The notes below the pieces were generated by a model. The model had not been told where the DNA came from, ran no database searches, and saw only the letters and a list, made by a program, of their open reading frames with translations. Shown here in pieces: positions 1 through 62,352 of a stretch of DNA of 62,352 nucleotides. The DNA is taken from positions 1 to 62,352 of the forward strand of contig JAQTPV010000001.1 of the NCBI GenBank assembly GCA_028712605.1, read 5' to 3'. Position 1 is the stretch's first letter. Every line of letters starts with the position of its first letter. The position numbers were made by a program, and so were the translations under genes. The stretch is from Minisyncoccota bacterium. Lineage in GTDB: Bacteria > Patescibacteriota > Minisyncoccia > Minisyncoccales > CG1-02-41-26.

Positions 1-222
1 CCAGGCCAAAAAAATACGAGTGCCAGAAAGTACTAATAACAGAGGCAAGATAACCGAACCAAACCAATCAAGATGCTTGATTGGATTCAAGGTGAGCCGG
101 CCCGACATTCGAGCAGTTGGATCGCCCAAAGAATCAGCCATGGCTCCATGGGCCACTTCATGCAAAACAGCCGAAAAAATTAAAACCACAATCCCAGCAA
201 CAGTAAAAACATCTATAACCAT
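1..222 (-). CDS. Site-2 protease family (peptidase M50) zinc metalloprotease, N-terminal fragment continuing past the window edge
   Basis: Absent from the ORF track because no stop lies in the window. Reverse-strand ATG at 222. My translation is MVIDVFTVAGIVVLIFSAVLHEVAHGAMADSLGDPTARMSGRLTLNPIKHLDWFGSVILPLLL... It has HExxH (HEVAH) in a hydrophobic helix plus the GDPTA..GRLTLNP..H.D pattern typical of M50B proteins. Confidence 0.7.
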   Translation of the reverse strand, partial: MVIDVFTVAGIVVLIFSAVLHEVAHGAMADSLGDPTARMSGRLTLNPIKHLDWFGSVILPLLLVLSGTRIFLAW

Positions 223-377
223 TGAATTTTTGTTAAGTTTGGTTTATTATACATAATCGTTTCAATTTAGCAAACCGCATTAGCAAGCTAAATTTCTAAT
301 TTTTAATTCTTAACTTTTTATTTCTATTTAAAATTTAAATTTTGGATAGAAATTCAAGAAGAAAAATAAAATTAATT

Positions 378-596
378 ATGAAAACCTGCGCGATTTGTGG
401 AAAAGGCTCTCTGCTCTTTGGCCACTTCAATAAATTAAGGGGTAAATATAACCCTGCCCCCAAAATAAGAAAGCAACCTAATTTGCAGTGGCTCAATGTG
501 CCAAAAGACACCAGCAAAAAAAAATATAAGCCATTTGCTGGTGAAAGAGTAACGGCCTGCACTAAGTGCATCAAGGCCTTGTCTAAAAGCAAATAA
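378..596 (+). CDS. rpmB: 50S ribosomal protein L28
   Basis: MKTCAICGKGSLLFGHFNKLRGKYNPAPKIRKQPNLQW matches the L28 pattern (C-x2-C-GKG ... NPxxxxxxPNLQ). I place the start at the internal Met at 378 rather than the ORF-track start at 342. Confidence 0.8.
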   Translation: MKTCAICGKGSLLFGHFNKLRGKYNPAPKIRKQPNLQWLNVPKDTSKKKYKPFAGERVTACTKCIKALSKSK

Positions 597-651
597 GGTT
601 GTCCTTATTCAATAGGACATTATGGCTTCATCTGTCCTAATGTCCTACCAA

Positions 652-722
652 CGGGGTGTAGTATAAGGGTATTATTCACCCTTGGGGTGGGTGCGACCCG
701 GGTTCAACTCCCGGCACCCCGA
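652..722 (+). tRNA. tRNA-Pro (anticodon GGG)
   Basis: Hand-folded cloverleaf. Acceptor CGGGGUG/CACCCCG with discriminator A (bacterial tRNA-Pro hallmark). Anticodon stem CACCC/GGGUG with loop UUGGGGU. T arm CCGGG-UUCAACU-CCCGG. The D arm is AT-rich and weak. No CCA is encoded. Confidence 0.75.
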
Positions 723-732
723 ACGAAACCTT

Positions 733-776
733 CTCAAAACCAAAAACCTCCCAATTGGGAGGTTTTTGGTTTTGAG
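733..776. terminator. Bidirectional intrinsic terminator (perfect ~20-bp hairpin)
   Basis: CTCAAAACCAAAAACCTCCC-AATT-GGGAGGTTTTTGGTTTTGAG. The stem is flanked by T/A runs on both strands. It sits between the plus-strand tRNA-Pro and the end of the minus-strand ORF at 842. Confidence 0.7.
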
Positions 777-841
777 GTTGTCGGCAGGATCACTAGGCCA
801 GTCCCTTCCCCTGCTCTCATGATAAAAATATTTAATTTTAA

Positions 842-1330
842 CTAATCGGCGTTATGGTAATCAACCAACCCCTTGAAGACTTTTGGCTTATGTTTTTTCA
901 GCCATTGGACAATCCTCCATTCAGCGCTCTCTAAAGACTTAGGCCAGTTATTTATATCCAACATAACCAAACAAACATTAGGCGGTAAGTCTGCTTCACT
1001 CTTTTGAGGGCCGGTAGCCACCTGGACCCTAATTGGTTCTAAATACTCTCCTTTGAAAGTAACCAATAAATCAACTTTTTCTTGATTATCCTCCACGCGA
1101 CTACTTAAACGAACACTTTCCACACCCGGCATGCTCTTTAAGTGCTCCATAAGCCATATTTCTGCCTCAAAGCCTTTCGTCTTGCCCTTAACTTCGGTTG
1201 GAATGCTAAAATTTTCCGCGGTAGTTAAAGTCCTTTCTACCTTACCTGGCGGAATTTTACGCGCCTCTTGTGGCGGCACAACCGCCCTCCCTGGCAGAGT
1301 TTGTTCAAATCCATGCCCTGATTCTCCCAT
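842..1330 (-). CDS. Hypothetical protein
   Basis: Long ORF (track 842..1384) downstream of copA. The start is uncertain; I use the internal Met (MGESGHG) at 1330. No family recognised. The segment EAEIW...VEDNQEKVDLLV is only vaguely nuclease-like. Confidence 0.4.
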   Translation of the reverse strand: MGESGHGFEQTLPGRAVVPPQEARKIPPGKVERTLTTAENFSIPTEVKGKTKGFEAEIWLMEHLKSMPGVESVRLSSRVEDNQEKVDLLVTFKGEYLEPIRVQVATGPQKSEADLPPNVCLVMLDINNWPKSLESAEWRIVQWLKKHKPKVFKGLVDYHNAD

Positions 1331-1405
1331 ACAAATTAATAATAACTTATTTAGACTTATCGCACAACAAAATAAACGACCCACTTAAAGATATAAGTAT
1401 CAATT

Positions 1406-3700
1406 TTAAATCTTATGGCTTTTCATAATGAGTACATTAGCCAAAACGCTAACCGAAGACAAAGCCATGGCCGAAGCGGCAATCGCTGGATTTAATAGCC
1501 AACCAGTAAAAGGGTATAAAATGCCAGCGGCAATAGGGATACCAGCTAAATTATAAAAGAAAGCCCAAAAAAGATTTTGTTTAATTTTCTTAAAACTGTA
1601 AGCGCTTAAGGCAATGGCTCGGACAACGTCCCTTAAGTCATTTTTCACCAAAATAATTTCGCCAGTTTCCATGGCGATATCAGTACCGCCTCCCAAAGCA
1701 ATGCCCAAGTCAGCTTGAGCTAACATCGGAGCGTCATTAATGCCATCCCCCACAGCCGCCACTATTTTACCTTTAGTTTGCAGTTTTTTAATCTCCTCTG
1801 ATTTACCCTGCGGCAAAACTTCAGCTAATACATAATCTATATTTAGTTCTCTAGCTATCGCATCAGCCACTCGCTTGTTATCTCCCGTAATTATAGCCAC
1901 TTTCTTTCCTAATTTCTGCAAACTGCTTATAGCCTCTTGTGAATAATCTTTCAAAGTGTCAGCTATGGCTAAAAGTCCAGTTAACTTTTCAGCCATGGCT
2001 AAAAACACCACCGTTTTCCCCTCGTTTTCTAATTTCTCAACCTCTTGCTGATCTAATAAATCAATGCTTATTCCACGATCTTGCATCAAACTTCTGTTGC
2101 CCAACAGAATTTTTAAATTATCGTTTTGCAATTTAATGCTTCCTTCCACCCCCTGGCCCTCCAAAGCCTGAAAATTTTCAACCGATAACAATTGAGCATT
2201 ATTTTCCTTAGCTTTTTTGACTATCGCTGAAGCAAGCGGATGCTCGGAATTATTTTCTAAAGAAGCGGCAATTTGCAAAACATCCTTTTCATTATTAAAA
2301 GAAGGCCCGGTCACATACAATATATCTGTTAAAACCGGCTCTCCTTTAGTTAGCGTTCCTGTTTTATCAAAAACTACGGTATTTATTTTTCTAGCAGTTT
2401 CAAGGGCCCTGGCGCTTTTAATCAAGATGCCATTTGAGGCCCCCAAGCCTGTCCCCACCATTACGGCTGTTGGTGTGGCCAATCCCAAAACACAAGGGCA
2501 AGCAATTACTAACACGGCCACAAAAGTAGTTAAAGCGAATGACAGGGGTTGACCCAAGGCTAACCAAGTGGTTAAAGATATCAGGGCGATTAGCATAACC
2601 ACTGGCACAAAATAAAAAGAAACCTTATCGGCTAACAGCTGAATGGGTGCCTTAGACCCCATAGCCTCTTCCACAATCTTAATGATTTGAGCCAACATTG
2701 TAGCCTCCCCTACCTTCTCTGCTTTAAACCGGAAGGCGCCTGTTTTATTAATAGTGCCCCCAATGACCATATCCCTTATTTTCTTATGAACGGGCATTGA
2801 TTCACCGGTAATCATGGCCTCGTCAACAAAAGAATTACCTTCCACGACTAAACCATCTACTGGGATTTTCTCACCGGGCCTCACTAAAACAATATCCCCC
2901 ACCTGCAATTGCGTAATCGGCAACTTAAATTCCTCACCCTCCCTGATAACGGTGCATTCTTTGGGTTGAAGGCCTATCAACTTCTTAATAGCCTCACTCG
3001 TTTTCCCCCGGGCGATAGCCTCCAGATATTTACCCAAAGAAATAAACACCAAAATAATAGCTGAAGTCTCAAAATATGTTTCGGGCATTAAGTCTTGGGG
3101 GTAAAACCAATATCCAACAGCTAAGATTAAGCTATAAGCATAAGCTGCAAAAGTACCAATAAAAACTAAAGAATTCATATCGGGCCTTAGCCTCAAAAGC
3201 GCTTTAACTCCCGATGTCCAGATATAAAAAGCGGCACTAATAACCGCGGTGGCCAAGATAAAGTTAATTAGGATTTCATCGTTTAAAAGCCAGACTGGTA
3301 AATTAACGCCCAGTATTTTCATGACCATCAGCAAAAACAAAGGGACAGCAAAAAATAAAGCCGTGAAAAAACGGGCGCCTAATTTCTTGATTTCTTTCTC
3401 GGCTCTGCTGCCTTTATCCAAAGCTATGCCGTGTTGGTGCCCCGTCTCTTGTCCCCTGGCTGCTTCCTCGTTCGCTTCGTGGGCTTCATAGCCAGCTTTT
3501 TTGACTACCAATTTAATCTTTTCTAAATTAGTTTTTTCTTGGTCAAATTCTATTTTAGCCTTCTCGGAAGCAAAATTAACTTCAGCCGTCACTATCCCCT
3601 CCTCTTTCTTGAGGGCATTTTCAATATTCAAAACACAGCTGGCACAATGCATACCCGATAAATGGAGTATTATTTTTTGATTATTATTTGATTTTTCCAT
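1406..3700 (-). CDS. copA: Copper-translocating P1B-type ATPase
   Basis: N-terminal HMA domain (GMHCASC), CPC transmembrane metal site ([11 protein letters not shown]), DKTGTLT phosphorylation motif and GDGINDAP hinge. The track start at 3727 is a GTG. I prefer the ATG at 3700 (MEKSNNNQ), 4 nt after the upstream stop. Confidence 0.95.
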
Positions 3701-3704
3701 TATT

Positions 3705-5276
3705 TTATTGGCCGCCGCCACAACCACAGCCCTTACTTCCAGAAGGAACCACTAGATCAGCGCTATTGGTGTTGCTTGCAGCATTAGCAATATTGCCTCC
3801 GCTATTATTGCTGCTATTTGCGTCAACCACCTCCATTATGCCAGAAACCATGCCCATCCAGCAGCTGAATTTGTATTTACCGGCTTTTGTTGGCGCTGTA
3901 AATTCTTTAACACTCACTTGGCCGGGCGTTAAAGGGATATTGCCGGAAAATAGCCCTTGCGCAATAACTGCGTTAGTGCAACCACTGGTGCCTACGTCCT
4001 CAATCTCCCATCTCACTGGAAGGCCGGCCCTGATTTTAAAGTAATTTGGGCTGTAGCCAGAAGAGGAGGCTTTCATTTTGATGACCTGTTTCCCATCAAC
4101 GATAGGTGGCAAGTCTTTCTCGTTAGTATTACCCCCTATATTACTGCCGTTATTGGAATTATTAGTCACATTGCCGCCATTATTATTTGGTCTATCAATG
4201 CTGTTGCCTGAAACGACTGCTGGAGAACTCAAGGCCAAATCGTTAAAACTTGGTAGGCCTAAAACATTCAACTGATTATTAGCGTTAAATAAAGCGAAAA
4301 ATAAAACCAAGAACCCTGCCGCCTTCAAAAAGCGAGTGGCCACAGCTTGATTGCTAACTAATTTTAAGCTGGATAAGCCGATACCTAATAAAACTGGGGC
4401 TGTGCCTAAGGCGAAAGCCAACATAATTAATCCTCCCGAAAGCCAGCCGCCAGAGATCAAAGCCAAGCCTTGAGCAGTAATTGTGAAACCGCAAGGCAAA
4501 AAGAAAGTGGCCGCACCCAAAACAAACGGCATATATTTGCCCTGAAAGTTTTTTTCATCAGCCACGTAGCGCGTCAAAAACTTGGGCATGCCGATTTGAA
4601 AACGGCGTAAAGATTTAACTCCCAGCATCTGCAAGGCCAATAAAACCATTAAAACGGATACAGCTAAAATGAGTAGAGCCGAAAAACCCAAAGTTATCTG
4701 CAACTTACTGCCAATCATTCCCAAGATCGCCCCTAAAACAAAATAAGATACCAAACGGCCGATATTGAACATCAAATGCGGCTGAAACCTTTTAACGGCT
4801 GAAGACTCTTTAGCATAAACTTCAGACCATTGCTTGGCCATAGACAGCACCAACCCACCCACTAAAGCCGCACAAGTGGAAAGGCCGGCCAAAACACCAA
4901 ATAAGAAAAAGGCCGGTAAAGAGGAAGCTGAATTTAATTGCACTAACGAAGAAAAGCCCGTTCTATTCAATAATAAAAACCCCAGCATAATTATGGCGGC
5001 TATCACCAAGGCCCATAAAGAGTCTCGAGCCCCCAAGCCTCCAAATTCCTTTGTCGGCTTATCAGAAAAGATATAGCCTTGCTTCTTAAAAATCTTATTC
5101 AAGTCCTCATCGCTGGGTCTCTCGCCTTCGTAATTAATTAACACCTCACCCTTGCCGTTAGACGCTTCTACTGACTTTATATTGCCCCCCTCCAGCAACG
5201 TTTTTTCTATTAACAGCTCGCAAGAAGCGCAGTGAGTGCCCTTAACGTAATAAGTGTGTTGTTTTATTTGACTCAT
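3705..5276 (-). CDS. Three-domain fusion: HMA metal-binding domain, TauE/SafE-DsbD-like polytopic membrane domain, C-terminal cupredoxin-like domain
   Basis: [15 protein letters not shown] (HMA). About 8 hydrophobic helices including [13 protein letters not shown]. Asn/Gly/Ser-rich linkers. C-terminal [18 protein letters not shown] (cupredoxin_1-like C..M.M pattern). The tail ends GCGCGGGQ. Confidence 0.8.
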
Positions 5277-5291
5277 AAATTTTGCAATGGA

Positions 5292-5564
5292 TTATTTATT
5301 GACTATTCTGGTGACCTTTAAAATTTCCTCAATCATGGCCTGCTTTTTAGCTTCATTTTTAGAAGCCATAGCATTCTTAAAACAAGAATTCAAATGGCCC
5401 TCCATCAACATTTGATGGGCGGATTTCAAAAGGCCAATCACCGCTAAATTCTGCTGCATGATATCAATGCAGTACTGTCCCCCCTCTGTCATCTTGATAA
5501 TTTTAGCTAAATGACTCTGCGCTTTCTTAAAGTTTATTAATGTTTTTTGCTTATTTTCCGTCAT
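5292..5564 (-). CDS. csoR: CsoR/RcnR-family metal-sensing transcriptional repressor
   Basis: 90 aa. YCIDIMQQ ... HQMLMEGHLNSC supplies the Cys-His-Cys ligand pattern of Cu(I)-sensing CsoR. It lies immediately upstream of the copper export genes. Confidence 0.85.
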   Translation of the reverse strand: MTENKQKTLINFKKAQSHLAKIIKMTEGGQYCIDIMQQNLAVIGLLKSAHQMLMEGHLNSCFKNAMASKNEAKKQAMIEEILKVTRIVNK

Positions 5565-5588
5565 AGTTTTAATTTTAATGGATAATCA

Positions 5589-5717
5589 TTATTTATCCTT
5601 TCTAACATTATCTTTTACTTCTAAAATATCGCAAGAACAATCCTGATATTCTCTGCCGCAAGCTTCGCAATATTTATCCTCGGCCTTTTGGTAACAACAC
5701 TCGCAAATGCTTTTCAT
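5589..5717 (-). CDS. Unannotated 42-aa cysteine-rich mini-protein (first gene of the csoR-cop operon)
   Basis: Below the ORF-track size cut-off. My translation is MKSICECCYQKAEDKYCEACGREYQDCSCDILEVKDNVRKDK, with 8 Cys in the first 29 residues. It is same-strand and 24 nt upstream of csoR. No clear SD. Confidence 0.45.
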   Translation of the reverse strand: MKSICECCYQKAEDKYCEACGREYQDCSCDILEVKDNVRKDK

Positions 5718-5802
5718 AAATTGTATCGGCCAGTCCCCTTACTAACCTTACTTGCAAGGCTAGCAAGGGAAACCTGACTGCCTTATTGACTAACACTTGG
5801 CT

Positions 5803-5825
5803 TACCTATACCTATGGTATAGGTA
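5803..5825. promoter_or_regulatory. Candidate CsoR operator (perfect 10-3-10 inverted repeat)
   Basis: TACCTATACC-TAT-GGTATAGGTA lies in the only intergenic region upstream of the cop operon. Its TACC...GGTA core resembles described CsoR operators. It overlaps promoter-like hexamers on the minus strand (TTGCTA ... TACCAT/TATACC). Confidence 0.5.
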
Positions 5826-5892
5826 TATTTAAATTGTAGCAAAACAAAAAAGGGCTGTCAATAGCCCCTGACTGTCCAGCAATCCATCAACC

Positions 5893-6153
5893 TTAAAGTT
5901 GGATTATATAAAGCCCTTTTTCCTCAATGTTTTGTTTTTGGCCGAAGTCGTTGAGGTTGAATGCCATCACATACTTAACTGTTTTCTCTAGAATGCGACC
6001 TGTATATTTCTCGGTTTCTGGGTCCCACTCCTCTAAAATTAAGGTGTCGCCTTCCTGAACATCAAAATCAGCCAATCTCAAATCAAAATTTTTCTTGCCA
6101 GTTTTCACCAGCTCAAACAATTCCGGCCAAGCTTTTTTTCTAATAGTTGCCAT
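5893..6153 (-). CDS. DUF3850 / ASCH-like (PUA-fold) small protein
   Basis: 86 aa. KKAWPELFELVKTGKKNFDLRLADFDVQEGDTLILEEW matches the pattern I recall for DUF3850 (ILPEYFEAV.SG.KTFE.R.NDRDF.VGD.L.L.E). Confidence 0.65.
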   Translation of the reverse strand: MATIRKKAWPELFELVKTGKKNFDLRLADFDVQEGDTLILEEWDPETEKYTGRILEKTVKYVMAFNLNDFGQKQNIEEKGLYIIQL

Positions 6154-6296
6154 ACCCCGTAGAGGAATTTCGGCAAAATAATTTAGTTATTTTTATAAAC
6201 TATTTAACCCTGAATTCCTCTTTACTTTAATATCCTACCCCCGCTTGGATTCGCCAATTATTTTAAATAACTTGCCGAAATTCTCCTACGGGGCAT
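6154..6296 (-). promoter_or_regulatory. Leader element, copy A (paralog of 49324-49478)
   Basis: The first ~65 nt on the minus strand are ATGCCCCGTAGGAGAATTTCGGCAAGTTATTTAAAATAATTGGCGAATCCAAGCGGGGGTA. By eye they are ~85% identical to the plus-strand copy at 49324. The 5' arm (6272-6293 on plus) and the 3' arm (6155-6176) are a 20/22 inverted repeat, and the 3' arm abuts the start codon at 6153. Confidence 0.5.
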
Positions 6297-6306
6297 AATT
6301 TAAAGA

Positions 6307-6843
6307 TTATTCTTTGCAGCAGTCAATAGCCCTTTTAACCAAATCGCCCAGCTTGCCCAAAAATCCTTTTTTCTCTTGGTCGTGCTTATTAACTGCTTGC
6401 TCATCAATTTGTTTAATATCGTCAGCTTTAATAACCTTCAAGTTCAAACCCCAGAATAAAGAGTACAAATCATAGGCTTTTTGGAATAAATCGTAAGCCT
6501 CTTCTTTTTTGCCTTGCCCTAATGCTTTTGTGCCCACCTCCATTAAACGCATTGAAGCGGCCAACAGGTGTTTACTAATGCACCAAACTTCGCCCTCATA
6601 ATCTTTAATAAGCTTTTTGAGTAATTGCTTTCTCATCTCTCGAGCCTGCTTCAGGAGTTCAAAATATTCTTCTTTATGGCCGGTTTTTTGCGCGGTGAAA
6701 AAAAAGTGCTCCTCAATGCTTACCAAGTTCATAATAGCTAAGCTTAAATCTTCGTCTGAAGATAAATCCAGCTGATTATCTTTTTTAGACTGATTAACGC
6801 GTTCTATAAATTGGTTTAAATTTTGAATAGCTTCTTTTTCCAT
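6307..6843 (-). CDS. Hypothetical cytoplasmic helical protein
   Basis: 178-aa ORF tightly packed with its neighbours. No motif recognised. The C-terminus ends CCKE. Confidence 0.5.
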   Translation of the reverse strand: MEKEAIQNLNQFIERVNQSKKDNQLDLSSDEDLSLAIMNLVSIEEHFFFTAQKTGHKEEYFELLKQAREMRKQLLKKLIKDYEGEVWCISKHLLAASMRLMEVGTKALGQGKKEEAYDLFQKAYDLYSLFWGLNLKVIKADDIKQIDEQAVNKHDQEKKGFLGKLGDLVKRAIDCCKE

Positions 6844-6847
6844 AGAA

Positions 6848-7369
6848 TTAGCAATATTTAGTAACTAAATAAAAAGCAAAGCTTAAGATTAATAAGGCGC
6901 CCACTGGAATAATTACTTTCTGGTATGGGAAATAAGCCTTTCCGTTGTTTTTACGTTTTAACCAACTGTGGAGCCAAAGCGATAAAGCAAAACCAATACT
7001 GCCCACCAAAATACCAATAATTAGCTTATCAGCTCCCCAAAGCCTATGTAATGGGTCGCCAATCATTTTAGTGAGATATAAGGGAATAAGGACGGACAAA
7101 TAAAAAAATAAGGCGATAACCATAGTGCGTCCTTGGAATCTCCAATTCTTTTTCTCAAAAAACTGAACGGTCCAGCCAACCACGGCAATCAAAAGCCCAG
7201 CTATCCACAGGCCAGTAATAGTATCATCAATTTTTAACCACCGCGCTAACCCCAAGCCAGCACAAACAGCCACTGTGCAAACCGGACACACCGGCTGGGC
7301 TGAAACGCCAAGGGGCATTAAAAAAACCGGCCCAAACATTAAAATAATGTTTTTGATTTTCATATTCAA
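6848..7369 (-). CDS. Hypothetical polytopic membrane protein with an N-terminal CPVCTVAVC motif
   Basis: Signal-like N-terminus followed by QPVCPVCTVAVCAG and about 4 further hydrophobic helices. Divergent from the hydrogenase genes. Confidence 0.5.
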   Translation of the reverse strand: MNMKIKNIILMFGPVFLMPLGVSAQPVCPVCTVAVCAGLGLARWLKIDDTITGLWIAGLLIAVVGWTVQFFEKKNWRFQGRTMVIALFFYLSVLIPLYLTKMIGDPLHRLWGADKLIIGILVGSIGFALSLWLHSWLKRKNNGKAYFPYQKVIIPVGALLILSFAFYLVTKYC

Positions 7370-7408
7370 AGAAGTTATAATACAATAATTTAATATACCA
7401 GATTTTTT

Positions 7409-8386
7409 ATGTTTGATAAAGGCATCATCGCCAAATTAAAACAAAAGGGATTAACCGGCCGAGGAGGAGCAGGTTTTCCAACCTGGCAAAAATGGGAAGC
7501 AGTCAAAAATATTCAAGCCGACAAACGCTACATCGTCTGCAATGCTTCAGAGGGCGAGCCTTTTATTTTAAAAGACAAGTATATCTTAGAAAATTATCCA
7601 GAGGAAGTTATCTATGGCCTCAAAATCGCTCTCAAGGCAATACCTAAATCCGAGGCTATCATTTATTTAAACGAATTTTATTATCAACAGTTTAAAAATA
7701 AACTGGAAAAATTAATCGCCGCCTCTCCCATTACTTTATTTAGCAAGCCCGGCGGCTATTTGAAGGGCGAAGAAACAACCCTGCTCAATATTATTGAAGG
7801 TGAAAAGGCTGAGCCCAGGGTGAAGCCTCCCTACCCTACCGAAAAAGGATTATGGGGTAAGCCAACCCTAATCAACAACGTAGAAACTTTTTATTGGATT
7901 AGTAAGATTGCCAAAAATGAATATCAGGGTCATAGATTCTACAGTATTGAAGGGGAGGTTAAAAACAGAGGCGTTTTTGAGTTGCCTGAAACATATACCA
8001 TCAAACAAATCTTAGAACAAACGGGCAATTACCCAAATTTTTCTTTTTTTCTACAGGTTGGCGGCGGGGCCAGCGGTGCCATTATGACACCTAATGAATT
8101 AGATCAGCCGATTAAGGGGGCTGGGGCTATTTTAGTTTTTAATAAACAAAATACTGACCCCTTACAATTGATGGCTGGCTGGGCCGAATTTTTTATTCGG
8201 GAAAACTGCGACCAATGCACTCCCTGTCGTGAAGGGGTTTATCGCCTCAAAGAAGCCTTAGCCAAAGGCGAGATTAAAAAAGAGGCTATTGATGAAGTTT
8301 TGCTTGCTTTGGAAAAGACTTCTTTCTGCCCTTTAGGCAAAAGTATAAGCACGCCATTTAAAACAGCCTTGCAAAAACTCTTTTAA
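7409..8386 (+). CDS. NuoF/HydB-like flavoprotein subunit (short form)
   Basis: GRGGAGFPTWQKW and CNASEGEPFILKDKY (NADH/FMN site of the 51-kDa subunit family). C-terminal 4Fe-4S motif CDQCTPCREG...C. Adjacent to hydA. Confidence 0.85.
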   Translation: MFDKGIIAKLKQKGLTGRGGAGFPTWQKWEAVKNIQADKRYIVCNASEGEPFILKDKYILENYPEEVIYGLKIALKAIPKSEAIIYLNEFYYQQFKNKLEKLIAASPITLFSKPGGYLKGEETTLLNIIEGEKAEPRVKPPYPTEKGLWGKPTLINNVETFYWISKIAKNEYQGHRFYSIEGEVKNRGVFELPETYTIKQILEQTGNYPNFSFFLQVGGGASGAIMTPNELDQPIKGAGAILVFNKQNTDPLQLMAGWAEFFIRENCDQCTPCREGVYRLKEALAKGEIKKEAIDEVLLALEKTSFCPLGKSISTPFKTALQKLF

Positions 8387-8396
8387 TCTTAATCGC

Positions 8397-10145
8397 ATGA
8401 AAAAGATAAACATAACGATTGACGGCAAAAAGATAATAGCCGACGAAGGGCAAACGATTTTAGAGGTGGCCGCAGAAAATGGCATTCAGATACCCTCTTT
8501 ATGCTACCATCCCGATTTATCAGTAAAGGCTAACTGCCGAATCTGCATAGTTTCTGTAAAAGGCTTAACCTCCCCGCAAACCGCCTGTTCTACTAAGGTC
8601 CAAAAGGGCATGGAGATAACTACTGAATCGCCAGAGATTGCCAAACTAAGAAAAATCAATCTGGAGCTAATCTTTAGCCAGCATAAAGAAGAGTGCGCCG
8701 ATTGTGTTTGGAATTTTAATTGCCAATTGTTAGAGCTATCTAAAAAATACAAATTGCAGATTACGCGCTTTTCTGATCGCAAAAGCGGCTTTCCAATCTA
8801 CAACTTTGGCCCCGCCTTACAATTTGACTCCTCAAAATGTATTGACTGCCGCAACTGTGTAGAGGTTTGCCATAAGCAGCAAGTGGGCCATCTACAAATT
8901 GTTTCCAAAAACAACCTGCAAGAGATTATACCCAACGACAAAAATCCTTGTATTTTTTGCGGACAATGTATCATTCACTGCCCAGCTGGTGCTTTTGAGG
9001 GTGTGGGCGAGTTTGAAGAAATTGAAACCCCCTTGGCTGATAAAAACAAGGTGGTAGTTTTCCAATTCGCCCCGGCTATTAGAACTACCATCGGCGAAGA
9101 GTTTAATTTACCTCCTGGAGAAGACTTAACTGGTCAGATTGTAGCGGGCTTAAAACAATTGGGTGCTAACTATGTTTTTGATGTTTCCTGTGGCGCTGAT
9201 TTTACCACTCTGGAAGAGGCCACCGAATCCTTAGAAAGAATAAGAAAAAATGAAAATTTGCCGCTGTTTTCTAGTTGCTGCCCAGCCTGGGTTAGGTTTA
9301 TAGAAGTTTATTACCCTCAATTAATCCCCCACCTTACTACTGCCCGCTCACCGCATGTTATTTTAGGGAGCATTTTAAAAAGTTATTGGGCCACAAAGTA
9401 TCAAATTGACCCTGTAAATTTAGTGGTTGTTTCCATAATGCCTTGCGTGGCTAAAAAATATGAGATAACGAGAGATGAACTAAGAATCCACCCTACGGAG
9501 TCAATTGCAGCCAATGCCCCGACTTTATTTGGGGAAGCGGACAGGATCCCTCCTGTTGATTATGTCCTAACCACCAGGGAGCTGGCTAAACTTTTCAAGA
9601 AACATAAAATTGATTTAACGAAAATAGACCCTACCCCAGCAGATGACCCCTTTGGTAACTATTCTGGAGCTGGCGTGATCTATGGAGCCTCGGGAGGCGT
9701 CATGGAGTCGGCCTTAAGGACAGCTTTTAGCCTCGTTTCTGGTGGCCAAAAAATACAAATAGAGTTCCAAGAGGTCCGGGGACAAAAAGGCCTGAAAACT
9801 GCTCAAGTTGACCTTAACGGCAAAAAGATCAAGGTGGCCGTGGCCAACGGCTTAGAAAATGCCGTAAAAATTATTCAGGGCTTAAATAAAGAATATAAAG
9901 ATTATGCCTGCATTGAAGTTATGGCGTGTCCTGGCGGCTGCATTGGCGGCGGAGGACAGCCCTTACCAACTAACGCTTCCGTCAGAAAAGCCAGGGCTGA
10001 AGGATTATATAAAATTGATGAAAAGAAAGAACTAAAAATGGCACACGAAAATCCAGCCCTAAAAAAAGTCCACGAAGAATTTTTAACAACCGAAGAAATA
10101 AAGCAAAAAATCTGCCATACTTATTATTCAGCAAAAAATAATTAA
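8397..10145 (+). CDS. hydA: [FeFe]-hydrogenase catalytic subunit (M3-type domain layout)
   Basis: N-terminal 2Fe-2S ferredoxin-like Cys pattern. His-ligated cluster HKEECADCVWNFNC. Two 4Fe-4S motifs (CIDCRNCVEVC, CIFCGQCIIHCP). H-cluster signatures SSCCPAW (L1), MPCVAKKYE (L2) and EVMACPGGCIGGGGQP (L3). Confidence 0.95.
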   Translation: MKKINITIDGKKIIADEGQTILEVAAENGIQIPSLCYHPDLSVKANCRICIVSVKGLTSPQTACSTKVQKGMEITTESPEIAKLRKINLELIFSQHKEECADCVWNFNCQLLELSKKYKLQITRFSDRKSGFPIYNFGPALQFDSSKCIDCRNCVEVCHKQQVGHLQIVSKNNLQEIIPNDKNPCIFCGQCIIHCPAGAFEGVGEFEEIETPLADKNKVVVFQFAPAIRTTIGEEFNLPPGEDLTGQIVAGLKQLGANYVFDVSCGADFTTLEEATESLERIRKNENLPLFSSCCPAWVRFIEVYYPQLIPHLTTARSPHVILGSILKSYWATKYQIDPVNLVVVSIMPCVAKKYEITRDELRIHPTESIAANAPTLFGEADRIPPVDYVLTTRELAKLFKKHKIDLTKIDPTPADDPFGNYSGAGVIYGASGGVMESALRTAFSLVSGGQKIQIEFQEVRGQKGLKTAQVDLNGKKIKVAVANGLENAVKIIQGLNKEYKDYACIEVMACPGGCIGGGGQPLPTNASVRKARAEGLYKIDEKKELKMAHENPALKKVHEEFLTTEEIKQKICHTYYSAKNN

Positions 10146-10148
10146 ACT

Positions 10149-10664
10149 ATGCAAACAAAAATCATCGCTCTCAACAGATATCAAATTCTGTCTTTGGCTA
10201 AATTTGGGACGCTATTGGGTGTTGCCATTATCGCCCCACTTCTGCACCAACAGTTAATTACTGGCACAATAGTTAATGCCGTTCTATTCGCCAGCACCAT
10301 ATTTTTAGGCTGGCCGGCGGCGGTGACTATCGGCGTCTTACCATCATTATTCGCCTTGGCTTTTGGCACTCTGCCACAACCATTAGCTCTAATGATTCCT
10401 TTTATAGTGGCAAGCAACGCCATTTTAGTGATCTCTTTTTACTTTTTGAAAAGCAAAGGCTTCTGGTTGGCTGTCCTTGCTGCTGCCTTTCTCAAATTTC
10501 TGTTTCTCCTAGCCGCCAGTCAGTTAATTATAAAAATTGCTTTAAACGGCCCAATAGCTAAAAGCATCGCCCAAATGATGTCCCTACCACAATTAATCAC
10601 CGCCTTATTGGGAGGCGTTCTGGTTTATTGTGCCTTAAGGCTATCTAAAAGACCCATTGCTTAA
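10149..10664 (+). CDS. Hypothetical integral membrane protein, probably co-transcribed with hydA
   Basis: 171 aa with about 5 hydrophobic helices. It starts 4 nt after the hydA stop. No family recognised with confidence. Confidence 0.5.
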   Translation: MQTKIIALNRYQILSLAKFGTLLGVAIIAPLLHQQLITGTIVNAVLFASTIFLGWPAAVTIGVLPSLFALAFGTLPQPLALMIPFIVASNAILVISFYFLKSKGFWLAVLAAAFLKFLFLLAASQLIIKIALNGPIAKSIAQMMSLPQLITALLGGVLVYCALRLSKRPIA

Positions 10665-10688
10665 ATATATAGCAAATAAATTCTTGGC

Positions 10689-10715
10689 GGCTGACTGCAG
10701 TCAGCCAGTGTTTTT
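10689..10715 (+). terminator. Intrinsic terminator of the hydrogenase operon
   Basis: GGCTGAC-TGCA-GTCAGCC followed by AGTGTTTTT. Confidence 0.6.
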
Positions 10716-10779
10716 ATATTGCCTTACTACCTAAAAAATGCTAAATTGGAGAGTAAATATAAGGTTAAAATTCAAAATT

Positions 10780-12390
10780 ATGCAAAAAAGATATCTCATT
10801 ATAATCATCGTGCTTTTAGTAATTATCATAGGCGGAAGTATCGCTTTAAACAAAGGGGGGCAAAAACCAACCTATGACTTTATTGTCGTTAAAAAACAAA
10901 ATTTGGTACAAGAGGTCAGTGTGACGGGCAAGGTAAGGCCGGCTGAAAATGTTCAGTTAACATTTGAAAAAGGCGGCAGGGTAATCCATATTTTCAAACA
11001 AATCGGCGATCCGGTCAAGATAGGAGACCCCTTAGTAGAACTAGAAAATTATGACCTCAAGGCTCAATTGGCCCAAGCCCAAGCTGCAGCTGACCTACAA
11101 TCAGCCAATTTAGCTGAACTAAAAAAAGGTACTAGGATAGAAGAGTTGCAGGTCGCTCAAACTAAAGTGGATAATGCCCAGAAAAATTTAGAAACTGTAA
11201 AATTTAAGGCTCAAACCGATTTGGCTAATCTTTACGATGATGTAAAGGACACGTTAAATGAAGCCTTTATCAAAGCCGATGATGCTGTTAATAAACAAAC
11301 AGCCGAGCTGTTTACTGATCCAACCACTAACAACCCAAAAATAAGATTTGCCGTTTCCAATGTCCAAATTAAAAACGATACGGAATGGCAAAGGGTGCTC
11401 GCCAGAAATACCCTACAAACCTTCCAAACCGAATTAGCCAACCTCTCCCCAACCAATTACCAGCAACTAGATGACGAATTAGTTAAAGCTGATGGATATT
11501 TAGACATTATTAAGGATTACCTCAATAAAACTAACGACTCTCTGATATTTTCTCTAGGTGTGGAGCAAACGACTCTCACAGCCTATCAGGGGTATGTCAA
11601 TACCAGCCGGACTAACGTCAACACAGTAGCTGCAAGCGTCAATAGCCAAAAACAGTCAATTGCCGCCCAAAAGGCTACCAACCAACAGAACATTGATACC
11701 GCCCAAAGCACTCTGGATTCAGCCCAAAAAGAACTAATTTTAAAGCAGGCGCCGGCCACGCCAGAACAGTTATCCGCACAGGAAGCCCAGCTGCAACAAG
11801 CCCAAGCCAATGTAGAAAACATCCGGGCTCAAATAGCCAAAAGCATACTAAGGTCCCCCATCAATGGCGTGGTGGCTAAAATGGAGGCTAAACTGGGCGA
11901 AGTGGCTAATGCCCAAAGCTTAGTGGCTGAAGTTATTTCTCAAGCTAAATTTCAAGTGGAAGTTAATATACCCGAGGCTGATATCGCCAAAGTGGAAGTT
12001 AATAATCCAGCGAAAATCACCTTGGATGCCTATGGCAGTGATGTAATTTTTGAAGCGACTGTAGTCAAGATTGAACCATCGGCCACTATTGTTGAGGGAA
12101 TACCAACCTATAAAACCACCCTGCAATTTAAGGATGACAGTGACAAAATAAAATCCGGCATGACTGCCAATCTGGATATATTAACAGCCAATAAGGAAAA
12201 TGTTATAGCTGTGCCCTATCGAGCCGTCATTGATCAAAATGGAGAAAAGTTTGTAAAAATATTAAAGGATAAAAACGTCGTTGAAGAAAGGGCTGTTTCT
12301 ATCGGCCTAAGAGGTTCTGATGGAAACATTGAAATATTAGAAGGATTGAGTGAAGGAGAAAAAGTAATAACTTTTGACAGAAGCAAATAA
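10780..12390 (+). CDS. HlyD/MacA-family periplasmic adaptor with a very long coiled-coil insert
   Basis: N-terminal TM helix. Barrel-sandwich segment (VSVTGKVRPAENVQLTFEKGGRV...GDPLVELE). Q/A-rich coiled coil. C-terminal beta-barrel (IAVPYRAV...). Followed by an ABC ATPase and an FtsX permease. Start moved to the Met at 10780. Confidence 0.85.
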   Translation: MQKRYLIIIIVLLVIIIGGSIALNKGGQKPTYDFIVVKKQNLVQEVSVTGKVRPAENVQLTFEKGGRVIHIFKQIGDPVKIGDPLVELENYDLKAQLAQAQAAADLQSANLAELKKGTRIEELQVAQTKVDNAQKNLETVKFKAQTDLANLYDDVKDTLNEAFIKADDAVNKQTAELFTDPTTNNPKIRFAVSNVQIKNDTEWQRVLARNTLQTFQTELANLSPTNYQQLDDELVKADGYLDIIKDYLNKTNDSLIFSLGVEQTTLTAYQGYVNTSRTNVNTVAASVNSQKQSIAAQKATNQQNIDTAQSTLDSAQKELILKQAPATPEQLSAQEAQLQQAQANVENIRAQIAKSILRSPINGVVAKMEAKLGEVANAQSLVAEVISQAKFQVEVNIPEADIAKVEVNNPAKITLDAYGSDVIFEATVVKIEPSATIVEGIPTYKTTLQFKDDSDKIKSGMTANLDILTANKENVIAVPYRAVIDQNGEKFVKILKDKNVVEERAVSIGLRGSDGNIEILEGLSEGEKVITFDRSK

Positions 12391-13115
12391 TGGAAAATCT
12401 ACTAATAGAAGTTAAAAATTTAGAAAAAACATATCTTGATGGAGAAACGCAAACCCGCGCCCTAAGCGGCGTGTCTTTTAATATCAAAGAGGGTGAATTT
12501 GTGGCTGTAATGGGACCCTCTGGATCAGGCAAGTCAACCCTTTTGCATATTTTAGGGTTTTTGGATGATTACACTAAAGGAACTTACTATTTTGACGGTA
12601 AGGATGCAAGTAAATATTCTCAACAAGAAATAGCCAGGGTTAGGAATAAAAAAATGGGATTTATATTCCAAGCGTTTAACCTGCTACCCAGAACAACGGT
12701 GCTTGAAAATGTAAAGCTCCCTCTCTTGTATTCGGGGACAAAAGAGTTTCTTTGGAATAAAACGGCCGAGGAAGCGATAGGACAGGTTGGACTTTCTCAT
12801 AGGATAAACCATGAGACATCCCAGCTTTCAGGAGGAGAAAAGCAAAGGGTGGCTATCGCTCGGGCTTTAGTAAACGAACCGCCGGTTATTTTTGCTGACG
12901 AACCGACAGGGAACCTAGACTCAAAATCGGGTAGTCAAGTCATGGAAATTATAGAAAAATTAAATAATGAAGGACATACAATAATTCTCATAACCCATGA
13001 AACTTATACGGCTGAATATGCCCAAAGAATTATCAAATTAAAGGACGGATTAATTGAAAGTGACGACCAGGTAACTCAAAGAAGGAGAAACGCCTTAAAC
13101 AGCTTCAATAAATAA
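12390..13115 (+). CDS. ABC transporter ATP-binding protein (MacB/LolD type)
   Basis: Walker [10 protein letters not shown], signature [15 protein letters not shown], Walker [13 protein letters not shown]. Confidence 0.95.
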
Positions 13116-13118
13116 TTT

Positions 13119-14357
13119 ATGACTTTTAAGAATAGCTTCAAAACAGCCATAAGGGGGCTGCAGACAAACGGATCACGCTCTGCATTAACTATTTTGGGAA
13201 TTGTTATAGGCATCACAGCCATAATTTTAATTATGTCGCTAGGCCAGGGCGCTCAAGATCTTATTCTGAATCAAGTCAAAGGGCTGGGCTCAAACACAAT
13301 CATTATAGAACCAGGCAGGGAGCCCCAAGGTCCATCTGATTTTTCTTCCATATTTACCGATTCTTTAAAAGACCGCGAGCTAAAAGCCTTGCAAATGAAA
13401 TCCAATGTACCCGGCCTACTTGATATTACTCCTGTGGTAGTGTCCAATAACAATGTATCTTTTGAAAATGAAGTAAAAACCTTTAATATAGTGGGATGCT
13501 CCGAATTAATGGCTAAAATAACAGGTGTTTATCCCCAAGAAGGAGATTTTTACACTCAAGAGCAAATTCAGCAGATAGCCCAAGTAGCCGTGATCGGCTT
13601 TGAAGTTAAAGACAACCTATTTGGAGATTCAAGCGCCCTAAATAAAGAAATCCGAATTAAAAATAAAATTTTTAAAGTTATAGGCATTTTACCGCAGAAA
13701 GGTACTGTTGGCCTATTTAATGTTGACAAAGCGGTATTTATCCCCTATACGACCGCCCAGAAATACCTCTCTGGGACCAATTACTACAATGAGTTCATTG
13801 CCAGGGCCGTTGATGAAAAATCTGTGCTCTATACGGTGCAGGATATTAAAGTTACCTTAAGGGAGCTGCATAATATCTCCGACCCCGAAAAAGATGATTT
13901 TCATATTGTCACCCAAGAGGATATTGCCCAAAGAGTGGGTACGGTAACATCAATCTTAACAGTATTTTTGGCAGCAATTGCGGCCATATCGCTGGTGGTT
14001 GGAGGAATTGGCATTATGAATATTATGCTGGTGTCAGTAACCGAAAGAACAAGAGAGATTGGGCTAAGGAAGGCCTTAGGGGCAACCGATAAAAACATTC
14101 TAACGCAATTCCTTTTGGAATCTGTTTTGCTAACCAGCATCGGAGGGCTGGTTGGAATTTTGCTAGGTTCATTTTTCTCTTTTTTATCGGCAATCATACT
14201 TACCCAGGTTGTTGGCTCTAATTGGGTATTCACTGTTTCTATTAATGCTATCTTACTTGGCTTGGGCGTTTCAGCTTTTGTGGGCTTAGTTTTTGGCCTT
14301 TATCCTGCTCGGTCCGCCTCCCGAAAGTCCCCCATGGAAGCCCTAAGATACGAGTAA
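13119..14357 (+). CDS. ABC transporter permease, FtsX/MacB family
   Basis: N-terminal TM helix, large extracytoplasmic MacB_PCD-like domain, and a C-terminal FtsX 3-TM bundle (GIMNIMLVSVTERTREIGLRKALGA). Confidence 0.9.
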   Translation: MTFKNSFKTAIRGLQTNGSRSALTILGIVIGITAIILIMSLGQGAQDLILNQVKGLGSNTIIIEPGREPQGPSDFSSIFTDSLKDRELKALQMKSNVPGLLDITPVVVSNNNVSFENEVKTFNIVGCSELMAKITGVYPQEGDFYTQEQIQQIAQVAVIGFEVKDNLFGDSSALNKEIRIKNKIFKVIGILPQKGTVGLFNVDKAVFIPYTTAQKYLSGTNYYNEFIARAVDEKSVLYTVQDIKVTLRELHNISDPEKDDFHIVTQEDIAQRVGTVTSILTVFLAAIAAISLVVGGIGIMNIMLVSVTERTREIGLRKALGATDKNILTQFLLESVLLTSIGGLVGILLGSFFSFLSAIILTQVVGSNWVFTVSINAILLGLGVSAFVGLVFGLYPARSASRKSPMEALRYE

Positions 14358-14365
14358 AAATGGGT

Positions 14366-14395
14366 TTGACAGCAATCAAATGAAAGGAGTACAAT
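14366..14395 (+). promoter_or_regulatory. Sigma70-like promoter candidate (TTGACA-18-TACAAT)
   Basis: TTGACA at 14366-14371 and TACAAT at 14390-14395. It lies just after the permease stop. The TACAAT box sits in the SD-ATG spacer of the mini-ORF below, so the two readings compete. Confidence 0.3.
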
Positions 14396-14396
14396 A

Positions 14397-14480
14397 ATGT
14401 TGGCCCTGTCTCTTCAAGTTGGGAGAATAACTTTTTATCAGGGAGTCTGCTTTTTGCTAAACCTGTGGGTTCAGCAATAG
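14397..14480 (+). other. 27-codon hydrophobic mini-ORF embedded in a long stem structure (peptide versus sRNA unresolved)
   Basis: AAAGGAG lies 7 nt upstream of the ATG. The peptide is MLALSLQVGRITFYQGVCFLLNLWVQQ. The flanks CCTGTCTC..AAGTTGG (14405-14422) pair with CCAACTT..GAGGCAGG (14503-14520) and are followed by CTTTTGTTTT. Confidence 0.25.
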
Positions 14481-14534
14481 GACACCCACTTGGATTTAAG
14501 TTCCAACTTAGTGAGGCAGGACTTTTGTTTTAAC

Positions 14535-14565
14535 AAAAAACCCTAAACCAGATAATGATTTAGGG
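14535..14565 (-). terminator. Intrinsic terminator of the kinase-like gene
   Basis: Minus strand: CCCTAAA-tcattatctgg-TTTAGGG followed by TTTTTT. Confidence 0.6.
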
Positions 14566-14580
14566 AAAGTAAACTCTTCC

Positions 14581-15654
14581 TTAAATATTCAACACTTTAA
14601 CTAATTGCTTAATAAGTGAAACGATAATCGGGGGAGGCATTAAACTGTAAGACGGCGCCCCCTCGTCGTCGTTAATCTGCCAAGGTTTTTCCTTAATTTT
14701 CACAATGCCATTAGCATCTTTTTCATAAACATATTCGGGAGTAATCTCATAATCATCCACATATTCATTGGCCTTATCAATAGGCACAGAATTTCTTAAC
14801 AAAACCTTAGGTATACCATGTAAATTGAAGGCTTGCTTAACCAAATCCTCGTCTGTTTGCAATCTGTCCTTAATCGGCCCAATGCCCAATTCATCACCCT
14901 CTTTAGATACCATACGGTGCTCTCCAGCACAAGTTGAATTGTCGCACATCAAATAAAAGCTGCTTTTCTCTTCATCCCAGCCGGCTTTTTTAGTAGGTAA
15001 AAGTTTCGTGTTTCTGGAGCTTTGGCAGGCCGGACAAACCACTCTGTATTTAATACGTTCGTCAATAACCGACTCGGGAACATCAATTAAAACAAAAACG
15101 TCTGGATCGTCTCTGTAGCCCACCAAATCCCGAAAGAATAAGGAGTAAGATACTTGATCTAAGGTCCGAGGGAAACCATCAATAAAAATCGCCATCTTTT
15201 TCATTTTAGCAATCTGCATTTTAACCACTGCCAAGATTAATTCAGAGGGCAGAAGGAATTGAGTACTCCTGGATCTCAAGGCTTCAATAATCTCCGGTAA
15301 AGAAATAAAGCCCCGATAAACCTTAGATAGCTCCTTTTCCCATTCCTTTCTTTTAAGATCATCTCTGACAATTTCATCTAAAGACCTGATCATGTCACCA
15401 ATAGAAAGATGCATAATCCGGTCAGGGGCTACGATTTCTTGAAGCATTTTAGCGTAAGTACCCTTGCCCGAATTCTTTTTACCTAAAAGATAGGCAATAA
15501 AAGTATTATCTTTTAAATAATCTCTTAAACGCTTGATTTCGTCGCCAGCTTTTAGCTCAAAATACTGTTTTCTTTGCCCTGCGTCAGTTAAATCAAATTT
15601 CTGGTTGACGCCTGCAATTTTTGTTTTAAATAAAGGAAATTGTATGTTCCGCAT
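14581..15654 (-). CDS. Atypical long adenylate-kinase-family protein (NMP kinase core with extra N- and C-terminal regions)
   Basis: P-loop GKKNSGKGT, IDGFPRTLDQ (the adenylate kinase DGFPR motif) and a Zn-LID-like CPAC...C-x4-C. At about 357 aa it is roughly twice normal Adk length. Start moved to MRNIQ at 15654. Confidence 0.7.
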   Translation of the reverse strand: MRNIQFPLFKTKIAGVNQKFDLTDAGQRKQYFELKAGDEIKRLRDYLKDNTFIAYLLGKKNSGKGTYAKMLQEIVAPDRIMHLSIGDMIRSLDEIVRDDLKRKEWEKELSKVYRGFISLPEIIEALRSRSTQFLLPSELILAVVKMQIAKMKKMAIFIDGFPRTLDQVSYSLFFRDLVGYRDDPDVFVLIDVPESVIDERIKYRVVCPACQSSRNTKLLPTKKAGWDEEKSSFYLMCDNSTCAGEHRMVSKEGDELGIGPIKDRLQTDEDLVKQAFNLHGIPKVLLRNSVPIDKANEYVDDYEITPEYVYEKDANGIVKIKEKPWQINDDEGAPSYSLMPPPIIVSLIKQLVKVLNI

Positions 15655-15658
15655 ATTT

Positions 15659-16519
15659 CTAAAAATGAAGGTTACTGCCGTCAGCAGTAACAATTATATC
15701 CCCACGCAGATCAGTTCTCAATACATTTATACCAAATTCTAATAGGTTCTGCAAGACTGTTTGATCGGGATGGCCGTATAAATTATTCCTCCCGCAGGAA
15801 ATCACCGCTACCTGCGGTTTAACGTTAGCCAAAAAATCAAGGCTGGTTGAAGTGCGGCTGCCATGATGGGCTACTTTTAATAATTGGGTATCTAAATCCG
15901 TGTCAGTGGATATGACGGCCTGCTCTGCTTTCTCTGGCGCATCTCCCGTTAACAAAAAAGAATTGCGACCATAAATGAACCTTAAGATAACCGAGGAAAC
16001 ATTGCTGTCTTTTTCAAATAGCTGGCCCTGTAAGCTATTCAGCGGATTTAAAACCATACCCCAAAGCATTCCAGCTTTTAGCTGTTCGCCAGCTTGAGCA
16101 ATAATAACCTTGGCCTTTTCCTTCTTGAGTGCCTCCTCCCATTCGCGGAACACAGCAGTATCCCTTTTAATGCCATTCCACAAGACGTTGGCTACCTGAT
16201 AGTTAGCTAAAACCTTATTAAGGCCAGAGAGGTGATCATATTCTGGATGGGTCAGCACTACCAGGTCCAAACTTTTATCCCAAAAAGGCATCACTTTAGC
16301 TAATTTATCTAAAACCCGCTCCCCGGGTCCGCCATCAATTAAAATCTGATGGCCTTGGGGGGTTACAACAAAGATACTATCCCCTTCCCCAACATCAAAA
16401 AAGATAATTTTTAAGTTACCGTCTAAAGAAAAAATAAACTGCCAAACATAGGCATTCGCCAAAACCAAAAGAAAAATACAGAACAAACAGATTTTAGCAC
16501 CATTATTTTCCCAGTCCAT
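15659..16519 (-). CDS. ComEC/Rec2-related metallo-beta-lactamase domain protein (MBL domain only, one N-terminal TM helix)
   Basis: VGEGDSIF, HPEYDHLSGL (HxHxDH-type variant), VAHHGS, YGHP. Confidence 0.8.
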   Translation of the reverse strand: MDWENNGAKICLFCIFLLVLANAYVWQFIFSLDGNLKIIFFDVGEGDSIFVVTPQGHQILIDGGPGERVLDKLAKVMPFWDKSLDLVVLTHPEYDHLSGLNKVLANYQVANVLWNGIKRDTAVFREWEEALKKEKAKVIIAQAGEQLKAGMLWGMVLNPLNSLQGQLFEKDSNVSSVILRFIYGRNSFLLTGDAPEKAEQAVISTDTDLDTQLLKVAHHGSRTSTSLDFLANVKPQVAVISCGRNNLYGHPDQTVLQNLLEFGINVLRTDLRGDIIVTADGSNLHF

Positions 16520-16712
16520 TTAATTCTTCCAATAATTTTTTCTCGTTAAGGCCGTACATTTTGCAAACATCGCCTATTTTTAAACTGGAAAGCTCAAACT
16601 GCGCCATTGGACAAGTCAAACAAGGTACCCTGTACTTAGCTAAAATCACCTCCGCCCCCGGTAGGCCGATAATTTTTTCTAAGGTTGTAGTTTCAGTAAT
16701 TTTTTTATCCAT
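16503..16712 (-). CDS. DUF1858 / hybrid-cluster-associated redox disulfide-type small protein
   Basis: 69 aa. The VPCLTCPMAQFELSSL...LLEELN pattern matches the family (GLHCLGCPMA...). Confidence 0.7.
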   Translation of the reverse strand: MDKKITETTTLEKIIGLPGAEVILAKYRVPCLTCPMAQFELSSLKIGDVCKMYGLNEKKLLEELNGLGK

Positions 16713-16717
16713 ATCTT

Positions 16718-17482
16718 TTAACCAGCCAGCCAGCCGCCATCAACAATCACCACCGAACCAGTCATATAGGAAGAGGCGTCAGCGGCCAAAAAGACTACGG
16801 CATTGGAAACTTCCTCGGGCTTGCCAGCTCTGCGCAAAGGGATTCTAGCAAAAGTAGCTTCCTTGGTTTTTTCATCTTGCTGATCAAGGCCAGCCATCGG
16901 GGTATCAATTGCACCTGGGGCAATAGTGTTTACTCTAATGCCCAACGGGGCTAATTCCAAAGACATGGCTTCAGCCATGGCCACAATGCCGCCCTTGGAA
17001 GCACAGTAATGCACAATACCATTAAAACCCACACCCACCTGACCCATGGCAATAGAGGCCACATTAACAATAACGCCTGACTTTTGTTTGGCCATTTCTT
17101 GGGCGGCTGCTTGGCTACACAAAAAATAGCCCCCTAAATTAACCTTAATCAGTTTGTCCCAATCCTGCTCGGTTAATTCCAAGAAAGGCTTCCATTGCAA
17201 CATACCGGCATTGTTTACTAAAATATCCAACCGGCCGTATTCAGTCATAGCCTTTTTTATCAAGCCATCAACCTGCTCTTTTTGGGAGATATCGCATTGA
17301 CAGGCAATAGCTGTACCGCCCAAAGCCTTAATCTCTTCTACAACCTTTTGGCAATCATCGCCCGAGATATCAGAAACCACTACTTTAACTCCCTGTTCGG
17401 CTAACTTTAAAGCGTGGGTTCTACCCATTCCTCTTCTCGCTCCGGTTACAATAGCTACTTTATCTTTTAGATCTTCGTACAT
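16718..17482 (-). CDS. SDR-family oxidoreductase (FabG-like)
   Basis: TGARRGMGR cofactor motif, NNAG, and the catalytic YCASKGG. Confidence 0.9.
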   Translation of the reverse strand: MYEDLKDKVAIVTGARRGMGRTHALKLAEQGVKVVVSDISGDDCQKVVEEIKALGGTAIACQCDISQKEQVDGLIKKAMTEYGRLDILVNNAGMLQWKPFLELTEQDWDKLIKVNLGGYFLCSQAAAQEMAKQKSGVIVNVASIAMGQVGVGFNGIVHYCASKGGIVAMAEAMSLELAPLGIRVNTIAPGAIDTPMAGLDQQDEKTKEATFARIPLRRAGKPEEVSNAVVFLAADASSYMTGSVVIVDGGWLAG

Positions 17483-17500
17483 ATTTTTTAAAATTAAAAT

Positions 17501-18667
17501 TTAAATATTAACGACTTTTAAATTTTTTAAAGCTTCTTTAATTAATTTTGCACTCTTGAGGTTCTTTTCCTCATTTTTAACTTCAGCTAAATCGGCCTTG
17601 GTCTCGGGAAATTGCGGCAAAAATCGAGAGCAACAATCCTGATGCTGCACAATGGAAACCTCATAAGTTCCTATCTCTTGGGCTTTAGCGATAATCTCTT
17701 GCTTATCAAATCCGATTAAGGGCCTTAAAACAAGCAAGGAGCTGGCTTCGGCAATGGCTGTAATATTGGGTAAAGTTTGAGAGGCTACCTGCCCGATACT
17801 TTCACCGGTAATCAAAACTTCAGCCTGCTCGGCTTGAGCAATCTTTTGAGCAATTTTAAGCATTAGTCTCCGATATAAAATTACCCTCAAATCCGCTTTC
17901 GTTTTTAGTAAAACCTCTTTTTGAATATCAGCAAAGGGCACTAAATAAACCGCAGCTTGTCCTTGAAACTTTTTCAAGACACTCGCTAAATCGCTCACCT
18001 TAGCAATAGAGGCTTGGTCAGTATACGGAAAACTATGAAAGTGCAAAAATATCACTTCTACCCCTCTTTTCATGGCGTAATAACTTGCCACTGGTGAATC
18101 AATCCCACCCGATAAAAGACAGACGGCCTTCCCACTCACCCCAACAGGCAGCCCGCCTAAGCCAATTATTTTCGCAGTGCCTAAAAAAGCCTCTTGATCA
18201 GTTATCTCAATCATTAAAACGACATCAGCACTTTCTAAATCTACTTCTTTTTTCAAACTTTCAGCAATATAGGCCCCGACTTGTTCATTAATCTCCTGCG
18301 AGGTTAGAGGAAACCCTTTATTGGCCCTCTTGGTTCTGACACAAAAGGTTTCAAAATCCAGATGAGCCAAAATCCCGCCAGCTGTTTTTTTAATCAGCTC
18401 CAAATCAAGCGGACAAGCCCAAGCTAAATAGAAATAAGCTAAACCAAAAACTTTTTTTAAGGGCTTTTCTGCCTTTTCAGCCTCTGCTGCATCATTGAAC
18501 TTAATCAAAATTCTGCCATAAAGGCGCCTTACTAATTGAAAAACGACCCCGTTGGTTTTCAGGGCTTTTTTAATATTCTCCACCAACTTCTCTTCAAACA
18601 TCTTTCTGTTCCCCCCCTTTAAGGCTATCTCTCCATAATGGCAAACTATGTACATAAGAAAAGGCAA
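17501..18667 (-). CDS. thiI: tRNA 4-thiouridine(8) synthase ThiI (no rhodanese domain)
   Basis: YGEIALKGGNRKMFE N-terminus, THUMP region, PP-loop SGGIDSPVA. Confidence 0.9.
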   Translation of the reverse strand: MPFLMYIVCHYGEIALKGGNRKMFEEKLVENIKKALKTNGVVFQLVRRLYGRILIKFNDAAEAEKAEKPLKKVFGLAYFYLAWACPLDLELIKKTAGGILAHLDFETFCVRTKRANKGFPLTSQEINEQVGAYIAESLKKEVDLESADVVLMIEITDQEAFLGTAKIIGLGGLPVGVSGKAVCLLSGGIDSPVASYYAMKRGVEVIFLHFHSFPYTDQASIAKVSDLASVLKKFQGQAAVYLVPFADIQKEVLLKTKADLRVILYRRLMLKIAQKIAQAEQAEVLITGESIGQVASQTLPNITAIAEASSLLVLRPLIGFDKQEIIAKAQEIGTYEVSIVQHQDCCSRFLPQFPETKADLAEVKNEEKNLKSAKLIKEALKNLKVVNI

Positions 18668-18678
18668 AATAAGACAAG

Positions 18679-18803
18679 GAAATTGTTTTTGCGAAGCATC
18701 CGCAGGCGAGTGGGCAAGGTTCCCGCCAAAGGCGGGAGAACGAGCCGAGGACTAAGCGAGCTCGCGCGCTGGGCGAGCGAGCGGCTCCGCAAAAACAATT
18801 TTC
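18679..18803. repeat. GC-rich structured element, copy 1 (15-bp closing stem plus ~95-nt GC-rich core)
   Basis: GAAATTGTTTTTGCG ... CGCAAAAACAATTTTC encloses a core homologous to 24282-24372, including the shared hairpin TCCCGCC-AAA-GGCGGGA. It fills the iorB-thiI intercistronic gap. Its GC content is visibly far above the surroundings. Confidence 0.6.
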
Positions 18804-18813
18804 GAGTCTATGT

Positions 18814-19383
18814 TTATGTTTTTGACAAATGCAATGCTTTAAGGTTTAGCTCCCAAAATTTTTCAGGCATTGTTTTTTTAATCGCCTCCTCCAAGCTTTT
18901 CATTGGCAATGGTAAATATTTTTTTCTAACAGCGTACCCAAGCAAATAAATGCCTGAAACCACTTCGTTACCCAACTTTTTCTGACAAATCTCTGAAGCT
19001 GGTATCACAAAAACCTTTTTACTGACATCAGCAAGCCTTTGTTTGATCTCGTCAAGGCCTACATCAACAGCTAATGTGGGTGTTTGATATTTGTTAATTA
19101 AAAATATGGATTTCTTGGAAGCAAATTGAGCACCATTCAATACCTCTTGCTGTTCTAAGGCAATGATTAAATTCGCCTGTCCTTTAGGCACCATCGGCGA
19201 AAAAACTTGCTCGCCAAATCTAATATAAACCTCCACCGACCCTCCCCTTTGCGACAAGCCATGCAATTCTGAAGTTTTAACATCAAAGCCTTCATCAAAG
19301 GCTGCCTGCGATATAATCTTAAGCAAAGTTACCAATCCCTGACCGCCCACTCCAGATATCACAATATTAAATGTTTTATCCAT
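18814..19383 (-). CDS. iorB: Indolepyruvate/2-oxoacid:ferredoxin oxidoreductase subunit beta (gamma-domain type)
   Basis: ISGVGGQGLVT...ELHGLSQRGGSV matches the pyruvate/ketoisovalerate oxidoreductase catalytic-domain pattern. Follows iorA. Confidence 0.8.
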   Translation of the reverse strand: MDKTFNIVISGVGGQGLVTLLKIISQAAFDEGFDVKTSELHGLSQRGGSVEVYIRFGEQVFSPMVPKGQANLIIALEQQEVLNGAQFASKKSIFLINKYQTPTLAVDVGLDEIKQRLADVSKKVFVIPASEICQKKLGNEVVSGIYLLGYAVRKKYLPLPMKSLEEAIKKTMPEKFWELNLKALHLSKT

Positions 19384-19391
19384 GGTTTAAA

Positions 19392-21071
19392 TTATTGTTT
19401 TTGCCTTTTCTCTAACAAGGCGCAAATGCGCTTGGCAATAATAACAGAAATTTCGTTTTTGGGATAATATTCTTGGATGCTTGTGACTAACTCATCAAAA
19501 CCGTCAACGGGATCAACGATTTTAATATTCTTAACACCCAAGGCCCGGGCCACTTCCTCAATTTTTATTTCAGGAGCCGCATCGGTTTCTGCAGCCTTAC
19601 CCATACCCGGGTTAGGCTGGTGACCAGTCATGGCGGTAATACGATTATCTACGATAATGGCCAGCAAATTTGATTGATTATAAACAGCGTTCAGTAGGGC
19701 TTCAATGCCTGAATGAAAAAACGTCCCATCGCCTATTAAAGTTACCACTTTTTGCTGTCCATTAGTAGCCTTGGCTATACCATGCCCGATACCAATGGAA
19801 GAACCCATACAAAACATATAATCATAGAGATTATGCGGCGGCAAAGCAGCAATCATATAACAACCAATGTCGCCTCCAAAAACCGTGTTTTCAGGCACCG
19901 CTTTCTTAATGGCGGCAAACACTCTCCAATAGGGACAAGTGGCCGCTCCAGAACAAAAACGAGGAAAATGTTTTACCCCCTCCACCATTGATTGGGGGAC
20001 CACATATTTTTTACGGACCACTGCGGCAACAGCCCCAGCTACTATTTCTGGATTCATCTCACCAGTTTCTGGTAGGATGTTTTTTCCATAAATTACCAAC
20101 TTTGGATTAGCTGATTTGGCTAAGGCTGCCACTTCTTTTTCTAAATAGGGGTCCAACTCCTCCACTATTAAAACTTTTTTTAAGGGCTTAATAAAATCTT
20201 TAATTTTCTGTTCGGGCAAGGGATAAAAAAATCCAAGCTTCAAAACCGGTACGTCCTTGCCCAGCATCCGCAGGGCCTCCAAAACATGTAAATAAGCGAC
20301 GCCTGAAGTTATAATCCCCGCTCTTTTTGTATTTGTATTAGTAGACAGGTCGCCATAGACATAGTTAACATCGCTATCCTCAACAAAAAGCTTGATTATT
20401 GAAATTTTATCCAGCAACTCCTGATGCATTTCCATCACCCTTGGGGGCATTGTCACGAAACGATGCTTATCCTTAATAAACTCGGCATCAGACGGCCTTA
20501 CCTTAGGTAAGCCACTGGTTTGAACAACGGCCTTTTGATGGGCCACCCTGGTAGTAGTTCTGACTATTACTGGCAGATGAAATCTTTTTGATATCTGAAA
20601 ACCCAGCCTTACGAATTCTAAGCATTCTTGGGCATCTGATGGTTCAAGCACTGGTATGTGCGATAGATAGGCAAAACCGCGAGAATTTTCTTCGGATTGA
20701 GCAGAGCTGTGACAAGACGGATCATCGGCCACAATGATTACTGTAGCCCCCTTAGAACCTGTATAGCCAAACGGTATCAGGCTTTCTAGGGCCACATTCA
20801 TGCCAAAATTCTTCATCGCCACCAAACACTTTAACCCAGAAAAGCTAGCGCCAATCGCAGCCTCCAAGGCCGTTTTTTCGTTAGTGGAGAATTCAAAATA
20901 AATGCTGTCATTATTTTTAGCAATTTCGGAAAACAAGTTGCCGATTTCTGAAGCGGGAGTGCCAGGATAAGTAGAAACAAACTGAACACCAGACTCCAAA
21001 GCCCCTCTGACAATGGCCTCATTGCCCATGAGGATAACTCTTTCATTTTGTAATCTGGTTAACTCTTGCAT
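19392..21071 (-). CDS. iorA: Indolepyruvate:ferredoxin oxidoreductase subunit alpha
   Basis: LMGNEAIVRGALESGVQFVSTYPGTPASEI N-terminus and TPP-binding GDGTFFHSG...NRITAMTGHQ. Confidence 0.85.
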   Translation of the reverse strand: MQELTRLQNERVILMGNEAIVRGALESGVQFVSTYPGTPASEIGNLFSEIAKNNDSIYFEFSTNEKTALEAAIGASFSGLKCLVAMKNFGMNVALESLIPFGYTGSKGATVIIVADDPSCHSSAQSEENSRGFAYLSHIPVLEPSDAQECLEFVRLGFQISKRFHLPVIVRTTTRVAHQKAVVQTSGLPKVRPSDAEFIKDKHRFVTMPPRVMEMHQELLDKISIIKLFVEDSDVNYVYGDLSTNTNTKRAGIITSGVAYLHVLEALRMLGKDVPVLKLGFFYPLPEQKIKDFIKPLKKVLIVEELDPYLEKEVAALAKSANPKLVIYGKNILPETGEMNPEIVAGAVAAVVRKKYVVPQSMVEGVKHFPRFCSGAATCPYWRVFAAIKKAVPENTVFGGDIGCYMIAALPPHNLYDYMFCMGSSIGIGHGIAKATNGQQKVVTLIGDGTFFHSGIEALLNAVYNQSNLLAIIVDNRITAMTGHQPNPGMGKAAETDAAPEIKIEEVARALGVKNIKIVDPVDGFDELVTSIQEYYPKNEISVIIAKRICALLEKRQKQ

Positions 21072-21104
21072 ATATAGCGCTATTTTACCACAATTTTCTC
21101 TTGA

Positions 21105-21166
21105 GATAAAATAACAAGGGTTATGGTTTTCTGCTGATCCCCCTTGCAGACAAACTCATAACCCTT
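21105..21166 (-). terminator. Terminator-like hairpin after the tRNA (10-bp outer stem, inner 5-bp stem, U-rich tail)
   Basis: Minus strand: AAGGGTTATG ... CATAACCCTT followed by GTTATTTTAT. It sits between the tRNA and the extended -10 (TGGTAAAAT) upstream of iorA. Confidence 0.5.
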
Positions 21167-21290
21167 TGTAGAGGAGATTATACTGGCAGAGGAAAGGCTG
21201 AATATTGGGTATCAATTATCAATAATCCCTAAAGCATAAAGCAATCCTCTGCCAGACCTTGAACGCCACTAAGCGGCGAGAAAGGCATGA

Positions 21291-21368
21291 TGGCCTCCTG
21301 GGCTGGAATTGAACCAGCTAACGACCCAGATTATGCATCTGGCGCTCTACCGTTGGCGCTACCAGGAG
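21291..21368 (-). tRNA. tRNA with CAU anticodon (Met or Ile2), non-canonical details
   Basis: Hand fold: acceptor CTCCTGG/CCAGGAG, discriminator G, encoded CCA, T arm GCTGG-TTCAATT-CCAGC, anticodon stem CCAGA/TCTGG. The loop reads TGCATAA, which puts G at position 33. The variable loop is 7 nt and the D stem has a G-A mismatch. Confidence 0.6.
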
Positions 21369-21461
21369 ACGTTGGAAGAACGAGCGAAGGCACAAATAGC
21401 ACCCTCGCTCCTTCCTCCAATGGTTCATATAATACTTAAAGTACATAATTTGTCAATGTTT

Positions 21462-22526
21462 CTACGAGATAATACCGCCGCCTAACAATTTATCACCTTC
21501 ATAAAAAACTACGGACTGTCCGCAAGTAACAGCACGTTGAGAATTGATAAAGATAATTTTATATCTTACCTTGCTCATTTTTTCTACAATAGTAGCTGAT
21601 GATAATCCGGAACGGTAGCGAACTTTAGCCTTAACTTTTAATGGTAATTTCGGTTCAACGCCTGAAATCCAATTAACATTTTCAGCGATTACTTCTTTCT
21701 GAAGTAAGTCTTTTTCGTTTTTACTAACCACCAAAGCATTCTTTTTTATGTCTTTGGCTATCACAAACCAAGGCCCGTCAGATAACCCAATCCCCTTTCT
21801 CTGACCAATCGTATAAAAACACAAGCCCTGATGTTCGCCAATCGCCTCACCATCCTTTGTTGTAATCTTGCCAACCTTACGAAGACCGCCTTTATAAGAT
21901 TGCAAAAAGCTATCAATATCCATATTTTGTAAGAAACACACATCATTAGACTCTGTTGTTTGAGCCGTAGGCAACCCCAATTTAGCTGCCACCTCTCTCA
22001 CCTCTCGCTTGCTTTTAAAATTACCTATGGGAAACAAAAGGCGTTTTAGCTGTCTCTGGTTTAACTTCCATAAAAAATAGCTTTGGTCTTTTTCTAAATT
22101 CTTAGCTTTCAATAATTTATAAATATTACCAGCCCCACCTTTTCTGACGTAATGGCCAGTAGCTAAAAAATCAGCTCCCAACCTCTTAGCCAGACCCAGC
22201 AATAAACCAAACTTAATTTCCTTGTTGCAAACTACACAGGGGTTAGGGGTTCTGCCCTTCTTTAGTTCCCCCAGAAAATAATTTACTACCCTTTTCTTAA
22301 ATTCGCGGCCCAAGTCCACAATTTGCAATGAAATACCCAAAACAGAAGCTACTTTTTTAAGCCTCTCCTGGGTTTCTCTTTGTATCTTCTTATTGGGATT
22401 AGCCGACCACAGTTTCATATGTACCCCAACCACTTCATAACCCTGTTGCTTGAGCAAGGCTGCAGCCACTGAACTGTCCACGCCACCCGATAAAGCCACT
22501 ACTACTTTTTGTCTTTTCGTTTCCAT
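21462..22526 (-). CDS. mnmA: tRNA 2-thiouridine(34) synthase MnmA
   Basis: PP-loop SGGVDSSVAA, NPCVVCN, and overall MnmA layout. Confidence 0.95.
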   Translation of the reverse strand: METKRQKVVVALSGGVDSSVAAALLKQQGYEVVGVHMKLWSANPNKKIQRETQERLKKVASVLGISLQIVDLGREFKKRVVNYFLGELKKGRTPNPCVVCNKEIKFGLLLGLAKRLGADFLATGHYVRKGGAGNIYKLLKAKNLEKDQSYFLWKLNQRQLKRLLFPIGNFKSKREVREVAAKLGLPTAQTTESNDVCFLQNMDIDSFLQSYKGGLRKVGKITTKDGEAIGEHQGLCFYTIGQRKGIGLSDGPWFVIAKDIKKNALVVSKNEKDLLQKEVIAENVNWISGVEPKLPLKVKAKVRYRSGLSSATIVEKMSKVRYKIIFINSQRAVTCGQSVVFYEGDKLLGGGIIS

Positions 22527-22611
22527 AACCTAAACCACTTTAATTTAACAAATTTAAGCGTTGTGATAAATAGTTTAGGGGGAACTCCTTGAGTTCCCCC
22601 TATAATAAACC

Positions 22612-23106
22612 TTACTGTAAAGATACGGCATTTGCCTTTGTTAATATGGGCTTTCTCTCAAGGGTAACCAGCATAGTCGATGCCTTACCTTCAATCCATA
22701 CCGATACTTGATGGGTATTGGTAAGATACACAATATGATCTTCTCCGCTCCAAGGGACAGCTAAGGCTATGCTTTTCTTAATTTTTGAGTCTTCCGATCC
22801 AATATTAATATATGGACTTCTGACGCCATTCCCCCTGAAAAAGAAGGTGTCTTTAGGAAAGGCCAGTTTATAAGAATATCCCTGATTTTCTCTTGCGAGA
22901 CTAACAAAAACCCGACGCTCGGCGTTCACAAGCCCATAACATACCTCTTCCTCTTTAGAGAGAGGAATAGCAAGAAATAAGACCTCCAGGCTATCGCCGC
23001 TTCTAAGGTTAATGGGATATTCAATCTGCGATGTCTGATGCAGACATCCGCAACAAAAAAGAACAGAAACCACGAAAAGCAAAGCTATTAATCTTAATGC
23101 GCCCAC
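22612..23106 (-). CDS. Hypothetical secreted protein or lipoprotein
   Basis: Signal peptide with the Cys cluster LFCCGC. No family recognised. Confidence 0.45.
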   Translation of the reverse strand: MGALRLIALLFVVSVLFCCGCLHQTSQIEYPINLRSGDSLEVLFLAIPLSKEEEVCYGLVNAERRVFVSLARENQGYSYKLAFPKDTFFFRGNGVRSPYINIGSEDSKIKKSIALAVPWSGEDHIVYLTNTHQVSVWIEGKASTMLVTLERKPILTKANAVSLQ

Positions 23107-23192
23107 ATTGCACCTCCATACATAACAAAAAGTAAATAGGTCGACGAATTACGATGTCATCAATTTAGCATAAAAATAATATAACTCAAGGT

Positions 23193-23221
23193 TTGCATTG
23201 TCTTAATAACCAAGTTAAAAT
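23193..23221 (+). promoter_or_regulatory. Sigma70-like promoter candidate (TTGCAT-17-TAAAAT)
   Basis: Hexamers at 23193-23198 and 23216-23221, 12 nt upstream of the ATG at 23233. Confidence 0.3.
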
Positions 23222-23232
23222 AAAAAAATAAT

Positions 23233-24234
23233 ATGAACAATAACAAACTCCAAAACTATTTTTTCTTGGCCATCTTGTTAATCAGCTTCAGCCTAACAGC
23301 TTGGCTGCTTTGGTCATACCTGGGCATTATCGTTTTAACGGCCACCTTAGCTATTATCTTCTCGCCGCTTTATAAGAAATTGTTAAGTCTTACCAAGAAA
23401 GAAAGCCTGTCTGCCTTTTTATCACTTTTGGTTGTAGTAATTATCGTTTTAACACCCTTAACTTTATTCAGCTTACAAGTTCTAAAAGAGGCTGGGGAGC
23501 TTTATCATCAAATTACCCAAGGGCCCGACAATTTATTAATGACCATCCAAGCTGAAATCCAAAAAATCTTTCCTGATTTCTCTATTAACTTTGATGCCTT
23601 TTTAAAGCAAATACTTAACTTATTAGTAAGCCACTTGGCCACCATCTTTTCCAGTATAGGCCAAATACTTATTAACCTAACCTTGGGCCTTTTGACGTTA
23701 TTTTATTTCTTCCGCGATGGTAAAAAATTAGAAAAAGCGCTAAGAGACTTAAGCCCCCTTAAAGAACAATACAATAATGATATTCTTAGCCAATTAAAAA
23801 TGGCCATTAATTCAATCGTCAAAGGATCTCTCTTAAGCGCTGTCCTGCACGGCATTTTAATTGGTCTGGGTTTCAAAATCTTTGGCCTTTCCAATGCTGC
23901 CTTATGGGGAACGGCTATTTTCTTCTCCACCCTAATACCAGGCATTGGCCTGGCGCTTGTCCTTATCCCTGCTGGCCTATTCCTCCTTTATACGGGAAAC
24001 GGCCTAGCGGCCTTTGGAGTATTAATTTGGGGCGTGATTGTTAACTTAGTCCTTGATTACCTGGTTACCCCACAAATCTTAAAAAGAAATATGAACATTC
24101 ACCCCCTCTTGGTTCTTTTGTCGGTTTTAGGGGGGCTAACAGTGTTTGGACCAATGGGCATCTTAATGGGTCCGCTAATCTTAAGCCTGTTAATCGCTTT
24201 ACTGAAAATATACCCTGAAATTGCTCTCACTTAA
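23233..24234 (+). CDS. AI-2E family transporter (PerM/UPF0118)
   Basis: About 8 TM helices. The FFRDGKKL and LIPGIG..L segments are typical of the family. Confidence 0.85.
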   Translation: MNNNKLQNYFFLAILLISFSLTAWLLWSYLGIIVLTATLAIIFSPLYKKLLSLTKKESLSAFLSLLVVVIIVLTPLTLFSLQVLKEAGELYHQITQGPDNLLMTIQAEIQKIFPDFSINFDAFLKQILNLLVSHLATIFSSIGQILINLTLGLLTLFYFFRDGKKLEKALRDLSPLKEQYNNDILSQLKMAINSIVKGSLLSAVLHGILIGLGFKIFGLSNAALWGTAIFFSTLIPGIGLALVLIPAGLFLLYTGNGLAAFGVLIWGVIVNLVLDYLVTPQILKRNMNIHPLLVLLSVLGGLTVFGPMGILMGPLILSLLIALLKIYPEIALT

Positions 24235-24263
24235 AAATAATAACATTACACACTAAGGGACGA

Positions 24264-24390
24264 GGGAAGTGTCTTCAAGGAACTTCTGCAGCCGAGCGGG
24301 CACGATTCCGCCTGCAGGCGGAGAGCGAGGCGAAGCCATGAGCAAGCTGCCTCGCTGGGGCAGCGCAGCGTATCCTTGAAAACACTTCCC
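24264..24390. repeat. GC-rich structured element, copy 2 (18-bp closing stem plus ~91-nt GC-rich core)
   Basis: GGGAAGTGTCTTCAAGGA ... TCCTTGAAAACACTTCCC (one mismatch) encloses a core homologous to 18694-18787. The shared hairpin is TCCGCC-TGCA-GGCGGA. Confidence 0.6.
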
Positions 24391-24438
24391 GAGTCCGCAA
24401 CGTAAAATGATTAACTGAATAAGTTACAAATAAAAACT

Positions 24439-24476
24439 AAAACCCACCCTCTCCAAAGTCAAAGAGGGTGGGTTTT
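24439..24476. terminator. Bidirectional intrinsic terminator between convergent genes
   Basis: AAAACCCACCCTCT-ccaaagtcaa-AGAGGGTGGGTTTT. Confidence 0.7.
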
Positions 24477-24481
24477 GGCGA

Positions 24482-24964
24482 TTATACAGCCTTGTCTTTT
24501 TTATATCTTTCCTCTATGGCCTGCTTCTCTTTTTGTAATTGCTGATGGCGGAGTTTAAGTTTTTCGGGAATCAGCTTATTGTTTTTATTGAAATAGTCGT
24601 GAATGGCTTCTATTAAAGCATCCCCAGCCAAAACTGAACAATGAATTTTAACAGGAGGCAAGCCTCCCAGTTTTTCAACAATTTCTTTCCTATCAAAATC
24701 TAAAGCTTCTGATATGGTTTTGCCTTTTACTAAATCAGTTAACATGCTGGATGAAGCGATGGCGGCTAAACAACCATAGGTTTCAAACTTAATGTCTTTA
24801 ATAATCTCCTGCCCTTTTTTATCTTTGGCTACCTTAATATAAAGACGCATTAAGTCGCCGCAAACAATATTGCCCACCTCACCAACACCATCAGGATTTT
24901 TCATTTTCCCGTAATTATGGGGCTTATTAAAATGTTGTAAAACCTCTTTGGAATATGGGATCAT
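24482..24964 (-). CDS. iscU: Fe-S cluster scaffold IscU/NifU-like with a charged C-terminal extension
   Basis: GNIVCGDLMRLY, YGCLAAIASSS and IHCSVLA are the three conserved Cys environments. Confidence 0.9.
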   Translation of the reverse strand: MIPYSKEVLQHFNKPHNYGKMKNPDGVGEVGNIVCGDLMRLYIKVAKDKKGQEIIKDIKFETYGCLAAIASSSMLTDLVKGKTISEALDFDRKEIVEKLGGLPPVKIHCSVLAGDALIEAIHDYFNKNNKLIPEKLKLRHQQLQKEKQAIEERYKKDKAV

Positions 24965-24967
24965 AAA

Positions 24968-26131
24968 TTACTTAACTGGAGAAATACCTCTTAATCTTTC
25001 AATAACCTTTGGTAAAACTTTAAGGACATAGGCTATCTCTTGTTCGGTAGTGTATTTACCTAAGGTAAACCTCACAGAACCATGGGCTTTTTCAGGGGAT
25101 AGCCCCAAAGCCATTAAGACGTGAGAAGGTTCAAGGCTGCCTGAAGCACAGGCTGAGCCAGTAGAAACAGCAATCCCCTCTTGGTCTAAGGCCATTAAAA
25201 TACTTTCCCCTTCAGCGCCAGCAAAGCTGATATTAGCATTATTGGGCAATCGCTGTTCCCTGGAGCCATTTAAAGAGGTTTTAGAGATGTTTTGCAATAT
25301 ATTGCTTATCAATTCGTCTCTCAATCTTTTAATGTTTTGAATTTCATTTTTTGTCTTTTGGATTTGTCCGACAGCCTCCCCCAGGCCAACAACCCCAGCG
25401 ACATTCTCCGTGCCAGACCTGTAACCATTCTCCTGATGGCCGCCATAAATCATTGGCTCAATGGCTATGCCTTTTCTAATGAATAAAACACCAGCCCCCT
25501 TAGGTCCGTAAATTTTATGCCCCGACAAAGTTAATAAATCTACTTGCAATTTCTGGACGTCACAACCCAGGTAATTGGCCGCCTGAACAGCGTCTGTATG
25601 AAAAATTATCTTTTGACTTTGCTTTTTTAACAAAGTACCAATTTCAGCTATGGGCTGAATAGTGCCGATTTCATTATTAGCGTACATCACAGAAACCAAA
25701 ACAGTATTGGGTTTAAGCACTTTTTCAATGTCACCAACCCGAACAATCCCCTCTGGACCAACCGATAAATAACTCACCTCCACCCCTTCTTTTTCCAATT
25801 GGCCAAAGGGCTCCAATACCGCTGAATGCTCAATGGCCGTGGTAATTATATGTGGCTTTAAGCCCTTCTTTTGCGCTATCTTTACTGCACCTAAAATAGC
25901 TAAGTTATCAGCTTCCGTGGCTGAACCACAAAAAATAATCTCATCGGGACGACAATTTAAAAAAACAGCTACTTGCTGTCTGGCTTTTTCTATAGCCTCC
26001 TTAGCCATCCTTCCAAAGCTATGCAATGACGAAGCATTGCCAAACTCCTTGTCCATATATGGCAGCATCGCCTTTTTTATTTCAGAGTCTAAAGGCGTTG
26101 TTGCTGCATAATCAAGATATACTTTTTTCAT
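24968..26131 (-). CDS. nifS: Cysteine desulfurase (NifS/IscS class)
   Basis: YLDYAATTP, PLP-Lys SGHKIYGPKG, active-site STGSACASG. Start moved to the Met at 26131 (alternative at 26137). Overlaps the upstream gene's end by about 20 nt. Confidence 0.95.
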   Translation of the reverse strand: MKKVYLDYAATTPLDSEIKKAMLPYMDKEFGNASSLHSFGRMAKEAIEKARQQVAVFLNCRPDEIIFCGSATEADNLAILGAVKIAQKKGLKPHIITTAIEHSAVLEPFGQLEKEGVEVSYLSVGPEGIVRVGDIEKVLKPNTVLVSVMYANNEIGTIQPIAEIGTLLKKQSQKIIFHTDAVQAANYLGCDVQKLQVDLLTLSGHKIYGPKGAGVLFIRKGIAIEPMIYGGHQENGYRSGTENVAGVVGLGEAVGQIQKTKNEIQNIKRLRDELISNILQNISKTSLNGSREQRLPNNANISFAGAEGESILMALDQEGIAVSTGSACASGSLEPSHVLMALGLSPEKAHGSVRFTLGKYTTEQEIAYVLKVLPKVIERLRGISPVK

Positions 26132-26642
26132 AAACATAAACACTTTTTTCTTGAGCGATGGGTTGCCAGTTAGGAAGTGGGAAAACAAACGCCACCACGC
26201 GAGCCCCGGGCTTTAATTCCCGTTGTAGCTTCTTAGCCAGGCCTTTCATAATGTAAGGAATACCATAAACAAAAACCACATCATAATCTGATAAGTCCTT
26301 CCACCAAAAGTTAGCCCAACAGGAAAAAACTTTATCAGCTAAACCTTTTTTCCGGGCTGCTTGCTGGGCCCTCACTGCCAAAAAAGGGTTGATTTCTAAT
26401 CCATAGGCCTTTGCCCCTCTTGCAGCTGCCGCCAACAATATCCTGCCATCACCTGAACCCAAGTCTACTATCTTTTGCTCTGGTTGCAAGACAATCATAC
26501 TGAAAGCCTTCTCTATCCTTTCTTGATGGGTAGGCACGTAGGGAGCTCCTCTTAAAATAGGAGCTAAAACAAACAGCATAAAAATAACAATGCCGATATC
26601 CAAAATAAGATTTAAGACCGAAATAATGACAATCGCTTCCAT
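26112..26642 (-). CDS. Class I SAM-dependent methyltransferase with an N-terminal TM anchor
   Basis: Motif I VDLGSGDGRILLAAA. Confidence 0.75.
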   Translation of the reverse strand: MEAIVIISVLNLILDIGIVIFMLFVLAPILRGAPYVPTHQERIEKAFSMIVLQPEQKIVDLGSGDGRILLAAAARGAKAYGLEINPFLAVRAQQAARKKGLADKVFSCWANFWWKDLSDYDVVFVYGIPYIMKGLAKKLQRELKPGARVVAFVFPLPNWQPIAQEKSVYVYEKSIS

Positions 26643-26648
26643 AAATTT

Positions 26649-28394
26649 CTACTCAAACCAAAAAACAATAATCTGACCCATAGTTCTTAGGGTTTTTTGC
26701 CAAAAAGATTGAGGGGGAGGCTCTGTACTTGGCGCAGTGCCTGGCGAATAATCAGAGGGCGGCGGCTCTGCACCGGGTTGGTCAGACAGTCCTTGGCTGC
26801 CATCTCCTGGCGGTGGGGCTGTCATCTGCGGCGCCTGGTTCATCATCTGCTGTATAATCTGTTGCTGTATCTGTTGAATTTCTTCTCCTGTGGGCGGAGC
26901 AGTCATACCTCCTGGTGCTGGCATGCCTCCTGGTGGAGGCGCCATATTTTCTGGTACCTGGACGCCTTGAGGCATATTTTGCTGAATCATTTCTTGAATT
27001 TGCTGTTGGTCAGGCGCTTGACCGCCAGTTCCCCCGCCTTGAGGACCCATAAAATTATCGCCAGCTGGTATATTGCCTCCTGCTGCAGGACCAAATCGCA
27101 TACATTCTTGCTGATTATCAGGGTTTTGACAAAAGCTCTGGCATTCCTCTGGGGTTTTGCAACCCCCTGGTCCTGCAGCAGGCATTGGGCTGCCTGGCTG
27201 ACCTTGCGGCGCCTGATTCATCATCTGCTGCATTTGGGAAGCTTGCTCGGGTGTTACTTCCCCCATTTTAACTGCAAAGTCTAAACATTCTTGTCTATTT
27301 GTTGGATTATCACAATAACTCTGACACTCCTGTCCGCCCTTACAACCGCCCGGACCACCTTGAGCGCCCAGCTCTGCCATTTTCCTGGCTCTGTTGGCGT
27401 CTTCAGGCTTCATAAAGCCTGCCTTTTCGGCAAAATCAGCACATTCAGCTAAATTCTTAACATCATTGCAATACTTTTCACATTCCTCTTTACCCTTGCA
27501 TCCGCCTGGACCACCCTGCAAACCCATCTTTACCATTTTTTTAGCCTGTTCTGCTTCCTCGGCCGTCATCATCCCATTTTTGACCCCAAAGTCAATGCAC
27601 TCTTCTATATGCGACTCGTCATTACAATAAGCATCGCATTCCTCTTTGTTCTTGCAGCCGCCTGGCCCCTTACCGCCAGTTCTTTTAGCCATGGCTGCTT
27701 CTTGGGCGGTCATAAACCCGGCCGCTTGAGCAAAGTTCAAACACTCCTCAAAATGATTTTCTTCTTGGCAGTATTGATCACATTCTTGTTTGCCACGGCA
27801 AGGAGGCATTTTAGCTCCTTTTTTCACGGCCTCCAAAACCTGCTTAGCCTCTTTCATCTCTGAAGCTGACATAAGGCCCGCGGCTTCAGCAAAACTTAAA
27901 CAGACCTCCATATTTTCTGGTTGCTGACAAACCTCATCGCATTCTTTTTTATTTTTGCAAGGTGGAGGAGACACTCCTTGCCTTAGAGCAGATGCCACTT
28001 GCTTCATTTCCTGAAGCTCCAGCTGGGATAATAATTGATACTTTTCAGCAAAACTTAAACATTCCTCAATATGTTTGATGTCGTCACAATATTGTTCACA
28101 CTGCTTTTGCCCCAAACAACCTCCCGGGCCTGATTCTTCGCCTGCCTCCAGCATCTTCTTAGCTTGGGCTATCTCTTCTTTGGGCATTAGATTATGATTT
28201 TCAGCGAAACTCAAACAAACTTTCCTGTTTTCTTCTTTATCGCAGTAAGCCTTGCAAGCCTCTTTGTCAGGACAATTCCCCAATTCTTTAATAGGGTATT
28301 GAAAATTATCTAAGGCAGGCTCACTTTGGGCAAAGGTTTGATAATAAAATAATGCCGCTATCAAGGTTGACAAAATAAGTAAGATTTTTTTCAT
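26649..28394 (-). CDS. Secreted protein with 8 tandem ~50-aa four-cysteine repeats, a Pro/Gln/Gly-rich tail and a C-terminal hydrophobic segment
   Basis: Signal peptide, then 8 copies of C-x5-C-x3-C-x8-C followed by F[AG]E..G.M...E...A (for example CKNKEECDAYCNDESHIEECIDFGVKNGMMTAEEAEQAKKM). The tail is rich in PPG/QQ. Confidence 0.7.
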   Translation of the reverse strand: MKKILLILSTLIAALFYYQTFAQSEPALDNFQYPIKELGNCPDKEACKAYCDKEENRKVCLSFAENHNLMPKEEIAQAKKMLEAGEESGPGGCLGQKQCEQYCDDIKHIEECLSFAEKYQLLSQLELQEMKQVASALRQGVSPPPCKNKKECDEVCQQPENMEVCLSFAEAAGLMSASEMKEAKQVLEAVKKGAKMPPCRGKQECDQYCQEENHFEECLNFAQAAGFMTAQEAAMAKRTGGKGPGGCKNKEECDAYCNDESHIEECIDFGVKNGMMTAEEAEQAKKMVKMGLQGGPGGCKGKEECEKYCNDVKNLAECADFAEKAGFMKPEDANRARKMAELGAQGGPGGCKGGQECQSYCDNPTNRQECLDFAVKMGEVTPEQASQMQQMMNQAPQGQPGSPMPAAGPGGCKTPEECQSFCQNPDNQQECMRFGPAAGGNIPAGDNFMGPQGGGTGGQAPDQQQIQEMIQQNMPQGVQVPENMAPPPGGMPAPGGMTAPPTGEEIQQIQQQIIQQMMNQAPQMTAPPPGDGSQGLSDQPGAEPPPSDYSPGTAPSTEPPPQSFWQKTLRTMGQIIVFWFE

Positions 28395-28433
28395 AAGTAT
28401 GCTTGGTTAATTCATTAAATTGCCCACCTGCTT

Positions 28434-28673
28434 TTATTCAAAGGGGTTCTTATAAGTATCCTTAAACGGATTTTTAACTGCGTCCATGGGATTGACTGAA
28501 GGCACATTTTCCAAGGGATTGCCCACCACGTTCCCAGCCTCAACCTTGGCACCCGTTGTTTGCGCTTTTTGATAACCAGCCTCATAGCCTACCTTGTAAC
28601 TCACTATGTAAACAGCAACTGCGGCGATGATTAAAATAATGGAAAAGATAACTATCAAAATTTTTGTGCTCAT
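28434..28673 (-). CDS. Small membrane-anchored hypothetical protein
   Basis: 79 aa with one N-terminal TM helix. Confidence 0.4.
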   Translation of the reverse strand: MSTKILIVIFSIILIIAAVAVYIVSYKVGYEAGYQKAQTTGAKVEAGNVVGNPLENVPSVNPMDAVKNPFKDTYKNPFE

Positions 28674-28747
28674 ATATTTTATTGAGAAATTATAATTTAT
28701 GTTTTACGAGGTTGCGTAAGCCATAAATCTTAAACTTATTATAAATT

Positions 28748-28771
28748 AAAAAACCGAGTCTCACAACTCGG
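28748..28771 (-). terminator. Intrinsic terminator after gdh
   Basis: Minus strand: CCGAGT-tgtgag-ACTCGG followed by TTTTTT. Confidence 0.6.
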
Positions 28772-28797
28772 ACTAAATTAAAATTCCTATCTCCTTT

Positions 28798-30060
28798 CTA
28801 AAGATTGCCTCGTAATTTTTCAGCTGCTAAAATCCGCTGAACAGCCAAAATATGACTGGCCAATCTTAAGCTGCAATTTTCCTGCTGGCTTTTTTCCCAA
28901 ACCCGTTCAAAGGCCTTGGTAATTTTTTCGGCCAGTTTTCTGAAAACTTTATCTTCAGTCCAATAATCATTACTGGAATTTTGGAGCCATTCAAAATAAC
29001 TAACAATCACCCCGCCACTATTAGCCAAAATATCTGGCACCACATCAACATTGCGAGAAAATAAGACGACATCAGCTTCAGGCAAAACAGGATCATTGGC
29101 CATCTCCAAAACGATACTCGCTTTTATTTGGCCGGCATTTTCCTTATTGATTTGGCAACAAACTGCTGCTGGCACTAAAATATCGCAATCCAAAGTTAAA
29201 AGCTGTTGGTTGGTAATAACTTCAACGCCTTCAAACTCATCAGGTAGGAACCCTTTCTTAGTTTGGGTATGCAGAATCTTTTTAACATCTAAGCCCTGGG
29301 GGTTATAAAAACCCTTATTTTGATCGCTAAGGGCCACGATCTTGTAGCCCCATTCATCTAAAATCCGGGCCATGTTAGCTCCCACATTGCCGAATCCCTG
29401 AACAGCCACCCTCAAATTACCAGGATTTAAGTTTTTAATCTTAATTAATTCTTGCAAGATAAAGCACCCTCCCAAAGCAGTAGCCACTACCCTGCCAGCT
29501 GAACCGCCTAACTCTAAAGGCTTGCCAGTGATAATAGCTGGAGTAAACCGGCCTTTGATTTTGGAATATTCATCAACCATCCAAGCCATTATTTGCTCAT
29601 CAGTATTGACATCAGGGGCTGGGATATCAACATCAGGCCCAATAAAATTATGGACCTCCCGAATATAGCCCCGAGATAGCCTTTCCAGCTCTGCTTGAGA
29701 TAAAGTATAAGGATCAATTTCCACACCACCCTTTGATCCGCCAAAAGGTAAACCAGCCAAAGAGCATTTTAAGGCCATCAAAAATGATAAGGTATTTACT
29801 TCATCCAAATCCACATGCTGATGAAAACGAATACCGCCCTTGGTCGGCCCCAAGGCATCATTATATTGCACCCGATAGCCATTTAAAAAAACTATTTCCC
29901 CAGAATCCCTCCTTAAGGGAATAGTAAAGGTGAATACCCTTTTGGGCCTTTGCAGAAGATTGATTTCTGCGCCGCTCAAAGCCAGCTTAGCAGCCACGCT
30001 AGCTAAATGAGTATTACACTTCGTGCAACACCTTTTGCAAGTATTTTCACAGATGTTCAT
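28798..30060 (-). CDS. gdhA: Glutamate dehydrogenase (Glu/Leu/Phe/Val dehydrogenase family)
   Basis: GPTKGGIRFH, catalytic LPFGGSKGG, Rossmann GFGNVG. The N-terminal 17 residues are Cys-rich and may not be translated, because an in-frame GTG lies further in. Confidence 0.95.
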   Translation of the reverse strand: MNICENTCKRCCTKCNTHLASVAAKLALSGAEINLLQRPKRVFTFTIPLRRDSGEIVFLNGYRVQYNDALGPTKGGIRFHQHVDLDEVNTLSFLMALKCSLAGLPFGGSKGGVEIDPYTLSQAELERLSRGYIREVHNFIGPDVDIPAPDVNTDEQIMAWMVDEYSKIKGRFTPAIITGKPLELGGSAGRVVATALGGCFILQELIKIKNLNPGNLRVAVQGFGNVGANMARILDEWGYKIVALSDQNKGFYNPQGLDVKKILHTQTKKGFLPDEFEGVEVITNQQLLTLDCDILVPAAVCCQINKENAGQIKASIVLEMANDPVLPEADVVLFSRNVDVVPDILANSGGVIVSYFEWLQNSSNDYWTEDKVFRKLAEKITKAFERVWEKSQQENCSLRLASHILAVQRILAAEKLRGNL

Positions 30061-30459
30061 AAAATATGATAAGGTGGTGTTATTATACTTTGTTCAACTA
30101 CCCAATACAATAAGCCGAAATTGCAAAATAACAGGGGTTACCATAATATAACTCTTTGGAAAGTCATAAATGGAACCCCTGGAAATCCTACTTTGATGAG
30201 ACTTTTGTCTTTTTACTACTTCCTTTCCTGGTTTTGCCAGGTTTTACAAAATCTCTTTTGTTTCTATTGCCCAGATATCTCTTAGAATTCATTGGCCCTT
30301 CCTCCAAAATAAGAGGGGGGGCCATCCGCCAAGCTCAATACATCTATGCTGGGCTTCACCCTTGGAACCCATCCCTGATAATTATTCCGAGATTTGATTC
30401 AGAAAGATCAGCGCCCATTTGGTTCTCCTCGGACAGCACCCCTTCAACAGTTTCAGATG

Positions 30460-30600
30460 CTATCTAAAATTACGCATCCCGCCATTTCTATTGTGGCGCA
30501 CATCCTTGGATATACCCAGTCTTTCATCTGAAATCTTAACTCTTCTTTTACCTCGTTCCGTCGTATTTTTCCCGCCCTTTACGATCACTGTTTTGCCCAT
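30460..30600 (-). other. Mini-ORF b (46 aa, basic), overlapping mini-ORF a in another frame
   Basis: AAGGAG lies 9 nt upstream of the ATG, and the spacer contains the A8 run at 30602-30609. MGKTVIVKGGKNTTERGKRRVKISDERLGISKDVRHNRNGGMRNFR. Confidence 0.2.
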
Positions 30601-30754
30601 CTTTTTTTTCTCCTTGTCTTTTTCTTTTTTTCTGTTCCGCCTTCTCTTCGGCATAAACTTCACTCAACCAATTATCTACTTGGTCGCTGCAAAATTTGCC
30701 GACATTAAGATATTTTTGACCTATCCCATTAACATGAGTGTGAACCTTTCCCAT
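30548..30754 (-). other. Mini-ORF a (68 aa, Lys/Arg/Glu-rich tail) in the gene-poor region
   Basis: AAGGAAG lies 6 nt upstream of the ATG. MGKVHTHVNGIGQKYLNVGKFCSDQVDNWLSEVYAEEKAEQKKRKRQGEKKD... No family recognised. Confidence 0.25.
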
Positions 30755-30995
30755 TCGCCACTTCCTTAGTTCAAGGGTATCTAAACGATAAAAGATAAAA
30801 AACGGAAAAGATCAAAAAGAAAAAGGACACTTGAGTTCCACATGGGCAATTTTTTTCATAATTGTTCAACCCTTTCCTCTCAATACGCCCTAAGACGCAA
30901 ATAGGTTTATAAAGAACGCTCCTCTCAAACAATTTCTATTCTTTAAGATTTTCTGAAAAAAGTCAACCCTCCCATACTGATTTTGGTAATAAATA

Positions 30996-31024
30996 TTGAG
31001 TTTTCGGTCCTTTGGGACTACAAT
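30996..31024 (+). promoter_or_regulatory. Sigma70-like promoter candidate for the nagB fusion gene (TTGAGT-17-TACAAT)
   Basis: Hexamers at 30996-31001 and 31019-31024. The ATG is at 31053. Confidence 0.4.
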
Positions 31025-31052
31025 AAAAATTGTTTCTTGATACTATTAATTT

Positions 31053-32903
31053 ATGCCCGAGCAAAATAATTTAGAAAAAATACCGATACGAATATTCCCT
31101 AATGAAACAGGCGAGCTTTCCATTGAAATAGCCAAAATCATTGCTCAAAAAATAAAGGAAAATAACCAGGCGGGTGAAAAAACCGTCTTAGGTTTAGCCA
31201 CCGGCCACACCCCCCTGGATGTTTATCGTGAACTGGTTAGGATGCGCCAAGAGGAAGGATTGAGCTTTAAAAACGTTATCACCTTTAACCTGGATGAGTA
31301 CTATGGTGTGCCCCCCGAGGAGCATAGAAGCTACCACCGTTTTATGATGGAAAACCTGTTTAACTATTTAGACATTGAAAAAGAAAATATCCATATCCCC
31401 GATGGCTTAGTCTCTCAAAATCAGATAAGCCAATACTGCGCTGATTATGAAAAGGCCATTGAACAGACTGGGGGCATTGATACCCAAATTTTAGGCATTG
31501 GCCGAGATGGCCACATTGGCTTTAATGAGCCCGGCTCCCCCATGGATTCTAAAACCAGATTGATTACCCTTGATGAAATAACCAGAAAAGATGCCGTTTC
31601 TGATTTCAATGAAATTAAGTTTGTACCCAAACAGGCTTTAACTATGGGGGTAAGCTCCATTTTGTCAGCCAAGCAGATTATTTTAATTGCCCGAGGCGAC
31701 CACAAAGCCAAAATTATTAAAGAAACAGTAGAGGGCCCTGTCGCGGACAAGATAACGGCCTCACATTTGCAAGAGCACCCAAATACCATTATCTTTGCTG
31801 ACCAAGCAGCAGCCTCTGAATTAACCAGAATAAAAACCCCTTGGTTATGCGGCCCAGTGGATTGGGTTGATAAAAAATTAGCCTACGGAGCCATTTGTTA
31901 CCTATCCCAAAAGCTACAAAAACCGTTATCAGAACTTTCAGAAAGTGATTTAAAGGAAAATCAAATGGCAGAGTTGCTAAAAAACCACCAATTACTATCC
32001 TTAACCGAAGAAATCGTAGAGAACCTGAAGGCTAAAATAAAAAGCAAGCAAGATTTACCCACTGAAAAGAAAATCCTTATTTTCGCCCCGCACCCTGACG
32101 ACGACGTAATCTCTCTGGGGGCCACTATTAAAAAATTAATTGATAATAAGAACCAAATAGTTTCTGTTTATATGACCCCAGGCTATACTGCCGTGTTTGA
32201 CTACGCGGTGGAAAATTTCCTTTTACAGCTGGAAAAAATTCATTTGGCTTTTGACTTTGAAGATAAATTTCAAAGTATTCGTGAAAATATCAGGCAATTT
32301 TTGCAAAAGAAAAACGCTTCTCCCTTCGGCTCCTTAGACACCCCCGAGGTTTTAAGGGTCAAAACGGTTATTAGGATGGTGGAAGCGATATCGGCCTGTG
32401 AATTTTTAGGGGTTCAAAAATATGAATTCTTAGAAATGCCGTTTTACAGAACCGGCGGAGCAAAAAAAATGCCCATCAGAGAGGGCGACATCCAAATGGT
32501 TTTCAATGTTTTAAATAAATATCAGCCCGATATTATTTTTGCTGCTGATGATTTAAATGATCCTCATGGCACTCATCGGTTATGTTTATCAGCCATTAAG
32601 CAAGCCTTGGCTCAATATCAAGGGAAGCCCCAGATCTGGTTTTACCGAGGCGCCTGGCAAGAATATCACCCAGGAGAGGCCAATGTTTTTATTCCTCTAA
32701 CCAAAGAGGAAGTGGAAATAAAAAGAAAAAGTATCTTCCGCCATCAGTCACAAAAAGATACTCCTCCCATACCGGGAGCTAGCGATTTGGAGTTTTGGCA
32801 ACGAGCTGAAATACGGAATAAAGCTACGGCCGATCTCCTGAAACTATATGGGATTGGTGATTATGAAGCCGTAGAAGCCTTTAAGGTTAAAGCGGTTGGC
32901 TAA
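31053..32903 (+). CDS. nagB: Glucosamine-6-phosphate deaminase (NagB) fused to a C-terminal LmbE/PIG-L-type deacetylase domain
   Basis: N-terminal half: GLATGHTP, NLDEYYG, GIGRDGHIGFNEPGS. C-terminal half: APHPDDDVISLG and DPHGTHR, which are the zinc-site motifs of PIG-L/LmbE. Confidence 0.85.
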   Translation: MPEQNNLEKIPIRIFPNETGELSIEIAKIIAQKIKENNQAGEKTVLGLATGHTPLDVYRELVRMRQEEGLSFKNVITFNLDEYYGVPPEEHRSYHRFMMENLFNYLDIEKENIHIPDGLVSQNQISQYCADYEKAIEQTGGIDTQILGIGRDGHIGFNEPGSPMDSKTRLITLDEITRKDAVSDFNEIKFVPKQALTMGVSSILSAKQIILIARGDHKAKIIKETVEGPVADKITASHLQEHPNTIIFADQAAASELTRIKTPWLCGPVDWVDKKLAYGAICYLSQKLQKPLSELSESDLKENQMAELLKNHQLLSLTEEIVENLKAKIKSKQDLPTEKKILIFAPHPDDDVISLGATIKKLIDNKNQIVSVYMTPGYTAVFDYAVENFLLQLEKIHLAFDFEDKFQSIRENIRQFLQKKNASPFGSLDTPEVLRVKTVIRMVEAISACEFLGVQKYEFLEMPFYRTGGAKKMPIREGDIQMVFNVLNKYQPDIIFAADDLNDPHGTHRLCLSAIKQALAQYQGKPQIWFYRGAWQEYHPGEANVFIPLTKEEVEIKRKSIFRHQSQKDTPPIPGASDLEFWQRAEIRNKATADLLKLYGIGDYEAVEAFKVKAVG

Positions 32904-33730
32904 TCCGCAAGTTGGGCTTTTTGCGGCTTAATCGGACCGCCAAAAAAAAGACTCCCGAGGGTTTGGAATTTGCAGGTTAAATCAGTGGTAAAGAACTGGC
33001 GATGACCAGTTTTTTTAATTTGCCCCTCAATTTCTGGGTGCCGTTTAAGATAGAGCGCTAATTTTTCAGCCACCACTCTGCCTTCAGTAATAACTTTAAT
33101 TTTTGGGCCAGCGATCTTTTTGATTTTCTTTTCCAAAAGTCCATAATGAGTGCAGCCCAAGATTAAAGTGTCTATGCTTTGGCCTAAAAGCGGCTTTAAA
33201 TATTTTTTCAGGGCTAAATCGGCCACTACTGAATTATGCTCTCCGGCCTCCACAATCGGCACCAACAAAGGACAGGCTTCCTGGAAAACTTTAACCCTTG
33301 GATTTAATTTTAAGACCTCTCTTTGGAAAGTTAAAGAAGCTACTGTGCCTTCAGTGCCAATAACACCAATCCTAGCGTTTTTAGTTTTTTCCACAGCCTC
33401 TTCAGCTGCTGGGATAACCACTCCCAAAACCCTTCTTAACGGATAGTGTTTTCTCAAATAATCCTGCTGAATTTTCCTTAAGGCCTCTGCAGAAGCGGTA
33501 TTACAAGCTAAGATAACTAAAGGGCAGCCTTGCTGAAACAAAAAATCCACAGCCTGTTCAGTGAATTTCAGAATAACCTCTTGAGATCTTGAGCCATAAG
33601 GGGTTCTGGCAGTATCGCCCAAGTACAAATAATCATATTGAGGCAAGGATTTAACAATCTGTCTTAAAATTTCCAAGCCCCCAAATCCAGAGTCAAAAAC
33701 CCCTATCGGCCCTTTAGCTATTTTGTCCAT
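32900..33730 (-). CDS. murI: Glutamate racemase
   Basis: GVFDSGFGGL, ACNTAS, GCTHY. Start moved to the Met at 33730. Confidence 0.9.
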   Translation of the reverse strand: MDKIAKGPIGVFDSGFGGLEILRQIVKSLPQYDYLYLGDTARTPYGSRSQEVILKFTEQAVDFLFQQGCPLVILACNTASAEALRKIQQDYLRKHYPLRRVLGVVIPAAEEAVEKTKNARIGVIGTEGTVASLTFQREVLKLNPRVKVFQEACPLLVPIVEAGEHNSVVADLALKKYLKPLLGQSIDTLILGCTHYGLLEKKIKKIAGPKIKVITEGRVVAEKLALYLKRHPEIEGQIKKTGHRQFFTTDLTCKFQTLGSLFFGGPIKPQKAQLAD

Positions 33731-34217
33731 ACTTCTTTCTTTCAAAAACTACAAAGGAATAAGCGTAAGAATTTTTCTCGTCAGCCTTGCGGTCTTCTCT
33801 AAAAATTTCTTGCCAATGATTGTTATCAAATTCAGGGAAAAAAGTGTCTCCCTCAAAATTATGATGCACAAAAGTTAAATACATTTTATCAGCCAGAGGT
33901 AAAAACTGTTTATAAACTGAAGCGCCTCCACCAATCATGACCTCATCAGCTGGTTCGGCTAATTTTAAGGCCGCCTCCAAATCACTGGCCACCAAGCAAC
34001 CATCGGCCCGGTAGCTTGGATTATTGCTTAAAACAATGTTGGTCCTGCCTGGTAAGGCCTTGCCAATAGACTCAAAAGTTCTAGCCCCCATAATGATAGG
34101 CTTGCCTAAACTTACTTTTTTAAAGTATTCAAAATCAGCCGGTAAATGCCAAGGCAAAGCATTATTCTTGCCAATCACCATATTGTCAGCCACAGCAGCG
34201 ATAATAGAAATAATCAT
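33714..34217 (-). CDS. folA: Dihydrofolate reductase
   Basis: IIAAVADNMVIGKNNALPWHLPADFEYFK..GKPIIMGARTFESIG. Confidence 0.9.
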   Translation of the reverse strand: MIISIIAAVADNMVIGKNNALPWHLPADFEYFKKVSLGKPIIMGARTFESIGKALPGRTNIVLSNNPSYRADGCLVASDLEAALKLAEPADEVMIGGGASVYKQFLPLADKMYLTFVHHNFEGDTFFPEFDNNHWQEIFREDRKADEKNSYAYSFVVFERKKYGQNS

Positions 34218-34219
34218 GC

Positions 34220-35044
34220 CTAAACTGCCATTTCCGCTTTAATTGGCGGGTGGCTTTGGTAATCAATTAACTTAATATCGTCCATAGCAAACTTATCAAT
34301 ATCTTTTATTTCGGGATTTAACCATAACTTAGGCGGAGCCAAGGGCACACGGGATAATTGCTCTTTAACCTGCTCAAAATGGTTTAAATAAATATGAGCA
34401 TCCCCTAAAATATGGACAAATTCACCAACCCCCAAACCAACCACTTGAGCTACCATGCTCAAAAGCAATGAATAAGAAGCAATGTTAAACGGCACGCCCA
34501 AAAACATATCACAGCTTCGTTGATACATTAGTAATGAGAGCTTATTATTGGCTACAAAAAAATGATAAAGCAAATGGCAAGGCGGTAAAGCCATCATTTC
34601 CAGCTCTGCTGGATTCCACGCTGAAACCAGTGAACGAGTGTCATAGGGATTATTTTTAATATTCTCAATAGCCTTTTTAAGTTGATCAATTGGTTGATCA
34701 GTGTAGGGCGATTTCCAGCTTCGCCACTGAACACCATATACCCTGCCCAAGTCTCCTTCAAACTCGGCTTTAGGTTTCCAATAGGGAGCCTCGGCATTAG
34801 CATCCCAAATATGACAACCCATCTCTTGAAGCTTTTTATTATCGCTACTACCCATCAAAAACCACAATAGCTCTGCCTTCACAGCGTTAAAGGCCAATTT
34901 TTTGGTGGTTACAGCTGGGAAACCTTCAGCTAAATTAAAACGCATCGGCACGCCAAAAATTGCCCTTCTACCCACCCCTGTCCTATCAGGCCTGTCTACT
35001 CCATTATTCAAAACATATTGCAACGCTTCTAAATATTGTTTCAT
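34220..35044 (-). CDS. thyA: Thymidylate synthase (ThyA type)
   Basis: DRTGVG, LPPCH, SCDMFLGVPFNIASY. Confidence 0.95.
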   Translation of the reverse strand: MKQYLEALQYVLNNGVDRPDRTGVGRRAIFGVPMRFNLAEGFPAVTTKKLAFNAVKAELLWFLMGSSDNKKLQEMGCHIWDANAEAPYWKPKAEFEGDLGRVYGVQWRSWKSPYTDQPIDQLKKAIENIKNNPYDTRSLVSAWNPAELEMMALPPCHLLYHFFVANNKLSLLMYQRSCDMFLGVPFNIASYSLLLSMVAQVVGLGVGEFVHILGDAHIYLNHFEQVKEQLSRVPLAPPKLWLNPEIKDIDKFAMDDIKLIDYQSHPPIKAEMAV

Positions 35045-35182
35045 ATTTTATCTGGGTTGATTATACCACAAAACAAGAGTCCTCAAAAATAGTTGCAAAA
35101 AACAGAAACAGCGCTAATAATTAAACTGGCTAAACAATGTTCTCATTATTAAATTTTATATAGAAACAGGAGGAAGCTAGCA

Positions 35183-35626
35183 ATGGACAACAAACCGCCG
35201 GCTACTGGAGAAAAGATAACCGCTTTCTTATTTTTTGTTATTTCTTCTTGCGTCATTTTGTTATTTCTATATTACTCTGTCAAACCTTTACTACCTCCCA
35301 AGCAACCAACTATCATCGTGGAGGTAGTTGAAGTAACAATAACCCCAGTGCCTAGAGATGTATTCAGGGATTCCATAACCCTGAAGAATGAAATCTCCAG
35401 GGTATTTGACGGCTTATATGATGGAGATTGTGGGTCATACATGGGTTACCTAATTGTTAATGGGTTTAAACAAAATCTATTAACAAAGCAGGAAACTTTT
35501 GAATATATTCAAAAGCTGGAGAATCAATCGTCAATTAGGGAAAGCTGGTGGATTACAAAAGAAGTAAAAGAACTCCAAAAATCCCTGGACAGTACGTCCA
35601 GGGATTTCTCTATTCTTAATAATTAA
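35183..35626 (+). CDS. Hypothetical membrane-anchored protein
   Basis: A good SD (AGGAGGAAG) upstream and one TM helix. No family recognised. Confidence 0.4.
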   Translation: MDNKPPATGEKITAFLFFVISSCVILLFLYYSVKPLLPPKQPTIIVEVVEVTITPVPRDVFRDSITLKNEISRVFDGLYDGDCGSYMGYLIVNGFKQNLLTKQETFEYIQKLENQSSIRESWWITKEVKELQKSLDSTSRDFSILNN

Positions 35627-36399
35627 TGAATGATTTTATGGAACTTCTCCACCTCGTCCAGTTGTTCTTTCGTATTAATTCCCATTCCTTCAATGGCGTG
35701 ATTAATTTCAATGGAATCAATCTTTTTGCCCTGGTCAGCAGCCAGCTTCATCATATCAGTTAAGTAGTACTCTTTGGCGTTATTATTATTGTCCAACCTG
35801 CTGATATTATCCCATAACCAATCGGCCTTAAAACAATAATACCCCAAATTAACTTCTCTAGTGGCTTTTTGTTCGTCTGTGGCGTCTTTAAATTCTACTG
35901 TGCCAACAATTTTTTGATCATCGTTCCTAATGATGCGGCCATAATTATAAAAAACGCTATACGGACCATCATAATTAGGCACCGTAAAAGTGGCCATACA
36001 TAAAGCCGTGTCCTCATCACTATTCTCAAAACACTCTATCAATTCTCTCAAGGTCTTTTCAGCCACAAAAGGATGGTCGCCATATAAAACCAAAATGCCG
36101 CCAAACCCCATAGCCCCAAGGTCATCCTTAGCCTGGGCCACGGCATGACCAGTGCCTAGTTGTTCCCGCTGCCAAACATAATGGCATTGATGGCCAGTAG
36201 CTTCAATAACCTTCTCGCCTTGATAGCCAATAATTAAAGTAGGCTTGGGACATACCTTAATAACCGTTTCTAAAAGATGCAAAATAATGGGCTTGTCCTC
36301 CAGTAAATGCAAAACCTTAGGATATTCTGAATTCATCCTGGAGCCCTTGCCACCAGCTAAAATAACCACCTGCACTTTGTTTTTGTTTTCTTGAACCAT
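35623..36399 (-). CDS. GlmU-like sugar-1-phosphate nucleotidyltransferase (uridylyltransferase domain only, no LbH acetyltransferase domain)
   Basis: LAGGKGSRM, PKVLH, EQLGTGHAV, LYGDHP, EYYLTD. Confidence 0.8.
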   Translation of the reverse strand: MVQENKNKVQVVILAGGKGSRMNSEYPKVLHLLEDKPIILHLLETVIKVCPKPTLIIGYQGEKVIEATGHQCHYVWQREQLGTGHAVAQAKDDLGAMGFGGILVLYGDHPFVAEKTLRELIECFENSDEDTALCMATFTVPNYDGPYSVFYNYGRIIRNDDQKIVGTVEFKDATDEQKATREVNLGYYCFKADWLWDNISRLDNNNNAKEYYLTDMMKLAADQGKKIDSIEINHAIEGMGINTKEQLDEVEKFHKIIH

Positions 36400-36422
36400 T
36401 GTTTTTTATTATACAGATTCTG

Positions 36423-36464
36423 AAAAAAAAGAAAACGCCCCAGGCCACTTAGGGCCCAAGGGCG
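36423..36464 (-). terminator. Intrinsic terminator
   Basis: Minus strand: GC-rich hairpin CGCCCTTGGGCCC..GGCCTGGGGCG followed by TTTTCTTTTTTTT. Confidence 0.55.
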
Positions 36465-36483
36465 AAGTAAGGAATGATTAAAA

Positions 36484-37296
36484 TTATTCACTTGGAGCAG
36501 TGGTAGTGGGAGACGTTGAGGTAGCTGGGTTTTCAGGGAAAGCAGCCTTTAATTCCTTTCTGGCTTTTTCCATAGCAGCCTGAAAATCCTGAAGTGCTTT
36601 CTCAATGGCCTTCCTTTTAGCCTCCACTAAGGAGTTAACCGTATCAGCCTTCTTTTCTATTTTATCCCTTAATGCCTTATAACTATCCCGAGCTGACTTT
36701 AATTGCTGCCTAACGTTACTAAGAATGGTCTTTTGATTGGCATTAGCCTCGCAATTAGTCTTGGCTTCGTCATAAGCAGCCACCACCTGTTGCTGAAAAG
36801 CCTTAATGGCATCGTTAACAGACTTTTTGCGGCTTTGTAAGGCCTCGTCCATTCCTTTCCTGAAATCAGCCACTGCGGTGTCCACTTTCGCTTGCCTATC
36901 AGCAATGGCCTTGCTAACAGCCGCTCTAAACTGCACTACGGCCTGCTTTTGGGCATCGGTTTGAGCCCTTTCTTCTAATTTTGTAAATTGATCTAACCTA
37001 TTCTCTGCCCATTGGGACCGATGTTCAGCTCTTCGTTGGTCAATTGTTTGGCGATGGTCAGCAAGAGCTTGTAAAGTTTGCGTTCTTTTTTGATCTAGTT
37101 GCTGCTCTCTTTCAACTGTATTTTGAGTAAAACGATCGGCCGCTTGAACTAATTTTTCGCAAAAAACCTGACCAAGAGCTGAAGTGGTTGCTTCGCTATC
37201 TTGCGGGATTACTCTGGCTGCAACCGGTAACAACGGCAAAACCAAAGCCACTAACGTTATTAAACTAAAAATTGATAATATTTTTTTATAATCCAT
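36484..37296 (-). CDS. Secreted coiled-coil protein (hypothetical)
   Basis: Signal peptide after the Met at 37296. Q/A/K/R-rich heptad-like sequence. Thr/Ser/Pro tail. Confidence 0.5.
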   Translation of the reverse strand: MDYKKILSIFSLITLVALVLPLLPVAARVIPQDSEATTSALGQVFCEKLVQAADRFTQNTVEREQQLDQKRTQTLQALADHRQTIDQRRAEHRSQWAENRLDQFTKLEERAQTDAQKQAVVQFRAAVSKAIADRQAKVDTAVADFRKGMDEALQSRKKSVNDAIKAFQQQVVAAYDEAKTNCEANANQKTILSNVRQQLKSARDSYKALRDKIEKKADTVNSLVEAKRKAIEKALQDFQAAMEKARKELKAAFPENPATSTSPTTTAPSE

Positions 37297-37627
37297 CTTC
37301 GGCAGTGCTTTGACCAATATCGCCAATGACCTCACTATCAGAAGTAACGAAACTGGTATCAATATTCTCTTCAGCTAAAATGTTATTTTCAGAGTTCACT
37401 TCTTGCAAAAAAGCGGAAACAACATCGTCAATGTTGCCGGTGGGTTCAGGCAGATTTAAAGCATTCTGGGAAGAAGCTGATTCTTGAGATGGCTCGGCTG
37501 GTTGCGGAGCTGGCTGATAAACAGCTTCCTGCACACTCTTCTTGTTTATGGAATCATAAACTACTGCCCCCACCAAACCACAACCCAATAACACAATCAC
37601 AGCAATCGTTATAATTTTAGAAGTCAT
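37286..37627 (-). CDS. Hypothetical membrane-anchored acidic protein
   Basis: 113 aa with one N-terminal TM helix. Confidence 0.4.
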   Translation of the reverse strand: MTSKIITIAVIVLLGCGLVGAVVYDSINKKSVQEAVYQPAPQPAEPSQESASSQNALNLPEPTGNIDDVVSAFLQEVNSENNILAEENIDTSFVTSDSEVIGDIGQSTAEDGL

Positions 37628-37682
37628 GGAAATTAGTCTTTAATTTAAGCGACCTTTATATTATTAGTTATATCTTAATTCT

Positions 37683-38216
37683 TTAATTAATCTTGAGCAA
37701 CTCAACCTCAAAAATCAAGGTGGCATTTGGCGGGATAACACCACCAGCCCCCTTTGGACCATAGCCTAAGGCCGGAGGAATAGTTAATTTTCTTTTCTCC
37801 CCTACCTTCATCCCTAAAATCCCTTGCTCCCAGCCAGCAATCACCTGACCCTGTCCTAAAACAAACTCAAAGGGTTGGCCTCTGTCTAAACTTGAATCAA
37901 ACTTAGTGCCATCAGTTAGGGTGCCGGTATATTGAACACTAACTTTATCACCAACCTTAACTGCTGTACCCGTGCCTTCTTTTAGGGTTTCTATTTTTAG
38001 CCCGGAGTTCTTGGTATTATTATTGCTTTCGTTATTACTATTTTCTGACATATTATTGGTTTGATTATTATTAATGGAATCACCTATTGGTAGCTGGCTA
38101 TCAAGGCTTAAGTCTTTTCTTGCTCCCTCGGTTTTGTCCCACCAGACTTTCTGGACCACACCAGCTGCAACAATCACTAAAATAGCGCTAAGTAAAAAAA
38201 TGTGTCTTTTTCCCAT
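37683..38216 (-). CDS. FKBP-type peptidyl-prolyl cis-trans isomerase, membrane-anchored or secreted
   Basis: [60 protein letters not shown]. Confidence 0.9.
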
Positions 38217-38225
38217 AAACGTAAG

Positions 38226-38831
38226 CTAGGCGGCAAAAACAGCTGCAGCTACCACTGTAGTCCACAGACCATCTTTTTGGCCTTGAGCTGACTGACAAAC
38301 ATTATTGGTTTTAAAAATTTTACCACTGGCCTGGTAAATCTGTTTTCTTTCGTCCCAAGCTGTATTGGGGTCAAACTCAATCCCCAAGGTGGTGGCCAAC
38401 ATAGTGGCCGCTAAGTCTTCAGCATAATCGCCGGCCTTTCTGGCTGTTTCGCCATAGGAATGATGTTCAGATAAATACCCATAGCCTGACTGATCCTTGG
38501 GTAAAGCTAAACCGATAGCTGCTGACAATAAACGATTCGGCTCGTTAGTATCCATTCTGGCTGAAACCACAAAAGTAATCTGCCCGGGCTGTAACAATTT
38601 CTTACCAACACTTGGCGGTACCATTTTGCAATTAGGCGGGAAGATACTAGAAACGCCAACCAAGTTGCACTTTTCAATGCCCGCCTTTCTAAGGGCCATT
38701 TCAAAAGAAGCTAAGCGGTCCTTATGAACACCCGCCCCCTTAGTAAAGAACATTTTAGAAGGTACAAAACTACCCATATGTAGTTGTGGAAGAACCAAAT
38801 TATCAGCCCAAAAATTTTTTTGGTTAGACAT
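38226..38831 (-). CDS. pdaD: Pyruvoyl-dependent arginine decarboxylase
   Basis: [39 protein letters not shown] contains the self-processing VSS site context of the PvlArgDC family. Confidence 0.8.
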
Positions 38832-38866
38832 TTAAGGTTCTTGTACTGCGATGTAATCTATTGTAA

Positions 38867-39664
38867 CTATTTTACGAAGCAACACAATAGATACCTCCAT
38901 TTACCAAATTGATCGCGAAAAAAATGGTAACCCTTACAGCCACGCCGCTCCAAAAATCGCTTAATGGCTCTTTTTTGTAACGAATCAAATTCTAAATATA
39001 TAACGCCGTCATCAGCTAAAAATTGCTTAGCCTGCTGCAAAAATTTTTTAATATAAAAAAGCCCTTTATCTTTGGCAAACAAGGCTTTTTGAGGCTCAAA
39101 GTTTAAGGCTGACTTTTGCACTTTGCTCTTTTCCCCTTGAGCAATATAGGGTGGGTTAGCAAAGATACAGTCATACTGGCCTTTCACTTTTTCAAAAACA
39201 TCGGATTTAATAACTTTATATCTCTTTTTGTCTATTTTGTTCAGTTTTAGGTTAAGCCTAATCTGTTTTAAGGCATTATCGTCAATATCCACAAAATCGC
39301 AGTGGCTTTTTTTAAGATGCTTTAACGCTGCGATACCGACACAACCAGACCCAGCAAAGATATCCAAGCACTTAAAAACGAGTGGGGATTTCAGTTTGTG
39401 GGCATCTGCTATCTTCCCGATCACGGAGCCTACCCAAAACTCTGTTTCAGCCCTGGGGATAAGAGGCCTATATCGCAAGTCAATTTTGCAACCCAAGAAC
39501 TTTTTATAGCCTATCACATAATCCACCGGCTCTCCCCCCTGAAGCCTTGCGATATCTTTTTTAGCCTCCTTGGTAATTGTGCCATTGTATCTCTCATTCA
39601 ACAACCAAGTTATTTCTTGGCTAATAACAGAGATTTTCTCTGGCCCATGGTTCAAAATTCTCAT
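38867..39664 (-). CDS. prmC: HemK/PrmC-family protein-(glutamine-N5) methyltransferase
   Basis: DIFAGSGCVG (motif I), FANPPY (NPPY). Start moved to the Met at 39664. It still overlaps the upstream gene's end. Confidence 0.75.
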   Translation of the reverse strand: MRILNHGPEKISVISQEITWLLNERYNGTITKEAKKDIARLQGGEPVDYVIGYKKFLGCKIDLRYRPLIPRAETEFWVGSVIGKIADAHKLKSPLVFKCLDIFAGSGCVGIAALKHLKKSHCDFVDIDDNALKQIRLNLKLNKIDKKRYKVIKSDVFEKVKGQYDCIFANPPYIAQGEKSKVQKSALNFEPQKALFAKDKGLFYIKKFLQQAKQFLADDGVIYLEFDSLQKRAIKRFLERRGCKGYHFFRDQFGKWRYLLCCFVK

Positions 39665-40241
39665 AAACAGTATAAGCAAAGGTGGCGCCGCCCTTATCTT
39701 CAAAAACCTGCCTAACCTTGGCTGAATCATCAATGAGCAGTGCTTTTTTGAAAGAATCCTGTTTTAATTTTTGTAAGGCAATATCAAAAAGACGCCCCCC
39801 TTCTTCATGCTTTAAAAAACCATGGTCGCAGGAATTAATAATAACCGGAAAGATTTTATCTAAATTATGATGCGGGATAGTTACCTCATTAAAAATATCC
39901 ATATTATTGGTCACTAAGGCAACGCTGGTTCCCCTTTTCTGAAGATCGCCAGCTAGATCTAAAAGCCTTACCTCTAATTTCATCTGTTTAATGCTTTGGA
40001 CCAAATAATCGCACAGCCTCTGATAATCCAGGCCCGTATTCTCGTTAATAAGCCAATTAATGCGCTCTGAAGTTAATTGCCCCCTCATCCACTTATCAGC
40101 CACACCAGGACCGTGGCCAAAAATACACTCTTCTATAAAATTATAGACTAAGGGGTAATCCCTTTTTAGACTGGCATAGAAAAAATCGTAATTCAAAACC
40201 CCGTCAAAATCAAAAAACACGGTTTGATATTTAAGAGCCAT
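39621..40241 (-). CDS. HAD-superfamily hydrolase
   Basis: FFDFDGVL (DxDG motif I), VTNN, and DDS near the C-terminus. Confidence 0.75.
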   Translation of the reverse strand: MALKYQTVFFDFDGVLNYDFFYASLKRDYPLVYNFIEECIFGHGPGVADKWMRGQLTSERINWLINENTGLDYQRLCDYLVQSIKQMKLEVRLLDLAGDLQKRGTSVALVTNNMDIFNEVTIPHHNLDKIFPVIINSCDHGFLKHEEGGRLFDIALQKLKQDSFKKALLIDDSAKVRQVFEDKGGATFAYTVYENFEPWARENLCY

Positions 40242-40383
40242 ATATAATATCGTAATACTTTTTTAAAAAATAATCAAAAAAGAGCTGCGAGCCCTTATAG
40301 AAAAACCAATTAGTTAAAATTGTATAACTCATTTTAAGCTAATCTTATCAACAATTTATAACATTCGCTTCTTGTGCGATTAT

Positions 40384-41448
40384 TTACTTGCCGGCTTTGA
40401 TTTCAATAACATCACCATCCTGAACAGTATATTCTTTTCCCTCGGTGCGGATTAAGCCTCGGGAACGAGCGTTGCTGAAACCGCCAGCCTTAAGTAACTC
40501 TTGCCAATTAATAATCTCAGCTTTAATAAAAAACTCTTCAAAATCGCTATGAATAACGCCCCCAGCTTGAGGCGCCTTCTGCCCTCTCTCTAACGTCCAG
40601 GCCCGGGTTTCGTCTGGCCCGGTAGTAAAAAAAGTAATTAAATCTAAAATGGCATAAGCCTTTTTAATTAAATTATCTAAGCCCGATTTTTCTGGCAATC
40701 CAAAATCAATTCTTTCTTTAGGCCCTAAATCAGCCGCTTCCAACTCTGTTAAAATATCAAGTGTCAAATAGGGCCAATTATTTTTAACAAAAGCCTCCTT
40801 CACCTCATCAGAAACATCAGCCTCAACACCATTTAAAAGATAAAGCCGTTTTTTCATAGTCAAAAGGCATAAATTTTTCAAAAGCGCTTTTTCTTCTTCG
40901 GCGAGACCAGTCTCACTTAGAACCCTGCCCCCAGACAAAATCATTTGAACTTTTTTGACTAATTCCAATTCTTTAACTGCTTCCTTCTTGCCAGCTTTAG
41001 CCTCCCTCTCTAAACTCTCAACCCTTTTGGCAATTGTTTCTAAGTCTTTAAGGATTAACTCGGTGTCTAAAACTTCTTTATCGCGCAAGATATCAATACC
41101 CTGTTGGATATTCACAATTTTATCATTGTTAAAGGCTCGCAAAACATAAACGATAGCATCAGTTTCTCTGATATTGGCCAAAAATTTGTTACCCAAACCC
41201 TCGCCACAAGAAGCTCCCTTCACTAAGCCGGCAATATCCACAAACTCAATGGCCGTATAAATCTTTTTAGCCGACTTGGTTAGTTCAGCTAATTTATCCG
41301 CCCTTTCATCGGACACTGCCACTACACCCACATTGGGGTCAATAGTACAGAAAGGATAATTTTCTTTGGCAACCTGCTTTTTGGTAATTGTTTCAAATAA
41401 GGTTGACTTGCCCACATTAGGCAAGCCAACAATGCCGATTGATAGCAT
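40384..41448 (-). CDS. ychF: Ribosome-binding ATPase YchF
   Basis: [25 protein letters not shown]-terminal TGS-like region. Confidence 0.95.
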
Positions 41449-41453
41449 AAATT

Positions 41454-42068
41454 TTACGACTCATAATTTTTAGCAACTAGGTAAAACTCTTTACTGCCCT
41501 TCCGAACAGCCTTAGGCCTAAATCGTTTAAATATTTTAAAGTATTTACCTACTTCCTTTATAAACTCAACCACGCCCTCTCCTTCAAAAATCTTGCAAAC
41601 AAAGTGGCCACCCTCTTCCAAAATATTTTTAGCGATTTCCAAGGCCCTTTTTGATAATTCCAAAGAATCAGCTGCATCTTTAAAATGAACTCCGGTAGTG
41701 TGCGGGGCTAAATCCGAAACCACTAAATTATATTTCTCATGTAGCTCTGGCAAGGCAAACAAATCTCCACCTAAAACGTCTTTCTTAATGAAAACAGCAT
41801 TGCAAGGCAAATCAATTTTTAAGCCCTGCCTAACGGCAGGCAGGTCCACCATATCAATGCCAACCACCTTACCGCTTTTACCAACCCTATCAGACAAAAA
41901 AATCAACCACGAACCAGGCGCCGCCCCCAAATCCAAAACTTTATCGCCCTTTTTCACCAAACCAAACTCTTTATCAATTTCTTGAAGTTTGTAAACCGAA
42001 CGGGCCGGATAATGGTCGGCCCTGGCTTGCCTGGTATAAAAATCGTGCTGACTTAATATCGGCTTCAT
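41454..42068 (-). CDS. rlmE: 23S rRNA (uridine-2'-O)-methyltransferase RlmE/FtsJ
   Basis: RSVYKLQEID...VLDLGAAPGSW, DLAP, and K..FEG. Confidence 0.9.
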   Translation of the reverse strand: MKPILSQHDFYTRQARADHYPARSVYKLQEIDKEFGLVKKGDKVLDLGAAPGSWLIFLSDRVGKSGKVVGIDMVDLPAVRQGLKIDLPCNAVFIKKDVLGGDLFALPELHEKYNLVVSDLAPHTTGVHFKDAADSLELSKRALEIAKNILEEGGHFVCKIFEGEGVVEFIKEVGKYFKIFKRFRPKAVRKGSKEFYLVAKNYES

Positions 42069-42126
42069 AATATATCATATCTAAAATAGCAGATTATGAA
42101 ATAAAACAAAAGGACAAACCCCAAAA

Positions 42127-42603
42127 TCAGGGTCTGCCCATTGTTATAATGTGTATAACTATCGGCTCATCTCCCAAGGCTTTAATCTGCCCTGCATCAT
42201 CAAGCCAAATATCAATCTGGCCTTCTCCAACAGCTTCGCCGGTGTCTACAACGACAAAAAGAATATCCTTCAATTCCCTTATCCCCTCAATCCTGAAGGT
42301 TGTACCCATCGGTAAAACCCGTTTTTGAGGATCCTGGCTTACCGCTACAGAGCCTAATTGAACCGGAGTTCCTGAAGCCGTTAATTTACCTTCCAGGAAA
42401 TCGGGCGGTCCATAATGGGTCGGTAACACCGTCAAATGACGTAGCTGGCGATCTATTCTCTTGGGCAACTCAACTAGCACTGGTTTTGTTCTTACTTCTA
42501 GAGTACTGGGTAAATCATCAAATGATGAAAAACTACCCAAAGTGGGAGCAAAAACGAAACCGGTGAGAAATGCAACTAAAACTAAAAAAACGTATGTCTT
42601 CAT
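42127..42603 (-). CDS. Secreted 3D-domain (MltA/RlpA-like Asp-rich) protein
   Basis: Signal peptide. C-terminal VVVDTGEAVGEGQIDIWLDD resembles the 3D domain D.G..I.G..IDI pattern. Confidence 0.55.
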   Translation of the reverse strand: MKTYVFLVLVAFLTGFVFAPTLGSFSSFDDLPSTLEVRTKPVLVELPKRIDRQLRHLTVLPTHYGPPDFLEGKLTASGTPVQLGSVAVSQDPQKRVLPMGTTFRIEGIRELKDILFVVVDTGEAVGEGQIDIWLDDAGQIKALGDEPIVIHIITMGRP

Positions 42604-42747
42604 AACTGCAATCCTCTCCATATCCTAACCCTATTTTGTTAAACGAAAAAGCGCTCAATAAATGAAGCGCCTCACAGCACTGATGTAATTATAACAAACT
42701 TTTAAAAAATGTAAAGGGACGGTTGGCCGCCCCTTGTGTACCTTGCT

Positions 42748-43718
42748 TTATAAAAGACCGAGGTCAGCCGCCAGGAGGTATGCGGCACCCACTAAAGCGT
42801 CTAAATTATTCGGGCCGGGCGTTTCAATAAACTTTAAATTTGACCTGTCCGCCCATTTTGGATTAACTAACATCTGACGCACTTTCTTTCTAATCAATTC
42901 TCCTATGCCCCGATCGAACATATCCGTCCCTGCCGTACCCTTATAAACAAAATATTTAAAGGTGTAAGCGCAACGGATATTATTGAGCAAACGCGCCAAA
43001 GCGTCTGCCACTGTATTATAAATTTCAACCGCCCATTCTTCACCAGCGGAGTAACATTCGCCAAGATAAGCGCCCGGGACCTTTCCCTCTGGCAACTTTT
43101 TACCAGCTAATAAAATAATAAATAGGTGGCAACCATTCTATCTATGGCTGGTCCAGAAGCTATGCCCTCTACGTGCCCTATGGCTAAATCGCCACATCTA
43201 GGATCAAACGGTGAAGAGCTAACAACCATGTGCCCAACTTCCGAGTCTAAGATTACCAGCTTGCCATCAACCAAAAGGGCATATTTAGCTCCAATACCTG
43301 TTCCAATAGTTATTATCAAGAATGGAGCGTTAGTTGGAATTCCGGCTTCTGCCCGCATGGCATGAACACCCCCAGCACTGGTCTCCATGTCATTACGGAC
43401 ACTTGACTTATACCGATGCCCAATCTTAGCTAACGTGAGGGTGGCGACTTTATGCCCCTCCAAATAGTGAGCATTCGGAGCAACAATCATTTTATTATGC
43501 TTGTCATTTACCCCAGCAATTGAATAACCCACACCAAGTATCCCAGGAACCATATCAGCGGTAGTGAAGTCAATCAATTCACTCACACTATTGATAGGTT
43601 TGCTTGTAATCAAATTATCTGCTTTCCAAAAGCGGCCTACGCTATTTAAAACAACGTCGGCCCTTGTTATTTTCCCAGAGCCACCAACATCAGCCGTTCT
43701 AAAAATCGTCTCTGCCAT
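42748..43718 (-). pseudogene. ROK-family sugar kinase split by a frameshift in an A/T-rich tract
   Basis: The N-terminal ORF (43107..43718/43769) has ADVGGSG, IGTGIGA and GHM...C...GH.E..ASG. The C-terminal ORF (42748..43095, TTG start in the track) continues the ROK fold. The downstream frame is already open from about 43145, so one indel within TATTTATTATTTTATTAG (43107-43124) would restore a single ORF. Confidence 0.7.
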
Positions 43719-44006
43719 CGCAATTTCCTCCTCTTGCAAGGTTAAACTTTTTAGAAAATAAAAAATCATACAACATTTGTATGATCGTCTAATTTTTAAT
43801 CTAAACCCAAGGGCCTAAATGTCAATAGTCTTAACAATAAAAGAAGGTTAGCGTACGACCTCACTGGATCTGACATTAAAAAGCCGCCCAAACAACAGGC
43901 GATTTTTTCTAATGCCACAAGTTTGCTTTCGCACCCCTGCCTTTTAACGCTAACCCCCCAGCTCTTCGAAAAGACTAACTTCATTAAAACACCAAAGTAA
44001 TATTTG

Positions 44007-44756
44007 TCAACCGATTAACAGCAACATCAGCATCACGCCAACGCCAAGCAATAAAGCTAAAAATTGTTTGAGGGAATTTTTGAGATTAACGTCGTGATGA
44101 AGCTCGGGTATCAAGTCAGAGCCAGCGATATAAATAAACCCGCCAGCGGCAATAGGCATCATGATTAAAGAAAAATTGCTAACTTTCTGGCCGATTAGTA
44201 AAGCTGCCACAACCCCCACAACAGCGGTTAAGGCTGAAAGAAGGTTAAAGACCAAGGCTCTTTTAACCGAAAGGCCACTGTGCACCAAAACGCCAAAATC
44301 TCCAATTTCCTGCGGTATTTCATGCAAGATAACGGCCAAACTAGTGGTAATGCCTAAGGTGGGGCTCAACGAAAAACTGGCGCCGATTAAAACACCGTCA
44401 ATAAAATTATGAATACCATCCCCCACCAAATTCATTAGAGCCGCTGGGCGGCAATGCATATGTTCTGGGACATGGCAATGTCGCCAACGAATTACTTTTT
44501 CCACAATAAAGAAAACGAAAATACCAGATAGAATATAAAATGGAAGGAAAAAATTACCGGCCATCCTCTCAAAGGTTTCGGGCAGGATATGGATAAAAGC
44601 ATCGCCAAAAAGCCCGCCCACCGCAAAACTAACCAAGTAAAGCAAAATGTCCTGCAGCTTTTGACGGCTTAAAGACAGAAAAAAAACACCAATCAAGGAT
44701 ATTAAGCTAACAATGATAACGCTTATTAAAGAATAGAGCCAAATTGTAAATTCCAT
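44007..44756 (-). CDS. zupT: ZIP-family divalent metal (zinc) transporter
   Basis: HNFIDGVLIGASF and HEIPQEIGDFGVL signature helices. Confidence 0.85.
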   Translation of the reverse strand: MEFTIWLYSLISVIIVSLISLIGVFFLSLSRQKLQDILLYLVSFAVGGLFGDAFIHILPETFERMAGNFFLPFYILSGIFVFFIVEKVIRWRHCHVPEHMHCRPAALMNLVGDGIHNFIDGVLIGASFSLSPTLGITTSLAVILHEIPQEIGDFGVLVHSGLSVKRALVFNLLSALTAVVGVVAALLIGQKVSNFSLIMMPIAAGGFIYIAGSDLIPELHHDVNLKNSLKQFLALLLGVGVMLMLLLIG

Positions 44757-44806
44757 ATATTATTGAATTTAACATAAAAACTGATAAGATAAAACTACGA
44801 CTCTAT

Positions 44807-45262
44807 ATGAACAAGTATTTTACTAAAGAAGGTTTGGAAAAATTAAAAGAGGAATTGGAGTATTTAAAAACGACCAAACAAAAAGAAATTGCTGATGCTT
44901 TAAACTATGCCGCCAGTTTCGGCGACTTGTCAGAAAACGCTGCTTATCATCAAGCCAAAGAAGACAGGAAAAAGCTGATTGACCGTATCGTGGAGTTAGA
45001 ACAAATTTTAAAAGGCGCCCAAGTAATGCAAAAGGTTTCCGGTGGCGGTGAAATAACGTTGGGCTGTTCAGTAACACTTGATTATGAAAACGAGAAACAA
45101 ACTTTCCAAATCGTGGCCCCAGAGGAAGCCAGTATTATCAATAATAAAATCTCCTGTCAATCGCCATTAGGTAAATGCTTAGTCGGTAAAACCGCTGGAG
45201 AGGAGGTGGAAGTTAAAACAGAAAATTCCACTACTAAATATAAAATACTGGAAGTTAAGTGA
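44807..45262 (+). CDS. greA: Transcription elongation factor GreA
   Basis: LTKEGLEKLKEELEYLK......GDLSENAAYHQAKE, plus the C-terminal FKBP-like domain. Confidence 0.9.
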   Translation: MNKYFTKEGLEKLKEELEYLKTTKQKEIADALNYAASFGDLSENAAYHQAKEDRKKLIDRIVELEQILKGAQVMQKVSGGGEITLGCSVTLDYENEKQTFQIVAPEEASIINNKISCQSPLGKCLVGKTAGEEVEVKTENSTTKYKILEVK

Positions 45263-45269
45263 CGGGTTC

Positions 45270-45309
45270 AAACTAAAAGCAGCCTTTTTGATAAGGCTGT
45301 TTTTAGTTT
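45270..45309. terminator. Bidirectional intrinsic terminator
   Basis: AAACTAAAAGCAGCC-tttttgataa-GGCTGTTTTTAGTTT, between the convergent greA and protease genes. Confidence 0.65.
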
Positions 45310-45315
45310 GTGAAA

Positions 45316-46263
45316 TTACTTAACCACACTATTGATAATGCCTTTCACGCTGTCTATAGGGATAGAGAAACCAATACTTTGAGAGCCAAGTACCGTAGCC
45401 ACATTAATACCCACTACTTGACCATCTAAATTAACTAAAGGTCCTCCGGAATTACCTGGGTTGATAGCCGCATCTGTTTGAATCACGCCAGTCAGACTTT
45501 CAGTACTCCCTCCTCCAGAGGCTTGGATATCACGATTTAAACCGGAGATAATGCCAACGGAAACAGAATTATTATACTCACCCAAAGCATTGCCCACAGC
45601 AAAAACACTTTGACCCAACTTCAAAGACGAGGAGCTACCCAAATCAATCTTGCTATAACTGGAACCGCTAATTTTAATCACGGCAATATCCAGATTGGCA
45701 TCACGATAAATCACGGCAGCCGCCCTTTGTGAACCATCATTTAAAAGCACAGTATATGTAGCTGAAGTATCTTCAGCTACATGACGGTTAGTTATGATAT
45801 AGCCATTATTGGATACCAAAAAGCCAGTGCCTGCCCCTACTTCTTGTTTTTCAGTACCCTTTTGCCGGTACATTGGCACCTGGATGTTGAAATCTTTAAA
45901 ATAGGGGTCGTCCCCGAAAGGATTGCCATAGACAATTTCTAATTTCGGCACATCCTTAGTAATAACAATAGAAACAACAGCCGGGGCTACCTTAGCCACA
46001 GCCGCTGTAAGCAGCTCTTCTTGAGATTTTTGTTTAACTACTTCTCTCCTGACAATTTCCTCTTGAACCAGCGGCGCTTTACCCACTTCTTCCTTTAAAA
46101 TTTTCTCTAAAGAATCTAGTCTTGTTTCTAAAATATTAATCTGCTTGTTGCTGTCTTTAAAGTTTTTAATACTCAAAAGTCCAAACAAGGCAATACTCCC
46201 TGCCATCAACACCAATAACAATATCCCTAATCCCCCAAAAATTGTTTTTATAATTTTCTGCAT
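45316..46263 (-). CDS. Trypsin-like serine protease (HtrA/S1C-like catalytic domain, no PDZ), membrane-anchored
   Basis: N-terminal TM helix, TNRHV (His), D (ANLDIAVIK), GNSGGPLVN (Ser). Confidence 0.85.
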   Translation of the reverse strand: MQKIIKTIFGGLGILLLVLMAGSIALFGLLSIKNFKDSNKQINILETRLDSLEKILKEEVGKAPLVQEEIVRREVVKQKSQEELLTAAVAKVAPAVVSIVITKDVPKLEIVYGNPFGDDPYFKDFNIQVPMYRQKGTEKQEVGAGTGFLVSNNGYIITNRHVAEDTSATYTVLLNDGSQRAAAVIYRDANLDIAVIKISGSSYSKIDLGSSSSLKLGQSVFAVGNALGEYNNSVSVGIISGLNRDIQASGGGSTESLTGVIQTDAAINPGNSGGPLVNLDGQVVGINVATVLGSQSIGFSIPIDSVKGIINSVVK

Positions 46264-46275
46264 ATCTTTTTCTTT

Positions 46276-46809
46276 CTAAATTTTACTACTTTTCTTTTTT
46301 AAAAACAACCAAAACAAAGACACGACTGCAATCGCCAGCAAAAAAAGCGAGGCCGGCAAAGTAAAACGCCCCTGCCAGAAAGAAGCAAGCGCCGCCAAAA
46401 GAAAGGGGCCGTTTCTTTCATCAAGAATAATCTGTAAAGGAATCTTAACACCCGAGTTGGCTTTCATCATAGGCTCCCCAACAAGGGGTTTGGCCACCAC
46501 CGAAAGATAAGTGGCGAAGACTCCAGCTTCTCGGCTTTTTATGGTTATGGCTACTTTTTTTGACTGGCCGCCCTCCAAAACAAAGCTTTCAGGCCTGGCT
46601 TTGATAATTTCAGAAAAACTATCAGGGTAAACTTCAAATAAGGCAACCTTATTATCTGGATTAGTAATCTCTATTTCTTTCTGAATCAAAACGTTAGCTT
46701 GACCATTTATATTTAGCGCAGCTGGACTAACCTTCAAGGAAACGGCCTGGGCAAGGCTGCAAACTAAAAGGGAAAAGAAAATTAAAACAACGATTAAAAA
46801 GTTTTTCAT
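46276..46809 (-). CDS. Hypothetical cell-surface protein (signal peptide, beta-rich domain, C-terminal TM anchor)
   Basis: The layout resembles DUF916-type surface proteins. This is weak and rests on architecture only. Confidence 0.45.
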   Translation of the reverse strand: MKNFLIVVLIFFSLLVCSLAQAVSLKVSPAALNINGQANVLIQKEIEITNPDNKVALFEVYPDSFSEIIKARPESFVLEGGQSKKVAITIKSREAGVFATYLSVVAKPLVGEPMMKANSGVKIPLQIILDERNGPFLLAALASFWQGRFTLPASLFLLAIAVVSLFWLFLKKKSSKI

Positions 46810-48614
46810 TGTTTAATAGCCCAAAAAGTAATCTCTCCTTTATTTAATCCAAAGTTACCTTGATAACTTAAGGGAATAGACAACTGCAAGGGCAAGGTTT
46901 GGCTTTTATTAGGGGTCAATTCAAGGCTAAAGGTATTCGGTCGCAATCCCGCAATAGATAAATTATCTCTAAAGATACCGGACCCAACCACTTCTGCCTC
47001 TAAAAAAACACCCATAGAACCATTATTGATACTTAAGGTAGTGGATGATTGCTGGCCGGGCCTTAACGTACCAAAATCTAGCTGATCAGGGCTAACTGAA
47101 AAGCTAATGATTGATTGGTCGCTTTCTGGTGGAACAGGTAACTTTTCAATATTAACGACCAATTGAGCCTGGTGCCCCATTGGAGCTATTCCAATTTTTA
47201 AATTTTCCTTAGGACTTCTTAAATAGCCCCTACCCTGCACAACCTGTTTTTCTAAAAACACTGGATAAAGGCCATCGGCTAAAATCTGTTGGTTAATTTC
47301 TACGGCGCCTAAAGCATTGGTTGTGAAATCAGAAGACCCTATCTTGATTTTCAGGGCTTCTATCTTTAAATCCTGCCAAGCACTTTGTTGCGGGTCCAAA
47401 AATTGAGTCTGTATTTTGATATTCTGATCGGCTTGGGAGACAATCAATTTAGTTAAAAACCAACCCTCCTCTAGCCACTCTCCAGAATACCAAACTACTT
47501 CATCATTGGGATCCAAAAAATAATTATCAGCCCCCACCTGCGGCGATAGACCGTTGACTAAGTACATCCAATTATTTTCATGGCCAATGCTATCTAAATA
47601 AAGCCCGAGGCCGGAAAACTCCTTAATATTATAATTGAAACCGCATTGTAGGGCACCCGAGGAAATCAGATCCAAGGCCGTTGCCCCGTTGACTTGAGCG
47701 TCACAAATAGTATTCTCCCCCTCAATCCTTAGATGATGCAAATTGAGATCGGTGGCAACGGGGTAAAACTTACCCAGTAAGGCCACCACCGCAAAACTGG
47801 TACAAAACTTATTATCGCCTGACTTTTGCCACCAAAAACCACCATCTGTATCCTGCAGTGATTGTAAAGATTGAACGGCGTGATGACCATTTTTGAACCA
47901 AGCGCTACCAAACGGATCTTGCTGCAGCTTATAAACAGCCGAGATAACCCAAGCATCAGAACAAGAATCAGAAACAGAACCTGCTGAATAAGGAAATCCT
48001 CCATCTTCATTTTGGGTTGATTTTAAATAAGCAGTCGCTCTTTGGACGGCCCCTGAAGTGTCAGCCGCTCCCGCTTCCTTTAGTGCCATAATGGCTGCTG
48101 CTGTATCGTTAGTATCGGAAGTAGCAGAAATGCTATACCCCCAGCCGCCATCTATATTTTGGTGGCTTAAAATATAGTCTTGGCTTGCCTGCACTTGACC
48201 TAACTGATCTTGCCCTAAAGCACCCAGCGCCAAAATGGCCCAAATATCATCATTTAATAAGTTAACATCGCCAAACTGATTATTCTGATAAAAGCCCTTT
48301 AGTTTTTCTACATAATTCTCATTACCAAAGTTAGTTGGATTTTTACCGACTGCAGTTAAAGCTAGAATATACTTGGCGTACCCTAGGGCTGTTTTTTCAT
48401 TCACGCTTTGCAAAAAACTTAAATCAAGATTAGTTTCACCAGCAGAAGTTAAGGCCATCAGAGACCAAGCGTCAAAAGGCTGACTCCTAAGATAGGAAAC
48501 GCCCTTTTGGGCTTGAGATTGATTACCCGTATCAACTTGAGCTAATCCAAAGGTTAAAAACAAAAAGCCCGCAATAATCAATAGGGCTAAAACAAGAAAA
48601 AATTTATGGCGCAT
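46806..48614 (-). CDS. Secreted prenyltransferase/squalene-oxidase-repeat protein with a DUF4430-like domain and a C-terminal beta-sandwich region
   Basis: Repeated QN.DGGWGY / QNEDGGFPYS / QDTDGGFWW motifs (alpha/alpha-toroid repeats). NWMYLVNG....GADNYFL.PNDEVVWYSG resembles DUF4430. The track start at 48671 is a TTG, so I use the ATG at 48614. Confidence 0.65.
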   Translation of the reverse strand: MRHKFFLVLALLIIAGFLFLTFGLAQVDTGNQSQAQKGVSYLRSQPFDAWSLMALTSAGETNLDLSFLQSVNEKTALGYAKYILALTAVGKNPTNFGNENYVEKLKGFYQNNQFGDVNLLNDDIWAILALGALGQDQLGQVQASQDYILSHQNIDGGWGYSISATSDTNDTAAAIMALKEAGAADTSGAVQRATAYLKSTQNEDGGFPYSAGSVSDSCSDAWVISAVYKLQQDPFGSAWFKNGHHAVQSLQSLQDTDGGFWWQKSGDNKFCTSFAVVALLGKFYPVATDLNLHHLRIEGENTICDAQVNGATALDLISSGALQCGFNYNIKEFSGLGLYLDSIGHENNWMYLVNGLSPQVGADNYFLDPNDEVVWYSGEWLEEGWFLTKLIVSQADQNIKIQTQFLDPQQSAWQDLKIEALKIKIGSSDFTTNALGAVEINQQILADGLYPVFLEKQVVQGRGYLRSPKENLKIGIAPMGHQAQLVVNIEKLPVPPESDQSIISFSVSPDQLDFGTLRPGQQSSTTLSINNGSMGVFLEAEVVGSGIFRDNLSIAGLRPNTFSLELTPNKSQTLPLQLSIPLSYQGNFGLNKGEITFWAIKQ

Positions 48615-48942
48615 AATGAAAAATCCCGCTTCAAGCGAGATGGGGGTTAGATCATTTAAGTTATAGCTCAAATGGTTAACCTCTCTTTGCTCGAAGAGAA
48701 AATAATTAACAGCTGCTTAATTAATCGGACAATTAAGCTTAAGGGCATTCTGGCTTCCCTGAAAGTTTTGAAAACTGACAGGGTTACAGTTGCGGCACAG
48801 CTCCGGATTCACACCGGATTCCCCCTTCAAGTAGGAAGGACTATCAAGCAGTGTTAATTGTAACGATTCAAAAGATAAAGTCAAGCTATTGGTTGCCTCA
48901 TCAAAAAAGAGGTGGTACAATAAAAATATAATTACTAAAACT

Positions 48943-49284
48943 ATGCCAAAAGAAACAAAAGAAAAAACACCCAAAGAATCAGCCGGCTGGAAAAAGGGTT
49001 TAAGTGGTTTGATAGAAACGCTTACCCAGCAAGCCACTAACTCTATTATTGAGCTTACCAAACATTCTATCCATCAAATCAATGAAGAAAAGAATAAAGC
49101 GGTAGCTAATTTTAAAAGAATGGTTATTTCTTCCATCTTGATGGGCGTAGGGTTTGTATTTTTATTGGTTGGCATCGCAATCGTTATCAACGAATACTTC
49201 ACCGCCCGAAATTCGCTTGGTTATATCTTGGTTGGCCTAGCTGTAGTGATTGCTGGTTTATGGATAGGGCGCAAAAAATCGTAA
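48943..49284 (+). CDS. YqjE/DUF1469-like (holin-X-like) small membrane protein
   Basis: Charged N-terminus followed by two hydrophobic helices (ISSILMGVGFVFLLVGIAIV, GYILVGLAVVIAGLWIG). It precedes a DUF883-like gene, as in yqjD-yqjE-type loci. Start moved to MPKETKE. Confidence 0.5.
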   Translation: MPKETKEKTPKESAGWKKGLSGLIETLTQQATNSIIELTKHSIHQINEEKNKAVANFKRMVISSILMGVGFVFLLVGIAIVINEYFTARNSLGYILVGLAVVIAGLWIGRKKS

Positions 49285-49323
49285 TTATACGTAAAAAGGT
49301 TGACAAAATAATTCAATTGAAAT

Positions 49324-49478
49324 ATGCCCCGTATGAGAATTTCGGCAGCTATTGAAAATAATTGCTAAATCCAAGCGGGGATAAATAAAAAATCAATGAA
49401 TTCTCCCATAGAAGAGCGAAGCTCTCTATGGGACTAATCCAGCAGACAGCTTCGCTGTTCTGCTGGGTTCTACGGGAT
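49324..49478 (+). promoter_or_regulatory. Leader element, copy B (paralog of 6154-6296)
   Basis: ATGCCCCGTATGAGAATTTCGGCAGCTATTGAAAATAATTGCTAAATCCAAGCGGGGATA..., then two strong hairpins (CCCATAGAAGAGC-GAA-GCTCTCTATGGG and CCAGCAGACAGC-TTCG-GCTGTTCTGCTGG). It ends CTACGGGAT just before the ATG at 49479. A TTGACA box lies at 49300. Confidence 0.5.
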
Positions 49479-49709
49479 ATGGCTAAAAAACAAATAGATG
49501 TAAAAAACGTCCAAGAACAAATGAAAGTGCTTCAGGCTAAAGCTGAAAAAGAAATTGAAAAGGTTAAAAAAGACTTAGAAAAAGCTAAAAACCAGGTAGA
49601 GGGCTTTGTGAAAAAGAATCCTGAAAAGGCAGCTTTAATTTCAGCTGGCATTGGCGTAGCCCTTGGGGCAGTTATGACAGCTTTGATGAAGGGCGGCAAG
49701 AAAAAATAA
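49479..49709 (+). CDS. DUF883 (ElaB/YqjD-like) membrane-anchored stress protein
   Basis: Coiled-coil N-terminus and C-terminal NPEKAALISAGIGVALGAVMTAL anchor. Start moved to MAKKQ at 49479. Confidence 0.6.
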   Translation: MAKKQIDVKNVQEQMKVLQAKAEKEIEKVKKDLEKAKNQVEGFVKKNPEKAALISAGIGVALGAVMTALMKGGKKK

Positions 49710-49728
49710 TTTTTCTCTTTGATATTAA

Positions 49729-49757
49729 AAAGGCGGCGGGTGTTACCCGCCGCCTTT
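49729..49757. terminator. Bidirectional intrinsic terminator (perfect 13-bp GC-rich stem)
   Basis: AAAGGCGGCGGGT-gtt-ACCCGCCGCCTTT, between convergent genes. Confidence 0.8.
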
Positions 49758-49769
49758 AGTTCATAAAGA

Positions 49770-50186
49770 CTAAATAAGTTTTTCTAAAGACAGGCTATCG
49801 GCTGGAACTCCTTTAATAATGTAGGCTGAAAAAATCAAATCAGGGAATTCGTCAGCCAGCAGTGATTTTATTTTAGATAGATCACTCGCTTGGGTTTTGT
49901 ACTCTTGATCAACGTCAGGAACCCCATAGGCGCCGCAATTGTCGTGGTATAGCATAACGACTTCTTGAATATTATGTAGTTGTTGGGAAAGTTTAATCTG
50001 CTTGATTAAAAAATCACGCTCGCCTGATTTATCAGACAATAAATCCTTACAGGCCCCCGCAACCGAAACTAAATCGTAAGATCCTTCAGAATAACCAACC
50101 CGCATCAACAATTGGCTTAAAATGCTGGGCTTAATACGAAAATCCATACAGCGAAAAACCAAAGCCCCACAACGATGATTAGTCAT
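49770..50186 (-). CDS. Small beta-carbonic-anhydrase-like protein (last gene after atpC)
   Basis: RCMDFR (C-x-D-x-R) and YHDNCG (H-x-x-C) match the zinc-ligand motifs of beta-class carbonic anhydrase. At 138 aa it is shorter than typical enzymes. Confidence 0.5.
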   Translation of the reverse strand: MTNHRCGALVFRCMDFRIKPSILSQLLMRVGYSEGSYDLVSVAGACKDLLSDKSGERDFLIKQIKLSQQLHNIQEVVMLYHDNCGAYGVPDVDQEYKTQASDLSKIKSLLADEFPDLIFSAYIIKGVPADSLSLEKLI

Positions 50187-50191
50187 ATTTT

Positions 50192-50620
50192 TTAATTTAT
50201 ATTTATGCTTCTACTTTTATGTCTTCTAACTACTTTAAGCCGGGCCAGCTCTTTCTCCAGATTAGAAACCAAGGCGGCGTTATCAACCATTTCCCGGCTG
50301 GCCGTTTTCATCATCTCTTCGGCCCTTCTTTTTGCTTCCTCGGCACGTTGTTCATCAATCTCGTAAGCATGCTCGGCCGTGTCAGCTAGAACTACAATTT
50401 CATTTTTCCCCACTTCTATTAAGCCACCGGAAACTGCCATCGGAATTTCTTTTTTGTTTTTTTTAAGCAACAACTCACCAGGCTTTAAAACAGAAACCAA
50501 AGGAATATGTTTTGGTAAAACCGTTATCTCCCCCTCGCTCGTAGGGAGAGTGGCTTGGTCAACCTCGTCCTCAAAAACAATTCTCTCTGGGGTGACAATT
50601 TTAAACTTGATTTTTTCCAT
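50192..50620 (-). CDS. atpC: F-type ATP synthase subunit epsilon
   Basis: KIVTPERIVFEDEVDQATLPTSEGEITVLPKHIPL, with a C-terminal helical hairpin. Confidence 0.9.
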   Translation of the reverse strand: MEKIKFKIVTPERIVFEDEVDQATLPTSEGEITVLPKHIPLVSVLKPGELLLKKNKKEIPMAVSGGLIEVGKNEIVVLADTAEHAYEIDEQRAEEAKRRAEEMMKTASREMVDNAALVSNLEKELARLKVVRRHKSRSININ

Positions 50621-50623
50621 AGA

Positions 50624-51994
<1,371 letters not shown>

Positions 51995-52009
51995 TTAAAA
52001 TTATTTTGA

Positions 52010-52918
52010 TTATCCCAAGGCCGCTTTAGCACCGGCGATTTCAGCAATTTCCCTGGTAATGCCGGCCTGTCTAGCTTGGTTATAAGTTAAAGTTAAGCCA
52101 TCAATTATGTCACCCGTAGCGTCAGAAGCATTCCTCATAGCCGCCATGCGAGCAGAATGCTCTGCGGCGTTGGATTCCAATAAGGCCTGATAAATCTGCA
52201 AGGTGATTAAATGGGGCAAAAATCTCGCTAGAATTTCATCGGGGTGAGGCTCAAACAAGATTTCTCCTTCATGGCCCCTAGTTTTAATTTGACTGTCATC
52301 ACTATACCATTCTTCGTTGGCCAAATTTTGAATAGGCAACAACAGCCTAATTTGCGGTCTTTGAGATAAAGCAGAAATAAAGTCCGTAAAAGCTAAAATA
52401 AATAAATCATATTGACCACTAGCATAGCCGTCCAAAATCATCTTGGATACGGGCAAAATTTCCTCCACAGTATTGGCTGCTTCTGCCTTCTCAAAAACAG
52501 CAGCCAGTTTTTTATGATGGCGGTTTAGCAATAAAGCCCCTTTTTTACCGATCACTATCCATTCATCGTCAACGCTATTTCCCAAAGAGCCCTTCAGCCT
52601 CTCAACGTAACTAATAGTTTTGCTGACAATCTGAGCATTAAAACCACCGCAAAGCCCTCTATTGCTGGAAAATAAAATGATACCAATCTTTTTAATTTCT
52701 TCCCGTTGATTTAAAAGCGGGTGCTGGCTTCTGTCTATCTTATCAGCAATATTAGCTAAAACATACCAGGCAGTTTGAGCATAATGACGAGATAAGGTAA
52801 CGGCCTTAACAGCCTTTCTCATTTTAGCGGCAGCCACCATTTCCATAGTCTTAGTAATCTTCTTGATATTCTTAATTGACTTAATCCTAGTTTTAATTAT
52901 CTTCACCGAAACAGCCAT
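52010..52918 (-). CDS. atpG: F-type ATP synthase subunit gamma
   Basis: IKTRIKSIKNIKKITKTMEMVAAAKMRKA N-terminus and C-terminal NQARQAGITREIAEI. Confidence 0.9.
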   Translation of the reverse strand: MAVSVKIIKTRIKSIKNIKKITKTMEMVAAAKMRKAVKAVTLSRHYAQTAWYVLANIADKIDRSQHPLLNQREEIKKIGIILFSSNRGLCGGFNAQIVSKTISYVERLKGSLGNSVDDEWIVIGKKGALLLNRHHKKLAAVFEKAEAANTVEEILPVSKMILDGYASGQYDLFILAFTDFISALSQRPQIRLLLPIQNLANEEWYSDDSQIKTRGHEGEILFEPHPDEILARFLPHLITLQIYQALLESNAAEHSARMAAMRNASDATGDIIDGLTLTYNQARQAGITREIAEIAGAKAALG

Positions 52919-52921
52919 AAA

Positions 52922-54433
52922 TTATTGATTAATGTAATCTAAGCCCTGCTTATAATTCGTGATGGCTTTCTTTAATTCTTCTTCAGCTTCTGGTCTCAAC
53001 TCTTTTTCCATCTTAATCTTGCTGAACAGTTTCTCGTGGGAAGTAGCGCAATATTTCAAAAGCCCTTTCTCAAAATCCTGAATTTTCTCCACAGGCAAAT
53101 CATCTAAATAACCATTAATGGCAGCATATAAAATAACTACCTGCTGTTCAACGGCCAAAGGCTGATACTGATCCTGTTTTAAAACTTCAGTCAGGCGCTT
53201 GCCCCTATTAATTTGTTTTTGCGTAGTTTGGTCCAAATCAGAGCCGAACTGGCTAAAGGCTGCCAATTCTCTGTACTGGGCCATCTCTAATTTCAGTCTG
53301 CCGGCCACTTGCTTCATGGCTTTAATTTGAGCAGCTGATCCCACTCTGGATACTGAAAGACCAGTATTGATAGCTGGCCGCACGCCCTGATAGAACAAGT
53401 CATTCTCTAAAAAAATCTGGCCATCAGTAATAGAAATAACATTGGTAGGGATATAAGCGGTAATATCGCCAGCTTGTGTTTCAATAATAGGCAGGGCCGT
53501 CAAGGTACCGCCACCATAATTTTCATTCAAACAAGCAGCTCTTTCCAATAAACGAGAATGCAAATAAAAAATATCACCCGGATAAGCCTCTCTGCCCGGT
53601 GGCCTCCTTAGTAATAAGGCTACCTCACGATAAGCCACAGCGTGTTTTGATAAGTCGTCATAGATAACCAAAACATCCTTGCCCTTGTCCATGAAATACT
53701 CTCCAAAAGAACAGCCAGCAAAAGGAGCAATATAAATCAAAGGGGCAGGATCAGATGCTCCAGCTAAAACCACGATTGTATAATCCATGGCCCCGTTGTC
53801 CTCTAACTCTTTCACCACTTGAGCCACCTTTGATTCTTTTTGTCCTATGGCCACATATATACAAACAACATCCTGGCCTTTCTGATTAATGATAGTATCA
53901 ATGGCAATGGCTGTTTTGCCACTTTTCCTATCACCAATAATTAGTTCTCGCTGCCCTCGACCAATCGGAATCATGGCATCAATAGCTTTTAGGCCAGTCT
54001 GCAAAGGCTGGCTCACTGGCTTTCTAGTAATAACGCGTGGAGCAATTTTTTCAATAGGATAAAATTGACCTGATTTAATGTCGCCTTTATCATCCAAAGG
54101 AAGGCCGAGAGGATTCACAACCCGCCCAATCATAGCCTCTCCCACAGGCACCTCTAAAATCCGGCCCGTACTTTTAACAATTTGCCCTTCAGCAATTTTT
54201 TGGCAATCACCCATAACCATAACGCCTACAACGTCTTCTTCCAAATTTAAAGCCACACCAAAAACCCCCTTACCGAAATCCAAAATTTCAGCCATCATAC
54301 ATTCAGTTAAACCGCTCACTTTAGCCACACCATCACCCACCTCAATAACCACACCAACCTTTTCCGCTTTAGTTTCACCCTGATAGGCCTGAATCTGCTT
54401 TTTAAGCGTTGCTATTATAAAATCTTGATTCAT
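52922..54433 (-). CDS. atpA: F-type ATP synthase subunit alpha
   Basis: Walker [10 protein letters not shown] and overall alpha-subunit pattern. Confidence 0.97.
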
Positions 54434-54452
54434 GTTGTTTTAAATTATAAAT

Positions 54453-54863
54453 TTAACAAGCCATCTGCGCTTTCAAATCTTCTAGTCTAGCCTTCAAGCT
54501 ACCATCAAAAACCTTATCGCCAATTTGCAATATTAAACCCCCCAAAATTTTGGCCTCAACCAATAAATTTAATCTTACTTTCCTCCCTAAAATCTTTTCT
54601 ATGGCCTTGTCTATTTTGTCGGCCTGCCGTTTATTTAATTGCCGGCTAGTAGTTATTTGAACCTCTGTTTCTCCTTCCTTCTTGGCTGCATATTCTTGAA
54701 AGTCACTAACAATTTCATCAAATTTATTTAAGAGCCCTTTTTTAGCTAAAAGGCCAGCAAAAACACCGACCTGTTTTTTTAGTTCCGCCTCACTTTTAGT
54801 CGATTGGCTAATTTCATACAATAAACGCCCATATTGCTTAATTATCCCTCTCTGTTTAACCAT
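54453..54863 (-). CDS. atpH: F-type ATP synthase subunit delta (short OSCP)
   Basis: Position between atpF and atpA. C-terminal ILGGLILQIGDKVFDGSLKARLEDLK. Confidence 0.75.
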   Translation of the reverse strand: MVKQRGIIKQYGRLLYEISQSTKSEAELKKQVGVFAGLLAKKGLLNKFDEIVSDFQEYAAKKEGETEVQITTSRQLNKRQADKIDKAIEKILGRKVRLNLLVEAKILGGLILQIGDKVFDGSLKARLEDLKAQMAC

Positions 54864-54870
54864 ATAAAGT

Positions 54871-55386
54871 CTACTTTTTTAGTTCGCGCTCTGCTTCCTG
54901 CAGGGCTTTTTGGATTACTTCTGCATCAATTTTTTCGGTAACCTCTCCGCTTAAAACTTTTTGAGTAGCTAAGGCCACCAGATCAGCTACTTCTTTTTTA
55001 ATCTGCTGGATCGTTTGTTTCTTTTCGGTTTCTATTTGTTTTTTGCCCTCTTCAGAAAGCCTTTCAGCTTCAATTTCGGCCTTAGCCAGTATTTGCCCCC
55101 TTTCTTGGTTAGCATTTTGATCCATTTCAACTAAAATTTTCTGGGCCTGCCGCCTAGCCTCTTGGATAATCTCTTTACGCTCTTTTTCAGCTTCAGCTAG
55201 CCTTTCAGCGCTCTCTTTAGCATCAGCCAAACCCTTTTCAATCATTCTAGCCCTTTCCTGCATCTTTTTACTCAAAGGCTTTAGGGCAAAAAACCATAGA
55301 ACAAGCACTACAATACCAAAATTAATCAGCTGGGCCAGCATCAGCCTCCAATCCAAATGAAACGTTTCAACGATTGGATTATTCAT
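54871..55386 (-). CDS. atpF: F-type ATP synthase subunit b
   Basis: One N-terminal TM helix followed by a long charged helix. Start moved to the Met at 55386. Confidence 0.8.
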   Translation of the reverse strand: MNNPIVETFHLDWRLMLAQLINFGIVVLVLWFFALKPLSKKMQERARMIEKGLADAKESAERLAEAEKERKEIIQEARRQAQKILVEMDQNANQERGQILAKAEIEAERLSEEGKKQIETEKKQTIQQIKKEVADLVALATQKVLSGEVTEKIDAEVIQKALQEAERELKK

Positions 55387-55396
55387 AAAATAAAAT

Positions 55397-56529
<1,133 letters not shown>

Positions 56530-56531
56530 AA

Positions 56532-56789
56532 TTATTGCTTACCCTGTTTTTCAATGCTTTTTATAAATCTTCTTGTCTCTTTCACAATCCCAAAACAGGT
56601 TGCTAAGAAAGCCAGACTCAAGCAAACCAAAAACAGCCAAGGCTTGGTGTTATACTTCTGATCAAGAAATTGCCCTACCAACAAAGCTAAAATAATTGGA
56701 CCAATCAACCAGCCAGATAGTTGAACGAATAATTGCCATCCCTGCCTCTGGAATTTTTTATCATCATTATCAATTTTCTTATTTTCCAT
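56532..56789 (-). CDS. AtpZ/AtpI-like small membrane protein
   Basis: Two TM helices. First gene of the F-type operon. GPIILALLVGQFLDQKYNTKPW resembles ATPase_gene1. Confidence 0.65.
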   Translation of the reverse strand: MENKKIDNDDKKFQRQGWQLFVQLSGWLIGPIILALLVGQFLDQKYNTKPWLFLVCLSLAFLATCFGIVKETRRFIKSIEKQGKQ

Positions 56790-56824
56790 AAAAAAATATC
56801 TTTCAACGATACGCGAAAGATTTA

Positions 56825-56852
56825 ATTATAGCCAGATGTAGCCAAAATTCAA
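56825..56852 (-). promoter_or_regulatory. Sigma70-like promoter candidate for the F-type operon (TTGAAT-16-TATAAT)
   Basis: Minus-strand hexamers: TTGAAT (56852-56847) and TATAAT (56830-56825), preceded by TGGC. Confidence 0.4.
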
Positions 56853-56892
56853 GAGCCAATATAACCACTAACTTCTAGGCTGGCTCCGCAAC

Positions 56893-57507
56893 TTAAGACT
56901 CCAATAGTGCCTTAATTTTCATTCTGATAATCTTCTCGCTTCTCTCATGCTCATCCAGCTTAGAAGAAATATATTTTATTTTTCTTTTAACCTGCGGGAT
57001 GATTACGTACTCTAAAGCATTGACCCTGCGCCTGGTCTTTTCAATCTCAAAAGACAAAAGGCGGGCGGAATGTTCTTGAGCAGCTAATTGAAGCATCAAC
57101 TCCAATGAGTCCCAAAAGCTTAGCAGAACTGACCGCAAGCCTAAGGGTGCAGAAAAATCAGAATAGGTTTTAAAGTCACCCTCAATCTTGTGCTGAAACT
57201 TGGGTATCCAAACACTCATAACATTTTCCTGCTCTACCGCCACCAACACTTTGGCTGAGGGGGCTAAAAATATCTCCTCCAGTTCTTTTTGATGCAAAAA
57301 GGCAGTAGTTAAAACAAACCTTTTAAAGCTATCTGCTAATTTTTCTTCCAAAACTTTTCTTTGGCTCTTGGTTTGCCTAATCAACTCCATAAATCTCTTC
57401 ATCAGGCCATCTCTTTTATCTTTCAAAAGCTTGTGTCCATGCTGAGCAGTTTTTAGCTGCCGCTTAAGATGGAGATATTCCATTCTAGTTGCCTTAATTG
57501 ATTCCAT
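56893..57507 (-). CDS. ntpD: V/A-type ATPase subunit D
   Basis: ATRMEYLHLKRQLKTAQHGHKLLKDKRDGLMKRF is the characteristic N-terminus. Follows subunit B. Confidence 0.85.
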   Translation of the reverse strand: MESIKATRMEYLHLKRQLKTAQHGHKLLKDKRDGLMKRFMELIRQTKSQRKVLEEKLADSFKRFVLTTAFLHQKELEEIFLAPSAKVLVAVEQENVMSVWIPKFQHKIEGDFKTYSDFSAPLGLRSVLLSFWDSLELMLQLAAQEHSARLLSFEIEKTRRRVNALEYVIIPQVKRKIKYISSKLDEHERSEKIIRMKIKALLES

Positions 57508-57513
57508 AAAATA

Positions 57514-58893
57514 TTACAAAACGGAGGGCTGAAGATATTTGTTAATATATTCTTCCTTAACCCTTTTCATCTCACTTCTGGGCAGTAAGGCTAATAATTG
57601 CCAGCCTAAATCCAAGGTTTGTTGGATGGTGCGATCTTCATAATAACCCTGGTTAACAAATTTCTTCTCAAACTCATCGGCAAACTTCAAATAGGCCTTA
57701 TCAACTTCTGATAGAGCAGACTCTCCCAAGATCAAAGATAGCTCCCTTACCTCCCTACCTTTAGCATAGAAAGCAAATAACTGATTTAAAACACCAGAAT
57801 GGTCCTCTCTGGTTTTACCTTCTCCGATTCCCTTGTCTTTCAGGCGCGACAAAGAAGGCAAAACGTCAACCGGTGGGTAAAGCCCTCTTCGGTGCAAATC
57901 ACGGGAGAGTAAAATTTGACCTTCGGTAATATAGCCTGACAAATCAGGGATGGGATGGGTAATGTCATCTTCGGGCATAGTTAAAATAGGAATTTGAGTG
58001 ATGGATCCCGTTTTGTCTTTAATCCTACCGGCTCGTTCGTAAATAGTAGCCAAATCAGTGTATAAATAACCCGGGTAACCCCTTCGGCCCGGCACTTCTT
58101 TCCGAGCGGCCGACACCTCTCTTAACGCTTCGCAGTAATTGGTCATATCTGTTAAAATCACCAAAACCTGCATACCTTTTTCAAAGGCTAAAAACTCCGC
58201 GGCCGTTAAAGCAATCCTGGGCAAGGTGATTCTCTCAATTACAGGATCGTCAGCTAAGTTAATAAATACCACGGCCTTACTTAAGGCCCCAGTCTTCTTA
58301 AACTCTTCAATAAAAAATTCAGCCTCCTCAAAAGTAATCCCCATCGCCCCGAAAACCACAGAGAACTGTTCAGTACTACCCAAAACCTTAGCCTGACGGG
58401 CGATTTGAGCAGCCACCATAGAATGAGGAAGGCCAGCACCAGAAAAAATAGGCAATTTCTGGCCACGAACTAAAGTGTTTAAACCGTCAATAGTGGAAAT
58501 ACCGGTTTGGATAAAATCATTAGGATATGCCCGCCTGTACGGATTAATTGGGCTACCATTGACATCCAAGTATTTTTCAGCAGCTACTTCTGGTCCGCCA
58601 TCTTTAGGAGTCCCAGCGCCATTAAAAACCCTACCCAGCATTTCCGCAGCAACCGGCAGCTTCATAGTTTTCCCCAAGAATCTGGCTTTGGAATTTTTCA
58701 GGTTTAAGCCCCTAATATCTTCAAAGACCTGCACAATGGCCTTACCCTCGCTAGCCTCTAATACCTTACCCCGCTTTCTGGTACCGTCCTGCATTTCAAT
58801 CTCCACCAGCTCCTCATATTTAATACCCTCAACATCGTAAACAACCAATAAGGGACCGGCTGCATCTCTGATAGTTGTGTATGTTTTTAACAT
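57514..58893 (-). CDS. ntpB: V/A-type ATPase subunit B
   Basis: [14 protein letters not shown]..., [24 protein letters not shown]. Start moved to the Met at 58893. Confidence 0.95.
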
Positions 58894-58921
58894 AAATTTA
58901 TAATTAATTGATTGCAAAAGG

Positions 58922-60676
58922 TTAAACTTTTTCCACTTCTCCATTCAGTATTTCAAATTGCCCTAAGCCTTGTTCCGGTATCAGCTTCATCTTAGCCACC
59001 TTATCTTTTAGCTCCCCGCTCAAAAGATCGCTAACGGTCTTGCCTTGTCCAATGCCTTTCTCACCTTTTTCAAAGATATTCATAATGGTTTTAAGCATTA
59101 AATACTGCTTCTTTAAAGAGGTAAAAGAATCCTCATCCACAAAAGCATTTTGATGCAGGAAGTCTTCTCTAATAATCTTAGCAACTTCCAGCCAAAATTG
59201 ATCACGAACCGACAAGGCCTCCACACCCACCAGTCTGACTATTTCCATTAATTCCGCCTCTTTTTGCAAAATTGCTAAGGCCTTTTCTCGGAAATTACCA
59301 AAACCGCTTCCCGCTTCTTTTTCAAAAAACTCTTTCAGGTTCTCATTATACAAAGAATAGCTGGTCAACCAGTTAATAGCTGGAAAATGACGCTTGTAGG
59401 CCAATGCGGCGTCCAAAGCCCAAAATACCTTAGTCACCCGCAAGGTATTTTGGGTAACAGGTTCAGACAAATCACCACCTGGAGGAGAAACAGCGCCCAC
59501 CACCGTCAAGTAGCCAAGCCTATTATCATTGCCCAAGCATTGAACAGCTCCCGCCCGTTCGTAAAAAGCAGCGGTGCGAGATCCTAAGTAAGCTGGGTAA
59601 CCCTCATCACCCGGCATCTCTTCTAGTCTGCCTGAAATCTCTCTTAAGGCTTCGGCCCACCTGGAAGTTGAGTCAGCCAAAATAGCTACTGAATAACCCA
59701 TATCCCGAAAATACTCGGCAATAGTAATACCGGTATAGACAGAGGCCTCACGAGCAGCCACTGGCATATTAGAAGTGTTAGCAATCAAAACTGTGCGCTC
59801 CATCAAAGGGCGATTCGTCCTGGGATCCTTTAGCTCAGGAAATTCCATTAACAAATCCGTCATTTCATTACCCCGCTCACCGCAACCCACAAACACAATG
59901 ACATCAGCATCTGACCACTTGGCAAACTGATGTTGAACCACAGTTTTACCACTCCCAAAAGGTCCCGGCACGCAACCGGCTCCACCCTTAGCAATCGGGA
60001 AAAAAGTATCAATCACTCGCTGCCCAGTAACCAAACCGCTATTGGGCACTAATTTTTTCTTAGAGGGCCGCGGTGTTCTGATGGGCCATTTTTGCGATAA
60101 GGTTACAATTTGTTCTTTCCCGCCAGTTCTGATTTTAGCTACCACCTCATCTAAAACATAATCCCCGGCTTTAACCATAAAAGAAATTTCGCCTGCTGGG
60201 AAATTAGGCGGCACCATTATTTTGTGTTTCAATAAAGCAGTTTCTTGCACTTCAGCAATAATGTCTCCGGGCTCCACCTGATCACCCTCTTTTTTCAGAG
60301 GCCGCAAGGGCCATTTTTTGCCGGCCCTAAGTGCCCTGGCCTCCAAGCCTCGACTGATAAAATCTCCGGATTTATCAGCCAAATCATTCAGAGGCCGCTG
60401 AATACCGTCATAAATTCCGGACATCATGCCGGGGCCTAATTCTACTGTCAGCGGTTCGCCAGTCAAATAAACCGGCTCACCGGGCCCAACGCCTGAAGTC
60501 TCCTCGTAAACTTGAATAAATACATTGTCTCCTTCCACCCTAATAACCTCCCCAATCAACTGGGCCTCCCCCGCCTTAACTACTTCATACATTTTGGCCC
60601 CAGGTAAACCAATGGCCACCACTAAAGGACCCGCTACCTTGATAATTTTTCCTGTTGTTGATGCTTCTTGCGTCAT
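58922..60676 (-). CDS. ntpA: V/A-type ATPase catalytic subunit A
   Basis: Walker [10 protein letters not shown], non-homologous insert region, [10 protein letters not shown]. Confidence 0.95.
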
Positions 60677-60716
60677 ATAATTTGCAGATTAAATTTTAAA
60701 AATTAAATAAGAGTAC

Positions 60717-61034
60717 TTATGGGTCAGCAACCAGGGTGTCGCTACCTAAGGCTCTCTCCATAATTCTTTTCAAACTTTCTCGCCCCTTTTCTCCAACACC
60801 CGAAACACCTGGCACCACCAAAACTGCTGGCAAGGCCCCCCTCATCAATAATTCTATTTCCTGGCCGTACTTCTGCATCATATCTTCAGTGACAAAAATT
60901 ACAGCAAAGTCACCCTCCCTAATCTGTTGAAGAGTGATATTCAAATCACTTTCGTTGGAAACTCCAAACGTTTGGATGCCCAAGGCCTGAAAGGCTAAAA
61001 CCGATTTTTTCTCTCCGATAATACCTATTTTCAT
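60717..61034 (-). CDS. ntpF: V/A-type ATPase subunit F
   Basis: MKIGIIGEKKSVLAFQALGI...AVIFVTEDM, and position between C and A. Confidence 0.7.
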   Translation of the reverse strand: MKIGIIGEKKSVLAFQALGIQTFGVSNESDLNITLQQIREGDFAVIFVTEDMMQKYGQEIELLMRGALPAVLVVPGVSGVGEKGRESLKRIMERALGSDTLVADP

Positions 61035-61060
61035 AAGATTAGCTGCACAATAATTAACTA

Positions 61061-62065
61061 TCAAATCGGCAGTAAAAGTTTTTCAATTTCTACCGTACTT
61101 AAATTATTGTCTTTCGCGAATAAAATTAAACGAATATTAAAATGACTGTTCATCTTGCGGTGGAAAAAGGCTAACACCTTTTCTAGGCCACAAGCCGTGT
61201 TCCTAGCTTTTTCCAAAACCCTATGGCTCAAGAACTTCTGCAAGCCCTGTTCTAAAAAAATTTCTGATTTATGCTTCAAAAAATCCTCAATTAAGAAAGA
61301 AAGATTTAAAATCTCTAAAAATTTAGCCAAGTTTTGTTCGGGGGTTTCCCCACCCTGATGAGCTAACAACTTCTGAATGTCCTGGGTTTTTAGATTGCCT
61401 CCCGATATGAACCAGCTATGACCATTCTGACGCACTGTGCTCTTAATATTGGCCACATCAATCTCCAGCCTCACCAGCTCAACCAAAAAAGAAGAAAGCT
61501 TTTTGGCTAGTTGAGCCTTAACTTGAAAATAAGCCTTATCTACCGCTGTTTCAATGGCTACTGAATCAATGGCTCCCATTTGATTTAATTCTGTTTGAGT
61601 CAAAAGCATAATGCGCTCCAGACATTCACTGCCCCCAGTTAACCGTTCGGCTAACAAATCTTCTACGGATTGATTTTTTTGCCAAACCTGCCCCACCCTC
61701 GTCACTAATCTTTGGTAGGGAATAAGCGTACAAAGAAAAGGCTCCATGCTTTGCGCTTGGCCTTTAAGCAGAAGCTCTTTTAAAGCAATCTTTAAATTCC
61801 AAACCTCAAAGGTTAGAAAGAGGTAAGCCGCCAGTTTGCCTTGGTCGTCTAAAATATTGGCCAATTTAGCCTTAAGGGCCACCAAGTCTTTTTCAAAAAT
61901 TTTTTCAATTTCTTCAGTACCAACGGTTAGCTCACCCAAATCTGTGTCAAAAAGAACCAAAAAAGCGTTGGCTTTGTCTGGAGCAGTCAACATCCTCTCC
62001 TGATCATTCCTGCTTAATATTCTCTTTTCCCAAATATTTATCACGCCGCTAGCAAACTCGTACAT
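61061..62065 (-). CDS. ntpC: V/A-type ATPase subunit C
   Basis: 334-aa helical protein at the position subunit C occupies in E-C-F-A-B-D operons. The assignment rests mainly on synteny and size. Confidence 0.65.
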   Translation of the reverse strand: MYEFASGVINIWEKRILSRNDQERMLTAPDKANAFLVLFDTDLGELTVGTEEIEKIFEKDLVALKAKLANILDDQGKLAAYLFLTFEVWNLKIALKELLLKGQAQSMEPFLCTLIPYQRLVTRVGQVWQKNQSVEDLLAERLTGGSECLERIMLLTQTELNQMGAIDSVAIETAVDKAYFQVKAQLAKKLSSFLVELVRLEIDVANIKSTVRQNGHSWFISGGNLKTQDIQKLLAHQGGETPEQNLAKFLEILNLSFLIEDFLKHKSEIFLEQGLQKFLSHRVLEKARNTACGLEKVLAFFHRKMNSHFNIRLILFAKDNNLSTVEIEKLLLPI

Positions 62066-62072
62066 AAAAAAA

Positions 62073-62352
62073 TTAAGAAAACAAAGTGGCTAAAATCACC
62101 GGATCAGTTCTCTCCCGATTCTGGTTTAAAAGTTGAGAAAAACACAAATCAATCTCAACCCCCAAAGCAAGCACCAAAAACCCTTCTTCGGGCAAACCGT
62201 CGTGCACAGCTATCCGGCTATCCGTCAGAAGATGCTTCAAAAGAGGGGCCGTTCTTTTACCTGCCCGCACCTTACCCTCAAGGCCCCTGGGCAGGGTTCG
62301 GACCAGCTTAGTTAAAATCTTTTTCAGTTCGCCGTCGCTTAACTGGCTAAGT
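62073..62352 (-). CDS. ntpE: V/A-type ATPase subunit E, C-terminal part (5' end outside the window)
   Basis: The reading frame stays open from the window edge (LSQLSDGELKKILTKLVRTLPRGLEGKVRAGKRT...) to the stop at 62073. The track shows only the GTG-initiated tail. Assignment is by synteny. Confidence 0.55.
   Translation of the reverse strand, partial: LSQLSDGELKKILTKLVRTLPRGLEGKVRAGKRTAPLLKHLLTDSRIAVHDGLPEEGFLVLALGVEIDLCFSQLLNQNRERTDPVILATLFS

Follow-up and report, generated by a model that had tools for sequence, protein, structure and literature searches.

Introduction

Among the small repeats of bacteria, ERIC/IRU, Correia/NEMIS, BOX and RUP elements are short (130-200 bp), non-coding and multi-copy, and lie between genes in either orientation, and the repeat that we describe here is similar to them in all of these respects. 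It also resembles palindromic MITEs in forming a long hairpin, in decaying by deletion and nested insertion, and in having one subfamily with inverted ends and duplications. However, known MITEs conserve their inverted ends and are confined to a genus or family, whereas here the ends vary and it is a pseudoknotted tip of ~100 nt that is conserved across Patescibacteria and sediment lineages. REP/REPIN elements are likewise dispersed intergenic hairpins with a strand-specific structure and no adjacent enzyme gene, often several to an intergenic region, but REPs are only 20-40 nt long, have a GTAG head and are species-specific, whereas our repeat has no GTAG, is much larger, has a core found across phyla and carries a tip with a complex three-way or pseudoknotted structure. 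Insertion sequences of the IS66 family have inverted repeats of 20-30 bp that start GTAAGCG, with 8-bp direct repeats (PMC11946415), one such end being GTAAGCGTCCGG... (PMC12888890). A 200-bp subfamily of our repeat has ends (GTAAGCATCC...) that resemble the IS66 inverted repeats, yet it starts GTAAGCA and its commonest duplications are 9 bp and not the 8 bp of IS66; moreover, the copies from which we started are without such ends, and no IS66 transposase was found nearby in the retrieved loci. In concept the repeat is also like eukaryotic retrozymes and other such non-autonomous elements with a small conserved ribozyme, being a non-coding mobile element in which a folded nucleic-acid module is the most conserved part, but it has no hammerhead, HDV, twister or other known ribozyme core, and its duplications and inverted ends indicate DNA transposition, not retrotransposition. 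What distinguishes it from MITEs, REPINs and IS66 derivatives is the combination of a cross-phylum pseudoknotted tip, fast-evolving ends and a modular association with other cores. The small repeats of reduced-genome candidate-phyla bacteria are almost unexplored.

Results

Two diverged copies of one hairpin element

The window, by which we mean the whole stretch of 62,352 nt that was analysed, is a complete contig of a Candidatus Pacebacteria MAG with an overall GC content of 0.41. It holds two hairpin elements of 137-138 nt, which together with their neighbours are laid out as follows.

17501-18655, - strand: thiI
18672-18809, + strand: copy 1, entire hairpin element with AGAC...GTCT ends, 138 nt
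18679-18693, + strand: copy 1, 5' arm of the closing stem (GAAATTGTTTTTGCG), in perfect 15-bp pairing with 18789-18803
18688-18793, + strand: copy 1, conserved core (covariance model R1, 86.5 bits, E = 1e-27, filters off)
18699-18714, + strand: copy 1, short helix P2, UCC 18699-18701 with GGG 18712-18714, from family pair counts
18705-18711, + strand: copy 1, 5' strand of the pseudoknot (GGCGAGU), enclosed by P2
18720-18738, + strand: copy 1, hairpin A, UUCCCGCC-AAA-GGCGGGAG; UUCC/GGAG base conserved, tip variable
18740-18746, + strand: copy 1, 3' strand of the pseudoknot (ACGAGCC), pairing with 18705-18711; tandem G.A mid-helix
18756-18782, + strand: copy 1, stem B with conserved loop GCGCUGG at 18766-18772; all 11 pairs covary in the family
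18788-18803, + strand: copy 1, 3' arm of the closing stem (CGCAAAAACAATTTTC)
18814-19383, - strand: iorB-like POR subunit gene
23233-24234, + strand: AI-2E family transporter gene, upstream of copy 2
24259-24395, + strand: copy 2, entire hairpin element (GACGAGGG...CCCGAGTC)
24274-24380, + strand: copy 2, conserved core (covariance model R1, 71 bits)
24291-24297 and 24325-24331, + strand: copy 2, pseudoknot strands GCCGAGC/GCGAGGC, spanning hairpin A (24306-24323)
24342-24369, + strand: copy 2, stem B with loop UCGCUGG at 24352-24358
24439-24476: canonical bidirectional terminator after copy 2, shared with the convergent nifU gene

The first-pass annotation had singled out copy 1 as a GC-rich segment closed by a strong stem and had judged its core, by eye, to be about two thirds identical to that of copy 2. 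Both points stand: the GC content is 0.67 in copy 1 (18700-18799) and 0.64 in copy 2 (24300-24399), the 15-bp pairing is perfect, and the cores, each matched by R1, are 63% identical; moreover, the conserved blocks and the shared hairpin that had been picked out between them are conserved throughout the family. However, its statement that the two closing stems have no sequence in common is wrong. Past GAAATTGTTTTTGCG/CGCAAAAACAATTTTC the helix of copy 1 extends outward through a G.A/A.G step into GAC/GTC (18673-18675 with 18806-18808), giving a stem base, GAC-AA-GG / C-GA-GTC, that can be aligned with copy 2, and the closing stems of both copies align as GACRAGGRAA.TGT ... AAAACA.TT..CGAGTC with compensatory changes, so that they are part of the element itself. 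The proposal that a cassette had inserted into existing palindromes or terminator loops is unsupported for the same reason, as the closing stems are homologous between the two copies and with other members, and we found no 'empty chassis' of outer arms without cargo. A TTTCTTT duplication around an inner element was also considered, and is possible yet inconsistent across copies.

Both copies fold far better than shuffled sequences. The + strand of copy 1 reaches -59.2 kcal/mol (z = -4.0, with 0 of 200 shuffles as good) and copy 2 reaches -60.7 kcal/mol (z = -3.8); over both copies and either strand the z-scores run from -3.8 to -5.3. Automatic minimum-free-energy folding was discarded as a guide to the element boundaries, as it over-extended the hairpins. 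Copy 1 is 78% identical to a copy in another sample, and the two window copies differ from each other as much as from copies in other phyla, and we infer that both segments belong to one mobile family, as old copies that have since diverged. A search of the window with nhmmer and with R1 (filters off) gave no third copy, the next-best R1 match scoring 8 bits; the annotation's two-copy family is thus correct inside the window and far too small overall, there being ~100 members on 93 contigs.

The setting of the window copies

Copy 1 occupies 138 of the 158 nt between the stop of the iorB-like gene (18814) and the start of thiI (18655), and its folding strand is antisense to the probable iorAB-thiI operon. 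Transcripts of the AI-2E transporter gene would carry copy 2 in their 3' UTR, in the sense that folds, and the sole likely local effect of either copy would be a very stable hairpin in the transcript. Around both copies lies a sulfur-trafficking and tRNA-thiolation cluster (17501-26188), with thiI, an mnmA-like tRNA methyltransferase gene, nifU and a class-V aminotransferase gene of the nifS/iscS-like kind. This location, together with the great stability of both hairpins on either strand, could suggest a terminator or cis-regulatory element of the host that serves specifically the sulfur-relay genes thiI, mnmA, nifU and nifS. We consider this most improbable: no neighbour gene is common to the ~100 members of the family, the two copies stand in opposite senses to the flanking transcription, neither was called in a terminator scan of 18400-24700, and a separate canonical terminator follows copy 2. 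The sulfur-cluster location of both copies is probably coincidental, the family being without gene association. A cis-regulatory leader or riboswitch was rejected on similar grounds, i.e. no recurrent neighbour, mixed orientation, and host promoters situated beyond the element and directed outward.

Among ThiI relatives the nearest share only 60% identity, and there is no record of the iorB-like protein elsewhere. Between the two copies the window also has a 390-nt gap (21072-21461) from the mnmA-like gene to iorA, with GC 0.54 at 21300-21399 and no Rfam match; an 11/12 promoter match on the - strand (21456-21429) would give iorA a leader of ~350 nt. The only Rfam matches at gathering level in the window are a cobalamin riboswitch aptamer (48723-48864, - strand, 44.9 bits) and a tRNA gene (652-722, + strand).

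A large family in uncultivated bacteria

A copy count beyond the window had been proposed with the first-pass annotation, and among the loci retrieved nhmmer gave 98 members, spread over 93 sources, namely the window and 92 public loci. The loci came from two pattern scans. With the pattern GCAGNCGAGNGGGCANGNTTCC, applied to one genome per species, we obtained 43 loci of which about half were true homologues, and these came from Spechtbacterales, two Saccharibacteria, two Aminicenantes, three MAGs labelled 'Eubacteriales' and two unclassified bacteria, the highest number of copies in one MAG being 4. With a second pattern, in which the outer thirds (5' and 3') were free to vary, we found at least 120 stretches in metagenomes. 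Covariance model R1 gave 103 matches, including second copies in L007, L141 and L003, and several loci of 8-14 kb hold two copies. The retrieval patterns fixed GGGCA.G.TTCC and GA.CGAG.CGA.G, and conservation is overstated at those positions; however, CAUCCGGAGGCGAGC, the loop CUCGCUGGGG and GCGGGCUGACG were left free by the patterns and are strongly conserved, and the conservation of the family is therefore not a pattern artefact.

In Rfam 15 neither window copy has a match at E <= 10, 17 related loci have none at gathering thresholds, and the best family member gives only noise (<=15 bits against gathering scores of 55-100), which bears out the first impression that the core is no recognised RNA family. 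The consensus has no blastn match in plasmid and phage records, a pattern scan of viral contigs gave 8 matches, all apparently due to chance in GC-rich coding DNA, and a literature search with core strings and related topics found no published description of the repeat. It is a large, so far undescribed family in uncultivated bacteria, absent from Rfam.

The taxonomic labels of the MAGs may be unreliable, as near-identical copies are labelled 'Aminicenantes' and 'Eubacteriales'. Copies in L013-L015 and L028 ('Aminicenantes') are closely similar, flanking modules included, to those in L011, L012, L002, L022, L026 and L036 ('Eubacteriales'), and such similarity under different phylum labels points to unreliable taxonomy, mis-binning or recent horizontal transfer.

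Traces of mobility, and modular subfamilies

Similar to MITEs, the repeat is short and non-coding (137-138 nt in the window, 200 nt in a sediment subfamily). A small ORF or toxin gene was rejected, the single 11-codon ATG...TAA frame on the + strand being non-conserved, with AAG in copy 1 and ACG in copy 2 in place of the ATG. Its copies are dispersed in unrelated contexts without common flanks (2 in the window, ~100 in the retrieved loci). The sediment subfamily has a unit of exactly 200 bp with inverted ends of ~20 nt (GTAAGCATCCTTATTTCCGTGAT, starting GTAAGCATCC), and at six independent loci (L140, L107, L060, L110, L146 and L170) perfect 9-bp target duplications lie at the exact ends of the 200-bp unit. 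Further loci of this subfamily have 8-bp duplications (L138, L088) or 8/9 matches (L130, L149). By chance alone, a perfect 9-mer would be expected at a fixed boundary with a probability of 4e-6 per locus, and the 9-bp duplications are thus direct evidence that the GTAAGCATCC-ended subfamily has transposed.

The window copies and other Patescibacteria-type copies are different. They have no target-site duplication, and while the window copies have inverted arms, the outermost GACRAGG / CGAGTC keeps a conserved G.A/A.G mismatch, because of which one end differs from the other when they are read as double-stranded DNA; no Patescibacteria-type copy, the window copies included, has a classical perfect inverted repeat. 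With neither duplication nor perfect inverted repeat, it is their dispersal, and solely this, that points to mobility of the Patescibacteria-type copies. Terminal inverted repeats had been noted as absent from the window copies, and here the arms are indeed imperfect; as a statement about the repeat it does not hold, given the 20-nt inverted ends and 9-bp duplications of the related subfamily. Decayed copies also occur, with internal deletions in L004 and L152, foreign insertions in L012 and L022, and a large insertion in hairpin A of L158. No autonomous partner element or transposase was seen in the retrieved loci.

Other subfamilies carry different arms, and in two of them the core and a second, unrelated module lie under common outer arms. 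In L021 (3036-3205), L058 (416-560) and L158 (8291-8451) this second conserved module (…CCATCCGAAGCCCATAGTGGAGGGTGGGAGGGTCTTGGCGAGGATGG…) is enclosed by the core's outer arms GCAT.TCC…CCGTGAT / ATCACGG…GGA.ATGC; it adjoins the core element in some loci, is inserted within hairpin A of the core in L158, and has no Rfam match (L021, L058). Another subfamily (L011, L013-L015, L028, L052, L056, L081, L087, L097 and L101) forms a repeat unit of ~400 nt, made up of an upstream module of ~170 nt between inverted 18-mers (AGCCAYAYCTGAATTTC), the core hairpin, and a third 18-mer in direct orientation. In Saprospiraceae (L005 at 4541-4590, L009, L040 at two sites, and L042) we also observed a repeated hairpin-terminator, CAGGCGAGG-GGGCATGGTTCC-CCTCGCCTG-T6, of which 21 of 22 nt equal the 5' block of the core and which is preceded by a conserved sequence of ~45 nt. 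With only 8.6 bits from the covariance model these hairpins were rejected as family members, and the likeness could be chance or a captured fragment.

Taken together, we think it on balance probable that the window segments are members of a non-autonomous mobile repeat, MITE- or REPIN-like, built around a strand-specific folded module. That the segment might be a small mobile element had been one of the two explanations offered at the outset, and the dispersed copies, the decayed copies and the target duplications of one subfamily all speak for it.

A conserved, strand-specific fold with a pseudoknot

The fold was tested on two alignments, A2 with 48 non-redundant members and A4 with 96 distinct model-aligned members. 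It consists of a closing stem whose length varies, a further closing helix inside it, a helix of 3 bp (UCC/GGG), a pseudoknot, hairpin A and stem B. The pseudoknot is of the H-type, GGCGAGC:GCGAGCC, with a tandem (sheared) G.A/A.G step; in hairpin A the base, UUCC/GGAG, is conserved and the tip is free and tolerates large insertions; and stem B has 11 bp, every one of them covarying, with an NCGCUGG loop on top. Across A2 and A4, 87-90% of cells are paired, as compared with 31-57% when the partners are slid by 1-3 columns, and changes on both sides occur in 32 of 42 pairs (A2) and 25 of 32 pairs (A4); none of 500 shuffles matched the observed values of pairing and covariation. At the central pair of the pseudoknot 82 members have G-C, 4 have C-G and 1 has A-U. 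Copy 1 has U-A at a position where most members have C-G, and copy 2 has the covarying pair in its compensated C-G version. The claim of a structured non-coding core is thus borne out, as it is conserved and its helices covary. A second pairing that had been suggested, CCGC/GCGG, did not survive: its fourth pair forms in just 37% of members, and other helices account better for this segment. We also dismissed a pairing between loop B (CGCU) and AGCG or GGCG, which finds no support where the partners vary.

The motif CGAG occurs 5-7 times per element, usually in CGAG/CGAG mini-helices with sheared G.A pairs, one of which also forms the base of the closing stem in both window copies. The arms evolve fast, from 15-20 bp in Patescibacteria up to the 200-bp unit of the sediment lineages, and are less conserved than the ~100-nt tip module, which is kept across very different lineages. 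In the strand test we counted 191 G.U against 30 A.C pairs, an excess that comes mostly from three conserved wobble positions, the ratio elsewhere being roughly 32 to 18; this favours the fold belonging to the window + strand.

These features bear on a different reading, in which a structured RNA (a small ribozyme, or a protein-binding or guide-like RNA) is the functional unit, carried along or spread by mobile hairpins and made through read-through or weak internal promoters. The pseudoknot, which is of the H-type and covaries, the sheared G.A pairs in tandem and the invariance of certain U.G wobbles (UG in 90 of 93 members at the base of hairpin A, and in 84 at P2) would fit an RNA, as would the strong conservation of the unpaired loop NCGCUGG and of the junction GAGGAAUAAG at positions that the search patterns left free, the higher conservation of the core than of the arms across lineages, and the sense orientation of copy 2 in a 3' UTR. 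GNRA and UNCG tetraloops are typical of structured RNAs; here, however, the tips of hairpin A are mostly triloops (GAA, GCA, GUA, GGA, AAA). No Rfam ribozyme model matches at E <= 10, and decayed copies are common, which both count against the RNA.

Two known ribozymes were compared directly. The strings GGGCAUGGUUCC and CCUCGCUGG resemble parts of the HDV ribozyme. HDV-like ribozymes form a nested double pseudoknot with the strand order P1-P2-P3-P3'-P1'-P4-P4'-P2'. The order that covariation supports here, P1-P2-PK-P2'-hpA-PK'-stemB-P1', is a different topology. The hammerhead core consists of unpaired CUGAUGA and GAAA joining three stems; in our family CUGAUGAG...CGAA occurs in one subfamily only, CUGA is paired to UCAG, and there is no third stem.

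Orientation, promoters and the competing readings

No neighbour gene recurs across the ~100 members, the largest neighbour cluster comprising 4 loci. Relative to the upstream gene the element has the same orientation in 29 cases and the opposite one in 50, and relative to the downstream gene 45 and 38, respectively; between co-directional genes the antisense orientation is commoner (22 vs 10). In 63 flanks we found promoter-like sites (at least 10/12 matches) reading outward 14 + 12 times and inward 2 + 0 times, the -35 box of the outward promoters typically lying 13-18 nt past the element end, and in many cases the element is found after a terminator and ahead of the next promoter. This suggests that insertion is targeted to, or that copies are selectively retained at, sites just upstream of host promoters. 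Strong sigma70-type promoters stand beyond the ends in L140 (TTGACA-17-TATAAT, 12/12), L138, L130, L124, L088, L105, L016, L069 and others, and two of the outward promoters drive tRNA genes. The outward reading, the antisense bias and the position between terminator and promoter all argue against a transcribed RNA as the functional unit, a reading that we regard as possible but not probable. The structured RNA or ribozyme of the first-pass annotation accordingly keeps its structure and loses ground as to its being a transcript, through the direction of the promoters, the gene-independent orientation and the many copies in untranscribed spacers.

The same observations could instead fit a fold that acts as single-stranded DNA, on the model of REP/REPIN-RAYT, IS200/IS605 ends and integron attC sites: it would be the recognition or cleavage substrate of a strand-specific HUH-type transposase or recombinase, with the stem-B loop as the nick or binding site. 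The fold is strand-specific in elements that have no promoter, the conserved loop on a covarying stem resembles Rep/relaxase nick-site hairpins, the copies are dispersed and unlinked to an adjacent enzyme gene as REPs are, and Patescibacteria-type copies have no target duplication, as expected of HUH elements. Moreover, GNA triloops with a closing C-G pair have a marked stability in DNA. However, the inverted ends and 9-bp duplications of one subfamily are the hallmark of DDE transposases, which work on double-stranded DNA, the flanks showed no gene for RAYT, TnpA or an integrase, a pseudoknot is unusual in DNA substrates, and the ends have neither the REP GTAG nor the attC RYYYAAC/GTTRRRY cores. 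A function as single-stranded DNA is in our view quite unlikely. Integron attC sites as such were rejected, the ends being GACRAGG/CGAGTC or GTAAGC/GCTTAC, with duplications in one subfamily and no regular cassette arrays seen.

Discussion

Of these readings the non-autonomous mobile repeat is the one that we prefer. The elements would encode nothing and have no promoter of their own, and an enzyme acting in trans would copy them to new intergenic sites, as the sequence traces show for the GTAAGCATCC-ended subfamily and as may hold by extension for the rest. The folded module would serve the element's own propagation or persistence, possibly as a recognition structure in single-stranded nucleic acid, be it read-through RNA or ssDNA, and is probably not a regulator of neighbouring host genes. 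DDE-type cut-and-paste, which the 9-bp duplications imply, needs the ends only, and gives no reason for the core to be better conserved than the arms. At present we can but tentatively propose, and hold it to be rather doubtful, that the ~100-nt module is a new functional RNA class, perhaps a self-cleaving or self-processing ribozyme, or else an RNA or ssDNA handle that recruits an enzyme for a new kind of mobilisation.

The family is abundant, with at least 120 metagenome stretches, and its conservation is the reverse of that of ordinary MITEs in that it is the tip, not the ends, that is kept. Should the core be an RNA, it would be a new structured RNA class, possibly catalytic or protein-recruiting, and if it acts as ssDNA, it would belong to a mobilisation system that has so far gone unrecognised. 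Either way, the covariance model is ready for annotating these repeats, so that they are not mistaken for gene-specific regulators, and the repeat can serve as a marker of insertion hot spots just upstream of promoters.

Follow-up and report, generated by a model that had tools for sequence, protein, structure and literature searches.

The palindrome that lies downstream of the AI-2E family transporter gene in contig JAQTPV010000001.1 of a Minisyncoccota bacterium (62,352 nucleotides, the whole stretch that was analysed, referred to here as the window) is probably an inserted copy of a mobile DNA element that is palindromic, selfish, and non-autonomous, and that is widespread in Patescibacteria. 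The family to which it belongs is best read as a new one of a known kind, with behaviour closest to that of the Rickettsia palindromic elements (RPEs), and it is unusual in spanning several phyla and in having a branched core that is invariant and arms that compensate. The family is considered new to description; no account of the element in CPR bacteria was found in the full-text literature, of which coverage was partial, such that a prior description is possible.

The insertion, termed copy 2, is one of two in the window (Table 1). Its P1 helix is a stem of 18 bp in which C24273·A24381 is the sole mismatch, and outside this stem lie a GA/GA internal loop (24262-63 / 24391-92) and, beyond that, a GGAC/GTCC helix (24258-61 / 24393-96). 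Copy 2 displays each component of the fold that characterizes the family (P2, P3 with the loop NCGCTGG, a long P1, and flanking GA/GA), and positions 24293-24329 carry the core in the form CGAGYGGGCANGRTTCC(C)GCC-loop-GGCGG(G)AGARCGAG together with the P2b hairpin. The G+C content inside copy 2 reaches up to 72% in an 80-nt sliding window, as compared with 41% for the whole window. When folded as RNA, the predicted stability is -76.7 kcal/mol (z = -6.3 relative to dinucleotide shuffles, of which 0 of 200 were as stable), with the reverse strand folding equally well; when folded as DNA, it is -40.4 kcal/mol for the plus strand and -40.3 kcal/mol for the minus strand (z about -5). A preliminary description of this DNA, made from the sequence alone, had reported the 18-bp stem with one C-A mismatch, the placement of copy 2 between the transporter stop and the terminator, and the lack of a conserved ORF. 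All three observations were reproduced here, and the only ORFs that overlap copy 2 are short (30-41 aa).

Table 1. Positions of the two element copies in the window, the parts of copy 2, and its immediate genomic context.
Feature	Positions	Strand	Basis or remark
Element copy 1 (GAC, AA, P1 18678-18697 / 18784-18803, GA, GTC)	18673-18808	+	89.6 bits against model built without window sequences
AI-2E family transporter gene	23233-24234	+	Stop at 24234, upstream of copy 2
Element copy 2, whole palindrome (outer helix GGAC/GTCC, GA/GA loop, stem P1, three-way junction)	24258-24396	+	89.4 bits against model built without window sequences
P1 5' arm, GGGAAGTGTCTTCAAGGA	24264-24281	+	Pairs with 24373-24390
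P2 helix (CTTC..GC 24283-24292 with GC GAAG 24330-24335), enclosing the core	24283-24335	+	Sequence reading; P2 covariation across the family
Conserved core, CGAGCGGGCACGATTCCGCCTGCAGGCGGAGAGCGAG, including P2b hairpin TCCGCC-TGCA-GGCGGA (24307-24322)	24293-24329	+	Near-invariant in 113 copies
P3 hairpin GCTGCC-TCGCTGG-GGCAGC, conserved loop NCGCTGG (here TCGCTGG)	24346-24364	+	Compensatory stem changes in the family
P1 3' arm, TCCTTGAAAACACTTCCC	24373-24390	+	Partner of 24264-24281
Bidirectional intrinsic terminator, 17-bp, common to the transporter and convergent iscU-iscS (context, outside the element)	24439-24476	.	Also at the empty site of a relative

Copy 1 is flanked by the genes for POR-gamma (18814-19383) and ThiI (ATG at 18655), both on the minus strand, and has the same orientation as copy 2, in agreement with the preliminary description. 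In this context copy 1 would be transcribed in the minus sense and would split two genes that are contiguous in relatives. Neither self-BLAST of the window nor a repeat finder paired copy 1 with copy 2; the two were paired by MAFFT and by the covariance models described below. The MAFFT alignment revealed a common base, GAC-nA-GG ... CGAGTC, long stems that differ, and a common core with two hairpins that differ from each other by compensatory changes. Similarity between the two cores is only about 70% and is interrupted by indels, and for this reason the window copies may be old and now immobile.

A 22-base degenerate search pattern, derived from the two window cores, was used to identify further members of the family. 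Among genomes representing one per GTDB species, 25 stretches matched, of which 24 were confirmed by model; the match designated L007 was not recovered by the covariance model and was rejected as a chance match. A total of 64 stretches matched among JGI/ENA metagenome contigs and none among viral contigs. A covariance model (R1) identified 113 copies in about 90 contigs among the fetched loci, including approximately 20 that fall outside the pattern. All 113 matches are 47-170 nt long, none includes an ORF, and some contigs of 11-13 kb carry up to 3-4 copies. Within the window, R1 recovers exactly two copies (104.5 and 99.6 bits; next match, 9.7). A second model (R2), built from non-window sequences only, recovers the same two (Table 1; E about 1e-25) with a next best match of 12.9 bits, substantiating the second copy of a GC-rich core that had been noticed initially. 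The organisms that host the element, many of them ultra-small bacteria of groundwater, include, within Patescibacteria (CPR), Saccharibacteria, Parcubacteria/Paceibacterota, Portnoybacteria, Tagabacteria, and others and, beyond it, several Omnitrophota and one MAG of Planctomycetales, amounting to at least three phyla in all. Across the family the core is purine-rich and near-invariant, CGAGCGGGCAYGGTTCC(C)GCC-loop-GGCGG(G)AGAGCGAG, and is accompanied by the hairpin loop NCGCTGG and by CGAG/CGAG purine loops. This conservation extends to positions that were left free in the search pattern, namely AGAGCGAG on the 3' side of the P2b hairpin and the NCGCTGG loop of the second hairpin. A search of the whole window against Rfam 15 yielded only two matches above threshold, both elsewhere: a tRNA (652-722, plus strand) and a cobalamin riboswitch aptamer (48723-48864, minus strand; 44.9 bits as compared with a gathering threshold of 31.5). 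When three different copies of the element were searched at gathering and permissive thresholds, the best Rfam matches were far below threshold. The probability that copy 2 is a chance palindrome, or half of a purely local two-copy duplication, is negligible. The failure of BLAST and the repeat finder to link the window copies would fit such an origin; the fold z-scores of -5 to -6.3, the E-value obtained with the independent model, and the 113 family members in other organisms would not. A local duplication with no other occurrence, which the preliminary description had named as an outcome that would count against it, did not materialize.

The element is about 125-175 bp long and carries no gene. 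From the outside inward it is organized as a short outer helix that is specific to each subfamily, a symmetric CGAG/CGAG loop (pairs C-G, G·A, A·G, and G-C), the P1 helix (15-30 bp, variable in sequence between copies), and a three-way junction. One arm of the junction, P2, is closed by a second motif, CGAGC/GCGAG, and contains GGGCAYGGU, the invariant hairpin UCC(C)GCC-loop-GGCGG(G)A, and then GA; the other arm, P3, is a variable hairpin with the loop NCGCUGG. Covariation was evaluated in the model alignment of 97 distinct sequences, which were fitted to the model such that its structure is favoured. In this alignment standard pairs occupy 87.6% of cells, as compared with 36-51% when the 3' partners are slid by 1-3 columns, and double changes occur at 23 of the 25 pairs. 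The number of double-change cells is 508 (170 ± 10 in shuffles), and the covariation score is 0.436 (0.05-0.09 in the control). The same helices were recovered independently with MAFFT/RNAalifold, with compensatory changes in 15 of 25 pairs. P1 is absent from the covariance models because MAFFT could not align it in register; when the arms of P1 were instead compared with each other, 1248 of 1476 aligned positions were complementary across 58 distinct arm pairs. Judged by this covariation, the fold of the element is real. In one pair of orthologous loci (L077 2548-2698 and L027 554-707), the elements are about 90% identical overall, but in one of them a different hairpin, with the loop CTCTAGG rather than ACGCTGG, takes the place of P3, which suggests modular exchange or templated replacement of the P3 hairpin.

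Sites that lack the element were identified in relatives for both window copies, following a comparison that the preliminary description had proposed. For copy 2, the empty site is in contig L091, which encodes a transporter 91% identical to that of the window. There, the spacer between stop and terminator is AAACGAGAAGAACTAA (16 nt), followed by the same terminator, AAAACCCACCCTCT..., while the corresponding spacer in the window is about 204 nt; the window has about 60 nt of further AT-rich flank, and the filled and empty sites are thus not a clean pair. The spacers of more distant relatives at this site are 48-78 nt long, and a model search of L091 and of two distant-relative loci (L092 and L095) returned 0 matches to the element, such that at least one relative lacks both stem and core. 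For copy 1, the distance between the POR-gamma stop and the thiI ATG is 158 nt in the window; in relatives it is 4 nt or the genes overlap. Elsewhere in the family, five copies that are 91-97% identical to each other have unrelated flanks, as do two copies from Omnitrophota that are 97% identical. In the MAG DeMMO5_22, three contigs terminate within or next to copies that are identical over the parts sequenced, which would be expected of a repeat that breaks assembly. Among intergenic copies located between co-directional genes, the two orientations occur in a ratio of 18:19.

The element also occurs inside genes. Intact long ORFs in which Pfam domains are matched on both sides of the element encode SecA (four loci, all at the same site), TsaD (two loci), Tgt (two loci), CarB, a GT2 glycosyltransferase, and a CtaA/CtaB fusion. 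In four of these genes the element is the reverse complement of the window orientation, and in two it has the window orientation. The core reads as SLSASGGTMPAR, LALRLRRNHARSG, or ASGHGSAEGGERA in translation, according to its frame and orientation, and at least three reading frames are in use. Given these different readings, its conservation is at the nucleotide level, and the idea of a conserved peptide was abandoned. The predicted host protein includes a peptide that spans the insert, for example ...SLSAGGGTVPAR..., and frames free of stop codons are more common in the element than in shuffles (18-58% per frame, as compared with 13.5%). The element survives inside genes only with the frame kept open, in which case it is predicted to be translated as an insert of the size of a surface loop. 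Tgt homologues from Portnoybacteria that lack an insert read SLGEKIKKGFVKLSDEG at the site, and other homologues carry at the same point either this element or at least three unrelated inserts. Occurrence of the sequence inside a longer conserved coding region had also been named at the outset as an outcome that would count against a mobile element or RNA; in form this was found, since the element does lie within longer ORFs, but not as conserved coding sequence. The genic copies instead strengthen the interpretation of a mobile element because frames and orientations differ between insertions.

It should be noted that Tgt is subject to other insertions as well. Among homologues P0121-P0151 (Portnoybacteria and relatives), the site SLGEK|..|VKISDEG holds at least four unrelated in-frame inserts that differ by lineage; further positions in Tgt hold short repeat-like inserts (e.g., SAQGGPASGW and ...SLRSLAMT...), and the length of the protein ranges from 364 to 531 aa. 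Several distinct families of mini-elements appear to colonise CPR genes.

Taken as comparisons of sequence, these data show that the element multiplies within genomes and inserts in spacers and in genes, in either orientation. The preliminary description had left a mobile DNA element and an independently transcribed RNA as alternatives. The former is supported by the empty sites in relatives, the distribution of the family across phyla, the unrelated flanks, the use of both orientations, and the in-frame genic copies, and the latter is unlikely for those same reasons. Specifically, a free-standing gene for a structured non-coding RNA, present as a multi-copy small RNA with its own promoter and acting in trans, would be consistent with the strong conservation of the three-way-junction fold, its invariant unpaired nucleotides, and its covarying stems, as well as with the plus strand being the one that folds better, and would represent a new family given the lack of an Rfam match. 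Such a gene is nevertheless very improbable: copies reside within intact ORFs of essential genes in both orientations, a bias in orientation relative to neighbouring genes is absent, a U-run or terminator signal is absent 3' of the element, G·U pairs are not more common than A·C pairs, as they typically are in functional RNAs, and presence or absence varies among close relatives. Two related functional assignments were considered and dropped. The first was a terminator, as T-runs are not enriched 3' of the family copies. The second was a riboswitch or leader, an idea raised by the location of copy 1 upstream of thiI and of both copies near sulfur/tRNA-thiolation genes; it was dropped because neighbours elsewhere are unrelated and because the orientations are equally frequent.

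Even as a mobile element without a required host role in the window, which is how its presence there would be understood, the insertion may affect expression. As a by-product, the 3' UTR of the transporter mRNA would gain a highly stable hairpin from copy 2, ahead of the terminator, and either window copy could alter mRNA stability or translational coupling. Effects on mRNA stability or RNase processing have been reported for REP, ERIC, and Correia elements (PMC10969869). These reports, the location of copy 2 in a transcribed 3' UTR upstream of a terminator, and the separation by copy 1 of genes that abut in relatives are all compatible with a cis-acting mRNA element that is kept for the benefit of the host, whether by stabilising the mRNA from its 3' UTR, by providing a site for RNase III, or by uncoupling translation as a spacer. 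Retention for such a purpose is quite unlikely, given that the genes flanking about 90 loci have no common function, that orientations are equally frequent, that copies are also found in coding regions, and that both window sites are empty in close relatives.

Several observations bear on how the putative mobile element moves. Target-site duplications (TSDs) are absent at all end offsets, with a 3-nt direct repeat in at most 9 of 67 copies, and none was detected in the five near-identical copies. Termini are not conserved between subfamilies, the outer arms being AAGATTGC/GCAAGCTT, GCGGGT/ACCCGC, or, in the window, GGAC/GTCC. The two annotated multi-copy contigs encode no transposase, and the neighbours of the element in them are housekeeping genes; a Y1/HUH gene (IS200/IS605- or RAYT-like) was likewise not seen. 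The lack of TSDs, of conserved termini, and of an ORF, along with the housekeeping neighbours, argues against a classical DDE-type MITE. Of 2311 stem cells, 1983 are Watson-Crick pairs, 41 are G·U, and 51 are A·C, and because G·U is no more common than A·C, the stems resemble a DNA palindrome more than a typical functional RNA. Among the other mismatches, 185 of 236 are the conserved G·A/A·G. These tandem G·A loops are stabilising on the plus strand only, with C·T/T·C on the other strand, and the finding that the plus strand folds better in 78 of 82 copies is consistent with this. Transitions of the G·T type in P1 number 68 on the plus strand and 29 on the minus strand, a strand test that is weakly informative when the G·U to A·C ratios of P1 (68:29) and of P2/P3 (41:51) are considered together.

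Movement or action at the level of RNA would be one way to dispense with TSDs and terminal inverted repeats (TIRs). The element could be intron-like, being bypassed or self-processing with a catalytic core, or its copying could proceed by way of an RNA intermediate. Tandem sheared G·A motifs of the GGCGAGCC type are classic RNA motifs. Their presence here, along with a 36-nt core with invariant unpaired purines that is shared across phyla without an associated protein gene, is in keeping with these possibilities. An RNA that is removed would not, however, need the open frame that is found in every coding insertion examined, with domains matched on both sides; moreover, the element lies in genes in both orientations even though the G·A fold forms in one sense only, G·U pairs are not enriched, and no known ribozyme family is matched. 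Action at the RNA level is improbable on these grounds.

For the mobile DNA element that is preferred here, we infer that an enzyme supplied in trans, or a host function, copies the element. The copying factor would recognise the folded plus strand in single-stranded form, probably as DNA, by its G·A loops and core rather than by terminal sequences, and pairing of the arms may be maintained either because the fold is selected for or because one arm serves as the template for correcting the other. The candidate that can be named most concretely is an enzyme of the IS200/IS605 or RAYT type, although the 18:19 split relative to genes does not favour it. It is unlikely, though worth stating, that the branched core is itself the active agent, as a catalytic or self-templating nucleic acid, or is what a universal host enzyme, for example one of repair, replication, or RNA processing, specifically acts on. 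If true, this would represent a new mode of transposition, or insertion and removal at the RNA level, that operates without a dedicated transposase. The 16-nt spacer at the empty site of copy 2 (L091 1048-1063) includes the tetranucleotide CGAG, which in the window borders P1 on either side; CGAG is absent from the empty site of copy 1, and a target preference is not established.

Several known systems share traits with the element. RPEs were reportedly described by Ogata et al. in 2000 as palindromic repeats in many copies that also lie in frame in genes. Like the element, they are gene-less palindromic repeats of about 100-150 bp present in many copies, they lie in intergenic DNA as well as in unrelated housekeeping genes, where they keep the frame and are translated, as is predicted for the element, and the mechanism of mobilisation is not known for either (PMC10969869). 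The combination of a palindromic repeat of this length and in-frame location in unrelated ORFs was found for all six host genes named above. The element differs in that its hosts are Patescibacteria, Omnitrophota, and Planctomycetales rather than Rickettsia, in that three or more frames, and both orientations, are used to read its core whereas each RPE family reportedly encodes a conserved peptide, and in that it has a branched junction, an invariant core, and variable compensating arms; the likeness is one of behaviour and not of compared sequence. ERIC/IRU sequences are also similar, being imperfect palindromes of about 127 bp that occur in either orientation, usually in UTRs or separating co-transcribed genes and occasionally within genes, without an ORF or known transposase (PMC10969869). 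ERIC is conserved over its full length, whereas the element is conserved only in its core and CGAG loops, and the two differ in the taxa they occupy and in the frequency of in-frame genic insertions.

MITEs such as Correia elements are likewise small, non-autonomous, and multi-copy, with empty and filled sites and hairpins in transcripts, but they have family-wide TIRs, TSDs, and related autonomous IS; none of these was found for the element (IS in two contigs), which showed neither conserved TIRs nor a TSD. REP/BIME sequences, which are associated with RAYT, and IS200/IS605-derived PATEs share with the element the lack of TIRs and TSDs. In REP and PATE systems a folded single strand is recognised with a short tag by the hairpin; the corresponding tag would be CGAG here and is GTAG or CGTC in REPs. 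REPs are simple extragenic hairpins of 20-40 nt with a GTAG or CGTC head, whereas the element is longer, at about 140 nt, has a branched fold, and lies within genes as well. The ends of IS200/IS605 are two different subterminal hairpins and insertion is strand-biased, such that a mechanism of this type predicts an orientation bias relative to replication; the 18:19 ratio of the element, which is relative to genes, gives no hint of one. The attC sites of integrons (RYYYAAC ... GTTRRRY) are not matched, as the bases of the hairpin in the element are (G)CGA ... GAG(C) with no AAC/GTT cores. In mitochondria of yeasts and Allomyces, AT-rich genomes are invaded by small folded elements of high G+C content, the GC clusters and double-hairpin elements, which also enter coding regions without breaking the frame. 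These have conserved motifs and hairpins, as does the element, and the mechanism is not known for either; they differ in being found in organelle genomes of eukaryotes, and the likeness is by description and not by compared sequence. Adjacent inverted pairs of the element resemble BIMEs. Head-to-head pairs of copies from different subfamilies, separated by 0-20 nt, were observed at L041 7916-8221, L051 5672-5980, L065 2768-3084, and L086 743-1059, and form BIME-like composite palindromes.

If the interpretation as a mobile element is correct, RPE-like selfish DNA in protein-coding genes is not peculiar to Rickettsia and is common in CPR and neighbouring phyla, organisms with small genomes that are thought to be poor in mobile DNA, and it reshapes essential proteins such as SecA, Tgt, CarB, and TsaD. 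The element also has practical consequences, as the contigs of at least one MAG appear to break where it lies and as it makes GC-rich islands that can be mistaken for RNA genes. The pattern and model, which draw on the invariant core and compensating arms, provide a tool for masking insertions during annotation, for tracing horizontal transfer among uncultured lineages, and as a handle for finding the machinery behind palindromic elements that lack TIRs and TSDs.

Additional features were observed in the window and in related loci. In three relatives, IscU is 541-543 aa long and has a LAGLIDADG domain, resembling an intein insertion, within NifU_N (L092 4814-6439, L093 1183-2808, and L095 764-2395); the IscU of the window (24482-24964) is 160 aa long and lacks this domain, which is also absent from the iscU fragment of the closest relative. 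A second, unrelated repeat of about 70 nt, ATCCnCCCCGCTTGGATT..CAATTATTTTnAATAnCTnGCCGAAATTCTCnTACGGGGCAT, is located at 6233-6303 (plus strand) and 49317-49383 (minus strand) of the window with about 85% identity, the former being part of a 41-nt inverted repeat at 6152-6296; this repeat could represent a further family of small repeats, or else a regulatory region common to both sites. Further, an ORF of 581 aa without a Pfam match (26649-28394, minus strand) has a GC-rich stretch at 26696-27426, direct repeats 378 nt apart, and three 32-nt repeats at a spacing of 156-159 nt, and probably encodes a repeat-domain protein.

Follow-up and report, generated by a model that had tools for sequence, protein, structure and literature searches.

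The described elements that most resemble the one analyzed here are the Correia elements (NEMIS) of Neisseria, non-coding sequences of ~100-160 bp with terminal inverted repeats of ~20-26 bp, which occur in many copies, insert beside genes, are co-transcribed with them as long leader hairpins and differ in presence or absence between close relatives. Correia hairpins are substrates of RNase III and alter expression (PMC2649163, PMC10969869). Small, structured, dispersed repeats of compact genomes also include ERIC/IRU, RUP, BOX, the Rickettsia palindromic elements and MIRU, some of which are tolerated inside transcription units or even genes. To our knowledge, none of these has been reported to lie systematically on start codons and to regenerate the ATG by duplication. 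REP/BIME and IS200/IS605 elements insert beside a fixed tetranucleotide and generate no target-site duplication. Free-standing homing endonuclease genes, where a mobile unit can consist of a GIY-YIG nuclease gene and nothing else, invade the cognate allele through double-strand-break repair and have no terminal inverted repeats, target duplications or miniature derivatives. Finally, riboswitches and attenuators carry a 5' segment with two exclusive pairings, one of them extending over the start-codon region.

Here, we analyze a stretch of 62,352 nt (hereafter, the window; contig JAQTPV010000001.1) from an ultra-small Minisyncoccota bacterium of the order Minisyncoccales (Patescibacteriota), in which the segment 49324-49478 is structured and repeated and abuts the start codon of a small gene. 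A first-pass annotation, made from the sequence alone, had described this segment as one of two paralogous copies of a regulatory leader. The segment does belong to a family of repeats, and pairing of its 5' block with the sequence next to the ATG is possible, but the genome contains six full copies rather than two, and 49327-49477 is very probably a palindromic, MITE-like DNA transposon of the non-autonomous kind, in a composite variant that we denote B type.

Organization of the element upstream of the 76-aa gene

The body of the element (copy B; plus strand) consists of 151 nt of non-coding sequence, 49327-49477, and the tetranucleotide TATG is duplicated around it (49323-49326 and 49478-49481). 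The distal TATG marks the original T-ATG of the gene, which is uninterrupted in another genome of the same genus (G001), and its ATG opens a uORF of 14 codons (MPRMRISAAIENNC, then a stop codon); apart from this uORF and one frame that runs through the hairpins, copy B contains no ORFs. The proximal TATG holds the real start codon (ATG 49479-49481), preceded, as had been noted before, by the tail GGTTCTACGGGAT.

The 5' block ATGCCCCGTATGAGAATTTCGGCA begins at 49324, and the 5' terminal inverted repeat proper, CCCCGTATGAGAATTTCGGCA (49327-49347), is conserved throughout the family. In the minimum free energy fold, it leads into an AU-rich hairpin with a degenerate inner 3' arm, TGCTAAATCCAAGCGGGG (49345-49380). 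The repeat and this hairpin form a mini-element of ~54 nt, which corresponds to the local pairing of the earlier description and recurs, with the same layout, in long-form relatives; in the copies C34 and C36, the inner arm is CTACGGGG, identical to the terminal motif. Next is an A-rich linker (49381-49404), whose terminal AATTCTC is complementary to GAGAATT of the 5' repeat and represents the inner half of the 3' repeat in a displaced position. Two mini-palindromes follow. Hairpin 2 (49405-49432; CCCATAGAAGAGC-GAA-GCTCTCTATGGG) has a CCCATAG head, 12 bp, a single bulged A and the GAA loop previously assigned to it. It is 100% paired across all copies and shows compensatory changes relative to a homologous module in genome G177. 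Hairpin 3 (49439-49466; CCAGCAGACAGC-TTC-GCTGTTCTGCTGG) has a CCAGCAG head, 12 bp and one bulged U. This 12-bp hairpin, too, had been recognized, but with a UUCG tetraloop that results from a mis-transcribed extra G; because the loop is a UUC triloop here, and UUC, UUU or UCC across the copies, hairpin 3 does not belong to the cUUCGg tetraloops. The outer part of the 3' terminal inverted repeat survives as GTTCTACGGGA (49467-49477), which pairs with 49328-49334, and element position 4 covaries with the base preceding the proximal TATG (C-G, U-A and A-U among the six copies).

The identification as a MITE is based on the small, non-coding body, the terminal inverted repeats, the target duplication and the dispersed copies with corresponding empty sites. 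The B type is not a textbook MITE since hairpins 2 and 3 interrupt its 3' repeat (AATTCTC ... CTACGGGA).

The predicted fold of copy B is stable (-59.1 kcal/mol, z = -5.4 compared to shuffled sequences). TACGGG next to the ATG is complementary to CCCGTA in the 5' block, and GAATTCTC (49398-49405) is complementary to GAGAATT, as originally pointed out, so that the 5' repeat has two mutually exclusive partners, the degenerate inner repeat and the outer 3' repeat. These alternative pairings follow from the way the element is built, that is, from inverted repeats combined with nested mini-palindromes (hairpins 2 and 3, with the same head motif). The complementary segments are the terminal inverted repeats of a mobile element rather than an evolved switch.

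Copies in the genome and empty sites in relatives

The 0.77-Mb genome contains six full copies and two shorter relatives. All six stop exactly at the ATG of a gene, namely, infB, rpmI, the DUF3850 gene, the 76-aa gene and two unknown genes. Of these, infB and rpmI are each present once in this genome. The copies start with (T/A)TG-CCCnGTA and finish with CTACnnGn-T-ATG, where the ATG is the start codon, and five of the six have TATG on both sides, the sixth being flanked by TTTG and TATG. The five B-type copies are 87-94% identical to each other, with near-identical loops and linkers. The remaining copy, A (A type; 139-nt body at 6155-6293, minus strand), has continuous terminal repeats of 21-25 bp and TATG flanks, and ends at the ATG of a DUF3850/ASCH gene (5893-6153); in the A type and its relatives, the 21-bp repeats are 88.6% paired. 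The 5' block, said to be the same in copies A and B, does recur in A (6271-6294, minus strand; zero matches expected from shuffles) but with three mismatches. All sequencing runs in which we found the locus were of DNA (landfill and wastewater), and neither RNA nor reads from empty sites were found among them. The Logan contigs of the locus break within the repeat.

The G001 genome carries uninterrupted T-ATG empty sites at all four testable orthologous loci, those of the 76-aa gene, infC-rpmI, DUF3850 (located in contig C17) and a membrane protein gene following a tRNA. The 76-aa locus reads ...AAAAAATATG-GCTAAAAAA, with no interruption, and a search of G001 with the family model gave no match. 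Similarly, the element is missing from the regions upstream of infB in six relatives. Identity between the two species is 70-88% in flanking orthologous DNA, compared to 87-94% among the copies. Copy B evidently entered T|ATG after the split from the sister species, and the duplication of TATG left the gene with a start codon directly behind the element. The five further copies were inserted likewise, at infB, rpmI, the DUF3850 gene and the two unknown genes.

These observations bear directly on the possibility that the segment is a dedicated cis-regulatory leader, such as a riboswitch, a thermosensor or a protein-binding attenuator, whose 5' block switches between a local partner and the ATG region, and which controls a small regulon. 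The mutually exclusive pairings, the strongly negative z-score of the fold and the placement directly 5' of the start codons of genes that lack a Shine-Dalgarno (SD) sequence are all in line with such a leader. However, it is contradicted by the empty sites: the block, which a leader would conserve in relatives, is absent at all four loci in G001 and before infB in six relatives. Further evidence against it comes from the target duplications on both sides, the near-identity of the paralogous copies including loops and linkers, the relatives elsewhere, which are found in either orientation, as nested copies, downstream of genes and at -35 boxes, and the absence of SD motifs genome-wide. Screening against Rfam 15 with either copy and with typical relatives yielded no family at the gathering score and none at E ≤ 10 locally, and no conserved unpaired nucleotides resembling a ligand pocket were identified, the conserved segments being accounted for by the terminal repeats. 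We consider a dedicated leader very improbable, and the proposed co-regulation of the DUF3850 and DUF883-like genes is not supported, given the four empty sites, the TATG duplication and the six unrelated genes involved.

The gene behind copy B and its start

The 76-aa gene (49479-49709, plus strand) encodes a protein with a helical N-terminus and a C-terminal membrane anchor, a layout similar to that of ElaB/YqjD. Its G001 orthologue begins with MAKK... at the corresponding ATG, where homology ends, and the alternative start at 49428 falls within hairpin 2, inside the inserted element. Judging from this alignment, the true start is 49479, as had been proposed, and the ORF from 49428 is spurious. 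The assignment of the protein to the ElaB/YqjD-like DUF883 family is not borne out, with no match to Pfam DUF883 (PF05957) at E ≤ 0.01; the resemblance consists of the layout and a weakly YqjE-like neighbor. This upstream neighbor, a 131-aa protein, has a weak match to PF07332 (YqjE-type; E = 8.5e-4), below the cut-off.

The TTGACA motif reported upstream of the block is present (49300-49305). It belongs to the host flank because the element-free orthologue retains it as TTGAAC; for the same reason, and given that a scan detected no -10 box at proper spacing, it was rejected as a promoter of the element. The lack of an SD sequence in the genes behind the element was correctly noted but is not specific to them: SD-like motifs before the 593 predicted genes of this genome are at background (15.5% vs 14.8%). 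In the same gene set, T occupies position -1 at 64% of the starts. The possibility that all genes are leaderless was rejected, since a -10-like peak 6-8 nt 5' of the ATG is present in only ~15% of the genes.

A family of palindromic elements in the order

Searches with a model of the terminal arm (R1) produced matches in 102 of the 401 genomes of the order, representing 83 of the 246 genera. This census is a lower bound, so the family is present in at least 102 genomes. It is widespread in the order and apparently undescribed; in the literature searched, we found no publication on MITEs in Patescibacteria. Among 14 genomes, each carries 5-34 elements, with a maximum of about 34, and the arms are nearly always inverted pairs 40-160 nt apart. 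A typical member is ~78 nt long and consists of two 21-bp terminal inverted repeats (CCCnGTAG...) around two small hairpins; long forms of ~140 nt also exist. In the alignment of the arms, 9 of the 21 pairs show compensatory changes, and one A·C mismatch is invariant. The conserved sequence is that of the terminal repeats themselves, and the interiors differ among subfamilies. Exact B-type or 5'-repeat patterns are absent from the other genomes and the JGI metagenomes searched. A scan of all genomes with a 17-nt pattern returned mostly chance matches, only four loci labelled Patescibacteria or Saccharibacteria being real.

Almost every member bears a 4-bp target duplication; in a sample of 61 elements from eight element-rich genomes, 46 are flanked by perfect 4-bp duplications. 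The duplicated sequence varies from copy to copy (TTGA, TAAA, TATG, CAAG, CATA and others), with TTGA, TAAA and TATG being the commonest. A start codon adjoins 11 of the 61 elements; ten elements have a TATG duplication, and eight of these are among the 11. In 13 of the 14 TTGA duplications, the four letters open a -35 hexamer that is followed by a properly spaced -10 box. The insertions favour the TATG of start codons and the TTGA of -35 boxes. Among the long forms, 12 of 19 adjoin the starts of genes such as those for uL22, uS12, MurA, MetK and HisRS, and in other genera, all 14 long forms that adjoin starts share one polarity relative to the gene, as do all six copies in the present genome. 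Such fixed polarity is not expected from random insertion of the DDE kind and in this respect sits uneasily with a conventional MITE; it hints at either function or directional targeting.

The family shares no sequence similarity with the Correia elements, and the analogy is one of behavior only. Correia elements, with their 26-bp repeats and link to IS630-like transposition, duplicate TA, whereas the Patescibacteria elements duplicate 4 bp, prefer T|ATG starts and TTGA|CA -35 boxes, and have a fixed polarity at starts. The repeat sequence and the spectrum of 4-bp duplications also set the family apart from ERIC/IRU, RUP, BOX, the Rickettsia palindromic elements and MIRU.

A further comparison is with REP/BIME-like or IS200/IS605-type hairpin elements, which would be moved as single-stranded DNA by a Y1/RAYT transposase recognizing GTAG-headed hairpins. 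The conserved GTAG head and the nested palindromic units (hairpins 2 and 3, with CCnGTAG-like heads) are reminiscent of REP/BIME, and strand-specific insertion could explain the fixed polarity. However, those elements produce no target duplication, in contrast to the variable 4-bp repeats observed here (perfect in 46 of 61); the elements of the present family are whole palindromes with terminal rather than subterminal repeats, and the only ORF found in elements with the same ends encodes a GIY-YIG protein, not a Y1 transposase. An origin of this kind is therefore highly unlikely.

Full-length relatives encoding a GIY-YIG nuclease

Relatives of ~300-320 bp share the ends and the TATG flanks with the miniature elements, and their sole ORF encodes a GIY-YIG nuclease of ~90 aa. 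In the G062 genome (contig C8), an element of ~301-316 nt has the same terminal inverted repeats, TAATG on each side, and an ORF for a 92-aa GIY-YIG protein (PF01541, E = 9e-16). GIY-YIG homologues were detected in 149 of 301 genomes; the closest 10-11 are bounded by repeats of the same family, mostly with TATG flanks and mostly adjoining host start codons. In the full-length relatives, the ORF runs in the direction of the host gene and terminates where the proximal repeat starts, ~20 nt before the host ATG. In the genome under study, a truncated GIY-YIG copy adjoins the start of rpmG, and no intact autonomous element with exactly the terminal repeats of copy B was found. An autonomous partner of IS size was considered and rejected: in the 14 genomes, arms pair within 40-300 nt, no IS-sized arm pairs were seen, and apparent solo arms have degenerate partners close by.

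The ~90-aa ORF matches the PF01541 catalytic domain shared with homing endonucleases, such as I-TevI, and with Slx1/UPF0213 (YhbQ-like) proteins, and like free-standing homing endonuclease genes, it is the only gene of its mobile unit. Unlike those genes, it resides within 20-bp inverted repeats flanked by 4-bp duplications, at many unrelated sites. A further difference from Correia elements is that the full-length relatives with the same ends encode this nuclease in place of a DDE transposase. We know of no GIY-YIG nuclease that functions as a transposase. The GIY-YIG protein or another enzyme would mobilize the miniature elements in trans via a 4-nt staggered cut.

The same ends and duplications, the preference for starts and -35 boxes, the fixed polarity and the GIY-YIG protein as the only ORF are all observed in the sequences. 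We tentatively propose, with somewhat less confidence than doubt, that copy B and its relatives are miniatures of an undescribed class of minimal transposons of ~0.3 kb that are mobilized by a nuclease, home to starts and hand ribosomes over to the host gene. A full-length member would consist of two ~20-bp inverted repeats and one gene for a ~90-aa, Slx1/UPF0213-like GIY-YIG protein; the nuclease would serve as the transposase, cutting with a 4-nt stagger, and the elements would home in a fixed direction onto T|ATG start codons and TTGA|CA -35 boxes in the ultra-compact, SD-less genomes of Patescibacteria. The duplication would restore the struck motif, so that essential genes (infB, rpmI, dnaE and ribosomal protein genes) survive, and ribosomes from the element ORF or uORF would pass to the host gene.

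Expression of genes behind the element

Every copy in the genome retains a uORF of 10-14 codons; the uORFs of the MITE copies terminate ~100 nt before the gene is reached. The element would be co-transcribed as a structured 5' leader with a short uORF starting from the distal ATG. Equilibrium folding predicts that most of the start region is base-paired (mean unpaired probability ~0.23), which makes the translation of essential genes, such as infB, hard to account for. Expression downstream may survive if ribosomes translating the uORF melt the 5' repeat or if the RNA is processed; by analogy with Correia, processing of the Patescibacteria element by RNase III is plausible.

It is conceivable, but on balance unlikely, that the elements, although of MITE origin, have been exapted, that is, kept at start codons for use in expression, so that the six genes share post-transcriptional control, either with the distal-ATG uORF coupling ribosomes to the gene or with RNase III cutting the repeat helix and leaving a short leader, as the cleavage of Correia hairpins (PMC2649163, PMC10969869) would suggest. 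Consistent with exaptation, one polarity is found in 6/6 copies in this genome and in 14/14 start-adjoining long forms in other genera, the short uORF is retained throughout, and three of the six downstream genes are translation-related (encoding IF2, L35 and a possible ribosome-associated ElaB-like protein). In hairpins 2 and 3, pairing is preserved via five compensatory changes, and both single-sided stem changes yield G·U on the sense strand; in the full-length relatives, the distance of ~20 nt between the stop of the GIY-YIG ORF and the host ATG suits termination-reinitiation. Against this, the sister species presumably expresses the same genes without the element. Moreover, the gene set is heterogeneous, and its translation-related share could come from targeting of highly transcribed genes. 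Direct coupling between the uORF and the gene in the MITE copies was rejected, given the ~100 nt that separate them. Neither does the observed polarity render the start more accessible: in equilibrium folding, the unpaired probability is 0.23 in the actual orientation and 0.24 in the flipped one, and an accessibility advantage was rejected. A portable outward promoter in the long forms was rejected as well, because the best sigma-70-like scores in the long-form spacer are no higher in sense (8.35) than in antisense (8.7) and their positions are inconsistent. In the MITE interpretation that we prefer, the element would be a passenger that the genome tolerates and not a regulator built for the purpose.

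Implications

For genome annotation, comparable "leaders" that precede infB, rpmI and other Patescibacteria genes should be treated as repeats and masked, not called N-terminal extensions or regulatory RNAs. Of the genomes sampled from the order, at least one in four has been colonized by this family of tiny mobile elements, whose insertion in a fixed direction, exactly at start codons and -35 boxes that serve essential genes, is an unusual habit. These elements provide a handle on translation start in organisms without SD-led initiation. If the co-terminal GIY-YIG protein is the mobilizing enzyme, it would represent a new catalytic class of transposases, and the full-length elements would be among the smallest autonomous transposons known.

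Copies of the element end in start codons

The first-pass annotation had described the stretch upstream of the ElaB/YqjD-like gene (49324-49478) as a regulatory leader, and most of what it reported is present: TTGACA at 49300-49305, the block ATGCCCCGTATGAGAATTTCGGCA from 49324, two 12-bp hairpins at 49405-49432 and 49439-49466, and the tail GGTTCTACGGGAT immediately 5' of the ATG at 49479, which is the correct start codon. The loop of the second hairpin, read as a UUCG tetraloop, is actually UUC (UUU or UCC in other copies), the G being superfluous. The stretch folds at -59.1 kcal/mol (z = -5.4 against shuffled versions), and the 5' block is found again at 6271-6294 on the minus strand, with no such recurrence expected by chance.

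A search of the whole genome (773,536 bases in 62 contigs, 40.7% G+C) revealed six full copies where two had been proposed. Five are of the B type. These are copy B itself (49327-49477), which adjoins the ATG of the gene for a 76-aa protein, and the copies that adjoin the ATG of infB (contig C38), of rpmI in the infC-rpmI interval (C34), of a 122-aa membrane protein directly past a tRNA (C37), and of an unannotated protein of at least 122 aa that has no Pfam match and an ORF reaching beyond the contig end (C36). The sixth, copy A (6155-6293, minus strand), is of the A type and adjoins the ATG of a DUF3850/ASCH gene. All six start with the head (A/T)TG-CCCnGTA and end with CTACnnGn-T-ATG, the final ATG being the start codon of the gene. 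The five B-type copies show 87-94% pairwise identity, compared with 70-88% for the flanking orthologous DNA of two species. Two shorter family members with GTAGTAGAA-type arms, on C37 (23090-23127, 38 nt) and C21 (5638-5704, 67 nt), are not located at start codons.

The 76-aa protein (49479-49709, plus strand) is tail-anchored and is preceded by a 131-aa membrane protein (48889-49284, plus strand) with a weak PF07332/YqjE-type match. This gene pair recalls yqjE-yqjD of E. coli and is kept, together with its 40-nt spacer, in G001, a genome of the same genus. A cobalamin riboswitch (48723-48864, minus strand; Rfam RF00174, 44.9 bits, E 4.8e-8) directly precedes a 621-aa gene (46806-48671, minus strand), and ~25 nt separate it from the beginning of the 131-aa gene.

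Empty sites in a related genome

Contig C56 of G001 is syntenic with this region, and its alignment to the window is interrupted precisely across copy B: 48903-49312 and 49477-50614 align, with a gap of 13 nt in G001 vs 164 nt in the window. At the 76-aa gene locus, G001 reads AAAAAATATG followed directly by GCTAAAAAA, and the window reads GAAATATG, the element (CCCCGTA to CTACGGGA), TATG and then GCTAAAAAA. When the other five loci were queried as one concatenated sequence, three further clean empty sites emerged in G001, at infC-rpmI, DUF3850 and the membrane protein past the tRNA; the other two loci are at contig ends or missing in G001. There is no family-model match in G001, and the element at infB is absent in six further relatives. 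These results match a spread of the repeat that postdates the species split and duplicated the four bases TATG. An old regulatory leader does not agree with the empty sites or with a similarity among copies that exceeds that of the flanking DNA. The first-pass observation was largely right; its interpretation as a leader is unsupported. The element is mobile: it inserts with a 4-bp duplication, is present in many copies and has empty sites.

Anatomy of the element and of the family

The long forms of the family, relatives of ~130-157 nt, consist, in gene orientation, of the distal duplication, a 5' arm, a hairpin, a degenerate inner 3' arm (...TACGGGG), an A/T-rich spacer, the proximal arm and N-ATG. 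This is exactly the layout of copy A. In copy B, hairpins 2 and 3 largely take the place of the spacer, and the proximal arm is split into AATTCTC and CTACGGGA. These two hairpins are mini-palindromes bearing the family head motif, and a homologous pair lies within an 83-nt-type element of G177, another genome; across the five distinct sequences, none of the 24 pairs is lost, and 5 changes are compensatory. Because copy B is built of a 5' arm and both inner and outer 3' arms, the alternative pairing proposed in the first-pass annotation, local vs with the start codon region, comes down to the 5' arm pairing with one or the other 3' arm of the element. The bases that precede CCCG and the proximal TATG covary in the six copies (C-G, U-A, A-U).

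In relaxed searches, the same terminal sequence was detected in relatives in both orientations, with some copies nested and the interiors variable. The terminal inverted repeats (TIRs), as aligned for 14 diverse members, span 21 bp and are 88.6% paired, with compensatory changes in 9 of the 21 arm pairs and one invariant A.C mismatch. In the family alignment A4 (loci L151-L179), the arms are consistently unlike, one of the KGAGA/AAG/TAG type and the other of the AGAGG/AGA/TGA type, which results in the A.C mismatch or in opposed bulges. Relative to this asymmetry, either of the two interior hairpins may come first, as though the interior were able to flip.

A covariance model of the terminal arms matches in at least 102 of the 401 genomes of the order and at least 83 of 246 genera, a lower bound with 8 candidates scored per genome. 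A pattern census of 14 genomes yielded 5-34 elements per genome, nearly all of them as two inverted arms with 40-160 nt between them; pairs of IS size were not encountered in 14 genomes. The typical member (~78 nt) comprises a CCCnGTAG arm, a 7-8-bp hairpin, a 4-5-bp hairpin and the second arm. Among 61 elements sampled from 8 element-rich genomes, 46 are flanked by perfect 4-bp direct repeats; counting either strand, the duplication is TTGA/TCAA in 14 elements, TAAA/TTTA in 13, TATG/CATA in 10 and CAAG/CTTG in 4. No element has an Rfam match, and a literature search turned up nothing on MITEs in Patescibacteria.

Preference for start codons and -35 boxes

Start codons (of ORFs of at least 60 aa) are adjoined by 11 of the 61 sampled elements, with the ATG forming part of the duplication; among the 10 whose duplication is TATG, 8 do so. 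The long forms, found in many genera, adjoin gene starts in 12 of 19 cases, with N-ATG duplications (uL22, uS12, MurA, MetK and HisRS among the genes). Nearly all elements with a TTGA duplication (13 of 14) occupy positions 1-4 of a TTGAC(A/T/G) -35 hexamer, with a -10 box 16-17 nt downstream. These 13 sites, among loci L236-L295 in relatives (for example, L252, L257 and L288), are canonical, resembling TTGACA-N16/17-TATAAT, and the duplication restores a -35 box beside the element. This genome contains ~370 TATG sites at predicted starts, 763 elsewhere in non-coding DNA and 4,313 touching coding DNA; since only ~370 are start sites, the location of all six copies at starts is far from random. 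The element, then, prefers start codons and -35 boxes.

The consensus start context in this genome has T at -1 (64% of starts) and is also A-rich at -3 to -5. The lack of a Shine-Dalgarno (SD) sequence noted in the first-pass annotation is real and general: 5' of predicted genes there is no SD enrichment, SD-like motifs being at background level (15.5% vs 14.8%), so that the missing SD is a trait of the organism. Frequent anti-SD loss has been reported for a Parcubacteria subgroup in a published survey (PMC9297842); this assembly yielded no 16S 3' end. In relatives, infB has TTGAAA-N17-TAnnAT 6-8 nt before its ATG and looks leaderless.

GIY-YIG relatives as a candidate parent

A seemingly solo arm on contig C8 of G062, another genome, has its partner ~300 nt away. 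This element of ~301-316 nt (two measures) has the same TIRs, TAATG at either flank and a sole protein, of 92 aa, with a Pfam match to the GIY-YIG catalytic domain (E 9.4e-16). Of 301 genomes in the order, 149 have homologues. The closest 10-11 lie in elements of 301-321 nt bounded by repeats of the same family, mostly with TATG flanks; here, the GIY-YIG ORF is co-directional with the host gene (DnaE, uL10, bL33 and others) whose ATG adjoins the element, and it terminates where the proximal repeat begins, ~20 nt 5' of that ATG. The inverted repeats around more distant homologues differ.

Three GIY-YIG pieces were detected in this genome. The 5'-truncated piece on C24 (~5000-5190) retains the last ~55 codons along with the right repeat, TTCGAAATTCTCATACTGGG, and adjoins the TATG of the rpmG (bL33-like) start (MAKKKKQTMAKMQCESCKE...), shortly past two tRNA genes. 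On C40 (~25250-25600), an intact ~85-aa ORF lies within a partly duplicated tRNA gene, the 5' part of which (GCCGCGGTGATGGAACTGGTATTCATGCACGAC...CTCAAAATCG) is repeated at both sides of the ORF, which suggests a different kind of GIY-YIG insertion, one that targets tRNA genes. The piece on C37 (2140-2395), a 79-aa ORF with a perfect 13-bp inverted repeat (CCCCCTCCTTTTA / TAAAAGGAGGGGG), belongs to a second GIY-YIG family, whose ~250-bp mini-elements have ends of another kind. No intact GIY-YIG copy with B-type ends was found in this genome. The palindromic elements and the GIY-YIG-only elements have their ends in common, and the GIY-YIG-bearing ~300-nt relatives are a candidate parent of the elements. 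The cut would be supplied in trans by the GIY-YIG protein or by another enzyme.

Expression and polarity

The element and the gene behind it are presumably co-transcribed. Translation of infB and rpmI, both single-copy essential genes, could be kept by any of three routes: a uORF opened by the distal ATG, the ribosomes of which would melt the 5' arm; local co-transcriptional folding of the 5' arm; or RNase III-type processing of the kind known for Correia elements (PMC2649163, PMC10969869).

The polarity of the elements at start codons is fixed, in six of six cases here and 14 of 14 long forms elsewhere. Equilibrium folding gave no accessibility benefit of this polarity (0.23 for the start region in the actual orientation vs 0.24 when flipped), and no sense-biased promoter was found in the spacer. 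A uORF was rejected as the reason, given that it stops far from the gene. It is mainly because of the polarity and the start-site preference that we would not class the element as an entirely ordinary MITE. Copy B is a MITE-like element, unusual in its insertion habit and in its candidate parent.
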